Source of the DNA: a candidate division WOR-3 bacterium
GTDB taxonomy: Bacteria; Hydrothermota; Tepidihabitantia; Tepidihabitantales; Tepidihabitantaceae
DNA length: 45,742 nucleotides
Assembly (NCBI GenBank): GCA_039801225.1
Contig: JBDRUH010000010.1
Span: forward strand, 1 to 45,742
Direction of reading: 5' to 3'
The position numbers and the translations under genes were made by a program. Positions 1 through 45,742 of the stretch are shown piece by piece. Below the pieces are notes generated by a model. The model was not told the DNA's origin, did not search any database, and was given only the letters and a program-made list of their open reading frames with translations. Each line of letters starts with the position of its first letter. Within the stretch, counting starts at the first letter, position 1.

Positions 1-227
1 AGAGAATCTGGCAACTCTTCTTGAAGGACTGTCCCAGACTTGCTCCTGATGTTTCGTTTAGGGAACTGGCAACCCGTTATCCTTTAACCGGCGGCAAAGT
101 CAAAAATGCGGTTATCAAGGCAGTAATTGCCGCTGCTCAGCAAGAACGACCAGTTACAATGGCTGACCTTGATATGATGGCAAAGGAGGAGATGGGAAAG
201 GAGTTGAAAAAGGAGATTGGGTTTTAA
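1..227 (+). CDS. AAA+ family ATPase, C-terminal fragment (5' end outside window)
   Basis: Frame is open from the window edge: RIWQLFLKDCP..DVSFRELATRYPLTGGKVKNAV..A resembles an AAA lid helix bundle; ends in the IGF tail common in these ATPases. Confidence 0.75.
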   Translation, partial: RIWQLFLKDCPRLAPDVSFRELATRYPLTGGKVKNAVIKAVIAAAQQERPVTMADLDMMAKEEMGKELKKEIGF

Positions 228-323
228 TCTGTGGGGATGAACTGGTGTCCAATTGAGGTTGTAGGGCAGGTAGAGAAATCTTAGGTTTTTTGCACCCAAG
301 GCTATTGTTCTAATCTGACTTTA

Positions 324-480
324 CCATCGCAAAAATTCTACCTATAGGTAGAAAAATAAGAAGGCGGTCCTGAGATGTTATTTTCCATATTTTCAATATG
401 TTAGGCGATTTTTACAGAATTTTAGACCCCAGCCCCTATACTGCCCCCTTTATAATTATTCCGGTTACCTCTTAAATTCC
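324..480. repeat. Copy A of a palindrome / 21-bp box / 12-bp-period element
   Basis: Perfect palindrome TTCTACCTATAGGTAGAA at 336-353 and box AGAATTTTAGACCCCAGCCCC at 416-436. Both are identical, inverted, to 29816-29833 and 29733-29753, with the same 62-nt spacing. Confidence 0.9.
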
Positions 481-727
481 CGGCGAGTTCTATTGCTCTG
501 AAGGTTCTTAGATTATCCATCTCCTTCGCCCGAAACGCAAAACCTGTAAGATAATTACGCTAAATCCATTATTCATTGTTTTTGTTAAACTTGCGGATAA
601 AACCTAAGTTCCTTATAAATTAACATGTTATAAAGTGAAAGAGCCAAATTCTAAAACATTTACCTAAACAATTTCTAAACGCATTTTTTTTATCATAAAT
701 TTAAAATTTAAGAAAGGAGTCTGGAAA

Positions 728-889
728 ATGAATAAAAAGGCACAATATCAAAAACCAGAACTAACCAAGCATAAGTCTCTGCGCAAATTGACTATGGCCG
801 CTTATAAGCAGGATTCTAATCCCAATTGTGCCAGCAGTTGCGCCTATTGTGCGGGCACCGGTGGTAACCCCACGATGAGCTGTACATAA
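728..889 (+). CDS. Small Cys-rich peptide (53 aa), putative RiPP precursor with lasso/RRE-type leader
   Basis: SD AAAGGAG upstream of ATG728. Translation: MNKKAQYQKPELTKHKSLRKLTMAAYKQDSNPNCASSCAYCAGTGGNPTMSCT. YxxPxL...LT leader; 4 Cys in the C-terminal part. Too short to appear in the ORF track. Confidence 0.75.
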   Translation: MNKKAQYQKPELTKHKSLRKLTMAAYKQDSNPNCASSCAYCAGTGGNPTMSCT

Positions 890-1154
890 TGAGATTGGCT
901 GCGGTTTTTTAGGAGAAGACAAAGTTATAGGACGAGAAGATTCTCAGGGAGATTAATAAGAAACCCAAAGGTATTAAAATTTACTTTGTTTTAGAAATTA
1001 GGCTAAGTAGCGATAAGCCTATTGTTTTGGGCTGATTTTCTCTCCATATAACTACCCAAAATAACTGCCGGGGAATGTCAGATTACATTTAATTCTTCAG
1101 GAGGCGGCTTAATAGAGCGCCAGGAACTATAAAACTGTGAACTGTAATTTGGTT

Positions 1155-2684
1155 TTATCTTGCCCAGGTAACCTTGTGCTGGGCGAGAGTGCCGCCACAG
1201 GAGAGGGTTATGACATAACTGCCGCGCCGGACAACCGCACCAGCGTCATTTGTCCCATCCCAGAGAACCGAATGATAGCCCGGGGGCTGGCTCGCTTCAA
1301 AGATTGTCTTAACCGGGCGCCCTAATAGGTCAAAAACCTCTGCCCGGACAATTCCTGCGCGGCGCAATAGATACTCTACCCGCAAGTTACCTTTTCGGAC
1401 TGTGGTTTGTGCCCGGACAATTTTAATCACCCCTTCCCGTCGGCGTTCCCTGATGCCGGTTGTCACTTCGCCCACAGAAAAAATTAGAATCGGATACTGG
1501 TTTGCTGGCAGAAAGAGGGCATTTTGAATTGCGGTTCGCTCTTCCCGAGTTAAAGGCATAGTTAGAAAACCACCAAGTCCAAGCGCCTGCGCCTGGATCA
1601 AAAGGTTGAAGGCAACAAAACCCGCCTCTTCCATCGTCTGATAGGAACTGGTGTCACCCGCACAGACGACAATATAGACCGGTGCGTTAGAAGGAATTCG
1701 GTTTGATGCCTGTCGCAGGTCCTGACGCCGGTCACCGCTGATAACCCTTTCCAGCCGGTGGTCTTTGGTGGTTAAGTTATTGCCCGGGGGCAGGCGGTTA
1801 TGATAGCGGTCAACCCCCTCTTCGTGCACCAAATAAATCTTGCCGGTAAGAAAGTAGCCAGCAATCGCACTGGGCACGGTCAGACCCTGGCGACCATTGG
1901 TGGTAGAATGAGGCGTTACGCCATAGCCTGCCCAGAGGAGTTGGGACATTGTCTCCAAAGAGAGCCCGATTGAGGAAAAAGTTGAGTCCTGCCGCAACTC
2001 CATCAGGAGCAGTTCAAATGTATCGGCGCCGGTAGTGTATGGCGCCGGCAGGCTGGTGTCGGAGGAAATAGCCACCAGCGTTGTATCCAATGGGTTCGCT
2101 GGGGCATTGCCAAAAACATTCACCATCATTATCGGATGTTCGGGTTGCCAGTTGCTGTTGGCGTAATCGGTCGCCCACTTCATCGGGCAGGAGACAACAT
2201 TGCCACCGGAAAAGTCAGAAAATGCCCTTCCTGCCAGTAGACCGGCTTGAATCGCCATTCCGGCGTATTCATGTCTCGGGGTGGCGATGCCCACCTCAAA
2301 CGCCGAACCGGAGTTGTAACGACGGTCACCGGCAAGATGAACGGTCAGAGTCCGGTCCATCGGGTTATACCGATAAACATTTTCCGGAGTGGCAACATAA
2401 AACTCCCGATAGTTTCCCCAGTAAGGCACCTGGCTCATCGCCCAGAGGACATTTGCCATCACCTCAACCGGTAGTTCGCCCTCAAACCCGGAATGAACCG
2501 AATAGCGGCTGTTGGCAAGGAGTTCAAAGGAGTGAGAATTAATTGTTGGCGCCGGTAAACTTTCCGAACGAAAGATATTGCCCCGAGCTAAAGACCGGTA
2601 GCCAGCGCCAGAACCAAAAGCCAATAGAAAAGCGGCAAAAAGCAAAACAATGGCAACCCTGAGGCGCCTTTTGGAGACAACCAT
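1155..2684 (-). CDS. Secreted/membrane-anchored nitroreductase (SagB/ThcOx-like) family protein with C-terminal FlgD-Ig-like domain
   Basis: N-terminal hydrophobic segment; two nitroreductase-like repeats (RYSVH..ANVLWAM; RQDSTF..SQLLWAGYG..TVPSA; EAGFVAFNLLIQAQALGLG); C-terminal VFDLLGRPVKTI..WDGTNDAG..GSY motif. Confidence 0.75.
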   Translation of the reverse strand: MVVSKRRLRVAIVLLFAAFLLAFGSGAGYRSLARGNIFRSESLPAPTINSHSFELLANSRYSVHSGFEGELPVEVMANVLWAMSQVPYWGNYREFYVATPENVYRYNPMDRTLTVHLAGDRRYNSGSAFEVGIATPRHEYAGMAIQAGLLAGRAFSDFSGGNVVSCPMKWATDYANSNWQPEHPIMMVNVFGNAPANPLDTTLVAISSDTSLPAPYTTGADTFELLLMELRQDSTFSSIGLSLETMSQLLWAGYGVTPHSTTNGRQGLTVPSAIAGYFLTGKIYLVHEEGVDRYHNRLPPGNNLTTKDHRLERVISGDRRQDLRQASNRIPSNAPVYIVVCAGDTSSYQTMEEAGFVAFNLLIQAQALGLGGFLTMPLTREERTAIQNALFLPANQYPILIFSVGEVTTGIRERRREGVIKIVRAQTTVRKGNLRVEYLLRRAGIVRAEVFDLLGRPVKTIFEASQPPGYHSVLWDGTNDAGAVVRRGSYVITLSCGGTLAQHKVTWAR

Positions 2685-2691
2685 ATATTGA

Positions 2692-2719
2692 ATTATACTA
2701 AATTCCCTTTTATTGTCAA
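2692..2719 (-). promoter_or_regulatory. Sigma70-type promoter, apparently leaderless
   Basis: TTGACA-N16-TATAAT followed 7 nt later by ATG2684. Confidence 0.7.
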
Positions 2720-2766
2720 GATTACCCGTTGCCTTAAAAAAGGAAGCGACCCGTTCTCAAGCAGGG

Positions 2767-2932
2767 AAGTCAAAACGAAGATTGCAAAAGTCAAAATGAT
2801 TTGAGACTTGCCCCCGCACCACGGTCATTCCGAGTTTGCCGAGAATCCTATTCCGACAGACATTGATGTCTGTCCTGCAGGCTTTGCTCGGAGCATTCTT
2901 TTGACTTCCCTGATTTGAACTCTGACTTTTGC
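2767..2932. repeat. Composite intergenic repeat (CAAAAGT/TTTTGAC heptamers flanking REP-like palindromes)
   Basis: aagtcaaaa..caaaagtcaaaatg on the left and ttttgactt..ctgacttttg on the right; GTCATTCCGAG motif (related to 30013-30022) and palindrome gacagacattgatgtctgtc between them. Confidence 0.55.
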
Positions 2933-3113
2933 CTATTTAAAAATCTATTGAATTTTTAAAATTAAAACCGGTTGAAAATCAATATTGACATTAAACCTTT
3001 GGGTTAACCTTAGCCTAAATCACCACCCTCAGCAATCTCATTTTCGCGCTGGTTTGCCATACAATCGCCAATAAATTTGACTGATAGAAAATAATCGCTA
3101 TAGTTTCTTTTCT

Positions 3114-4130
3114 GTGATTTCAGCAAAAGCAATTCGCTGGAGTGAAAGCCAGCAATACGGTTTTGTTACCGGGCGGGTCCGGGCGCTGGAGACTTTACTC
3201 CTTGACCGGGTTATGTACGAGCGGTTGATTCGGGCAGAAGGGGTGGAAGAGTTTGTTGCTCTCCTTAATACCACCCGCTATGGTGATTTTCTCCGTCTGG
3301 TGACGGAAGGTGATGTCCGAGAGGCGCTTTCTCTTGCTAGTGAGGAGAATTTCAATTTTATCCTTCAGTATGCCGCTGAGCGCTGGCTGCGTGACCTTTT
3401 ATGGTTAAACAGAGAGGTATTTAAACTTAAGATAATGCTGAAAAGTCGCTGGCAGGAGGGTCAGCCAACAGCCAACAGCCGCCTGCCAACTGCCGGATGG
3501 AAGAAAATTCCTGAGAGAGAAAGACGGTTGGCTGAAGTTGGCACTGCGGTTTTTCTGAAGGCAAAGGAAAGAAATGACCCGGCGGTGATAGACTTAGAAC
3601 TGGACCGGTTTACCCAAGAGATTGCTATGAGTTTGACCCAGGGGCAGGATTATGCCCGGGGCTATTATCGGCTCCTGGCGGATGTTACCAACATAAAAAC
3701 GCTTTTCCGGTTGAAGGTCCTGGGCGAGGAGGAGATTTTCCCCGATGCCTTTCTCCCTGGTGGTGAACTCTCACTTCAGTTACTTCTTCAAGTGTTAAAA
3801 ACCAATAATTTTGCCTTATTGAAAAAAAGCCGCTTCTGGGATTGGGTTCAGGCTGGGGTCCGGGCGCTGGGCAAATTGGGCATTCTGGAATCAAGAGAAC
3901 CGGCGCAAATGCCCGAAGAAGAGGGCTCGTTTCTGCCATTGGAACGCCAGGGCAGAGCGATATTGATTGATTATATCAATACCGCCCGGTTCGTAGCGCT
4001 GGGCTATGAACCGCTCTTACGATTTTATCTTTTGCGTGAGGAGGAGTTGAGAAATCTGCGGTTGCTGTATGCGGCAAAGGTTGCCGGTTTAGAGCCAAAG
4101 GAGTGCCAAGCAATGGTGGTTTATGGATAA
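3114..4130 (+). CDS. ntpC: V/A-type ATP synthase subunit C
   Basis: YGFVTGRVRALETLLL N-terminus and GYEPLLRFYLLREEELRNLR C-terminus; first gene of the C-F-A-B cluster. Confidence 0.85.
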   Translation: MISAKAIRWSESQQYGFVTGRVRALETLLLDRVMYERLIRAEGVEEFVALLNTTRYGDFLRLVTEGDVREALSLASEENFNFILQYAAERWLRDLLWLNREVFKLKIMLKSRWQEGQPTANSRLPTAGWKKIPERERRLAEVGTAVFLKAKERNDPAVIDLELDRFTQEIAMSLTQGQDYARGYYRLLADVTNIKTLFRLKVLGEEEIFPDAFLPGGELSLQLLLQVLKTNNFALLKKSRFWDWVQAGVRALGKLGILESREPAQMPEEEGSFLPLERQGRAILIDYINTARFVALGYEPLLRFYLLREEELRNLRLLYAAKVAGLEPKECQAMVVYG

Positions 4131-4488
4131 AACGGTAGCGGTGGTGGGACAAAAGGAACTGGTGCAACCTTTTCAGGCGGTAGGGGTGGATGTTTTTGTT
4201 ATCGAGCCTGGCGGCGATGTCCGAACGCAGGTGGAGGGGCTGGTAAGTCAAGGTTATCAGTTGATTTTCTTTACCGATGACCTGAGCGAGAAACTCCAGC
4301 CACTAATAGAACGATTCCGGACCAGCGCTTTCCCCTGCCTGGTGGCACTGCCTTTCACCTCACCCTTTGCTGGAGAAAACCGATTAAGGGATGCGGTCCG
4401 ACGGGCTTGTGGCGTTGACATATTGGGACCAGCATCCGGTGAGGAATCGCCCATCGCCCAAAATTCGCTAGCCAAGGAGAAAAAATGA
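4123..4488 (+). CDS. ntpF: V/A-type ATP synthase subunit F
   Basis: VAVVGQKELVQPFQAVGV..RRACGVDI; lies between subunits C and A. Confidence 0.88.
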   Translation: MDKTVAVVGQKELVQPFQAVGVDVFVIEPGGDVRTQVEGLVSQGYQLIFFTDDLSEKLQPLIERFRTSAFPCLVALPFTSPFAGENRLRDAVRRACGVDILGPASGEESPIAQNSLAKEKK

Positions 4489-6254
4489 ACGCCGGTAGGA
4501 TTGTAAAGGTTTCTGGTCCGTTGGTTGTTGCCGAAGGGTTGACCGGTTCAAAGATGTATGATATGGTGCGGGTTTCGGAAAAACGGCTTTTGGGTGAGAT
4601 AATCCAGTTGCAGGGTGATGAGGCGGCAATCCAGGTTTATGAAGATACCACCGGAATTGGTGTTGGTGAACCGGTCTATCCAACATTTGAACCCCTTTCT
4701 GTGGAACTGGGTCCGGGGCTCTTGGAGACAATTTATGATGGAATTCAGCGTCCCCTTGACTTGATTCAAAAGGAGGCGGGAAATTTCATCACCCGGGGAA
4801 TTGAGGCGCCCGCCCTTTCCCGGGAGAGGTATTGGCACTTTGTCCCCCTCGTGGAAAAGGGCACCGAGGTTTCGGGTGGTGATATTCTTGGTGAAGTGGC
4901 GGAGACGATTCTGGTGAAGCATCGGATTATGGTGCCACCCGGGATATCGGGAAAGGTGATTGAAATTAAGGAGGGCAATTTCCTTGTAACCGATGTGGTG
5001 GCGTTAATTGAGGAAAAGGGTGGCAAAACGATTGAATTGACGATGATGCAACGGTGGCCGGTGCGTCAGCCCAGACCGGTGCGGCAGAAACTACCGCCAA
5101 TAAAGCCGCTGATAACCGGTCAAAGGATAATTGACACATTTTTCCTGATTGCCAAAGGCGGCACCGCCTGTGTGCCCGGTCCTTTTGGCTCGGGAAAGAC
5201 GGTGATTCAGCATCAATTGGCAAAATGGTCTGACGCCGAGATTGTCATATTTGTCGGCTGCGGTGAGCGGGGGAATGAGATGACCGATGTTTTAATTGAG
5301 TTTCCCAAACTGAAGGACCCAAAGTCGGGCGAGCCTCTAATGAAGCGAACGGTGCTGATTGCCAACACCTCCAATATGCCGGTCGCAGCAAGAGAGGCTT
5401 CGGTTTATACCGCCATTACCATCGGCGAGTATTTCCGGGATATGGGCTATTCAGTAGCACTGCAGGCGGATTCAACATCCCGCTGGGCTGAGGCGATGCG
5501 GGAGATTTCCGGTCGTCTTGAGGAGATGCCGGGTGAGGAGGGGTATCCAGCATATCTGGCAACCCGGATTGCGGAGTTTTACGAGCGGGCCGGGCGAGTG
5601 GTCTGCCTCGGCAAAAACAACGGCAAGGAGATGGAGGGAACCTTGACGGTTATCGGCTCGGTCTCGCCACCCGGTGGCGACTTGAACGACCCGGTAGTCC
5701 AGGCGACATTAAGGGTGGTAAAGGTGTTCTGGTCGCTTGAGGATAAACTGGCGTTCCGGCGCCACTTTCCGGCGATATCCTGGTTGAGATCCTACTCCCT
5801 TTATACCGATGCGGTTGGTGAAGAGACACAGAGACTTGCCACATCCGAGTTCCCGGAAAACGCCCGTCGCGCCCTGGCGCTATTGCAAAAGGAGGCGGAA
5901 CTGGAGGAGATTGTCCGCCTGGTAGGCAAGGATACGCTTTCTCCTCAGGATCGGCTGGTCTTGGAAACCGCCCGTTCCATCCGTGAGGACTATCTGCACC
6001 AGAATGCCTTTGACGAGACCGATACCTACACATCATTAAAAAAGCAGGCATATATGCTTTCCGTGATTCTCTATTTTTACGATTTGGCGCAGACCGCTCT
6101 GGCTCAGGGTGCCGATATCAATGAGATTGAGCGACTACCGGTGCGCGAGCGAATTGCCCGAATGAAGTTTTTACCCGAAGAGGAGATTGGGGATGTGGTT
6201 ACGGTGCTGAAAGCACAGATTGAAAGTGAAATAAAAGGGGTGACAAGGAAATGA
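4485..6254 (+). CDS. ntpA: V/A-type ATP synthase subunit A
   Basis: Walker [41 protein letters not shown]. Confidence 0.97.
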
Positions 6255-7675
6255 TCAAGGAGTTTCAGACCGTCCAGTCTATTGCCGGTCCGCTTTTATT
6301 AGTTGAAGGGGTAGAAGGGGCTAAGTATGCCGAACTGGTAGAGATAACCCTGCCATCGGGTGAAAAAAGGCGCGGGCAGGTTTTGGAGGTGGAGAGAGAC
6401 CGGGCGCTTATCCAGGTTTTTGAAGGCACCAGGGGGGTTGATGTGGCTAGTGCAAGGGTGCGTTTTCTCGCTCGGGGGATTGAACTTTCCCTCTCCCCTG
6501 ATTTATTGGGCAGGGTTTTCAATGGATTGGGTGAGCCGCGCGACGGCGGACCGCCGCTCATTCCTGAGAAGCGGGCGGACATTAACGGCGCACCGATCAA
6601 CCCTTATGCCCGGGAATACCCGAATGAGTTCATCCAGACTGGAATTTCAGCAATTGATGGTTTAAACACCCTTGTCCGGGGTCAGAAACTGCCGATATTT
6701 TCTGGTACCGGTCTGCCTCACAACCGGCTGGCAGCCCAAATCGCACGACAGGCAACTGTTTTGGCCCACAGCCGCCCAAATCGGGCGCCCGATTCCGGGC
6801 GACAGCCAAAAGCCGACAGCCGGTTTGCGGTTGTTTTCGGCGCTATGGGCATTACCTTTGAGGAGGCGGAGTTCTTCATTCAGGATTTCACCCGCTCCGG
6901 GGCAATAGCAAGGACGGTCTCTTTTTTGAACCTGGCTAACGAGCCGGCGATTGAGCGTATCGCCACACCGCGCACCGCCCTTACCGCCGCAGAATACCTG
7001 GCGTTTGACTTGGGAATGCATGTGTTAGTTATTCTCACCGATATGACCAACTACTGTGAGGCGCTGCGCGAGATCGCCGCAGCAAGAAAGGAGATTCCGG
7101 GGCGGCGGGGTTTTCCTGGCTATCTTTACACCGACCTCGCCTCAATATATGAGCGCTGCGGGCGGATAAAAGGGCTCCCGGGCTCCATCACCCTGATGCC
7201 AATTCTGACAATGCCTGAAGACGATAAGACCCATCCAATTCCTGACCTCACCGGATATATCACCGAAGGGCAGATAATCTTGTCCCGGCCACTTTATCAC
7301 AAAGGGGTCGTCCCACCAATTGATGTCCTGCCCTCCCTTTCCCGGTTAAAGGACAAGGGGATTGGTGCCGGCAAGACGAGAGAAGACCATGCCGATCTAT
7401 TCAATCAGCTATACGCCTGCTATGCCCGGGGTAAAGAGGCGGAGGAGTTGCAGGTGATTCTGGGCGAGGCGGCGCTCTCGGATATGGACCGGGTTTATTT
7501 AAAGTTTGCCCGGATGTTTGAAGAACGCTACATCTCGCAAGGGGAGAACGAAAACCGTTCCATAGAACAGACGCTTAACTTGGGCTGGGAGCTCCTGCGG
7601 GTCTTTCCGCGCTCAGAACTCAAACGGGTGCGCGAGGCTTATATTGAGAAATACTACCAAAGTTCAAAAGCATAA
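6251..7675 (+). CDS. ntpB: V/A-type ATP synthase subunit B
   Basis: [54 protein letters not shown]. Confidence 0.97.
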
Positions 7676-7715
7676 TATTTGACTTTATTTATTATTCTAA
7701 CTAATATTTATAGTT

Positions 7716-9536
7716 ATGCTTAGTAAAATGCGCCGGCGGGTAAAGGTAATATTTTTCATTGTTGCGGCAAGTTTTATCGCCGGATTTTTGATGAGTGAAG
7801 TATGGCAGTTGATTAAATCCCGGGAAGGGGGTTCAAGACACCACGCCGAAGCCGGGGTTGTGGGAATGTTCGGCAAGGAAAAGATGGGAATTGAGGAGTA
7901 TCGCCAAATCTACGAGTATATCGCCCATAAATACCGCCAGGACAGTCTGTTCCGCGATTTAACCAACGAGGATGAGATTCGGATAGAGCACCTCGCCTGG
8001 AACTACCTGATTCAGGAGAAAAACTGGCAGCGGATACTAAAAGAAACACATCTAGAAATTACTGATGGTGAACTAAATTGGATCATCTCCCGCTTCCCAC
8101 CCCAACAGTTACAAAATCATCCGGCGCTTATGACCGACGGTAAGTTTGACACGATGAAATACTACCAGGCGATGCGTAACCCGGAAAACCGACCACTCTT
8201 TGCCCGATATGCTCGGGAGACATATGAACAACTGCGCCCGCAGAAGTTACAGATATATATTGCGACCGCCATGCATTTCAATCCGGTGAAAATGGCCGAG
8301 GACCTTTACTTTGCCAATACCGTAGTCAACATCACCGCACTTTACTTTGGACCAAAGACATTTGCTGAAGAGCTGAAAAGTTATGAACCAACTCAAGAAG
8401 ACCTCCTTAAGTATTACCAGAAGCATAAACAGGATTTTACACCGAAAGAGGAAATCCGAGAACTTTCTTATGTATTCTTTCCTTTGCCGGTCACCGCTCA
8501 AGACTCCCAGAGTGCCCGGGAACGAATTGAGGATGTCTACCGCCGACTCCTTGCCGCTGACAGCGCAAGTTTTGAGGACAGTTTTGAGATGACTGCACTT
8601 TCCTTGGGCGATTTTGACCCCGATACCGTCTCGGCAAGATTTATCGCCGGGCAATTTAACCCCGAAACCGAGTCAATAGTTCGCCGGCTTAAACCAAGAC
8701 AGTGGACAAAACCGCTGGCAACGGAAAATGGCTGGCAGATAATTCTCTTAGATAGTGTGAAGGCTGATACCTTTTGGATTAGGCGCATCCGAACTCGGAT
8801 TAAGCCAGACCTCACCCGGGAGATGGCGGTTATAGACCAGGCCCGAGAGTTGATTGAACAGGCAAAGGTGGCAGGGTTTGAATCCAGCGCGGTGCGGCTC
8901 GGGCTCAAAATTTCACCTCTGCCAGCGCAGGTGGTAGAAAAAAAGTCCTCTGTCTTCGGCGTGATGGTTTACAACCCGACCCAACTGGTGGCATGGGCGA
9001 AAGAGGCTCGTCTGGGTGATGTAATAGAAATCCCCTGGCGGGCCCCAGGTGGGTTTTATGTGTTTGCCTTAAGGAAAATCATCCAACCAAAACCTGCTTC
9101 ATTTGACGAGGTGAAAGAAGTATTGAAAAAGATAGTTCGCCGGGAAAAAATAAATGAACTGGGGTTGAAAAAGGCAAACGAGGCAATGCTAGAGATTAAA
9201 GCGGGCAAGAGTCTGGAAGAGTATGCTGGTGAAAATCCCGAGGTGGAACTGATTAAGAAGGAGGTAAAGGGGTGCTTTGATAACGACCGAACGATGCGGG
9301 GCGTTGAATTTGTTGCTGCGGTCCTGGCACTTGAGCCGGGACAGACCGTTGGTCCAATTGAAACTCCCCGTGGCGTTTATATCATCCGTTGCGATGGTAA
9401 GAGGCAAAGTGAAGAGCCGATTCTTCCTCAAGAACACTACCTCAGTCAGAACCAAGAGGGGATGTTTCAAGAATTATTGCAAGAAATTACCAAAGAACCG
9501 GAGATAAAAGATTGGCGTCCACCGCGGGGTTATTGA
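7716..9536 (+). CDS. PpiD/SurA-like membrane-anchored periplasmic chaperone (parvulin-type PPIase family)
   Basis: MLSKMRRR plus TM anchor; SurA-N-like helical region; rotamase-like segments (KPLATENGWQIIL, GPIETPRGVYIIR). Confidence 0.8.
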   Translation: MLSKMRRRVKVIFFIVAASFIAGFLMSEVWQLIKSREGGSRHHAEAGVVGMFGKEKMGIEEYRQIYEYIAHKYRQDSLFRDLTNEDEIRIEHLAWNYLIQEKNWQRILKETHLEITDGELNWIISRFPPQQLQNHPALMTDGKFDTMKYYQAMRNPENRPLFARYARETYEQLRPQKLQIYIATAMHFNPVKMAEDLYFANTVVNITALYFGPKTFAEELKSYEPTQEDLLKYYQKHKQDFTPKEEIRELSYVFFPLPVTAQDSQSARERIEDVYRRLLAADSASFEDSFEMTALSLGDFDPDTVSARFIAGQFNPETESIVRRLKPRQWTKPLATENGWQIILLDSVKADTFWIRRIRTRIKPDLTREMAVIDQARELIEQAKVAGFESSAVRLGLKISPLPAQVVEKKSSVFGVMVYNPTQLVAWAKEARLGDVIEIPWRAPGGFYVFALRKIIQPKPASFDEVKEVLKKIVRREKINELGLKKANEAMLEIKAGKSLEEYAGENPEVELIKKEVKGCFDNDRTMRGVEFVAAVLALEPGQTVGPIETPRGVYIIRCDGKRQSEEPILPQEHYLSQNQEGMFQELLQEITKEPEIKDWRPPRGY

Positions 9537-9562
9537 CACAGAGTGGGTTGGGTTATTATATT
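9534..9562 (+). promoter_or_regulatory. Sigma70-type promoter of the tRNA operon
   Basis: TTGACA-N17-TTATAT about 20 nt before tRNA-Glu. Confidence 0.6.
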
Positions 9563-9581
9563 ATAGTCGATGGGACATTCT

Positions 9582-9654
9582 GGCCCCATCGTCTAGCGGT
9601 TTAGGACATCACTCTTTCAAGGTGAAGGCACCGGTTCGACTCCGGTTGGGGCCA
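9582..9654 (+). tRNA. tRNA-Glu(TTC)
   Basis: Cloverleaf GGCCCCA..TGGGGCC; anticodon loop CT-TTC-AA; T-loop GTTCGACTC; CCA not encoded. Confidence 0.95.
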
Positions 9655-9657
9655 AAT

Positions 9658-9730
9658 GCGGGAGTAGCTCAGCTGGTAGAGCATCACCTTGCCAAGGTGG
9701 GGGTCGCGGGTTCAAATCCCGTCTCCCGCT
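9658..9730 (+). tRNA. tRNA-Gly(GCC)
   Basis: GCGGGAG..CTCCCGC acceptor stem; anticodon loop TT-GCC-AA. Confidence 0.96.
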
Positions 9731-9734
9731 TTCT

Positions 9735-9806
9735 GGCGGCATAGCCAAGTAGCAAGGCAGCGGTCTGCAAAACCGCAATACCGGGGTGCAAATCCCCGTG
9801 CCGCCT
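9735..9806 (+). tRNA. tRNA-Cys(GCA)
   Basis: GGCGGCA..TGCCGCC-T; anticodon loop CT-GCA-AA; atypical D and T loops. Confidence 0.92.
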
Positions 9807-9818
9807 TAATAAAAGAGC

Positions 9819-9904
9819 GCCGGGGTGGCGGAATAGGCAGACGCAAGGGACTTAAAATCCCTTGACCCGTTAGGGTCGTGCCGGTTCAACTCCGGCCTCC
9901 GGCA
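9819..9904 (+). tRNA. tRNA-Leu(TAA)
   Basis: GCCGGGG..CTCCGGC-A; anticodon loop CT-TAA-AA; long variable arm gacccgttagggtc. Confidence 0.95.
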
Positions 9905-9910
9905 TAAAGC

Positions 9911-9932
9911 GCAAACCTAAAGGTTTGCCCTA
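9911..9932 (-). repeat. GTAG-type REP-like palindrome
   Basis: GCAAACC-TAA-AGGTTTGCCCTA; near-identical copies at 26604, 37222 and 44609. Confidence 0.75.
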
Positions 9933-9954
9933 AATTTGAAATTTTACATTTGTT

Positions 9955-10027
9955 GGGCCGTTAGCTCAGTTGGCAGAGCACCTGGTTTTTAACCCGGTGG
10001 CCGCAGGTTCGAATCCTGCACGGCCCA
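9955..10027 (+). tRNA. tRNA-Lys(TTT)
   Basis: GGGCCGT..ACGGCCC-A; anticodon loop TT-TTT-AA; one T:C mismatch in the anticodon stem. Confidence 0.92.
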
Positions 10028-10075
10028 ATATAGGCAACCTTGCGGTTGCATAAGGTATAGTAGTAGAACAAAGAA

Positions 10076-10107
10076 GCCATAGGGCAAACCGAAGTATGCC
10101 CTATGGT
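10076..10107. repeat. Hairpin related to the REP family, after the tRNA cluster
   Basis: gccatagggca-aaccgaagta-tgccctatggt. Confidence 0.55.
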
Positions 10108-10145
10108 AGCTATAGTAGAATGAAATTTAGCCGTCAGGAGGAAAA

Positions 10146-10793
10146 ATGAAAATCTTTATTGATTCGGCAGATATTAAAGAAATCCAAGCGGTAGCCAGCT
10201 GGGGTATCCTTGATGGTGTTACAACCAACCCCACCCTGGTGCGCAAGACCGGCAGACCCTTTAAGGATTGCGTTCTGGATATATTGAAGATTGTCAATGG
10301 TCCGGTTTCGGTTGAGGCAATCTCGCCCGATGCTGAAGGAATGATTAGCGAGGCAAAAGAGTGGGCAAAATTGGACCCGAACAAAGTAACTATCAAGATT
10401 CCAATGGGGATAGAAGGTCTCAAGGCGGTGCGGGTGCTTTCTAAAGAAAAGATTATGACCAATGTTACCTTAATATTCTCACCCAATCAGGGGTTACTTG
10501 CCTGCCGTGCTGGTGCAACATTTATTTCGCCTTTTATCGGTCGGCTGGATGACATATCTCATGAAGGTATGGAACTGGTGCGGGATTTAGTGGCGATGAT
10601 TGAGTATTATGACTTTTCCACCCAAGTAATTGCCGCCAGTATTCGCCATCCGCTGCATGTTATTGAATCAATGCGGGCGGGTGCCCATATTGCCACCGTT
10701 CCCTATGATGTGTTATTAAAAATGGTAAAGCATCCGCTAACCGATGCGGGAATCAAGAAGTTTTACGAGGACTATCAGCAAATTCCTAAGTAG
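10146..10793 (+). CDS. tal: Transaldolase / fructose-6-phosphate aldolase family (short type)
   Basis: [21 protein letters not shown] catalytic Lys; [16 protein letters not shown]. Confidence 0.92.
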
Positions 10794-10805
10794 GAAGGAG
10801 TAAAT

Positions 10806-12908
10806 ATGCCGATTGTTGACTCTAAAACCGGACAGGTGCGCAAAACCTATTCAGTGGCAGAACTGATTCAGGCGGCAAATCTAATGCGGGGCTATAACCT
10901 GATCGCCCTGTGCGCTGCTGGCTCCGGACATTCTGGCGGAACCCTCTCTATTATGGATGTAACCGCGGCACTTTATCTCCATGTTGCCCGGCACGACCCG
11001 GAAAACCCTTTTTGGGAGGACCGGGATAGAATTATCTGGTCAACCGGTCACAAGGCACCATCGCTCTATCTCGGTCTGGCGATGGCGGGTTATTTTCCGG
11101 TTGAGGATGTTGTCCGCTTGCGGAAGTTATACTCACCCTATCAAGGACATCCCCACTGGGTGAAACTGCCCGGGGTGGAAATCTCCTCAGGCTCGTTGGG
11201 ACAGGGGCTTTCGGTGGCGGTGGGCATCTGTCTAGCCGCGCGCCTGGACAAGAAGAATTATCGGGTCTACTGCCTGACCGGTGATGGTGAACATCAGGAG
11301 GGGCAGGTATGGGAGGCGATAATGGAGGCAGGGGCTTATCACCTTGATAACCTCTGCTGCATTCTGGACAAGAACCGATTGCAAATTGACGGCTGGGTGA
11401 AGGATGTGATGAATATTGACCCGATAACCGATAAATATCGCTCATTTGGCTGGAATGTGATTGAGATTGACGGTCATAATATGCACCAGATTCTCGCCGC
11501 ATTTGACAAGGCGGCACAGCATAAGGGACAGCCAACGGTAATTGTCTGCCACACCACCAAAGGTAAGGGTGTTTCTTTTATGGAGAATGTTGCTGGCTGG
11601 CACGGTAAGTCACCGAATAAGGCGGAGATGGTCAAGGGTCTTGAGGAGTTGGGTTTACATTACCGGATTGACTACGAAAAACTCTTAAAGAAGGCTGAGG
11701 AGTATCAAGCCCAGGTCACCGAGAAACTGATGGCGAAGGTGCCCAAATTCAGCCGGGACTATTTCTGGAATAAAGGGGAAAATATGAAGGTGGAGATGAA
11801 GGCAACACGGTTCGGTTTTGGCGAGGCGCTAGAGGAATTGGGGGATGACCCACGGGTTTGTGCAATTGGTGCTGATATCTCCGGTTCAATAACCATCTCC
11901 AGGTTCTATGAGAAGTTTCCTGAGCGAATGGAACGCTGGTTCTCGGTGGGCATCGCTGAACAGTCCGGGACAAATGTTGCTGCCGGTTTGGCAAAGGAAG
12001 GCAAACTCCCGGCGTTCGGTACTTACGGCGTATTTGCTGCGGGTAGGAACCTTGACCAGTTACGCACCACGGTCTGCTACGGCAACTTCAATGTCCTAAT
12101 TGCCGGGGCGCACGGCGGGGTTTCTGTCGGTCCGGATGGTGCGACCCATCAGGCGCTTGAGGACCTCTTCCAGATTTGCGGTTTACCAAATATGCATGTC
12201 TCTGTACCGGCCGATGCGCTGGAGACACGCAAGGCGACCGGGTTTATGCTCTTTGAAATCAAGGGTCCGAAGTATATCCGGTTTGCCCGTGAGGCAACAC
12301 CGCTCATCACCCGACCCGAGACACCGTTTGTCTGGGGAATGCCCAATGTCTATCGCTACCGGGGAGAAAAGGAGCGGTTTATTGACGCCTTTGATGTTAC
12401 CACCGCGGATAAATACGAAAACGAAAATGAGGATTTGACGATTGTCGCCTGCGGTCCGATGGTGCCTGAGGCGATGCGGGCGGCATGGATTCTGAAGGAA
12501 GATTTTGGTATAGAAACCCGGGTATTGAACCTCCACACCCTGAAATCACCTTCAACTCACCCCAATGAGACAATCCCTAATCAGCGTTATTTGATTCAGG
12601 CAGCACTGGAGACCGGGATAGTTGTTACCGCTGAGGAGCATCAGATTGGTGGTTTGGCAAACCGGGTATCTTATGTTCTCCATACCGCTGAGGAACTTTA
12701 CGGCAAACCGCTCGCGTTTGGTGCTATCGGGGTAAAGGACCGGTTTGGCGAATCCGGACAACCCTGGGAGTTGATGTGGGAATTTGAGGTTTCCGGCGAG
12801 CATATCGCGGCAAAGGCAAAGGAACTTTATGACAAAGCCAAAAGCCAAAAGCCAGAAGCCAAAAGCCAAAAGCCAAAAGCCAAAATTGCTAAGCAGAAGA
12901 AAAAGTAA
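10806..12908 (+). CDS. tkt: Transketolase (N- and C-terminal domains in one chain)
   Basis: SGHSGG; GHK; GSLGQGLS; TPP-binding GDGE..N; GIAEQ; GPDGATHQ. Confidence 0.93.
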   Translation: MPIVDSKTGQVRKTYSVAELIQAANLMRGYNLIALCAAGSGHSGGTLSIMDVTAALYLHVARHDPENPFWEDRDRIIWSTGHKAPSLYLGLAMAGYFPVEDVVRLRKLYSPYQGHPHWVKLPGVEISSGSLGQGLSVAVGICLAARLDKKNYRVYCLTGDGEHQEGQVWEAIMEAGAYHLDNLCCILDKNRLQIDGWVKDVMNIDPITDKYRSFGWNVIEIDGHNMHQILAAFDKAAQHKGQPTVIVCHTTKGKGVSFMENVAGWHGKSPNKAEMVKGLEELGLHYRIDYEKLLKKAEEYQAQVTEKLMAKVPKFSRDYFWNKGENMKVEMKATRFGFGEALEELGDDPRVCAIGADISGSITISRFYEKFPERMERWFSVGIAEQSGTNVAAGLAKEGKLPAFGTYGVFAAGRNLDQLRTTVCYGNFNVLIAGAHGGVSVGPDGATHQALEDLFQICGLPNMHVSVPADALETRKATGFMLFEIKGPKYIRFAREATPLITRPETPFVWGMPNVYRYRGEKERFIDAFDVTTADKYENENEDLTIVACGPMVPEAMRAAWILKEDFGIETRVLNLHTLKSPSTHPNETIPNQRYLIQAALETGIVVTAEEHQIGGLANRVSYVLHTAEELYGKPLAFGAIGVKDRFGESGQPWELMWEFEVSGEHIAAKAKELYDKAKSQKPEAKSQKPKAKIAKQKKK
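12834..12882 (+). repeat. Tandem heptamer (AAAGCCA)x7 inside the transketolase 3' end
   Basis: Seven units, one of them the variant GAAGCCA; encodes KAKSQKPEAKSQKPKAK. Confidence 0.95.
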
Positions 12909-12918
12909 AGGAGGTAAG

Positions 12919-14094
12919 ATGAGACTGGCGTGTAGAATGGGTCGTCTCGGAACCGAGACCGCATTTGATTGCTTGCGCCGGGCAAAGGCGCTGGAGTGTA
13001 AAATGGATGTGGTTCACTTAGAGATCGGTGAACCTGATTTTGTTACTCCGAAACACATTATTGAGGCAGCAAAACAGGCGCTGGACGAGGGTTGGACCCA
13101 TTACGGTCCCTCACCTGGGCTGCCTGAGGTTCGGGCGGCGATCGCTGAGTATGCAGGACGACTCCGGGGGGTAAAATTCTCTGAAGAGCAGGTGGTGGTT
13201 ACACCTGGGGCTAAACCGGTGATGTCCTTTGCAATTATGGCGTTGGTAGAAGAGGGCGATGAGGTTATCTATCCCAACCCCGGCTTTCCGATCTATGAGT
13301 CAATGATTGACTATATGGGTGGAAAACCGGTGCCAATTCGCCTGCGCGAGGAACGCAACTTTCGGCTTGATGCCGAGGAACTGGCACAGATGGTCAACCC
13401 CAAAACCAAACTCATCATCATCAACTCACCCGCCAATCCGACCGGTGGTGTTCTTACTCGAGAGGATTTGCGACTGATCGCCGACACGGCACTCAAACAC
13501 GACGCCTGGGTTCTTGCTGACGAAATTTACTCCGAAATTGTCTACGACGCCAAGTTTGAAACTATCGCCCAGTTTCCGGAGATTCATCCCCGATTGATAA
13601 TCCTTGACGGCTTTTCCAAAACCTTTGCAATGACCGGCTGGCGCATTGGCTACGGGATAATGCCAAAGGAGATGGCCGAGAAGATGGCGAGAATTGAGAC
13701 GAACATCAACTCCTGCACCACCACCTTCATTCAGCGCGCCTGCCTTGCCGCCTTAAGGGGACCACGCGAAGAGGTTGATAAAATGATTGCCGAGTTTAAA
13801 CGGCGCCGGGATTTCATTGTTGAAGGGTTAAACCGATTGCCCGGTTTCCGCTGTCAGAAACCATTAGGCGCATTCTATGTCTTTCCCAATATTGAGGGCA
13901 CAAAAATGACCTGTGAGGTTTTGGCGGACCGCCTTCTGGAAGAAGAGGGCGTCGCCTGTCTTTCCGGAACCTGCTTTGGGAAATTCGGTGCCGGGTTTTT
14001 GCGCTTCAGTTATGCCAACTCAATTGAAAACATTGACAAGGCGCTGAAGAGAATGGAAAAATTCCTCGCCCGCTGCCACGGCGGGTCCAGGTGA
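12919..14094 (+). CDS. Class I/II PLP-dependent (aspartate-type) aminotransferase
   Basis: GEPDF; NSPANPTG; DEIY; GFSKTFAMTGWRIGY. Start placed at ATG12919 behind SD GGAGGT rather than at 12784. Confidence 0.93.
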   Translation: MRLACRMGRLGTETAFDCLRRAKALECKMDVVHLEIGEPDFVTPKHIIEAAKQALDEGWTHYGPSPGLPEVRAAIAEYAGRLRGVKFSEEQVVVTPGAKPVMSFAIMALVEEGDEVIYPNPGFPIYESMIDYMGGKPVPIRLREERNFRLDAEELAQMVNPKTKLIIINSPANPTGGVLTREDLRLIADTALKHDAWVLADEIYSEIVYDAKFETIAQFPEIHPRLIILDGFSKTFAMTGWRIGYGIMPKEMAEKMARIETNINSCTTTFIQRACLAALRGPREEVDKMIAEFKRRRDFIVEGLNRLPGFRCQKPLGAFYVFPNIEGTKMTCEVLADRLLEEEGVACLSGTCFGKFGAGFLRFSYANSIENIDKALKRMEKFLARCHGGSR

Positions 14095-14142
14095 ACGATA
14101 CCGTACCGATGCGGTAATCTTATAAACTAAAGACCACCCGAC

Positions 14143-14171
14143 TTTAGTCCCCAAGACCGACGGGGACTAAA
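14143..14171 (+). terminator. Stem-loop after the aminotransferase (possible terminator)
   Basis: tttagtcccc-N9-ggggactaaa. Confidence 0.5.
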
Positions 14172-14213
14172 TACAATCTTGACTTTACTAGTAGCCGGTG
14201 CTAAAGTCAAAAT

Positions 14214-14693
14214 GTGGTGGCAATTTTGTTACTTTTACTTGGGGTTATCGTTATTTTAATAGCAGGCTACTTGTTATCCAGTTCGCGCTCAAAACAAAGA
14301 AAACCGGTTGTGGAGATTGTAGATGCTGATGACCTTTTCAAACGAGGAATGGTTGACATTCGCAAATGCGATTACGATCGGGCGATAGTCAACTTTAGCC
14401 GGGCGCTTGGGGTGAATCCGCATTATACCCCTGCCTTTTACCATCGCGGGTTGGCTTATCTGGCTAAGGGGGAATATGACCGGGCGATAGCCGACTTTAA
14501 CAAGGCGCTGGAGCTGAGTCCAAAACTCGCCCTGGCGATGGCAAGTATGGGGCGGGCTTATCATTTGAAGGGAAACAAAGACCGGGCAAAGATGTGGTAT
14601 GAAAGGGCACTGGAATTCAGTGAGCAAATTTCAGTGGAAGAGGCGGGGCTGGTGCGGAAACGGCTGGAAGAATTGAAAACGGGGGATAATTAG
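14214..14693 (+). CDS. Membrane-anchored TPR protein
   Basis: N-terminal TM helix; TPR repeats (YDRAIVNFSRAL, YDRAIADFNKALEL). Confidence 0.85.
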   Translation: MVAILLLLLGVIVILIAGYLLSSSRSKQRKPVVEIVDADDLFKRGMVDIRKCDYDRAIVNFSRALGVNPHYTPAFYHRGLAYLAKGEYDRAIADFNKALELSPKLALAMASMGRAYHLKGNKDRAKMWYERALEFSEQISVEEAGLVRKRLEELKTGDN

Positions 14694-15646
14694 TCGCGGT
14701 GACGCCTTTTGTCAAAAAGGTCTAAAAACCGGTCTTCATAGAGCTTGAACAGACCCCAGCGGTCCAGTTCCTCTTTCAACTCCTTTGCCTTGGAAATGTC
14801 CCGCTGTGCCTCTTCAAAAAGCCTTTCAATATGCGCCATCAATTCGTGGGGTTCGGGACGCTCTTCTCCCTCAATTTCCTCAGGTCTCTCTCCCTCAAGG
14901 TGGGATTCAGTCTCGCGGCGCAAAGCCTCCAGGGCGGCGGCAACCCTTTTTTCAAACTCCTCCATCATCTGGTCGGTCTTCTTAATTTTCTCCTCAAGTT
15001 CGGTCATATCAACCTTTGTATTGAGAATCCGCTCAAACACCTCAATAATCGCCTTAGAGGACTTCGGATTGGGTGCCTCAATCGCATACTGAGGCATCGT
15101 TGCCAGAAAACAGGCGGCAGGGATTCCCCGTGCCTTTGCCAGTCCCAAGAGTAACCCATTCAACCCAGAAATTCTCCCTTCCTGGAGTGGCTCAACACCC
15201 AAGGCAATAAACCTCTTGCGCAGGATTTCATCAGTGGCAACACCGTAAGCCTTTCTCGGCTGACGATAACTTATTGGCAGGGCAAACGCCGCACCGGTAT
15301 AAATCTGTTTAACCCCAGCATCCTCGGCAAGGTCTAAAAGTTCACCAGCAATTTTGATACCGGGTTCCCCGGCAATTTGCGCCTCGCCTTCAAACACTAA
15401 AAGCGGTGGCTCGGCAACATAATAGATTCTATGCAGCGGCGGCGCAGGAATTCTACCCAAGCCGTTTTCCACCTCAATTGCGTCGGGCAGGAAATAGGGC
15501 GTGGCATCAATTTCAGCATAAGGAACGCCACCCAACTTCACCCGCAGATAACTTGCGGCCAAAATGCCCACATGCCCCATTCCTGGCCAGCAAGCGATCA
15601 TAATCGGCACATTAACTCTTAATTCGGAGTAGTATTTTATCGGCAT
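14690..15646 (-). CDS. PAC2 (proteasome assembly chaperone 2) family protein
   Basis: WPGMGHVG; ISGLNGLLLG; NPKSSKAI; C-terminal LDRWGLFKLYEDRFLDLF. Confidence 0.8.
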   Translation of the reverse strand: MPIKYYSELRVNVPIMIACWPGMGHVGILAASYLRVKLGGVPYAEIDATPYFLPDAIEVENGLGRIPAPPLHRIYYVAEPPLLVFEGEAQIAGEPGIKIAGELLDLAEDAGVKQIYTGAAFALPISYRQPRKAYGVATDEILRKRFIALGVEPLQEGRISGLNGLLLGLAKARGIPAACFLATMPQYAIEAPNPKSSKAIIEVFERILNTKVDMTELEEKIKKTDQMMEEFEKRVAAALEALRRETESHLEGERPEEIEGEERPEPHELMAHIERLFEEAQRDISKAKELKEELDRWGLFKLYEDRFLDLFDKRRHRD

Positions 15647-15827
15647 AATTTTATTATACTAAGAATTAAATTTTTATCAACCTGATGTTAGTTGTTGATT
15701 TTGGATTCTAAGTTCTTCACTGAAAACCAAAAACTATGAACTACAAACCACTACCTAATTACTGTCTTGCCGGAGAATGAGCATCTGGTTTTACCCGATG
15801 GTAATAATAAGGAAAAGGGTCGGTTCG

Positions 15828-16514
15828 CTAACCCTTGACTTTACCGCTAAATCTCTCAAGAAGTCTTTCAATCCGCTGCTGATTTAGATAATAGGCGATT
15901 GTGAGAAAAACCACTACTCCACCCAGTATTAGCCACTCCCGAACACCAAATCTTGTTGCAGTTGAACCCACTCCACACTCCAGAATATTGGAAGGCAAAC
16001 GGGCGATAAAAACCAATATAAGAAAGAGTAAAAATGGGATGCCGGTCAGACCGGCGAGATAGTAGACCCAGTCACCTAAGGGGTTAGGAATTAAAAGAAG
16101 AAGAAATATGTAAAATGTGCCACGGGAAAGGGTAAGAGAATCGAACCGCTCAAGGGTTTTCCCCGATAGAAAAAGTTTTAAAAGTTGCCGACCAAAAAGT
16201 CGGGCGATGAAAAATGCGACTGTTGCACCAATCATAACCCCGAGCATCAGCCAGGCAATTGTTGGCCAGAAGCCTAAGGCATAACCGCCCACAAACGCCG
16301 CCACATTGCCAGGCAAAGGGGCAACCACAATCTGAATTATCTGCAAAAAAACTAACCCAAAGGGCGCCCAACCACGAAAGCCTTTAACCAAAAGACGTAA
16401 CTCCTCCGGGTTGGAAAAGTAGTGCCAGAGGTGCTTACCAACAAAGCCAAAAATTGCCGCCAGGACAACAAGGAAGAGAATTAAAGGAAAAACCGCTTGC
16501 CGCTTACCGCTCAT
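15828..16514 (-). CDS. DedA/TVP38 (VTT) family membrane protein
   Basis: QIIQIVVAPLPG..GGY..G; FFIARLFGR; DWVYYLAGLT..RLP. Confidence 0.88.
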   Translation of the reverse strand: MSGKRQAVFPLILFLVVLAAIFGFVGKHLWHYFSNPEELRLLVKGFRGWAPFGLVFLQIIQIVVAPLPGNVAAFVGGYALGFWPTIAWLMLGVMIGATVAFFIARLFGRQLLKLFLSGKTLERFDSLTLSRGTFYIFLLLLIPNPLGDWVYYLAGLTGIPFLLFLILVFIARLPSNILECGVGSTATRFGVREWLILGGVVVFLTIAYYLNQQRIERLLERFSGKVKG

Positions 16515-16558
16515 AAACTATTCACCTCTTATTTTTAGTTCTTAGTTTATAGTTTTAG

Positions 16559-17374
16559 TTAACCTACAAATAAAATACGCGGTAAAACTGTCCTGATATA
16601 CCAGCCAAAAATCTCTTCGCCCCAGAAAAGACCCACCAGACCACCCAACGCCAGAAATGGTCCAAATGGCACCTCCTGCCCGGCTCGGGTCTTTCCTAAA
16701 ATTCTCAAAAGAATACCAACTATAACCCCAAACACCACCGCACATCCTAGACCCACGGACATCCCTTTTGGTCCGGTAAACACCCCCAGCATTCCGGCAA
16801 AATATACATCACCCCAGCCCATCCCTTCTTTCCTTTTTACCCCGAGACGACGGAATGGACGGGCAAGGATAAACCGCCATAACCCCCAGGCAAATAAAAT
16901 AAAACCAGCGCCCAAAACCCCACCCCATAGCGCCGAAACAAAAGAAAACCTAAACACCGAGAAAAGGGAAAATACCAGCCCGATTACAACCCCAGCAACC
17001 GAAAGTCCGAAGGGAATAATCTTATGTTCAAGGTCAATTCCGGCCAGAACAATAAGAAACCCGATAAAAACTATTCCCCTTAATAGCGCCCAGTGCAGTC
17101 CGAATCGGGCATAGGCAAGGACAAAAAGCAGCGCGGTGAGCGATTCTATCAACGGGTAGCGAATTGATATCGGTTTACCGCAATCTCGGCACCTACCCCG
17201 CAGAATGATGTAACTCAATACCGGGATGTTATCATAAAATCGTATTGGCTTATTACAACGCGGGCAATGGGAAGGTGGATAACCAATAGATTCGCCTCGG
17301 GGGATTCGCCAGATGCAAACATTGAAGAAACTACCCAAGACCAGTCCTAATATGGCGACAAGCAGCCAGTTCAC
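16559..17374 (-). CDS. pilD: Prepilin peptidase (A24 family)
   Basis: GSFFNVCIWRIP; CxxC pairs; DLEHKIIP; GMGWGD; VPFGPFL. Confidence 0.95.
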   Translation of the reverse strand: MNWLLVAILGLVLGSFFNVCIWRIPRGESIGYPPSHCPRCNKPIRFYDNIPVLSYIILRGRCRDCGKPISIRYPLIESLTALLFVLAYARFGLHWALLRGIVFIGFLIVLAGIDLEHKIIPFGLSVAGVVIGLVFSLFSVFRFSFVSALWGGVLGAGFILFAWGLWRFILARPFRRLGVKRKEGMGWGDVYFAGMLGVFTGPKGMSVGLGCAVVFGVIVGILLRILGKTRAGQEVPFGPFLALGGLVGLFWGEEIFGWYIRTVLPRILFVG

Positions 17375-18507
17375 TGACCTTTGGGACCGGGGGCTATGAC
17401 TGGGGTGACAGGTGAAACAAAAAGTTTCTTGTCAGTGGCAACCGCATAAGCCACCTCAGCAGAAATCAACCCATTCGCCACCAAAATCTCCAACGACTGG
17501 TCCATCGTCTGCATTCCATATTGAGAACCGGTCTGGACCAGGGAAATAATTTGATGGGACTTAGCCTCACGAATGAGATTTTTTACCGCCGGAGTGGCGA
17601 TCAAAACCTCCATCGCCGCCACCCTTCCCCGACCATCCTTACGGGGTAAAAGGGTCTGGGAAATAATCCCGCGGATGACATTGGCAAAAATCTGACGGAC
17701 ATACTCCTGCTGCTCCGGAGGAAAAACATCAATCACGCGGTCTACCGTCTCGGCAACATTATTGGTATGAAGGGTGGAAAGCACCAGATGCCCGGTCTCG
17801 GCAGCGGTTAAGGCAAGCCTAATGGTCTCTAAATCCCGCATCTCACCAACCAAAATGACATCCGGGTCCTCCCTGAGGCAGGCACGCAATGCAGCAGCAA
17901 AGGATTGGGAATGGGCGCCCACCTCCCGCTGGCTGATAAGGGCGTTGCGCGGATGGAAGATATATTCAATCGGGTCTTCAATGGTGATGATCCGCACCGC
18001 CCGCTCTTGGTCAATCTGGTCAATCATACTTGCCAGTGTCGTAGATTTCCCGCATCCAGTAGGACCGGTTACGATAACCAGCCCAGAGTGGCAACGGGTC
18101 AACTCCGCCACCGAAGGTGGTGCTGGCAGTTCCTCCAATTTTCTGATTTTTGCCGGGATAATCCGAAACGCCGCTCCAAGACCGCCCAGGTCTAAAAACA
18201 CATTTACCCGCGCCCTTATCCGCTCCGGTGTTTCGTAATCTAAAGTAATAGCACCAGGAAAGGGTCTCGGTGATGTCGCTCCCCAAGTATAAGAGAGGTC
18301 AAGCTCTCGCTTTCGTTCTACCGCCTCTCGCTGTTCATCAGTAAGAATGGAATAAATAAGCGCCTTGGCATCTTCGGTTGTCAGCGGTGGGCCAGGAATC
18401 TTTTTTAGTCGGCCATTAACCCGGATAACAGGTGGGTTTTCTGCGGTGATATGGAGGTCGGATGCTCCGTATTTTGCTGCATAGCGGAGCAACTCATCAA
18501 TATTCAT
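17371..18507 (-). CDS. pilT: Type IV pilus retraction ATPase
   Basis: ASDLHI; GPTGCGKST; TIEDPIE; LREDPDVILVGEMRD; AVKNLIRE; GMQTMDQ. Confidence 0.93.
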   Translation of the reverse strand: MNIDELLRYAAKYGASDLHITAENPPVIRVNGRLKKIPGPPLTTEDAKALIYSILTDEQREAVERKRELDLSYTWGATSPRPFPGAITLDYETPERIRARVNVFLDLGGLGAAFRIIPAKIRKLEELPAPPSVAELTRCHSGLVIVTGPTGCGKSTTLASMIDQIDQERAVRIITIEDPIEYIFHPRNALISQREVGAHSQSFAAALRACLREDPDVILVGEMRDLETIRLALTAAETGHLVLSTLHTNNVAETVDRVIDVFPPEQQEYVRQIFANVIRGIISQTLLPRKDGRGRVAAMEVLIATPAVKNLIREAKSHQIISLVQTGSQYGMQTMDQSLEILVANGLISAEVAYAVATDKKLFVSPVTPVIAPGPKGQ

Positions 18508-18547
18508 CAATTATTACAATCGTCTTCCGTCCTCCGTCTCCTCTCTT

Positions 18548-20155
18548 CTATCCCTCCTGCGGCATAATTATATGGGGAATAATAAATATCATCAAGTCGC
18601 TTTTGGTTCGCTCTACCGATGTCTTCTTAAACAGATGTCCCAATATCGGAATGTCGCCTAAGAGCGGAATCTTGCCAACATTGCGTGTCTCTTCATCTTT
18701 AACCAGACCGCCGATTACCACCACCTCATCCTCCGCCACTTTAACCTGAGTCTCCGCCTCGCGCTTAGCAACTATCGGCTGGCGATCATCAGCAGAACCA
18801 ACCCAGCCGGTAATCGCCTCAACGCTCGGTTTGACTTTCATCGTAATCATCCCATCGGAGGTAACATGGGGTGTAACCTCCATCTTTATTGGAATAGAAC
18901 GGGTCTTCCAGGTGTAAGTAATCTCACCCGTGTTCGGGTCTTTATGAACTTCCCGGATTGGCACATCCAGCCCCATACTCACCGTTGCGGTCTGATTGTC
19001 TAATGTCACTGTCCGAGGATTGGCTAAAACCCGGGATTTGCCCCGCGACATCATCAACTCAAAGGCGATGTTAAAGTTGGCAAGGGAAATCTTGCCGATA
19101 ACCATCTCCCGGATGATAATTGGAATCGCTACCTCGTCGCCAATCTTTGGCAATTCCGTTGAAAACGAAGCAATTGTCCGCCAGTCAATACCATACCGGT
19201 CTTCAGCCAAATTGGTTGTCTCGATAAACTTCGCCTCAATAGCAATCTGGGGCACCGGTCGGTCTAACTCGGCAATCACCTGTGCCACCGCGTCTAAAGC
19301 CTCTGGCACATCGGTCACCACGAGAATTGCGCTTCGCTCTTGACCGCCGCCTTTGGTAGTAACCCGACGATAACTTATTTCGGCATTACCATTTTCGGAA
19401 AGCACCTTGGCAATTGCCTTCTTGGCATCCTCCGCTTCAATATAGTCAAGATTGAAAACCCGCGTTTCCGTCTCGCCATAGATCATCTTTTTAATCGGTT
19501 TGACAATCAAAAGGCCGGTTTTTCTGTCCTCTACCATATTGCAGCCGCCCGCCTTGAGTAAAGCATCCATTCCGGCGCGCAAAGGCACCTGATTCAGCCT
19601 GACACTCACTACCGCCTTTACATCCTGGGTCACTAAGATATTCAAGCCAAACTGCCGGGCGATCATCTGCAAAACGCTGGCAACATCCGCCTCCTGGACC
19701 AGTAGCGTCAATGGTGGCTTGTCACTGAATTGGTCTTTTATCTCAACCGTAGGAGCTGAGGGAAGCGGCGTCGTCCCCAGGTCAATAGAGATTACACCAT
19801 TTTCATTGACAATTCGCGACTGAACTAAGTCGCGCAAATGCACGGTAACCCGAACCCCTTGGGTCACCTCGCTCGGTTTCACCGTCACCGCTCGCACCGG
19901 ATAATACCGGCAACTAACCTCTTCAGTTGGAACTTTGCTAACCGCATCCATAATATCCACCACTAGCGTCGGTGGCTCATGGGTAACAAACGAACTGATA
20001 TTAGGCGTTCTGCTGCAGGCAACAGCCACCCGTACACCCTCAAGAAGTTTGTCAATGGTTATATCCCGAACCACCACTTGCTCTTGAGCCCTAACTATCG
20101 CCCATAGAGCAAATATTACTATAATTACCGTCAAAACTCTTCTTTTGTTCTTCAT
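18548..20155 (-). CDS. pilQ: Type IV pilus secretin with N-terminal AMIN-like domain
   Basis: Signal peptide; LDRPVPQIAIEAKFIE; LANPRTVTLDNQTA; KIPLLGDIPILGHLFK. Confidence 0.92.
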   Translation of the reverse strand: MKNKRRVLTVIIVIFALWAIVRAQEQVVVRDITIDKLLEGVRVAVACSRTPNISSFVTHEPPTLVVDIMDAVSKVPTEEVSCRYYPVRAVTVKPSEVTQGVRVTVHLRDLVQSRIVNENGVISIDLGTTPLPSAPTVEIKDQFSDKPPLTLLVQEADVASVLQMIARQFGLNILVTQDVKAVVSVRLNQVPLRAGMDALLKAGGCNMVEDRKTGLLIVKPIKKMIYGETETRVFNLDYIEAEDAKKAIAKVLSENGNAEISYRRVTTKGGGQERSAILVVTDVPEALDAVAQVIAELDRPVPQIAIEAKFIETTNLAEDRYGIDWRTIASFSTELPKIGDEVAIPIIIREMVIGKISLANFNIAFELMMSRGKSRVLANPRTVTLDNQTATVSMGLDVPIREVHKDPNTGEITYTWKTRSIPIKMEVTPHVTSDGMITMKVKPSVEAITGWVGSADDRQPIVAKREAETQVKVAEDEVVVIGGLVKDEETRNVGKIPLLGDIPILGHLFKKTSVERTKSDLMIFIIPHIIMPQEG

Positions 20156-20158
20156 AAT

Positions 20159-20623
20159 CTACTCCCCCAGTGTCAAAGTAAATGTTCGACCACCCTGTTC
20201 TAATATTACCTTATCCTCCTCGATTTTAACCACCCGTTTTCTATTTATCTCGTCGCCAACCTGAAGAATCTGATTGTTAATCAAGGCGCTGGCACCAGAA
20301 GTGGTTATGGTAATCGCCCGAAGGTTTAAATTGGCTACTTCGCTAAAAAGAATCCAGTCCCGAACGAACGGGTCACTGCCCCACTCTACCGCCTCGGTGG
20401 CGATTTCTGTTTTCTCGCTGGATGAGGAAGACACCGGTTGCTTTTCCGATGGAGTTACCTCCTGTTTTTTCGGCGATCGGCTAACCTGCGTGGCCACCGC
20501 CTCGGATGAGTGGGGGGAAACGACCTTCACCCCTAAAGTTTTTGTTCGGAACGTCAATGTATAGATTATTAGCACCGTAACCCCGATCGCTAAAATGGCT
20601 AATATTCGCTCCTTCAAATCCAC
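20159..20623 (-). CDS. PilP/GspB-C-like pilus assembly protein
   Basis: TM plus linker plus DPF motif; LNLRAI..ALINNQILQVGDEI..KIEEDKVIL beta domain; lies between pilO and pilQ; GTG start after GGAG. Confidence 0.65.
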   Translation of the reverse strand: MDLKERILAILAIGVTVLIIYTLTFRTKTLGVKVVSPHSSEAVATQVSRSPKKQEVTPSEKQPVSSSSSEKTEIATEAVEWGSDPFVRDWILFSEVANLNLRAITITTSGASALINNQILQVGDEINRKRVVKIEEDKVILEQGGRTFTLTLGE

Positions 20624-20641
20624 TCCTTTCTCATTTTTTAA

Positions 20642-21205
20642 TTATACCCTTTGTTTCCTTTGCATAAAGTAGCTAGTCGGTAAAAGGCTTTCACCGACCC
20701 TAACGACGCTTCTTCGTCCAAACGCCTCAATCTCAATATGGTTGGTATAAATTGCCACAATCTTCCGACCCATCACCACATCTCCGACTTTTACGCGACG
20801 ATTGTCAATTAACGCATAACTCTCGTCACCCAAAGAGACAATCGCCTTCAAGACATAATATGCCCCTTTAGAACCCCTTTTCTTTCCCTTCCTTAACCTG
20901 CTACTATATTTTAGCATCCGCCGCCGCTCCCTCTCCTGACGGCGCAACTCTTTTCTTCGCCTCTTCTCCTCTTCCCGCTGTCGCTTGCGCTCCTTTGCCC
21001 TTTCCTCTTTTGTCTGCGCCTTTAATTTACCGACTGTCTTTCCCCGAGCCGCAGGTCGGGCAGCAGTAGTTTTTTGTGCCAAGGAGTCGGTTTGCGTGCT
21101 TGCCCTTGGACGTCTTGTAGAAGTGCTCTTTGGTCTTTTAATAAGAAACATTCCGGCCACAACCACTACCGCAATTAGAATCAACAAAAGAAAAATTCGC
21201 CTCAC
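20642..21205 (-). CDS. Second PilP/GspB-C-like protein with a highly basic coiled coil
   Basis: TM; K/R/E-rich helix; LKAIVS..ALIDNRRVKVGDVV domain similar to the adjacent gene. Confidence 0.6.
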   Translation of the reverse strand: MRRIFLLLILIAVVVVAGMFLIKRPKSTSTRRPRASTQTDSLAQKTTAARPAARGKTVGKLKAQTKEERAKERKRQREEEKRRRKELRRQERERRRMLKYSSRLRKGKKRGSKGAYYVLKAIVSLGDESYALIDNRRVKVGDVVMGRKIVAIYTNHIEIEAFGRRSVVRVGESLLPTSYFMQRKQRV

Positions 21206-21777
21206 AACCTCTTCCCTTCTGCCAGAGTTGATGCGTAAATGTTAATTAAGAGTTTTGCCTCAATCTCCGGACGGATGTCCTCCCGGGCATTTATATCAAA
21301 ATCCAACACCCGGACGAAATAAGGATATTGAGCAAGACTTTGAACAAACTGACCGACATCCAGATATCGTCCCTGCGCGGTAACTAAAAACGGCACCGGT
21401 CGGACCTGAGTTCCTGCCCCTTCCTCTTGAAGAAGAGTATCAAGACCAGGGGGGGAAATCTCTAAGAAGTGCACCCGATGTCGCTCTGCCTCCTGAGAAA
21501 GGGAGCGAAACAGACTGAGCATCTCAGAACGGGGCACCACCCGCGCCCAAATATCGCGAATTTGAGTTTCCAGTTCATCCCTTCGCTGCCGCAATCGGGG
21601 CATCTGAGCAATTCTTGCCTTGGTCTCGGCAAGTTCCTTTTTCAATTGCGCTACCACTGCGGCGGTCTTCTGCCGCGCCTTTATCCGGGGCTGATAGAGC
21701 AAAAACCAGGCAACAATCCCTAAAACCACATAGGCGATTAAGCCAACTAATACTACCCTTCTTTCAATTAATCCCAT
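21202..21777 (-). CDS. pilO: Type IV pilus assembly protein PilO
   Basis: TM plus coiled coil plus GRYLDVGQFVQSL ferredoxin-like domain; follows pilMN. Confidence 0.85.
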   Translation of the reverse strand: MGLIERRVVLVGLIAYVVLGIVAWFLLYQPRIKARQKTAAVVAQLKKELAETKARIAQMPRLRQRRDELETQIRDIWARVVPRSEMLSLFRSLSQEAERHRVHFLEISPPGLDTLLQEEGAGTQVRPVPFLVTAQGRYLDVGQFVQSLAQYPYFVRVLDFDINAREDIRPEIEAKLLINIYASTLAEGKRL

Positions 21778-21780
21778 AAT

Positions 21781-23385
21781 TTACTCCGTGACACACTGAA
21801 TTTCAAATTCCAAGACCGTTTCGCCTTGGAAACTACTTCGGTTCTTGGAAACTAACTGAACCTGGGAAAAAGTAGGCGTGCGTTCAAGGTTAATTAAAAA
21901 CTGGGCAAGGTCAATATCCAAAAGATGCGGCTCACCGCTAACCATTCCCGTCATCTTTACATTGGAACGGTTACTCAAAGTGAAAGTATTAATTTGAATG
22001 TTCGGCGGCACAACCGTGCTTAATTTTGCCATCACCGGCACTGTCGGTGAAACCTCCCCAATTACATTCTCCAGCGCCCGCTCCCTTGCCTCCAAATCAG
22101 CAATCTCCTTTTCTAACGCAAAATAACTCTGGTTTTGCTCCTCTGTCGCCTTAATCTCATTTTTCAATCTGGCAACCTCACCAGTCAAAATTCCTGACCA
22201 GCCGGCAATTAGAATATACCCCAGTATCAAAATACCAATCCAGGCAATTCCACCGATGGTCACCATCCGGACATCCCGACCAACAACAATGCCCCTTTTT
22301 ATCTCTGCAGGCAGGAGGTTAACCGCGGTATGGTCATAATATAACCCCAGCGCCGCCACTAAGCGATGACCAAACTCTTCGCCCGGGGAAGTCCCTTTCC
22401 GATATAGACCAAAATCCCGGAACGGGTCAAAGAACTCAGTGGTGATGCCAGTGCTGGTCTGAAGATACTCGCGGAGTCCCTTCATTGCCGCAGTGCCGCC
22501 ACATATCAGTAGCCGGTTAATTTTCTCCTCACCAAACTCCCGACGGTAATATTCAATGGAGCGATTCACTTCGGCTATAAACCTCTCCAATGCTGGTCGC
22601 TGCAGGATGGCTAACCGCTTTACCAAAACCCCTGAAGGCAACCTTTCCTGACTGTCTTCTTGAGGAATGCCGTATTTTCGTTTCAAATCCTCAGCATCAT
22701 AGGCGTCCAGAGCTAATTGCCCCTCCTCGGTGGTTATTGCTACGGTCATCGCCTCGGTAATCGCATTACCGGCGGTGGTTACCATCCGGGCGAGGTCAAG
22801 ACGCTCCCCTTTCATAAATATTATATTGGTAAATTCCGCGCCAATATCCAAGAGACATACCGTCTCATCAGGACGCAACCGACCGAACTTCTTCACCGCC
22901 GCCTGAAGGGCAAACGGTGCCACACTAATTCCGGTTGGTTCCAACCCCGCCTTCCGTAATGTTGAGATGTGGTCAGAAACAATATCCTTCCGCGCCGCAA
23001 TTACCATTACATTGTCCTTAATCGTCCCGGCCTCTCGCACCGGTCCTAATGTCTTGAAATCAAAGACCGCCTCATCTTGGGTAAAGGGCGAGTACTTATC
23101 TAACCGCAGGAAGATCGCCTCCTTAAGGTCCCGCCGCGCCATCTTAGGAAAAGGCGCTTGGCGCAAACTCACCGAGGGTCCGGAAACGAATGTAAAAACC
23201 TCCCGGGGACGATAGTCTTTAATTAGTTCCCGGAGAATCGCCGGAATGTCAAACGCCTCTCCGATCTCCTTTAATCCATAATCAACAACTCGCCCCCCCT
23301 CTATTTTTACAAACTTTACCGAGTTGGAACCAATATCAATACAGAGGGTTCCTTTACCCCCTCCGCCAAAAATTTTCGTTGCCAA
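21781..23385 (-). CDS. pilM: PilM-PilN fusion protein
   Basis: Actin-like IDIGSNSVK, LDIGAEFT and CGGTA, then VNLLP, a TM, a coiled coil and a PilN-like domain in one ORF; TTG start after SD AAGGAGGT. Confidence 0.85.
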   Translation of the reverse strand: MATKIFGGGGKGTLCIDIGSNSVKFVKIEGGRVVDYGLKEIGEAFDIPAILRELIKDYRPREVFTFVSGPSVSLRQAPFPKMARRDLKEAIFLRLDKYSPFTQDEAVFDFKTLGPVREAGTIKDNVMVIAARKDIVSDHISTLRKAGLEPTGISVAPFALQAAVKKFGRLRPDETVCLLDIGAEFTNIIFMKGERLDLARMVTTAGNAITEAMTVAITTEEGQLALDAYDAEDLKRKYGIPQEDSQERLPSGVLVKRLAILQRPALERFIAEVNRSIEYYRREFGEEKINRLLICGGTAAMKGLREYLQTSTGITTEFFDPFRDFGLYRKGTSPGEEFGHRLVAALGLYYDHTAVNLLPAEIKRGIVVGRDVRMVTIGGIAWIGILILGYILIAGWSGILTGEVARLKNEIKATEEQNQSYFALEKEIADLEARERALENVIGEVSPTVPVMAKLSTVVPPNIQINTFTLSNRSNVKMTGMVSGEPHLLDIDLAQFLINLERTPTFSQVQLVSKNRSSFQGETVLEFEIQCVTE

Positions 23386-23406
23386 ATTACCTCCTTTTCT
23401 CAACTA

Positions 23407-24531
23407 TCACCGCGGTATGACAACAATCTCTGAACCATCATTAAACCTCAAGCGAAACCTCTTGCTGTAGATGTTTGCCTTACCTCCACCGGATGGAGAG
23501 TTCTGGAAGTTTAAGGAAAACCACACCTCTTCGCCCCTATCAGGCTGAATCCCAAAAGCTGGCGACACTGAAACACTGTCTCCTTTCCCGGGTAATGGAG
23601 GAGTAAGATTTATTTGGTGTTCCTCCTCTTCACTTTTGATCAACCCATCTCCCATAAAGGCGTCATCTGGTGCCTCCATAAAGGCAAATGAACTAACCAG
23701 CACCTCCTCGCCCCCAGCATTGACCACCTTAAAAATAAAACCAGCAGAATCATTAGAAAGGGTCGGTTTACCTACCATCTGAAGGTAGTTTTTAAATGGT
23801 CGGGCAAAACGAAAGTCCACCGTCACTTTACTCCGGGGAAGCACCGTTACCAACCGAACAATAGAATCTCCACCGGGACGAGAGGCGACAATTTTATGGG
23901 TGCCAATATGAATTGGGCCATGAGTGCTCGGTGAGAACTCATAAAACCCCCCAGGGTCCGGTGTGGTGAAATAATATGTGCCATCCGGGAAAATCAATTT
24001 TATCCCCACAGTGGTTGCCTTATCTCCTGGCGGGTTATTCTCTCCATCAGTTACATTGCCAACAATATAGTTATTTGTGAGATGAGTAACGGAGTCAACA
24101 ATCCGCATCGTCATCGGATATTTCCCATTTCCTAAAGTGGCAATTGTGGCTTGCTCCGGGTCATAGGTGTAGGGATTTCCCCAAGCATCCAGTCGATAGC
24201 CAACCGTATCCTGGAGAAAATCCACTCGGAAATAAGGTCCATGCCAATTAGGAGAACTGGTGGTGTTTTCCACCAACTCTCTAAGGCTCAAAGGAAGTCG
24301 CATCATATCACCATAAAAACCAAAATCTACTCGCCGACCATTAGCTGTCAAGTTAGGATTTCCCACCATCGCATAAATAATTTCTTTCATCTCCTTAGTG
24401 GTCTGGTCAAAAAGTCCTCGGTCCCGGGTGGCATCAATTGTCCGAATAGCAACGGTGCTTAACAACCCGATGATTAATAGAACTACCAAAAGCTCCATTA
24501 GGGTAAAACCGGAATTGGATTTTGGATTCAT
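23407..24531 (-). CDS. Prepilin-type N-methylation domain protein (large minor pilin with Ig-like extension)
   Basis: SG|FTLMELLVV; GspG-like WHGPY..DAWGNPY; ATG24531 overlaps the upstream stop codon. Confidence 0.85.
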   Translation of the reverse strand: MNPKSNSGFTLMELLVVLLIIGLLSTVAIRTIDATRDRGLFDQTTKEMKEIIYAMVGNPNLTANGRRVDFGFYGDMMRLPLSLRELVENTTSSPNWHGPYFRVDFLQDTVGYRLDAWGNPYTYDPEQATIATLGNGKYPMTMRIVDSVTHLTNNYIVGNVTDGENNPPGDKATTVGIKLIFPDGTYYFTTPDPGGFYEFSPSTHGPIHIGTHKIVASRPGGDSIVRLVTVLPRSKVTVDFRFARPFKNYLQMVGKPTLSNDSAGFIFKVVNAGGEEVLVSSFAFMEAPDDAFMGDGLIKSEEEEHQINLTPPLPGKGDSVSVSPAFGIQPDRGEEVWFSLNFQNSPSGGGKANIYSKRFRLRFNDGSEIVVIPR

Positions 24532-25364
24532 AAGCTCGGATTTGCCCAATTTACATTCATTCTAACCTCAATATCTTGTGCCCCAGCCCGTGGAAAAACC
24601 GTCACCATTTTGACAACACTATCACAACTCCCGGGCGGCGGCACAAAACACCAGAACCTCACTATCAGTCGATGGACTCCTTGAGGAACATTCTGAAACT
24701 CAAATCGCCCATTACTACCCGGGGTCATCGTATAATCGTCCCGATAAATCACGCCATTACGAGGGTAGTTAAGTTCAACCACTAACCGGTATTCCGATTT
24801 TTGCAGTAAGGAATCGGGCGGAGGATTCCCAAACTGGTCATAAACCCAGCCAGTAACCTTATTCTGAAGGACATCTTTAACTGAATAACCTAAGGACCGG
24901 GTTATCCAGCGACTTCGGTTAACCAAACCACCCCCGCCGTAACTGCGCAAAAAGAGACTGTCGCGGTGAAATATAATAGTATCACCCCAAGCATCAATCC
25001 GGTAGCCTTCAGGAGACTGGGCAAAAGTCCCTTTAATATAAGGACCTCGCCAGAGGCTGCTTTCTGGCGGTGAAACCCAATCCGGTTTAACCGCCAGGTC
25101 AGTAAGACTCCGCGGTAATACACCCATATCGCCAATAAAACCGAAGTCAGCTCTAACGCCGCCAACAATGTAATTCGGGTCACCGGTAATCGCCAATGCA
25201 ATCTTATCCAACTTCTGCCGGGTCTGCTCAAACCTCCCTCGTTCCAGCGTTACATCCCAAGTCTTGACTGCTGCGGTGAGAATCAAACTCAAAATCATCA
25301 AAACTACCAATAGTTCTATAAGGGTAACCCCCGCGTTCCGCCTTTCGCCTTTCGCCTTTCGCAT
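24528..25364 (-). CDS. Prepilin-type N-methylation domain protein (minor pilin)
   Basis: AG|VTLIELLVV; WRGPY..DAWG; C-terminal carboxypeptidase-regulatory-like beta sandwich. Confidence 0.85.
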   Translation of the reverse strand: MRKAKGERRNAGVTLIELLVVLMILSLILTAAVKTWDVTLERGRFEQTRQKLDKIALAITGDPNYIVGGVRADFGFIGDMGVLPRSLTDLAVKPDWVSPPESSLWRGPYIKGTFAQSPEGYRIDAWGDTIIFHRDSLFLRSYGGGGLVNRSRWITRSLGYSVKDVLQNKVTGWVYDQFGNPPPDSLLQKSEYRLVVELNYPRNGVIYRDDYTMTPGSNGRFEFQNVPQGVHRLIVRFWCFVPPPGSCDSVVKMVTVFPRAGAQDIEVRMNVNWANPSL

Positions 25365-25366
25365 CC

Positions 25367-25966
25367 CTAAAACCTCACTCTGATATCATCGTTTCTAACC
25401 GCCCCGGGTTGCCCCCAGAACAGCCCATCAGGACCAGGGCTCTCTAATCCCAGAGTGTCATTGCCTTCCACCCAGTAGCGGTAGGCGCCATTCCAGGCAT
25501 CGTAGCAATAACCCATCTCCCCATCTTCTCTGATATAAGGTCCATTCCATCCTTTTTGAATATAGGGGTCCCAAGCGGCGAGCGTCTCTTTGCCTAAATA
25601 CATTACCGAAGCATAAATCCCCTCAAATGGATTACGGGTGGCAAGTTCCACCAGATGACGGGGCAATCTGCCGACATCATGTTTAAAACCCGACCCGACC
25701 ATTTCTCCACCAACTTGGACATCGGGATTTCCCATTATCGCCTCACGCAGAGTATTAAGCTCTTGAAGGGTAGCAACTCTCCGGGCGTTGGTAATAATCC
25801 GAGAAATCATCGGTGGAACAAAGAAGGCAAGAAGGAGCCCCAAAACCGAAAGAACTACTAAAAGTTCCACCAATGTAAACCCGCCAAATGAGAGACCCGA
25901 GACCGATGACCGCTGACCGGGGACCATCTTCCGTCTTCGGTCTCCCGGCTCCTTACGGGTATCCAT
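25367..25966 (-). CDS. Prepilin-type N-methylation domain protein (GspG-like)
   Basis: GG|FTLVELLVV; WNGPY..DAWNGAY..SPGPDG..DDI. Start moved to ATG25966, 7 nt after TTGACA-N17-TACAAT. Confidence 0.85.
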   Translation of the reverse strand: MDTRKEPGDRRRKMVPGQRSSVSGLSFGGFTLVELLVVLSVLGLLLAFFVPPMISRIITNARRVATLQELNTLREAIMGNPDVQVGGEMVGSGFKHDVGRLPRHLVELATRNPFEGIYASVMYLGKETLAAWDPYIQKGWNGPYIREDGEMGYCYDAWNGAYRYWVEGNDTLGLESPGPDGLFWGQPGAVRNDDIRVRF

Positions 25967-26031
25967 ACTGGTGATTGTAGTCTTTTTTCTCGCCAATGTC
26001 AAGAATTTCCGCAACCCTACCTCCTACTTAG

Positions 26032-26664
26032 TTAGTTGTGCAGCACAAAAATAATCGCCTCATTGGTTGGACCAAAGTCCCGGATAGAGCATCCGCTGTG
26101 GTCAATGCCAACCAGTCCATAGTGAGTAGGGTAGAGTGAACCGGGGGGTTGCCAGATTCCATAAACAATCTCACCCGGTTCATAGCCGTAGACATCGTTC
26201 GGACCGCCTTCGCTGGTGTTGCTGATATCGGTGAGATTATCATAATCTTCTGGATTGAAATCGTCCGGGTCCATCTCTTCGCTGGTCCAGGGGTTGATAG
26301 GGAGTTTCCCAATGCTCACATCAAATTCACCACCGGGAAATATGCAACCGTAGCCATCTTCATAAAAATCTTCCGCATAATAGCCAAACTCCTGATGGAA
26401 TGTTTCAATGGCAATTTGAACATTGTGCAAGTTCATCTTCATCGCGCCCACCCTTGCCTGTTCACGGATTCCCGAAAATCTCGGCACCGCCATACCCATC
26501 AAGACTCCCAAAATCATAATCACCACCAAGAGTTCAATTAAAGTAAAACCGCCTGCCGCTCGCCGCCCAAGCCGGACGCCCGTTCCGGCGCAGCTTTCCG
26601 GATGCAAACCTAAAAGGTTTGCCCTACATTTGACTCCTCTTATATAAATCTTTTTATTCCACAT
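26032..26664 (-). CDS. Type IV pilin paralog with 39-aa leader
   Basis: GG|FTLIELLVV; own promoter TTGACA-N17-TAAAAT and SD AAGGAG; C-terminus IIFVLHN shared with 30180-30815. Confidence 0.88.
   Translation of the reverse strand: MWNKKIYIRGVKCRANLLGLHPESCAGTGVRLGRRAAGGFTLIELLVVIMILGVLMGMAVPRFSGIREQARVGAMKMNLHNVQIAIETFHQEFGYYAEDFYEDGYGCIFPGGEFDVSIGKLPINPWTSEEMDPDDFNPEDYDNLTDISNTSEGGPNDVYGYEPGEIVYGIWQPPGSLYPTHYGLVGIDHSGCSIRDFGPTNEAIIFVLHN
26604..26628 (-). repeat. GTAG-type REP-like palindrome inside the pilin leader coding region
   Basis: TGTAGGGCAAACCTTTTAGGTTTGC on the minus strand. Confidence 0.8.
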
Positions 26665-26727
26665 AATATCTCCTTTTCAATTTTATCAATATCGCTCCCA
26701 CCTGTCAAGTTCTGCATATAATTAATT

Positions 26728-27621
26728 TTATCCTCCCCGTTTACTTGGTGGGGTGGTAGTATGGACTTCACCCCCTTTGAGATAATACCTTCCGCCATAG
26801 GGCTCTTCGGGAACTGTTTCTAAGTAGCCGCGTTGAACCAGTTCTTCTATGCTGACGGGTAAACGGCGCTCTTTATCAGCAAAACGGTCTATCGCCTCCT
26901 TAATCTTCCTAACACCCTCTTCAAACTTCAGCCATCTGAGCTGCCGGAGTATCAGTTCCCGCAGCCGCCGATTTTGGGTGCTGTAATACAAATCGGACCA
27001 CATCTGTTTAGCAGTCTCAAAATCACCGCTCTTGGCGTAGAGGTAAGGAACCCAGCGAGTAACTATCCTCCAGGCATCGGGAAGTTTCGCCGCAATTTGG
27101 AATAATTCCGCCGCCGACTTGTAATCACCGAGCAACATATAATTAATAAAGCCAGCGTCAAATGGTAATTGCCAGGATAACGGGTTAGCCTTCATCCCAA
27201 AAGAGAGCAGCGTCAATGCCTCCATAGGCTTTTTGGCATCCCAAGCGAGGGTCATCGCGCCAAAGCGATAGGCGCCGATAAAGCGTGGGTCAAGGGTAGT
27301 AAGGATTTCAAAAATGTGCCCAAGCCATTCGTAGCGCCGATCGGTCTCTAGATGCCGGCCGTAGTAATCAATAGCAGTTAGCCAGATAAAGTCGGCGAAC
27401 AGTTCGTCATACTCAATACTACTCTCCCGCAACGCCAGCCCGGAAGGGAAATAGGCGAGTTCCTGAACCACTCTTTCACTAGCGCGCCGGCTGAAAGAAT
27501 CAATCGTCAGTTGCAGTAAATAAATTCCCACAAATCCCCAGACGACCACCACCATTGGGAGAAGACTGATAACCCACTCTGGACGCCTGATTTCTTTATG
27601 AGTAATTTCGGTGAGTTCCAT
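26728..27621 (-). CDS. TPR-containing pilus accessory protein (Myxococcus PilG / Geobacter Xap-like)
   Basis: TM; ADFIWLTAIDYYG; TTLDPRF..AYRFGA; LVQRGYLETVPEEPYGGRY; third gene of the ABC module. Confidence 0.7.
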   Translation of the reverse strand: MELTEITHKEIRRPEWVISLLPMVVVVWGFVGIYLLQLTIDSFSRRASERVVQELAYFPSGLALRESSIEYDELFADFIWLTAIDYYGRHLETDRRYEWLGHIFEILTTLDPRFIGAYRFGAMTLAWDAKKPMEALTLLSFGMKANPLSWQLPFDAGFINYMLLGDYKSAAELFQIAAKLPDAWRIVTRWVPYLYAKSGDFETAKQMWSDLYYSTQNRRLRELILRQLRWLKFEEGVRKIKEAIDRFADKERRLPVSIEELVQRGYLETVPEEPYGGRYYLKGGEVHTTTPPSKRGG

Positions 27622-28391
27622 TAAAAATCCTTGCGGTCAAAGACAATTACCGCTATCAAGAGAAGGGTAAAGGTATACAATAGAGAATAAAGAGCCGAAA
27701 ATACCATCGCCTGGGGGTTGAGAGGAACGCCGTAGACAACATCTCCCCGGATGTTAAAGTTGTTGAGATTTGGTAAAATAAAGTAAAGGAAAAGACTGAT
27801 AAATTTAATGAGCGGCAAGGGGGTCATAACCGCCAAATGTTTGAGTAAATGGGTACTGTGTCCGATAAAATAAATCATAAAGGTAAAAACCGCACTACCC
27901 ACCGGAGTAACAAAGGTGGAAAATAGCACCGCTACCGCGGTGAGTAAAATAAGTTCAAAAGCGGTCATAACTACCGCCCAAAGGAGATTAAATGTAATAG
28001 GAACTCGAGTGATTAATAGCACCGCATAAAACCCGACGGTCATAACCATTAGGCTGAGAATAAGGACGACGATGAGTCCGATGTATTTACCTAAAATAAA
28101 CTCGCCCCTTCGCACCGGTCGGGCAAGAATAAGATAAATGGTCCTTTTCTCAACCTCCCGGTATACAATCCTTCCTCCTATTAGAATGGCGATAAGAACG
28201 CAGAAGAGTGTTATCGCTGACAACCCCAGGTCCTTAATAATCTTCTCCGCCTCACCCATTGCCACCGGTTGAACCAATTTCGCCGTCCCCATCACCACAA
28301 TGGCAATAACGATCAGTGCTATTAGAATGCGGTCTCTAATCGCCTCGCGAAATGTATTGAGTGCCATACCGTATATGCGTTGGAGCATCAA
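27621..28391 (-). CDS. ABC-2 type permease (PilI-like)
   Basis: ALNTFREAIRDR; EVEKRTIYLILARPVRR; C-terminal FDRKDF. Confidence 0.88.
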   Translation of the reverse strand: MMLQRIYGMALNTFREAIRDRILIALIVIAIVVMGTAKLVQPVAMGEAEKIIKDLGLSAITLFCVLIAILIGGRIVYREVEKRTIYLILARPVRRGEFILGKYIGLIVVLILSLMVMTVGFYAVLLITRVPITFNLLWAVVMTAFELILLTAVAVLFSTFVTPVGSAVFTFMIYFIGHSTHLLKHLAVMTPLPLIKFISLFLYFILPNLNNFNIRGDVVYGVPLNPQAMVFSALYSLLYTFTLLLIAVIVFDRKDF

Positions 28392-29329
28392 TTCTCTCCT
28401 TTCACTTGACTCATAAAGAAGTCCTCCAGCGTCTTAACCCGGGGAACAATTGCAGTAATACGGACATCAGCCTCGCGAGCGATGCTCATAACCCGCTCCA
28501 CCTCCTCCTCATTTCTAACTGTCAGCATTAAAAGCTCCCCGGATTGCAGCGCCCGTTGCGCCACCCTTTCCAGCGCCTTGCGAATCTTTCCTGAGGCACC
28601 TTTCAAAGTTACATCAATCGATTCCACCTCGGCGGTGAGAATTTCCTTAAGCCTCCCCATTTTTACCATTCTTCCCGCCACTATCAGACCTACCCGGTCA
28701 CAGATCATCTCCACATCAGCAAGAATATGAGTAGAAAAGAAAACCGTCTTGCCTTGCTCCCGAAGACCGACAATAATGTCCCGAAACTCCTTCCGGCCGA
28801 TAGGGTCAAGCCCTCCCATCGGTTCATCCAATATCACCAGTTTTGGGTCATGAATTAGTGCTTGGGCAATTCCGATCCGCTGGAGCATCCCCCGGGAAAA
28901 TCCTCGCATCTGCAGATTTGCCGCATCCTCCATCCGCACCATTTTTAAAACCTCTTTCACCCGGTGTTTTATATCTACTCGGGGCACGCCAGAAATCTGT
29001 GCCGCCATCACCAGAAACTCTTGAGCGGTCAGATATTCATAAAAATATGGCGACTCCGGTAAAAACCCTACCTTTCTTTTTACCTGAGGGTTGCGCGGTG
29101 GCTTTCCCAAAATATATGCATAACCTCGGCTCGGTTTTGTTAAACCAACTAAGATTTTTATCGCGGTTGTCTTGCCGGCACCGTTCGGTCCGAGAAATCC
29201 AAAAATCTCACCCTCCTCCACCTGCAGATTCAGGTCAACCAGCGCCTGGACCCTTTTCATCCTCAATCCGGTTCGGTAGGTTTTACTCAAGCGAACCGTT
29301 TCTATTATCGGATGGCTTGCTACAGACAT
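28388..29329 (-). CDS. ABC transporter ATP-binding protein (PilH-like)
   Basis: GPNGAGKTT; FSRGMLQR; LDEPMGGLDP. Confidence 0.92.
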   Translation of the reverse strand: MSVASHPIIETVRLSKTYRTGLRMKRVQALVDLNLQVEEGEIFGFLGPNGAGKTTAIKILVGLTKPSRGYAYILGKPPRNPQVKRKVGFLPESPYFYEYLTAQEFLVMAAQISGVPRVDIKHRVKEVLKMVRMEDAANLQMRGFSRGMLQRIGIAQALIHDPKLVILDEPMGGLDPIGRKEFRDIIVGLREQGKTVFFSTHILADVEMICDRVGLIVAGRMVKMGRLKEILTAEVESIDVTLKGASGKIRKALERVAQRALQSGELLMLTVRNEEEVERVMSIAREADVRITAIVPRVKTLEDFFMSQVKGEN

Positions 29330-29415
29330 AACCCCTCCATTATAAAGGCAAAAGTTCTTATGTCAATGCTTTGTATAAATCAAATCCCTGTGCGACATTT
29401 TGTTTTTTCCCGCAA

Positions 29416-29448
29416 GCACTCTGCCCGATTCGGGTAGAGTGCCCTACA
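29416..29448 (-). repeat. GTAG-type REP-like palindrome (variant stem)
   Basis: TGTAGG-GCACTCTACCCGA-A-TCGGGCAGAGTGC on the minus strand. Confidence 0.65.
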
Positions 29449-29508
29449 AAGGAAGAACTAAAAACTATGAAATAACCTAATGGAGAAAATTGCCTATTTT
29501 CGCTCGCT

Positions 29509-29736
29509 ATAACAAAAGGGGTAATTGGTGGGGTTAAGAGGAGAATAATTCCGATGGTGATTTGGCGGGTTTTTAACAGTATTATTAAGCCAGTTATGTC
29601 CGTAATCAAAACCGGAGCGACTTAAAATATTACTACCAAAATTATTTTGGAGATAGTCTAAAGAACTATGTGCAGGGCGATTTTGGTGATTACATAAATT
29701 ATAACTTAACAGGTAATCAAGGGGGCTACCTGGGGG
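29509..29736 (+). repeat. Non-coding array of 19 degenerate 12-bp units (RYNAY-N7)
   Basis: Every 12 nt from 29509 the units start ataac, gtaat, gttaa, ataat, gtgat, gtttt, attat, gttat, atcaa, gcgac, attac, attat, atagt, actat, gcgat, attac, ataac, gtaat, gctac. Confidence 0.85.
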
Positions 29737-29845
29737 CTGGGGTCTAAAATTCTAAACAATTACTATAATGCTTTTAAAATTAAGGAGATAGCCAATAAAA
29801 ACCCTTTTGTAATTTTTCTACCTATAGGTAGAATTTTTTGCGTGG
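29719..29845. repeat. Copy B of the palindrome / 21-bp box element (inverted relative to copy A)
   Basis: GGGGCTGGGGTCTAAAATTCT at 29733-29753; TTCTACCTATAGGTAGAA at 29816-29833. Confidence 0.9.
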
Positions 29846-29930
29846 CAAAATAGCCCAAATCGCAACCTTTTTCTCAAACCTCACTATTCCTAATCTCGCA
29901 TATCTATCTTAACTTTTCCATTTGCGAGGT

Positions 29931-30025
29931 GCCTGCCCCGAGCGAACACCCGAATCGGGCTCGGCAAAGCCTGCCCCGAGCGAAAGGATTCCTCCACTCG
30001 CCGTTGGCTCGGTCGGAATGACGGA
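29931..30025. repeat. Composite REP-like repeat
   Basis: 16-bp direct repeat GCCTGCCCCGAGCGAA (29931-29946 and 29969-29984), a CCCGAATCGGG hairpin and a GATTCCTC..CGGAATGAC motif. Confidence 0.6.
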
Positions 30026-30130
30026 GCCGAGGGGACCGTCTTTCCTCTATGTAATTCGTCAAGGAACACGGGGCACGGTTACGGACTGCCGTCTTCAGCC
30101 TTTCCACCCAGAACCGAGGTGGGTCGGAAT

Positions 30131-30163
30131 AAAAGAAAAAGGGGTGGTCTATTTGACCACCCC
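30131..30163 (-). terminator. Intrinsic terminator of the major pilin gene
   Basis: Minus strand GGGGTGGTC-AAATA-GACCACCCC-TTTTTCTTTT, 16 nt after the stop codon. Confidence 0.85.
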
Positions 30164-30179
30164 AAAACGGTATTGAGGT

Positions 30180-30815
30180 TTAGTTATGCAAAACGAAGAA
30201 AATCCACGACTCTTCGTCCTGTGGGTCGTCGGCAAGAGGAGTCAGGTCATACATCGGATAGGTAACATCACGACCGAAACCGTAAATCCCATACTCCTGT
30301 GGCGCCTCTAAGCCGAATGCTGGTAAGTAGGTGGCAATGCCAATACCGCCCGGATACTCAGGCGTTCCGCCAAAGTCTACATATGGACAATCATCATCAG
30401 CACCTCGGATCCGGGCATTTGCTCCTGGCTCAAGTTCGCCATAGAACGACTCGTAATCTAAGTCCATCTCATCTTTCTCGTCGTCGTTGTAACGCATACC
30501 GTCATAAGGGTTAACCGGAAAGTTCCCCGGTTTTGGTTCACCCTCTATGCCGATTGGGTCGCCACCCGGAAACCACAGGCAGATACCAGTTTCATCACCC
30601 GCTTCCCAAGAAAGGTCCTCAGTAGGATAATTGCCGTAATGGTCAACCGCATAAGCCTCAAGCGCTGTCTGAATCACATGCATATTGTTCTTTACTGAGG
30701 AACGACGCGCCCGCTCCTGGAAAAGGACGAAGTTGGGAATGATGAGTGCTAACAGGATACCGATAATCAGAATTACCACCAGTAACTCAATCAGGGTGAA
30801 GCCTCGATTCTTCAT
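30180..30815 (-). CDS. Probable major type IV pilin (PilA-like)
   Basis: MKNRG|FTLIELLVV; strong SD GAGGAGGTG; own promoter and terminator, so monocistronic. Confidence 0.88.
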   Translation of the reverse strand: MKNRGFTLIELLVVILIIGILLALIIPNFVLFQERARRSSVKNNMHVIQTALEAYAVDHYGNYPTEDLSWEAGDETGICLWFPGGDPIGIEGEPKPGNFPVNPYDGMRYNDDEKDEMDLDYESFYGELEPGANARIRGADDDCPYVDFGGTPEYPGGIGIATYLPAFGLEAPQEYGIYGFGRDVTYPMYDLTPLADDPQDEESWIFFVLHN

Positions 30816-30930
30816 ATCTTTTTACACCTCCTCTCTTTTTAGGAATATGAAGCGAAAAATGCCCACCTCTTCACCGCACCAAGTTGATGATATCAGAATG
30901 AAAAGGTTACGCATTTTCGCTTTCGGCAAA

Positions 30931-30958
30931 AGTGTAACAATTTTATTTCCGCTGTCAA
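30931..30958 (-). promoter_or_regulatory. Sigma70-type promoter of the major pilin
   Basis: TTGACA-N16-TACACT with an extended TG. Confidence 0.65.
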
Positions 30959-31162
30959 GAAAAATCTTTTAGTTTTTGGTTTTTAGTTTCAGGGGTAACA
31001 GACGGCGTCCCGAACCCCTGGAAGGAGAATGCGGAAGTCAGAATGTGGAATGCGGAAGTTATATCCTCTTTTCCGCCTTCCGCCTTCATCCCTCGTCCTC
31101 TTCTTATATTTGACTTATACCAATTCCCGAGTATTTTATACTTTATTAAAAAAGGAGTAAAA

Positions 31163-32353
31163 ATGAAGAAATTGTTGTTGTTAGTTTGGCTATTTACTAT
31201 TATCCAGTTATTTCTCGGCGGCTGTCCGAAACCCCAGCCTCATAAGGAAGGGGATATACTGTGGAGTTTCTCCTATTCTGACCCTGAAGACCCGGAGGAG
31301 TTAGCAAGTTTTACCAGTAGCATTTTTACCATTGACCCGAATGGGAAGGTTTATATCCCGGCAGCAGAGATTCCTGCCCTTCTTGCCCGGTATTCCACCG
31401 GCGGAAGACGATGGGAGTTTACCGACCCGGAGGAGGAGGAATTTGCTCTCGCAGCGGTAATGGGTGATGATGGAACAATATTCATCGGCACTGAAGGAGG
31501 AAAGTTTTACGCCCTCACCGACTCAGCAACTGTAAAGTGCTCTACCCGATTCACCTCGCCAGTTTGCGTCCCGCCTGCGCTCGGTGCTGACGGCACCATT
31601 TTTCTCCAAACCGATGACGATACCCTTTTTGCCCTTGACCCTAATACATTAAACCGAAAATGGGCATTTTATCGTGGCGGCGGTAACTATTCCCCGGTTA
31701 TTGGTAGCGATGGAACGGTCTTTACTGCTCAGGAAGAGAGCCTTTTTGCCCTTGACCCAAATTCCGGGCAGGTGAAGTGGGGCTTTGTTGTGCGACAACC
31801 AATACTGGCATCACCAGCGATAGATGGCAGCCGGGGTTTAGTGTATGTAGTTGACGATGACGGCTGGCTTACCGCGGTGAATTTGAACGACGGCAGTAAA
31901 GAGTGGGAGATGAAGGTTGGTGATGGACTTTCCAGCCCGGCAATTGATGGCAATGGCACAGTTTATATTACCGCTGTGGGGCGGCTGGTTGCGATTGACC
32001 CGGTTGAACAGGTGGAGAAATGGGAGTTCCTCATTCCTGGAGAATATCTTTTATCAATGCCCGCGGTTTCAAAAGAAGGGGTTGTTTACTTCCTCGCGGC
32101 GGCGGAAGATATGGTGGATTCCTTGTTCGCAATCAACGCCATTGACGGAACAAGACGGTGGGCAACGAGGTTAGGGATAAGCGAAACGATAGAGGAGTGG
32201 GTCTCCGCACCCAAAATTGGCGCTGACGGCTCAATTTATGTTGGGTCCGGGAAGCAGGCGTTTTGTGTCATGGGTAAAGGCGGTCCTGCCGCCTCCTCCT
32301 GGCCGATGTTTCAGGGTGACGCTCGGAATTCAGGTCGGGCCGGTTCTTATTAA
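31163..32353 (+). CDS. PQQ-like / BamB-like beta-propeller lipoprotein
   Basis: MKKLL..LFLGGC lipobox after SD AAGGAG; repeated SP.IG.DGT.Y..LFAL.P..G..KW blades; terminal WPMFQGDARNSG. Confidence 0.85.
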   Translation: MKKLLLLVWLFTIIQLFLGGCPKPQPHKEGDILWSFSYSDPEDPEELASFTSSIFTIDPNGKVYIPAAEIPALLARYSTGGRRWEFTDPEEEEFALAAVMGDDGTIFIGTEGGKFYALTDSATVKCSTRFTSPVCVPPALGADGTIFLQTDDDTLFALDPNTLNRKWAFYRGGGNYSPVIGSDGTVFTAQEESLFALDPNSGQVKWGFVVRQPILASPAIDGSRGLVYVVDDDGWLTAVNLNDGSKEWEMKVGDGLSSPAIDGNGTVYITAVGRLVAIDPVEQVEKWEFLIPGEYLLSMPAVSKEGVVYFLAAAEDMVDSLFAINAIDGTRRWATRLGISETIEEWVSAPKIGADGSIYVGSGKQAFCVMGKGGPAASSWPMFQGDARNSGRAGSY

Positions 32354-32373
32354 ATAGGACGGAGAGATAGGTT

Positions 32374-35349
32374 ATGTTTAAGCCGGTGCCTCCCCAGCCA
32401 AACCACTTGGAGATTGAAACCAGAATCAGACGGTTCTGGGAAGAAGGAAAACATTTTTATCGCCTGATGGAACGCAACCGCGGCGGACCTAAGTTCCGAT
32501 TCCTTGACGGACCAATAACCGCCAACGGGCCAATGGGCGTTCATCATGCCTGGGGAAGAACCTATAAGGACCTTTTCCAGCGCTATAAGGCGATGCTGGG
32601 GTTTGACCAGCGTTTCCAGAACGGTTTTGACTGTCAAGGGCTCTGGGTTGAGGTGGAGGTAGAAAAGGAGTTGGGATTCAAATCAAAGCGGGACATTGAA
32701 TCCTTCGGCATTGCCCGGTTTGTGGAAAAGTGTAAGGAAAGGGTGCGAAAATTTGCTCGCCTCCAGACCGAGCAGTCAATACTCATCGGGCAGTGGATGG
32801 ACTGGGAGAACTCCTATTATACAATGTCTGACGAGAACAACTACACCATCTGGTTTTTCTTGAAGAAGTGTCACGAGCGGGGGCTGATTTATGAAGGAAC
32901 TGATGTGATGCCCTGGTGCGCCCGATGCGGCACCGCCATCTCCGATATGGAAATTGCCACTGAAGGGTATCGAGAACTTGTCCACCCAGGGGTATTTCTC
33001 AAGTTTCCAATAAGAGGCAAGAAAAACGAATATCTTCTTGTCTGGACCACCACACCCTGGACCCTTACCGCCAACACCGCTGCCGCCGTCCATCCCGACC
33101 TCATCTATGTTCGGGCAAAAAGGAATGGCGCGGTTTATATCCTGGCTAAGGAACTCATTAGGGTGCTAGGTCCTGACACTGAAGTCATTGAGGAATTTCC
33201 CGGACGGCAGTTGAAGGACATTAAGTATGAAGGACCGTTTGATGAACTCCCGGCCCAAAAGGGAGTGGAGCACCGGGTTGTTCTTTGGAAGGATGTGAGT
33301 TCGGTAGAGGGCACAGGCATTGTTCATATTGCCCCTGGTTGTGGTAAAGAGGACTTCATTTTAGGAAAAGAGGAGGGACTGGCGGTCATCGCACCTCTTA
33401 ATGAGGATGGAACTTTTCGGGAAGGTTTTGGCTGGCTTACCGGCAAACCTGCCAAAGAGGTCCCAGAGGAAATATTTACTGTTTTAAAACAGAAGGGCTT
33501 TCTTTACCGGGTTGAGGATTACACTCATCGTTATCCGGTATGTTGGCGTTGCGGTGAGGAACTGGTCTTCCGACTGGTTGATGAGTGGTTTATTGCCATG
33601 GACCCGCTTCGGGAAGAAATTATGCAATCCGCCCGGAGTGTTCGTTGGATTCCCGAGTTTGGACTGGAAAGAGAACTGGACTGGCTAAAGAATATGGGTG
33701 ACTGGTGCATCTCCAAAAAAAGGTACTGGGGTTTGGCACTGCCAATCTACAAGTGCCGCTGTGGCTGGTTTGATGTAATCGGTTCACCAGAAGAGTTAAA
33801 GGCACGGGCAAAGGAGGGCTGGGAAAAGTTTGCCGGACATTCGCCGCACCGACCCTGGGTGGATGAGGTCAAAATCGCCTGCCCGAGATGCTCCGGTCTG
33901 GTCAGAAGGATTAAGGATGTCGGTAACCCCTGGCTTGACGCCGGCATTGTGCCATTTTCTACTACCAATTATTTGACCGACCGGAAATACTGGCAGGAGT
34001 GGTTTCCCTTTGATTTCATTACCGAATCTTTCCCCGGACAATTCCGAAACTGGTTTTATGCGATTTTGACGATGAGCACGGTTCTGGAGAAGTGTGCCCC
34101 GTTCCGGGTTGTGCTTGGCTACGCGACAATGAAAGCCGAGGACGGCAGAGAAATGCATAAATCCTGGGGTAATGCCATTGAAGTGGAGGAGGCGGTAGAA
34201 AAAATGGGGGCAGATGTGATGCGCTGGTTATTTATCCGCCACAATCCCACCCAGAATTTACTCTTCGGCTTCAAAGGAGGCGAAGAGGTAAAACGGCGTC
34301 TTTTAACCCTGTGGAATGTTTACAGTTTCTTTGTTACCTATGCCAACATTGATAAAATCAATCCCGCCAAGTTAAAGGTGCCGTTGAGCGATTTGAGTGT
34401 CTTGGACCGCTGGATTCTATCCCGTCTTAACTGGCTTGTCGGATTCTCCCGCAATCGGTTGGATGATTACGATTGCGCCCCGGTTGCCTTGGCGGTAGAG
34501 GAGTTTGTTGACGACCTTTCCAACTGGTTTGTTCGGCGCAGCCGGCGCCGTTTCTGGAAGTCGGCCAGCGACACCGATAAATTGTCCGCCTACCATACTC
34601 TCTACACCTGCCTAGTCACCTTAATAAAACTCGTTGCCCCGTTTATCCCCTTTATCACCGAAGAAATTTACCAGAACCTGGTGCGCAGTTCTGACCCGCA
34701 GGCGCCAGAGAGCATCTTTCTCTGTTTTTATCCCGAACCGGATTCCCAACTGATTGACCCCAGCATAGAGGAGGAGATGAAAAGGGTTCGGACCGTGGTA
34801 TCCTTAGGACACTCTGCCCGAGAAAAGGCACAGATTAAAGTGCGCCAGCCGCTACCAAAACTATTCATCCGCGCGACCGCCGGTCAACTGTTCACCGCCC
34901 GAGTTGACCTAATTGACCTCATCAAAGAGGAGCTGAATGTCCGCGAGGTGGTTCTTCTTAACCCGGATGAGCCCTTTCCTGCCGGTTGTGTCGTTCAGGA
35001 AAGTGAAGAGTTTGCCGTCGGGATTGATACCAATTTGACCCCAGAATTGGAGTATGAAGGTTTAGCCCGGGAGTTAATCCGTCATGTCCAGACTATGCGC
35101 AAGGCGGCGGGTTTGGCAGTAACCGACCGAATCATCCTCGCCTGCGAAACAACCCCCAGACTCCAGGCGGCAATCAATATGTTTCAGGACTTCATCCGTC
35201 AGGAAACACTATCAGTGGAAATCATTCCCCGAATCAGGTGTGCTGACCAAGAATCAACCGAACCATTATCGCCCGATATTGAAAAAGAGGTAAAAATCAA
35301 TAATGAGCCCTGTCGGCTCAAAATAAAAAGGAGGACCGATGGCAGATAA
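32374..35349 (+). CDS. ileS: Isoleucine--tRNA ligase (IleRS2-like)
   Basis: DGPITANG; GFDCQGL; WTTTPWTL; GTGIVH; DWCISKKRYWG; KMSKS-equivalent EMHKS; EGLARE C-terminal domain. Confidence 0.95.
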   Translation: MFKPVPPQPNHLEIETRIRRFWEEGKHFYRLMERNRGGPKFRFLDGPITANGPMGVHHAWGRTYKDLFQRYKAMLGFDQRFQNGFDCQGLWVEVEVEKELGFKSKRDIESFGIARFVEKCKERVRKFARLQTEQSILIGQWMDWENSYYTMSDENNYTIWFFLKKCHERGLIYEGTDVMPWCARCGTAISDMEIATEGYRELVHPGVFLKFPIRGKKNEYLLVWTTTPWTLTANTAAAVHPDLIYVRAKRNGAVYILAKELIRVLGPDTEVIEEFPGRQLKDIKYEGPFDELPAQKGVEHRVVLWKDVSSVEGTGIVHIAPGCGKEDFILGKEEGLAVIAPLNEDGTFREGFGWLTGKPAKEVPEEIFTVLKQKGFLYRVEDYTHRYPVCWRCGEELVFRLVDEWFIAMDPLREEIMQSARSVRWIPEFGLERELDWLKNMGDWCISKKRYWGLALPIYKCRCGWFDVIGSPEELKARAKEGWEKFAGHSPHRPWVDEVKIACPRCSGLVRRIKDVGNPWLDAGIVPFSTTNYLTDRKYWQEWFPFDFITESFPGQFRNWFYAILTMSTVLEKCAPFRVVLGYATMKAEDGREMHKSWGNAIEVEEAVEKMGADVMRWLFIRHNPTQNLLFGFKGGEEVKRRLLTLWNVYSFFVTYANIDKINPAKLKVPLSDLSVLDRWILSRLNWLVGFSRNRLDDYDCAPVALAVEEFVDDLSNWFVRRSRRRFWKSASDTDKLSAYHTLYTCLVTLIKLVAPFIPFITEEIYQNLVRSSDPQAPESIFLCFYPEPDSQLIDPSIEEEMKRVRTVVSLGHSAREKAQIKVRQPLPKLFIRATAGQLFTARVDLIDLIKEELNVREVVLLNPDEPFPAGCVVQESEEFAVGIDTNLTPELEYEGLARELIRHVQTMRKAAGLAVTDRIILACETTPRLQAAINMFQDFIRQETLSVEIIPRIRCADQESTEPLSPDIEKEVKINNEPCRLKIKRRTDGR

Positions 35350-35746
35350 TAATAAAGCGAAAAAAAAGCGACAGCCGCTGTTCAGCGAAAAGGAACTGCT
35401 CCAACTCCAAAAGAACCTACTTGAAGAAAAACAGCGTATCTTGCGACAGGGCAACTTCACCCGCGAGGTTATGGATATTCCGGCCAACTCCGGCGAACTT
35501 TCCGCCCATCGTACCCATATCGCCGACCAGGGAAGCGAAAACTTCCAGTGTGAATTCGCCTCCCAATTAAAGTCAATTGAGTTCCATGCCCTGCGCGAGA
35601 TTGACGAAGCCCTGGCTCGGATCGTCCAAGGCACTTACGGAATCTGCGAACAATGTGGCGAACCGATTCCTTATGCCCGGCTGGAAATGGTCCCTTATGC
35701 CCGGCTGTGTATGAAGTGCTCAAAACCACAAGAAGCGAAGCGATAA
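35339..35746 (+). CDS. DksA/TraR C4-type zinc finger protein
   Basis: HIADQGSE; IDEALARI..GTYGICEQCGEPI..RL..PYARLCMKC. Confidence 0.9.
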   Translation: MADNNKAKKKRQPLFSEKELLQLQKNLLEEKQRILRQGNFTREVMDIPANSGELSAHRTHIADQGSENFQCEFASQLKSIEFHALREIDEALARIVQGTYGICEQCGEPIPYARLEMVPYARLCMKCSKPQEAKR

Positions 35747-36435
35747 GCAAACCTGCCGCTGAAAGCCATTTACCTACACCACTGGGGCGCATCCTTACCT
35801 TCTTATTGTGCACCCCGGGGCTTTTTGCCATTAACCGCTATCAAGAAGTCGCCGCTTCATTAGCACTCATTCTCTACCTATATATTATTACCTTTCCCCG
35901 TTCCGTGCCAAAAACCGCCGAAGGTTTCAGGAATAATACCTCCCTCTCCTCACTAAGAACCTTTTTATGGCTGGCACCCTCCATTATCCTAGCCAATGCC
36001 CTTTTAGGACCGTCTCCCAAAATCATTTTCTTTAGTCTCACCGGCGCCTGGACAGGTTTTATCCTCTCTTACCGACTCATTTGGGCATCTTCTCTTGCAC
36101 TCCTTCTGATCAGCAGTTGCCCGCCAGAAGAGTTACTTTTCGCGTTACAAAGAACCCTTAAGCCCAGCCGCCTTTTCAAAAATTTGCCTGTCATTCTCAC
36201 CCTTACCCTGCAACTCATCCCTCATTTTACCGATATTCGGGTCCGAGACATCCATCACCTCCCCGAAGCGATTGACCAGAGATTAACTGCCGCCCAAAAG
36301 GATATAGAATCCAAAATCGTCCACCTTACCATCGCCTCAATTGATTCTTCCCCTCCTCCGCTAATAAAGCCCTATGATTTCCTCCTTTTAGGACCTGCTT
36401 TGGCATTCGCACTCTTTGTGATTCTTTGCCGATAA
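35653..36435 (+). CDS. Membrane protein, divergent EcfT/CbiQ-like (start uncertain, probably downstream of 35700)
   Basis: Multiple TM helices; PEELLFAL..L.P..LTLQLIP resembles EcfT; directly upstream of truA. Confidence 0.55.
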   Translation: MWRTDSLCPAGNGPLCPAVYEVLKTTRSEAISKPAAESHLPTPLGRILTFLLCTPGLFAINRYQEVAASLALILYLYIITFPRSVPKTAEGFRNNTSLSSLRTFLWLAPSIILANALLGPSPKIIFFSLTGAWTGFILSYRLIWASSLALLLISSCPPEELLFALQRTLKPSRLFKNLPVILTLTLQLIPHFTDIRVRDIHHLPEAIDQRLTAAQKDIESKIVHLTIASIDSSPPPLIKPYDFLLLGPALAFALFVILCR

Positions 36436-37193
36436 TGCGCAACATCCGACTCACGATAGAGTTTGATGGCACCAACTATGCTGGTTGGCAGATTCAACCC
36501 AACCGCCCTACCATTCAAGGAGAACTCCAAAGCGCCCTCAAGAAACTCTTTGGCCGAGATATCACTCTCTATGGCTGTGGCAGGACCGACGCCGGCGTTT
36601 CTGCCCGGAATTATACCGCCAACTTTTTAACCGACTCCAAACTACCGGTAGAAAAAATTCCCCTAGCGTTAAACTCCTATCTACCTGAGGAGATTGTGGT
36701 TAAAAAAGCCGAAGTCGCCCCGCTTGATTTCCACTCCCGCTACCAGGCAAAAAGCAAAACTTACATTTATTATATTATTATAGGTCGCTCACCGCTCCGG
36801 TGCCATCACGCCTGGGAATTACACCAACCGCTTGACATCAATCGGCTCAAGACTGCGGCAAACCTGTTTTTAGGTAAAAAAGATTTCAATCATTTCTGCC
36901 AAACCCGAGAAGGGAATGGTATCTGTCAAATAACTTCTATCCGGGTAAAAAAGAGTGGCGATGAAATCAAAATTGCTATTACCGGTGACCGCTTCCTTTA
37001 TAAAATGGTCCGTCGGATTGTCGGTGCGATGGTTGCCTATGCCTCTACTCGCCTAACTAAAATGGACATCCACGCCGCCCTTGCCGGCAAGAAACATCGT
37101 CCCTTCCAGACCGCGCCCGCCCCCGGGCTGATTCTGGAATCGGTGCGCTACAATCGCCGCTCATATATTAGGAATTCTGAGGCAGAACGCTAG
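36435..37193 (+). CDS. truA: tRNA pseudouridine(38-40) synthase
   Basis: FDGTNYAGWQIQ; GRTDAGVSA; FLYKMVR; TAPAPGL. Confidence 0.95.
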   Translation: MRNIRLTIEFDGTNYAGWQIQPNRPTIQGELQSALKKLFGRDITLYGCGRTDAGVSARNYTANFLTDSKLPVEKIPLALNSYLPEEIVVKKAEVAPLDFHSRYQAKSKTYIYYIIIGRSPLRCHHAWELHQPLDINRLKTAANLFLGKKDFNHFCQTREGNGICQITSIRVKKSGDEIKIAITGDRFLYKMVRRIVGAMVAYASTRLTKMDIHAALAGKKHRPFQTAPAPGLILESVRYNRRSYIRNSEAER

Positions 37194-37221
37194 CCGAATT
37201 CTGCCTAATCTTAAAATAATT

Positions 37222-37246
37222 GCAAACCTGAAAGGTTTGCCCTACA
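37222..37246 (-). repeat. GTAG-type REP-like palindrome overlapping the SBP stop codon
   Basis: gcaaacctgaaaggtttgccctaca. Confidence 0.8.
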
Positions 37247-38531
37247 ACGCAGAACGGGAGGCGGAAGACGGAGGAGGATGGATTTCCCCTTGACGCATAT
37301 ACCTCTTCGCCGCATCGTCCAGCGCCTGTTTTGGACTCTTAGCACCCAGGGTTGCCGCCTCCAGTTCCTCAACCAGCGCCTTTCTTCCTGCCAGCCATTT
37401 GAGACCGCGCGGCTCAAATACCCCATACTCCATCTGCTCATAAGCCGCTTTTAACCCCGGGGTTTTTGTTAGCCGCTCCTTCATCTTCGGATGCTCCAAA
37501 CATTCCCGGTGGATCGGCACATACCAGGTCCCCAGTGACCACTCAACCTGCTGCTCCGGCGCGATGAACCATTTGATAAATCGCCATGCCGCCTCCTTTT
37601 CTTCCCGAGTTGCCCTTTTGAACATCCCGATGTTGGTGCCGTAAATTATCGCTGCCGGCTTCTCCCATATCGGGATGGGCGCCATCCCTACTAAAAAAGT
37701 TTCCTTGTCTACTATTGGTGCCCGCCAGGTGGAACTGCCAGTCAAAGTGGCAATCTTACCCATCAAAAAATCGTCCATTGGGTTTCTCCCGGTTACAGGA
37801 GCCTGGACACTGTCCTTAAGCACCAGGTCCACCTGAAATTGCAATACCTCAACTCCAACATCGCTGTTGAACTCCGGCGTGCCGTCCTCCTTATCCAAAA
37901 ACCTGCCACCATTTTGGAAGAGCATTGAACCGAATATCCAGATGTCGGTGCCATTGGCGCTCCCGTATACTTTCACCTCACCCCGCGCATCTCTTTTTAC
38001 CACCCGGCCGCACATCTTTTTAAACTCTGACCAGGTCCTCGGAAACGAATCATAGCCCACCGCCTTTAACAGTTCCACATTATAGTAGTAAACCGGCACG
38101 CTCTTATTAAAAGGAAGGGTTAAAAGCCTTCCTTCCCAGCGGTTGTTTTCCAAAAGTCCGGGATAAATATCTTTAAGTTCCTCCTCTTTTAGCCCATTCG
38201 GACCTTTGATGAAATCCTCCAGAAATTCCAGTTCTCCTGCCGCATACAACTGGGTTGTCCAGTTCTCATACATCTGGGCAATTGTCGGCGGATTCTGCAC
38301 CGCAACCGCTCCTAACAATTTCTGCGCCAGGGCATCGTAGTTACCCATTCCCACCAGTTCAATATGGATATCCGGATTCTCCTTTTCAAACTTCGCCACC
38401 ATCTCCTTTAAGGTCTTCTGCGACTCACCACCCATCGCATGCCAGAACTTCACCTTTACCTTTTTCCCTGCCGGACGGCAGCCAACCGTAAAAACAAAGA
38501 TAATTAATATTAGGAATAAAATGCGCCTCAT
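37242..38531 (-). CDS. ABC transporter solute-binding lipoprotein (sugar/glycerol-3-phosphate, UgpB-like)
   Basis: FTVGC lipobox; FWHAMGG; LPFNKSVPVYYYN; AAWRFIKWF. Confidence 0.88.
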   Translation of the reverse strand: MRRILFLILIIFVFTVGCRPAGKKVKVKFWHAMGGESQKTLKEMVAKFEKENPDIHIELVGMGNYDALAQKLLGAVAVQNPPTIAQMYENWTTQLYAAGELEFLEDFIKGPNGLKEEELKDIYPGLLENNRWEGRLLTLPFNKSVPVYYYNVELLKAVGYDSFPRTWSEFKKMCGRVVKRDARGEVKVYGSANGTDIWIFGSMLFQNGGRFLDKEDGTPEFNSDVGVEVLQFQVDLVLKDSVQAPVTGRNPMDDFLMGKIATLTGSSTWRAPIVDKETFLVGMAPIPIWEKPAAIIYGTNIGMFKRATREEKEAAWRFIKWFIAPEQQVEWSLGTWYVPIHRECLEHPKMKERLTKTPGLKAAYEQMEYGVFEPRGLKWLAGRKALVEELEAATLGAKSPKQALDDAAKRYMRQGEIHPPPSSASRSAL

Positions 38532-38697
38532 TGCCTCATTTTACCCTGTTGCCCTTCGGAGTCAACGCTACGGGATAAGACCCCGTAGTCCGTAACCGTT
38601 ACGGACGACCACCGTCCTCTGCCTATAATTGACAGTAGTTAATAAAGCCCCTATCCTCAATATATTGAAAGAAACCGAAAGACAATTCCCGAGCGGA

Positions 38698-39492
38698 ATG
38701 AGTCGCGCCGATTGGGCAGATAGTTTGATATTTTTAGGCTCTGGTGGGGCAAGGATAGTCATTGCCAAACAGGTGCGGGCTTCAGGCGGCATCTGGTTTA
38801 CTCTCAGTAACACCCAGTTCCTTGTTGACCCTGGTCCAGGTGCCTTGGTTCGAGCTACTGGGAGTCGGCACCGGCTCGACCCCACCCACCTCTCCGGAAT
38901 AATTCTCTCCCATCGGCACCTTGACCACTCGGCAGATGTAAATGTTATGATTGAGGCGATGACGATGGGTGGCACCGAACCCAGGGGAAAACTCTTTGCT
39001 CCCGGTGATGCGCTGGAAGGGGAAGACCCGGTAGTATTTCGTTACCTGCGTAAATTTCTTGAAGAGGTGGTGGTGCTGAAAGAGGGCGGGCAATATGATC
39101 TGGGACCGGTGCTCTTTACCTGCCCAGTCCGGCACCAGCACCGGGGCGAGGTATACGGATTCCGGTTCACCTGGGACAAATATACCCTCTCTTATATCGC
39201 TGATACCGCCTATTTCCCCGAACTTGCCCGCCACTACCAGGCCGATGTGGTGATATATAATGTCGTGCGGTATAAACCCTCAAACCTTGACCACCTTCAT
39301 CTCCCGGAAGTTGAGGAGTTAATAAAGGTGATGAAACCGAGGCTGGCGATTATGACCCATTTTGGAATGACAATGATTCGCTCAAAACCTTGGAAGTTGG
39401 CACAGGAGGTGAGCGAACGAACCGGTTGCGAAGTGATTGCAGCAAGCGACGGGATGAAGTTAGAACTGAGCCGTTATCTCCGTGACCGTTGA
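38698..39492 (+). CDS. MBL-fold metallo-hydrolase (start 38665 or 38698)
   Basis: FLGSGG; DPGPG; SHRHLDH; ADT; THFG. Confidence 0.88.
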   Translation: MSRADWADSLIFLGSGGARIVIAKQVRASGGIWFTLSNTQFLVDPGPGALVRATGSRHRLDPTHLSGIILSHRHLDHSADVNVMIEAMTMGGTEPRGKLFAPGDALEGEDPVVFRYLRKFLEEVVVLKEGGQYDLGPVLFTCPVRHQHRGEVYGFRFTWDKYTLSYIADTAYFPELARHYQADVVIYNVVRYKPSNLDHLHLPEVEELIKVMKPRLAIMTHFGMTMIRSKPWKLAQEVSERTGCEVIAASDGMKLELSRYLRDR

Positions 39493-39546
39493 CTATGAGA
39501 TGGAAACGAATGACTAAGGCAGAAAGGTTCTCGGTTATCAATTAAT

Positions 39547-41145
39547 ATGGGAATGGTAAAACTCTTACCCGAGGAGGTGGTGCGGCGAATTGCCGCGGGC
39601 GAGGTGATCCTGCGTCCCGCCTCGGTGGTGAAGGAACTGATAGAGAACTCGCTTGATGCCGGCGCGAAAAGGATAAAAGTGGAGGTGAAGTCCGGCGGCA
39701 AAAATCTTATCCGGGTGACGGATGACGGCTGTGGTATGGACCGGGATGATGTCCTGTTGGCGGTTTCCCGTTATGCCACGAGCAAACTGACCTCAGTGGA
39801 GGACCTGTCAAAAATCCAAACCTATGGTTTTCGGGGCGAGGCGCTGGCAGCAATCGCCGCCGTGAGCCGGATGAGTATTGAGACCAACACCGATGAGGGG
39901 TTGCCGGGCATTCGCTTGGAGGTGGAGGGCGGCGAAATTAAAGAGATTGCCGAGACCGCCCGGGCAAAAGGGACAACGGTAACCGTGCGCATGCTTTTCT
40001 TTAATCTGCCCGTGCGCAGAGGTTTTTTGAAGTCCGAAGGCTATGAGTTACGGCTGGCGCTGGAGGTTTTCAGAAACTATTGCATCGCATTTCCCGGCGT
40101 GGGGTTTGAGTTTATCAGCAACGAACGCTCGCTGGTTAAACTCTACCCGGTGGAAAAGGTGCGTGACCGGTTATATGCTTTGTTTGAGAAAAAAATGGTG
40201 GAAGGAATGGTGGAGGTTAAGATTGACAACCCCCTCATCGGGCTTTATGGCTTCTTTACCGCGCCCAGTCAGGTGAAGGGGGTTGCTGAGGTGCAGGCAA
40301 TATTTTTCAATCAAAGACCGGTCCGCAGCCAGGTGGTCAACCGGGCGGTTTATGACGGCTACGGTCCAATGCCCACCGGTAGCCAGCCAAACTTTATCCT
40401 ATTTCTCCAGACCGACCCCTCCCGGCTTGATGTCAATGTCCATCCCACAAAACAGGAGGTGAGGTTCGCTGATGAGCGGTTTCTATTTGACTTCGTTGCC
40501 GAGGCGGTGCGCAAGGGTTTGGGGATTGAAAAACGCTCGGAATGGAGTGAGACCGGACTTCTCCAGTCAGGGATGATAATTGAAGAGGAGAGCGGTCCAA
40601 GCGACTTCTGGCAGTTGCACAACAGTTATATCTTTGCTGAAGTGGCGTCAGGTTATGTTATTGTTGACCAGCACGCCGCTCACGAACGGATTCTTTTTGA
40701 AGAACTGCTCTCATCAGAAAAAATCAAGCCTCAAGGGCTTCTTTTCCCCTTCACCTTAGAATTAAAGGCTGATGAGTTTGAGGCTTACGAACGAATTTCG
40801 GAAAAACTGCAAAGAATGGGGCTGGAGACGAAACTGTTCAGTGGCAATACCGTGGTGGTGGAAACAATCCCCAGTGGTGCCTTTTTGGGCAAAGATGAAC
40901 TCCGGGAGTTTTTTGCCGAATTGCCCAAGATCAGTTCGGCACAGGTTCAGCTATTTGAGGAACTGGCGAAACTCATTGCCTGCAAGGGTGCGGTGAAGGC
41001 TGGGCAGCGGTTAAGCCGGGAGGAGATGGCATCCCTCATCAACCGGCTTTTTGCCTGCCGGGAGCCCTATTTCTGCCCGCACGGCCGACCGGTGATAATA
41101 AAAATTACCTTTGAAGATTTAGCGCGGAGGTTCGGCAGGATTTGA
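39547..41145 (+). CDS. mutL: DNA mismatch repair endonuclease MutL
   Basis: IAAGEVI; KELIENSLDA; GFRGEAL; DQHAAHERI; ACK; CPHGRP. Confidence 0.97.
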   Translation: MGMVKLLPEEVVRRIAAGEVILRPASVVKELIENSLDAGAKRIKVEVKSGGKNLIRVTDDGCGMDRDDVLLAVSRYATSKLTSVEDLSKIQTYGFRGEALAAIAAVSRMSIETNTDEGLPGIRLEVEGGEIKEIAETARAKGTTVTVRMLFFNLPVRRGFLKSEGYELRLALEVFRNYCIAFPGVGFEFISNERSLVKLYPVEKVRDRLYALFEKKMVEGMVEVKIDNPLIGLYGFFTAPSQVKGVAEVQAIFFNQRPVRSQVVNRAVYDGYGPMPTGSQPNFILFLQTDPSRLDVNVHPTKQEVRFADERFLFDFVAEAVRKGLGIEKRSEWSETGLLQSGMIIEEESGPSDFWQLHNSYIFAEVASGYVIVDQHAAHERILFEELLSSEKIKPQGLLFPFTLELKADEFEAYERISEKLQRMGLETKLFSGNTVVVETIPSGAFLGKDELREFFAELPKISSAQVQLFEELAKLIACKGAVKAGQRLSREEMASLINRLFACREPYFCPHGRPVIIKITFEDLARRFGRI

Positions 41146-42056
41146 AGGTATTCGTCCTTACCGGTCCCACCGGTGTAGGAAAGAGTGAGGTGGCGGCAAC
41201 CCTGGCCCAGAAATTTGACCTGGACATCATTTCCGCCGATTCCCGGGCAATCTATCACCACCTTGACATCGGCACCGCCAAACCCTCCCAACAGTTGCGA
41301 AATAAGGTGCGGTTTCACCTGATTGATTTTGTTGAACCGGACCGGTTATATTCAGCAGCCGATTTTGCCCGTGATGCGATAAAGGTGATGCACGAGTTAA
41401 GAAAAGCCGGCCGGCGGTTTATCATTGTCGGTGGTGCCAACTTTTATCTTCGGGCGCTTTTTTTACCCCTGTTTGATGCGCCACCCGTCAATTTAACGCT
41501 GAGGAAAAACCTGCAGGCCGAGCCCACCGAGACACTCTATCAGGAACTTTACTCCCTTGACCCGGAAAGGGCACGCCAGCTCCATCATCACGACCGGCAA
41601 AGGATAATCCGGGCGCTGGAGGTCTATCATTTGACCGGCAAGACCTTCTCCGAACTGACACAAGAGCAGAAGAAAGCCTCCCGGTTCATTCCAGTATATG
41701 CGATATTGACAATGGAACGCCAACGGCTCTATCGCCGGATTGAGGAACGGTTTGATGCCATGCTCGCCGCGGGGCTAATTGACGAAGTGCGCCGTTTGAA
41801 GGAGATGGGGTTTGGTCAAGAATCAATTGTCGGAAAGACCTATGGCTATGCCGAGGTTCTTCAATACCTTGAAGGAAAGATTTCATTTGAGGCGATGGTG
41901 CAGTTGGCAAAGAAAAGGACTAAGGATTATGCCCGGCGGCAACTGACCTGGTTAAGGAGCCTAAAGGAGGCGCACTGGTTTGAATTTACCACCTTAAAGG
42001 ATGTGGTCTTGAAGATTGAGCCGCTTTTACTTGACGCCTTACCGGATATTCCTTAG
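41142..42056 (+). CDS. miaA: tRNA dimethylallyltransferase
   Basis: [37 protein letters not shown]; conserved mutL-miaA order. Confidence 0.96.
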
Positions 42057-42078
42057 CCTTAAGAGAAAGGAGATATTT

Positions 42079-43272
42079 GTGAAAAGAACAAGATGGACCT
42101 CGGAGTCGGTAACCGAAGGACATCCGGACAAAATCTGTGACCGAATTTCCGACGCGGTTTTAGATGAAGTCTTACGCCAGGACCCGAATGGTCGGGTTGC
42201 CTGCGAGACATTTGTTACTGTCGGGATGGTTTTGGTGGGTGGAGAAATCACCACCACCGCCTGGGTTGACCTGGAAAGACTGGTGCGGGAGGTGCTCCGC
42301 GATATCGGCTATCTCAGCACCGAAACCGGTCTGAGTGCCGAAAGTTGCGCAATTTTAAATGTGATTGGACGGCAGTCGCCCGACATCGCCCAGGGTGTGG
42401 ATAAGGGAGGCGCCGGTGACCAGGGGATGATGATTGGCTACGCCTGCCGCGAAACCGAGGAACTTATGCCCCTGCCCATTGTCCTTGCCCATCGGCTGAC
42501 CGCCCGCCTCGCTGAGGTGAGAAAAAGGGGGATTTTACCCTATCTCAGACCGGATGGTAAATCTCAGGTAACGGTGGAGTATGAAGACGGCAAGCCCATC
42601 CGGATAGATAGCGTAGTGATTGCCGCTCAGCATGATGAAAGTATCTTAGACCGAACCGGACGCCGGATTACCAGGCGGGCTAAGGAGGAGATAATTGAGG
42701 TGGTAGCCAGACCGGTCCTGCCGAAAGAATACTTAGACCGCTCAACAAAGTTTTATGTGAATGAAACCGGCAAGTTTGTCATCGGTGGACCTCAGTCGGA
42801 CACCGGTATGACCGGTAGAAAGATTATCGTTGACACTTATGGCGGCTGGGTCGGGCATGGCGGTGGCGCATTTTCTGGTAAAGACCCGACCAAAGTTGAC
42901 CGTTCGGCCAGTTATATGGCACGCTACATCGCCAAGAATTTGGTTGCTGCCGGAGTATGTGATGAGGTGGAGGTGCGACTGGCTTATGTGATCGGTCGCG
43001 CCGAACCATTGGATGTAACCATTGAGACCTTCGGCACCGCAAAGGTTGATGAAAAACGGCTGGCAGCCAGGGTTCGCGAACTTTTTCCCCTTACCCCGCT
43101 CGGGATGATTGAGTACCTCAGACTCCGCCAGCCGATATATCAGCCGACCGCGGCATATGGTCATTTCGGTCGCACCCCTTATCTGCAGAAGGACCCGGTA
43201 TCGGGAAAAACCCTAAACTTCTTCACCTGGGAGAGGACCGACCGGGTAAAGGAACTGAAACGCACCCTTTAG
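42079..43272 (+). CDS. metK: S-adenosylmethionine synthase
   Basis: [40 protein letters not shown] start after SD AAAGGAG; candidate promoter TTGACG-N17-TAGCCT in the miaA 3' end. Confidence 0.97.
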
Positions 43273-43293
43273 TGCTTCAAGAAAGGAGAGAAT

Positions 43294-44559
43294 TTGACCA
43301 TCAACCAGTTTGATGTCCGTGATTTAAAATTAGCCCGCGCCGGTTTAAAGCGAATTGAATGGGCAAAAAAGTTTATGCCGGTATTGAGCCGGATTGGTGC
43401 GCGATTTGAAAAAGAAAAACCGCTAAAAGGGGTACGGGTCAGTTGCTGCCTCCATGTTACCACCGAGACCGCCAACCTGATGATTGTCTTAAAAAAGGGT
43501 GGTGCCGATGTCCGGCTCTGCGCCTCCAACCCGCTCTCCACCCAGGACGATGTTGCCGCGGCACTGGTCAAGTTCTATCGCCTGCCGGTATTTGCCATTA
43601 AGGGCGAAAGCCGCTCAGTTTACTACCGCCACATTCGCCAGGCACTCGCCCATCACCCTCAGATTACTATGGACGATGGCGCCGATTTGGTCTCAACCTT
43701 ACACGAAAGAAAAGGACCGGCTCTTGCCGGCGTGTTCGGTGGCACAGAAGAGACCACCACCGGTGTTATCCGGCTAAAAAGTATGGCCAGGGAAAAGGTT
43801 TTAGCCTATCCGATTATTGCGGTAAACGACTCCTTGACCAAGTTTATGTTTGACAACCGTTATGGCACCGGTCAGTCAACAATAGATGGCATTCTTCGGG
43901 CGACAAATCTCCTTCTTGCCGGTAGCACCGTGGTCGTCTGCGGTTATGGCTGGTGCGGTCGGGGTCTGGCGACCCGCGCCCGGGGAATGGGTGCTGAGGT
44001 GATAGTTACTGAGGTTGACCCGATTCGGGCGCTTGAGGCGCGGATGGATGGTCATCGGGTGATGCGTTTAATTGACGCCGCGCCCTTGGGCGACCTCTTC
44101 ATCACCACCACCGGTGACATCAATGTCATTGACAAAAAACACCTGTTGGCGATGAAGGATGGGGCGATAATCTCCAATGCCGGTCATTTTGATGTGGAAA
44201 TCAACCGCCGGGCGCTTGAGGAACTCGCCCAACAAAAGAGCGAACTCCGCCCCTACTGTGTGGAGTATTACCTAAAAAATGGTCGCCGGGTGATTCTCCT
44301 TGCCGAAGGCAGATTGGTCAATTTAGCCGCCGCTGAGGGGCATCCGGCGCTGGTGATGGATTTATCATTTGCCAACCAGGCGCTGGCCGTGGAATACATT
44401 CTCCGCAACCGGGGAAAACTCCAGCCGCAGGTTTACAAACTCCCCGACGCTATTGACCGCGCGATTGCCGAACTGAAACTAAAGACGCTGGGCATCAAGA
44501 TTGACCGCCTTACCTTAGAGCAAAAACGCTACATCGCCTCCTGGCAACACGGCACATAA
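43294..44559 (+). CDS. ahcY: Adenosylhomocysteinase
   Basis: CLHVT; SNPLSTQD; EETTTGV; KFMFDNRYGTGQS; GRLVNL..AEGHP. Confidence 0.97.
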   Translation: MTINQFDVRDLKLARAGLKRIEWAKKFMPVLSRIGARFEKEKPLKGVRVSCCLHVTTETANLMIVLKKGGADVRLCASNPLSTQDDVAAALVKFYRLPVFAIKGESRSVYYRHIRQALAHHPQITMDDGADLVSTLHERKGPALAGVFGGTEETTTGVIRLKSMAREKVLAYPIIAVNDSLTKFMFDNRYGTGQSTIDGILRATNLLLAGSTVVVCGYGWCGRGLATRARGMGAEVIVTEVDPIRALEARMDGHRVMRLIDAAPLGDLFITTTGDINVIDKKHLLAMKDGAIISNAGHFDVEINRRALEELAQQKSELRPYCVEYYLKNGRRVILLAEGRLVNLAAAEGHPALVMDLSFANQALAVEYILRNRGKLQPQVYKLPDAIDRAIAELKLKTLGIKIDRLTLEQKRYIASWQHGT

Positions 44560-44608
44560 CAGTTTTTAGTTCTTACTCCCCACCCCTTACCCTCCTCAAT
44601 CCGAAATA

Positions 44609-44631
44609 TGTCGGGCAAACCTTCAGGTTTG
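44609..44631 (+). repeat. Degenerate GTAG-type REP-like palindrome
   Basis: tgtcgggcaaaccttcaggtttg. Confidence 0.65.
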
Positions 44632-44797
44632 TCAGGCAAAATCTTCGCCGAGATATTACTGCTCACTAAAAACTTGCCTCAAAATTTATATCGGGTAAGA
44701 TAGCAATATAATGGTTTTTAGCCCTGGGTTTTTGGGTTAAGTTAAATTACAAACTTTAAACTAACCGGAAACTAAAAACTATAAACTAATAACTAAT

Positions 44798-45742
44798 ATG
44801 CCGCAGCGAAAAAGAATTAACATATTAAAACAACTCCTTGAACCGGAGATAATTGACACTATTAAGGAGAAGGACTGGCATACGCTCAAGGACCTTCTCG
44901 CCCAGTGGCCGGCACCGGACATTGCCGATTTACTCTCTACATTGAAAGACCCGGAGACGGTGATTGTCTTCCGGTTACTGCCTAAAGATTTACAGTCCGA
45001 GGTTTTTGCCGAGTTTGACCCGGACACCCAGTTAACCCTGATTAAAAACTTAACTGACGAACAGGTCAAATCATTGATTGCCGAACTGGCGCCGGACGAC
45101 CGCACCGAACTTTTTGAAGACCTGCCACCAGAACTGATTCAGCGGGCGCTCAACCTCCTTTCCCCTGAAGACCGCCGCGAAACACTTTTAGCCCTGGGCT
45201 TTCCGGAAAATAGCGTTGGTCGGTTGCTCACGCCCGATTATGTTACCGTCTCTCCCGATTGGACGGTGCGCCAGGCGCTGGAGCACATCCGCAAAAACGG
45301 CGTTGATGCCGAAACAATTAACACCATCTATGTGGTGGACGAAAAAAGAAGGCTACTGGACGACATCCCTTTAAGAAAACTGATTCTCGCCACAAGCGAG
45401 GAAAAGATTGCCCAGTTGATGGACAACCAGTTTGTCTCGGTTGAGGCGAACACCGACCAGGAGGAGGCGGCAAGGGTGATGCACCGCTACGACCTCCTCG
45501 CCCTGCCGGTTGTCAACTCGGAAGGTGTCATCTTGGGGATTGTAACCATTGACGACATTATGGATGTTTTGCGCGAAGAGCAGACCGAAGACATCACCAA
45601 GATTTCCGGTATTCATCCCGGTAAAATTGACCTGACCTTCATTACCAAACTCCGCGAGGTCCCGCTGCGACTTTTGTATCGCAGCCGGGTTGTCTGGCTT
45701 CTCGCCCTCATGATTATGGACCTCATCACCGGCGGTATAATT
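44798..45742 (+). CDS. mgtE: Magnesium transporter MgtE (3' end outside window)
   Basis: Own translation: WPAPDIADLL..LAPDDRTELFEDLP..FPENSVGRLLTPDYV..AETINTIYVVD..YDLLALPVV..GIVTIDDIMD..SRVVWL. Absent from the ORF track because there is no stop in the window. Confidence 0.93.
   Translation, partial: MPQRKRINILKQLLEPEIIDTIKEKDWHTLKDLLAQWPAPDIADLLSTLKDPETVIVFRLLPKDLQSEVFAEFDPDTQLTLIKNLTDEQVKSLIAELAPDDRTELFEDLPPELIQRALNLLSPEDRRETLLALGFPENSVGRLLTPDYVTVSPDWTVRQALEHIRKNGVDAETINTIYVVDEKRRLLDDIPLRKLILATSEEKIAQLMDNQFVSVEANTDQEEAARVMHRYDLLALPVVNSEGVILGIVTIDDIMDVLREEQTEDITKISGIHPGKIDLTFITKLREVPLRLLYRSRVVWLLALMIMDLITGGII

Follow-up and report, generated by a model that had tools for sequence, protein, structure and literature searches.

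A phased, non-coding 12-bp array is the variable arm of a multicopy cassette in a candidate division WOR-3 bacterium

Between an ABC transporter ATPase gene and a pilin-like gene of a candidate division WOR-3 bacterium (assembly GCA_039801225.1, contig JBDRUH010000010.1) lies a stretch of DNA in which a purine/pyrimidine pattern recurs every 12 bases while most other bases change from unit to unit. This raises the question of whether the rhythm is real, at which level it is read and what it is part of. We address it in the window, by which we mean the whole 45,742-nucleotide stretch analysed, and in related genomes. A first-pass annotation of the window had proposed a phased non-coding array anchored to a box and a palindrome, and this part stands; the IHF site, the growth by single units and the centromere- or origin-like role that it also proposed find no support. 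It had missed the multicopy nature of the element and the second copy within the window, and had not foreseen the promoter-side location. The features discussed below are collected in Table 1.

Table 1. Coordinates of the array, the adjoining module and neighbouring features in the window
Feature	Position	Strand	Remarks
Second module copy in the window	328..452	-	Upstream arm weakly periodic (z 2.5 at period 12)
ABC transporter ATPase gene, array side	28388..29329	-	Transcribed away from the element
12-bp array	29509..29736	.	19 units; motif R-Y-N-A-Y at unit positions 1-5
Conserved 125-bp module (G-runs, G-box, spacer, palindrome)	29717..29841	+	Full-length match to covariance model R1, E 7.2e-23
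G-box core GGGGCTGGGGTCT	29733..29745	+	Further G-runs precede it from 29721; anchors the array register
AT-rich spacer of fixed length	29746..29815	.	Few columns invariant across 25 modules
Weaker leftward promoter-like match TTTAAA-18-TAGAAT	29749..29778	-	Predicted start at the C-rich G-box complement
Sigma-70-like promoter match TTGTAA-16-TAGAAT	29807..29834	+	-10 hexamer is the palindrome right arm
Perfect 18-bp palindrome TTCTACCTATAGGTAGAA	29816..29833	.	Putative operator; T6 follows
Right-hand extension	29850..29920	.	Common to four copies only (C10, C3, C2, C15)
Pilin-like gene, palindrome side	30180..30815	-	N-terminal methylation motif

Structure and periodicity of the array

The array parses without indels into 19 consecutive 12-mers, in which every unit starts with a purine followed by a pyrimidine (19/19 for positions 1 and 2), A fills position 4 in 17/19, a pyrimidine fills position 5 in 17/19, and GGGG closes the last two units; the annotated counts and endings are thereby reproduced exactly. 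The remainder of the unit is variable and, in the window array, purine-rich on the plus strand. Column information in the window array peaks at period 12 (z=13.3 against 300 shuffles), with periods 24 (z 8.7) and 6 (z 6.1) as runners-up and periods 10, 11, 13 and 14 between -1.7 and 0.1, and the Fourier power at period 12 is matched by none of 500 dinucleotide shuffles. The rhythm thus survives the comparison with shuffled controls that the annotation had called for.

Information in the array is confined largely to unit positions 1, 2, 4 and 5, and the Y2-A4-Y5 stretch (unit positions 2-5) is the best conserved part of the unit among the eight full copies found in this genome. The symmetry of the motif exists at the purine/pyrimidine level only and does not involve truly complementary bases, as read from the unit table. 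Tandem Repeats Finder returned no rows for the array at a minimum score of 30, which indicates that the units are dissimilar outside the motif. The array is therefore not a tandem repeat, an iteron array or a CRISPR array, whose units are alike in sequence.

A multicopy cassette in five related genomes

The array is the variable arm of a multicopy cassette of about 350 bp. The cassette is non-coding and consists of about 19-20 phased 12-bp units, a G-box, a spacer of fixed length and an 18-bp palindrome. Searching for box and palindrome, as the annotation had suggested, yields exactly 14 palindrome/G-box pairs in the window genome (G000; 88.8% complete); the genome has eight full and six partial copies of the element, and its copies are 76-91% identical. 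Four related genomes (G001, G011, G052 and G053) share it, so that copy number ranges from 14 to 26 per genome in the five, and elsewhere in the order (61 further genomes) the module is absent or only weak. Beyond the order, the exact palindrome occurs at ten loci among 185,579 species genomes, namely one G053 record and nine loci (eight records) in unrelated lineages, and the combined box-palindrome pattern matches a single locus in metagenome contigs. Two runs labelled metatranscriptomic are probably DNA, and their contigs break at repeat boundaries.

Geometry is the most constant property of the module. Its length is 123-127 nt in all 73 copies and exactly 125 in 48 of them. The G-box is found in 14/14 copies of the window genome and as GGGGTCT or a one-base variant in relatives, and its start lies 83 nt from the palindrome start in the window copy; among eight copies of this genome for which the spacing was read, it is 83 nt in seven and 82 in the eighth (C1). 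The array keeps a fixed register to the box at 29733, which precedes the palindrome at 29816-29833, so the anchoring described in the annotation holds. Within the spacer, the invariant columns of the 25-module alignment (A1) are TAA at 29766-29768, T at 29774, A at 29776 and T at 29789, and RNAalifold finds no conserved structure there. The IHF-like site annotated at 29766-29791 is not borne out, as this segment has no match to the IHF consensus pattern used and the sole match in the window lies at 45067, against 1.93 expected by chance. Between genomes, three of the seven base pairs of the palindrome are changed on both sides, and the T6 that follows gives it the look of an intrinsic terminator on the plus strand. 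A short frame (...ILDPSP...AP...) over the C-rich box stops after 6-12 further codons in 11/14 copies; a small peptide encoded there was considered and set aside, as the frame has no consistent start codon and conservation is at the nucleotide level.

The cassette matches no named family, as judged from sequence and covariance-model searches. Rfam at gathering threshold identifies only five tRNAs in the whole window, and by E-value the best matches at 29300-30200 reach 13.7-20.7 bits against cut-offs of 41-80. The annotation's statement that the element could not be assigned to a named family agrees with these results and with the searches for TnpB and Y1 transposases described below.

We further surveyed periodicity in the 240 bp upstream of each G-box, keeping 68 of the 73 modules and dropping five with fewer than 220 nt upstream. 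Period 12 exceeds z=3 in 42/68 copies from the five genomes, in one register and including copies of unrelated sequence, and the control periods 10, 11, 13 and 14 do so in 0, 0, 1 and 0 copies. The other 26/68 copies have little or no period-12 signal; weak signals prevail among the G001 copies and are frequent among those of G052. The register common to all five genomes is depleted in A at position 2, enriched in A at position 4 and enriched in pyrimidine at position 5; purine enrichment at position 1 is weak or absent in G001 and G052. Arrays at orthologous loci are unalignable and most are still in register. The association with the module is also seen in a genome-wide array scan, in which nine of ten such arrays adjoin a module. 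The suggestion that arrays are extended unit by unit finds no echo here, as the eight full copies differ by no whole 12-nt indels. An array family in G053 that is unrelated to the window array has 20 units, compared with 19 in the latter, and contigs from four metagenome runs, a weak source limited to assembled sequence, contain no insertion or deletion inside the array.

One alternative is a coding origin, in which the array would be a degenerate or cryptic tetrapeptide-repeat sequence read in register as x-x-[NDSH]-[YNSH] on the minus strand or [IVTA]-[IT]-x-x on the plus strand. This possibility draws on the minus in-register frame, which is open across the array in six of eight full copies, on ATG-started ORFs of 134-138 aa in two copies, on strong period 3 (z>3 in 37/68 arrays) and on plus in-register frames of at least 75 codons in some G053 and G011 copies. 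In the window copy, contrary to the annotation, the minus frame is not interrupted and runs from 29751 to 29497 for 85 codons; it contains no ATG, GTG or TTG, and it is open because the motif pattern itself makes it so. Indeed, the NRT/NRY codons that the motif imposes cannot be stops, and a frame of this kind would be open by chance in about one third of cases (a hand estimate). The four TAA stops annotated in the plus in-register frame are all present, stops recur at the same array positions in paralogues in this frame and in another minus frame, and array family L069 keeps the rhythm despite many plus in-register stops. No frame is open in all 14 copies, in agreement with the annotated rhythm at the nucleic-acid rather than the peptide level. 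Third codon positions are conserved like the others (0.751/0.758/0.731 in eight copies, with no 3-base periodicity), so the locus lacks the retained start, the retained open frame and the relaxed third positions of a tetrapeptide-repeat gene or pseudogene. A coding origin is thus very improbable: the 12-base rhythm is real and non-coding.

Genomic neighbourhood and the question of mobility

Copies of the cassette are biased to promoter-side positions. For 59 copies with ORFs called on both sides, the flanking genes are divergent in 27, tandem in 28 and convergent in 4. Core operons next to copies include gap-pgk-tpi, grpE-dnaK, hsp20 and the rpsP operon, and one copy in the window genome lies about 400 bp downstream of dnaA. 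A heat-shock regulon was considered and dropped, since hsp20 and grpE-dnaK adjoin two copies and the remaining neighbours are unrelated to it. At the window locus, a separate 12/12 sigma-70-like promoter match at 29366-29339 serves the ABC transporter ATPase gene in prediction, and a terminator-like hairpin at 30141-30163 accompanies the pilin-like gene.

This distribution weighs on a chromosome-maintenance role (centromere-like, origin-like or recombination-accessory), which the annotation had entertained. Some plasmid partition sites consist of short tandem iterons (of 12 bp in type III systems, for example) bound by a polymerising DNA-binding protein, and the array resembles them in its regular short spacing, its polarity and the idea of a DNA-nucleated filament; a strong palindrome beside a phased array also recalls plasmid partition sites with short iterons, and one copy does lie near dnaA. 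The array units, however, share only a 5-base purine/pyrimidine pattern and are too dissimilar for Tandem Repeats Finder, and the 14-26 chromosomal copies per genome (14 in the window genome) are dispersed beside unrelated housekeeping genes, biased to promoter regions and, the dnaA copy apart, without a partition, replication or recombinase gene nearby. We therefore regard a maintenance function as hardly credible.

A selfish, non-autonomous mobile element, with a helix-turn-helix (HTH) protein as its partner or domesticated remnant and an array akin to the multiple protein-binding sites of some transposon ends, was also considered. The element is multicopy, is patchy within one genus and is gained or lost together with the HTH gene described below, and the genes flanking the window locus are 47-109 bp apart in five relatives and about 850 bp apart in the window genome, as expected from an insertion. 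Its palindrome is homogeneous in most genomes and different between some, and a piece of the HTH gene, 37 residues long, is present in copy C37. Against these observations, inspection by eye of the boundaries of four aligned copies reveals no shared inverted termini and no flanking target duplications of the kind that mark MITEs, and a 9-bp inverted match in the window copy, which pairs its left end with the pre-palindrome region and was considered as a terminal inverted repeat, is absent from most other copies. The window genome, at 88.8% completeness, has no match to Y1 (PF01797) or TnpB (PF07282), both of which were detected in control genomes, which speaks against membership in IS200/IS605, and the element does not qualify as an IS200/IS605-derived one (PATE, omega-RNA bearing end). 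The same absence led us to reject a guide-RNA scaffold end of the Cas12/TnpB type for the hairpin, which may resemble the hairpin of a Cas12a repeat. No enzyme-like fold was matched by the HTH protein, which is all-helical, and copies within the genome are just 76-91% identical. Finally, the gap|fabH intergenic region holds a copy in both G000 and G001, and a further copy adjoins gap in G052, where no fabH is called on the other side; copies at orthologous sites point to long residence. Mobility as the main explanation is accordingly improbable.

REP, BIME and REPIN elements share with the cassette a dispersed, multicopy, intergenic and palindrome-containing character. They are short GC-rich tagged palindromes that go with a RAYT and lie mostly at gene 3' ends, whereas the palindrome here is AT-rich and forms part of a 125-bp module, the window genome lacks a RAYT-type Y1 transposase, promoter-side regions are preferred (4/59 convergent) and the phased array has no counterpart among them; the cassette is thus not one of these elements.

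A linked XRE-type regulator and possible functions of the phased arm

One gene is tied to the cassette. In 5/5 genomes a module copy directly precedes a gene for an XRE-type HTH regulator (C45:11721-12833 in G000). These genes are orthologous, and orthologues at 45% identity or above occur only in the five genomes with the strong multicopy module. The annotation had recommended a search for co-occurring genes and had not foreseen this one. The assignment to the XRE family (HTH_3/HTH_31 domain) is supported by PF13560 (E 6.1e-6, 26.9 bits against a cut-off of 27), which is also precomputed on four of five database relatives, and by superposition of the N-terminal ~75 residues on solved XRE-type domains (probability 1.0, rmsd 2.0-3.2). 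The ~290 residues beyond the HTH domain are all-helical and without a clear fold match, the search against the PDB giving nothing at E <= 0.001. The RRNPP regulators PrgX, ComR and Rgg sense peptides and combine an HTH domain with a helical, TPR-like repeat domain. In domain order and size the protein is like them, and PrgX and ComR are the top whole-chain Foldseek rows, although weak ones (E 0.02-0.15, TM 0.15-0.21); RRNPP systems have an adjacent small peptide gene, and here no convincing one was found, the short frame over the C-rich box having no consistent start.

Autoregulated repressors of the XRE/Cro-CI type bind a palindromic operator over their own promoter. The linked protein is comparable in its N-terminal XRE-type HTH domain and in the perfect palindrome over the spacer and -10 of the predicted promoter, and it differs in its extra helical residues and in a putative operator that recurs 14-26 times per genome inside a larger cassette. 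In all five genomes the palindrome right arm forms a -10-like hexamer, which the regulator start codon follows at a distance of 7 nt and which has a TTGNNN hexamer 15-16 nt upstream of it; the 7-nt distance implies a leaderless mRNA. The palindrome arms are TCTAC in G000 and G001, TTAAC in G011 and TATAC in G052, uniform inside most genomes, with two types in G053. G011 and G053 have the TTAAC arms in common and likewise the helix segment GYYVLLHRLE. G000 and G001 have the same TCTAC arms despite different recognition-helix segments, so any co-variation of arm and helix rests on very few independent cases.

These features lead us to a tentative reading, to which we give somewhat less than an even chance, in which the cassette is a regulator-linked promoter/operator unit spread through promoter regions and the array is its phased non-coding arm, likely a DNA scaffold. 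The palindrome would be the operator of the regulator, taking up spacer and -10 in a promoter of the sigma-70 type directed away from the array, and on the regulator's own gene this layout would give a leaderless, self-controlled transcript. Copied into, or retained in, promoter-side intergenic regions of housekeeping operons, the cassette would place those operons under the same regulator. The array may work as double-stranded DNA in which a kinkable R-Y-N-R-Y site recurs at 12-bp intervals, its register fixed to the G-box. In the weakest step of the scheme, a protein assembly could nucleate at the G-box/palindrome end and spread over about 230 bp, with the array as its scaffold or ruler. We rejected the array as a series of tandem operator half-sites: the regulator's half-site is not enriched in arrays and is depleted in G000, G001 and G052 (in G000 arrays, CTAC 3 versus 8.5 expected and GTAG 1 versus 12.2). 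Any filament would therefore not be formed by the HTH domain reading repeated half-sites. Nor would a pure 12-bp DNA ruler account for the strong period-3 and period-6 components of many arrays (z>3 in 37/68 and 36/68, respectively).

The array might instead act as RNA, either as a leftward 5' leader of ~250-300 nt that starts from the module promoter with its 5' end at the C-rich G-box complement, or as a plus-strand RNA ending at the palindrome hairpin and T-run, with the 12-nt rhythm spacing protein or ribosome sites. A leftward promoter-like match does lie inside the module. Among the 68 copies for which an array-side ORF is called, 45 have this gene pointing away from the module; the gene commonly starts 250-340 nt from the module (294 nt at the gap operon), so that little of the interval lies outside the array. 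On the plus strand, a terminator-like hairpin with T6 after it, the strong G/C strand skew of the arrays and a minus-strand fold somewhat better than shuffles (z -2.18) fit as well. However, the leftward -10-like hexamer is not kept in G011 copies, as read from the alignment, and several array-side genes have promoter matches of their own, that of the ABC operon being 12/12. Conserved structure is confined to the palindrome, the sole consensus helix, and the plus-strand fold is unremarkable (z -0.97), for which reason we set aside a structured RNA. The plus strand of the array is G-rich in some copies and C-rich in others, and G/C skew set against neighbour orientation gives 13 away and 6 toward versus 28 and 11, i.e. 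composition flips among copies irrespective of the gene; this independence also disposes of Rho loading on C-rich RNA. As for Shine-Dalgarno-like repeats, likewise rejected, anti-Shine-Dalgarno pairing energy follows the phase, yet strong sites come close in number to those of shuffled sequence (L021, 6/17 versus 2.2; L115, 9/17 versus 9.3; L188, 9/17 versus 6.1). Complementarity to the tail, a generic one that may not be the host's because the 16S gene is missing from the assembly, is mostly due to base composition. A role as RNA is thus rather unlikely.

Returning to the promoter/operator cassette, its closest parallel is with reused or 'mobile' promoters, near-identical upstream regions found before unrelated genes in prokaryotes (PMC3575422). 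Like the cassette, such regions are reported to be conserved, promoter-bearing, placed before non-homologous genes in a few related genomes and a means to put many operons under one regulator. The cassette, with predicted promoter matches and copies 76-91% identical before unrelated genes, can be counted among them. It differs in its length of ~350 bp, its fixed G-box/palindrome geometry, its sequence-free phased 12-bp arm and its strict co-occurrence with a regulator.

A strict 12-bp phase over ~230 bp, kept in one register to the G-box in most copies of the five genomes while sequence and strand composition turn over completely, is unusual. Selection that acts on phase but not on sequence suggests that DNA or RNA is read structurally (by a filament, wrapped particle or ruler), for which a full-text literature search and the Rfam library gave nothing matching. 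A bolder proposal, which we consider doubtful, is that the arrays are sequence-free rulers, in which only the 12-bp purine/pyrimidine phase, in fixed register to a G-rich box acting as nucleation site, is selected, for a filament or wrapped particle (~20 units, ~240 bp) beside a regulator-controlled promoter, a device installed 14-26 times per genome before core operons. If true, the device would represent a chromatin-like promoter architecture of a new type in bacteria. If the promoter/operator reading holds, a small uncultivated hot-spring WOR-3 clade has wired many of its housekeeping operons to one lineage-specific regulator, and the cassette would be a clear natural case of regulon growth by promoter propagation.

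The 12-nucleotide rhythm of the array

The array in the window consists of 19 consecutive twelve-mers without indels. A recount over these units agrees with the first-pass annotation in the 12-bp parse and in the base constraints: position 1 is a purine and position 2 a pyrimidine in every unit (19/19 each), 17/19 units have A at position 4 and 17/19 have a pyrimidine at position 5, and GGGG closes the final two units. This periodicity is far above chance, with period-12 column information at z = 13.3 relative to shuffles (z ranges from -1.7 to 0.1 at periods 10, 11, 13 and 14) and Fourier power at period 12 that none of 500 dinucleotide-preserving shuffles matched. Tandem Repeats Finder calls no repeat in the array, which indicates that the units are dissimilar outside the motif.

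A coding role for the array is unlikely. Both in-register frames had been reported as interrupted; this holds for the plus frame, which has four TAA stops, while the minus frame is uninterrupted from 29751 to 29497, a stretch without ATG, GTG or TTG. In this minus frame the motif restricts half of the codons, two in each unit of four, to NRT or NRY and so keeps them from being stops; by a hand estimate from the unit base counts such a frame would be open by chance, with no selection, about one time in three. No frame is open throughout all 14 copies. The three codon positions are conserved to nearly equal degrees in the eight full copies (0.751/0.758/0.731), and unit positions 2-5 are the best conserved. 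In paralogous copies the stops of the plus in-register frame, and those of another minus frame, fall at shared positions of the array; one array family keeps the rhythm although its plus in-register frame contains many stops.

The 12-nt rhythm is a property of the family and not of a single copy lineage. Copies with unrelated upstream sequence are still 12-periodic, and their register relative to the G-box adjoining the array is unchanged. The analysis covered 68 copies in five genomes; of the 73 modules, the conserved units of G-box, spacer and palindrome, five were omitted for having less than 220 nt of upstream sequence. In the 68 copies z exceeded 3 at period 12 in 42, at period 3 in 37 and at period 6 in 36; the control periods 10, 11 and 14 gave no such copy and period 13 gave one. 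Little rhythm is seen in 26 of the 68. Pooled unit profiles share a signature across the five genomes, faint in the related genomes G001 and G052, in which A is depleted at position 2 and enriched at position 4 and pyrimidine is enriched at position 5, with a purine enrichment at position 1 that is weak or absent in those two. An unrelated array family in the relative G053 is cleaner still, with z as high as 22.6, and comprises 20 units where the window array has 19. Arrays at the orthologous locus upstream of a regulator gene cannot be aligned between genomes and differ in strand composition; four of these five keep the rhythm. Scanning the window's own genome (G000) for 15-unit arrays returned ten loci, nine of them beside a module; the tenth, on contig C55, adjoins a G-rich box of different layout.

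The conserved module and its dispersed copies

The box GGGGCTGGGGTCT and the perfect palindrome, a putative operator, are as first described. The stretch labelled IHF-like does not fit the IHF consensus pattern used for the search. Alignment of 25 module copies, taken from four genomes plus one metagenome contig, defines a unit of 125 nt. Its parts are G-runs, GGGGTCT, an AT-rich spacer of moderate conservation in which a few columns are invariant, and the palindrome, which has T-runs on either side. All 73 modules measure 123-127 nt, and 48 of them are exactly 125 nt long. The palindrome is the sole helix supported by RNAalifold on the module (7 pairs, 3 with changes on both sides), and folding of the whole element is unremarkable (z of -0.97 on the plus and -2.18 on the minus strand).

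Besides partial copies, G000, an assembly of 72 contigs that is 88.8% complete, contains seven more full-length copies of the segment 29509-29920 (76-91% identity), and palindrome and G-box co-occur there exactly 14 times. Of the eight copies in which their spacing was read, seven have 83 nt and the one on C1 has 82. At the window locus the element is an insertion relative to five related genomes, in which the flanking ABC-transporter ATPase and pilin-like genes lie 47-109 bp apart versus about 850 bp in the window. Neither TnpB nor Y1 transposase was found in G000, and inspection of four copy boundaries by eye revealed no terminal inverted repeats or target duplications. On contig C37 a 37-residue fragment of the regulator gene (84% identical) comes after the module copy, which was therefore duplicated from the regulator locus along with the gene start.

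Neighbours of the copies are unrelated housekeeping genes, including an ABC transporter, the rpsP operon, hsp20, grpE-dnaK, gap-pgk-tpi, fabH, glmM, ndk, IMPDH, H+-pyrophosphatase and gidA. Where ORFs of at least 90 aa are called on both sides (59 copies), 27 copies lie between divergent, 28 between tandem and 4 between convergent genes. Gene direction is alike on the two sides (45 away and 23 toward on the array side, 42 and 22 on the palindrome side). G000 and G001 each have a copy, identically oriented, in the gap-pgk-tpi/fabH intergenic region, and a copy is present in the DegT/PEBP region of two or three genomes; the copies at these sites are therefore old and retained. In G052 one copy has gap as its neighbour, and on the far side of that copy no fabH is called.

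Two further dispersed repeats flank the window element. One, a motif of about 45-57 nt containing TGTCGCACAGGGATTTGA, often lies between a module copy and the neighbouring gene start, beside good sigma-70-like promoter matches.

Coordinates of features in the window and on other contigs
Feature	Sequence	Position	Strand	Remark
Second module copy	window	328-452	minus	upstream arm weakly periodic, z 2.5 at period 12
Five tRNA genes	window	9581-10028		cluster of Glu, Gly, Cys, Leu, Lys
ABC-transporter ATPase gene	window	28388-29329	minus	flanks element
TGTCGCACAGGGATTTGA motif	window	29351-29418	minus	at least 8 places in G000
Array	window	29509-29736		19 units
G-box	window	from 29733
Palindrome	window	29816-29833
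GC-rich hairpin repeat	window	29960-30034		about 70 nt; more than 20 further G000 matches, 76-97% identity
Pilin-like gene	window	30180-30815	minus	flanks element, other side
Array without standard module	G000 C55	~7150-7450	minus	17 units, 12-periodic, ATCACC/ATTACC type; G-rich box precedes
Regulator gene fragment	G000 C37	12961-13071		after module copy
N6_N4 methylase gene	G000 C45	12876-13149		after regulator gene
HsdM-type methylase gene	G011 C30	L114:1797-3125		after module
gap-pgk-tpi/fabH copy	G000 C36
gap-pgk-tpi/fabH copy	G001 C2	184606-184730
Copy beside gap	G052 C1	28015-28138

The regulator gene and the palindrome arms

Directly after one G000 module copy begins the gene for a protein of 371 aa that weakly matches an XRE-type HTH domain, and the G001 orthologue (51% identical) has the same position. 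Among 66 genomes of the order, orthologues of at least 45% identity occur only in G000, G001, G011, G052 and G053. A module covariance model gives strong multicopy matches in exactly these five (14, 14, 19, 26 and 23 copies) and weak matches or none in the remaining genomes; G020 and G051, from the genus of G011, yielded neither module nor orthologue. A module copy adjoins the regulator gene in all five. Its start codon lies exactly 7 nt past a -10-like hexamer formed by the palindrome right arm (TAGAAT, TATACT or TTAAAT), with a TTGNNN hexamer 15-16 nt further upstream, a layout that would be that of a leaderless, self-controlled gene.

Structure prediction for the regulator gave a confident (mean pLDDT 88.8), all-helical model. 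Its N-terminus superposes on solved XRE-type domains and the rest has a weak whole-chain likeness to PrgX and ComR (E 0.02-0.15, TM 0.15-0.21); a search with the predicted structure returned no enzyme-like fold match. Only five relatives exist in a collection of 5.8 billion proteins, and the source of one is named as a candidate division WOR-3 bacterium. More distant paralogues abound in the family, with up to 19 matches in a single genome. This HTH family is lineage-specific and greatly expanded in some relatives; family f1 genomes (such as G059, G065 and G063) have 15-19 matches each and lack the module.

Palindrome arms are near-uniform inside most genomes and different between some. They read TCTAC in 13 of 14 G000 copies (CCTAC in the other) and in most of 13 from G001, TTAAC in 16/16 from G011, TATAC in 19/21 from G052, and in G053 TTAAC in five and TCTAC in four. 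The palindromes of the old copies have nevertheless changed together with the remainder of their genome. G011 and G053 have in common TTAAC arms and the recognition-helix segment; co-variation of arm and helix rests on few cases, because G000 and G001 share arms and not the helix segment. The two arm types of G053, found with one regulator orthologue in a bin that is 91% complete and in 290 contigs, suggest that a second regulator is missing or that the bin is mixed.

A phased arm on a proposed regulatory cassette

We considered what the array might do. Tandem operator half-sites were rejected, the genome's own half-site being depleted in three genomes, as was pairing to a generic anti-Shine-Dalgarno tail, which is mostly a composition effect. 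The main rival reading is a transcribed leader: the array nearly fills the 250-340 nt from the module to the array-side start codon in many copies, and a leftward promoter-like match is present. However, strand skew of the arrays, G-rich or C-rich on the plus strand, is independent of neighbour gene orientation, which counts against a strand-specific RNA role and for a duplex DNA reading. The R-Y-N-R-Y motif would give each unit one flexible pyrimidine-purine step flanked by purine-pyrimidine steps, and seven units (84 bp) would equal the box-to-palindrome spacing. We therefore favour reading the array as a DNA scaffold or ruler, phased at 12 bp, for a putative protein assembly, which would be nucleated at the end bearing G-box and palindrome.

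The tests applied ruled out a REP/BIME element, an IS200/605 derivative, a CRISPR or iteron array and an Rfam family, no Rfam family matching the element. In the full-text literature searched, no account was found of a sequence-free array with 12-bp phasing that is anchored to a conserved box. We rate the module with its upstream array as a dispersed regulatory cassette, a known kind of element, whose phased arm is a component without known counterpart. The cassette resembles an autoregulated XRE-type repressor locus and would function like the reused promoter/operator units that extend a regulon (PMC3575422).
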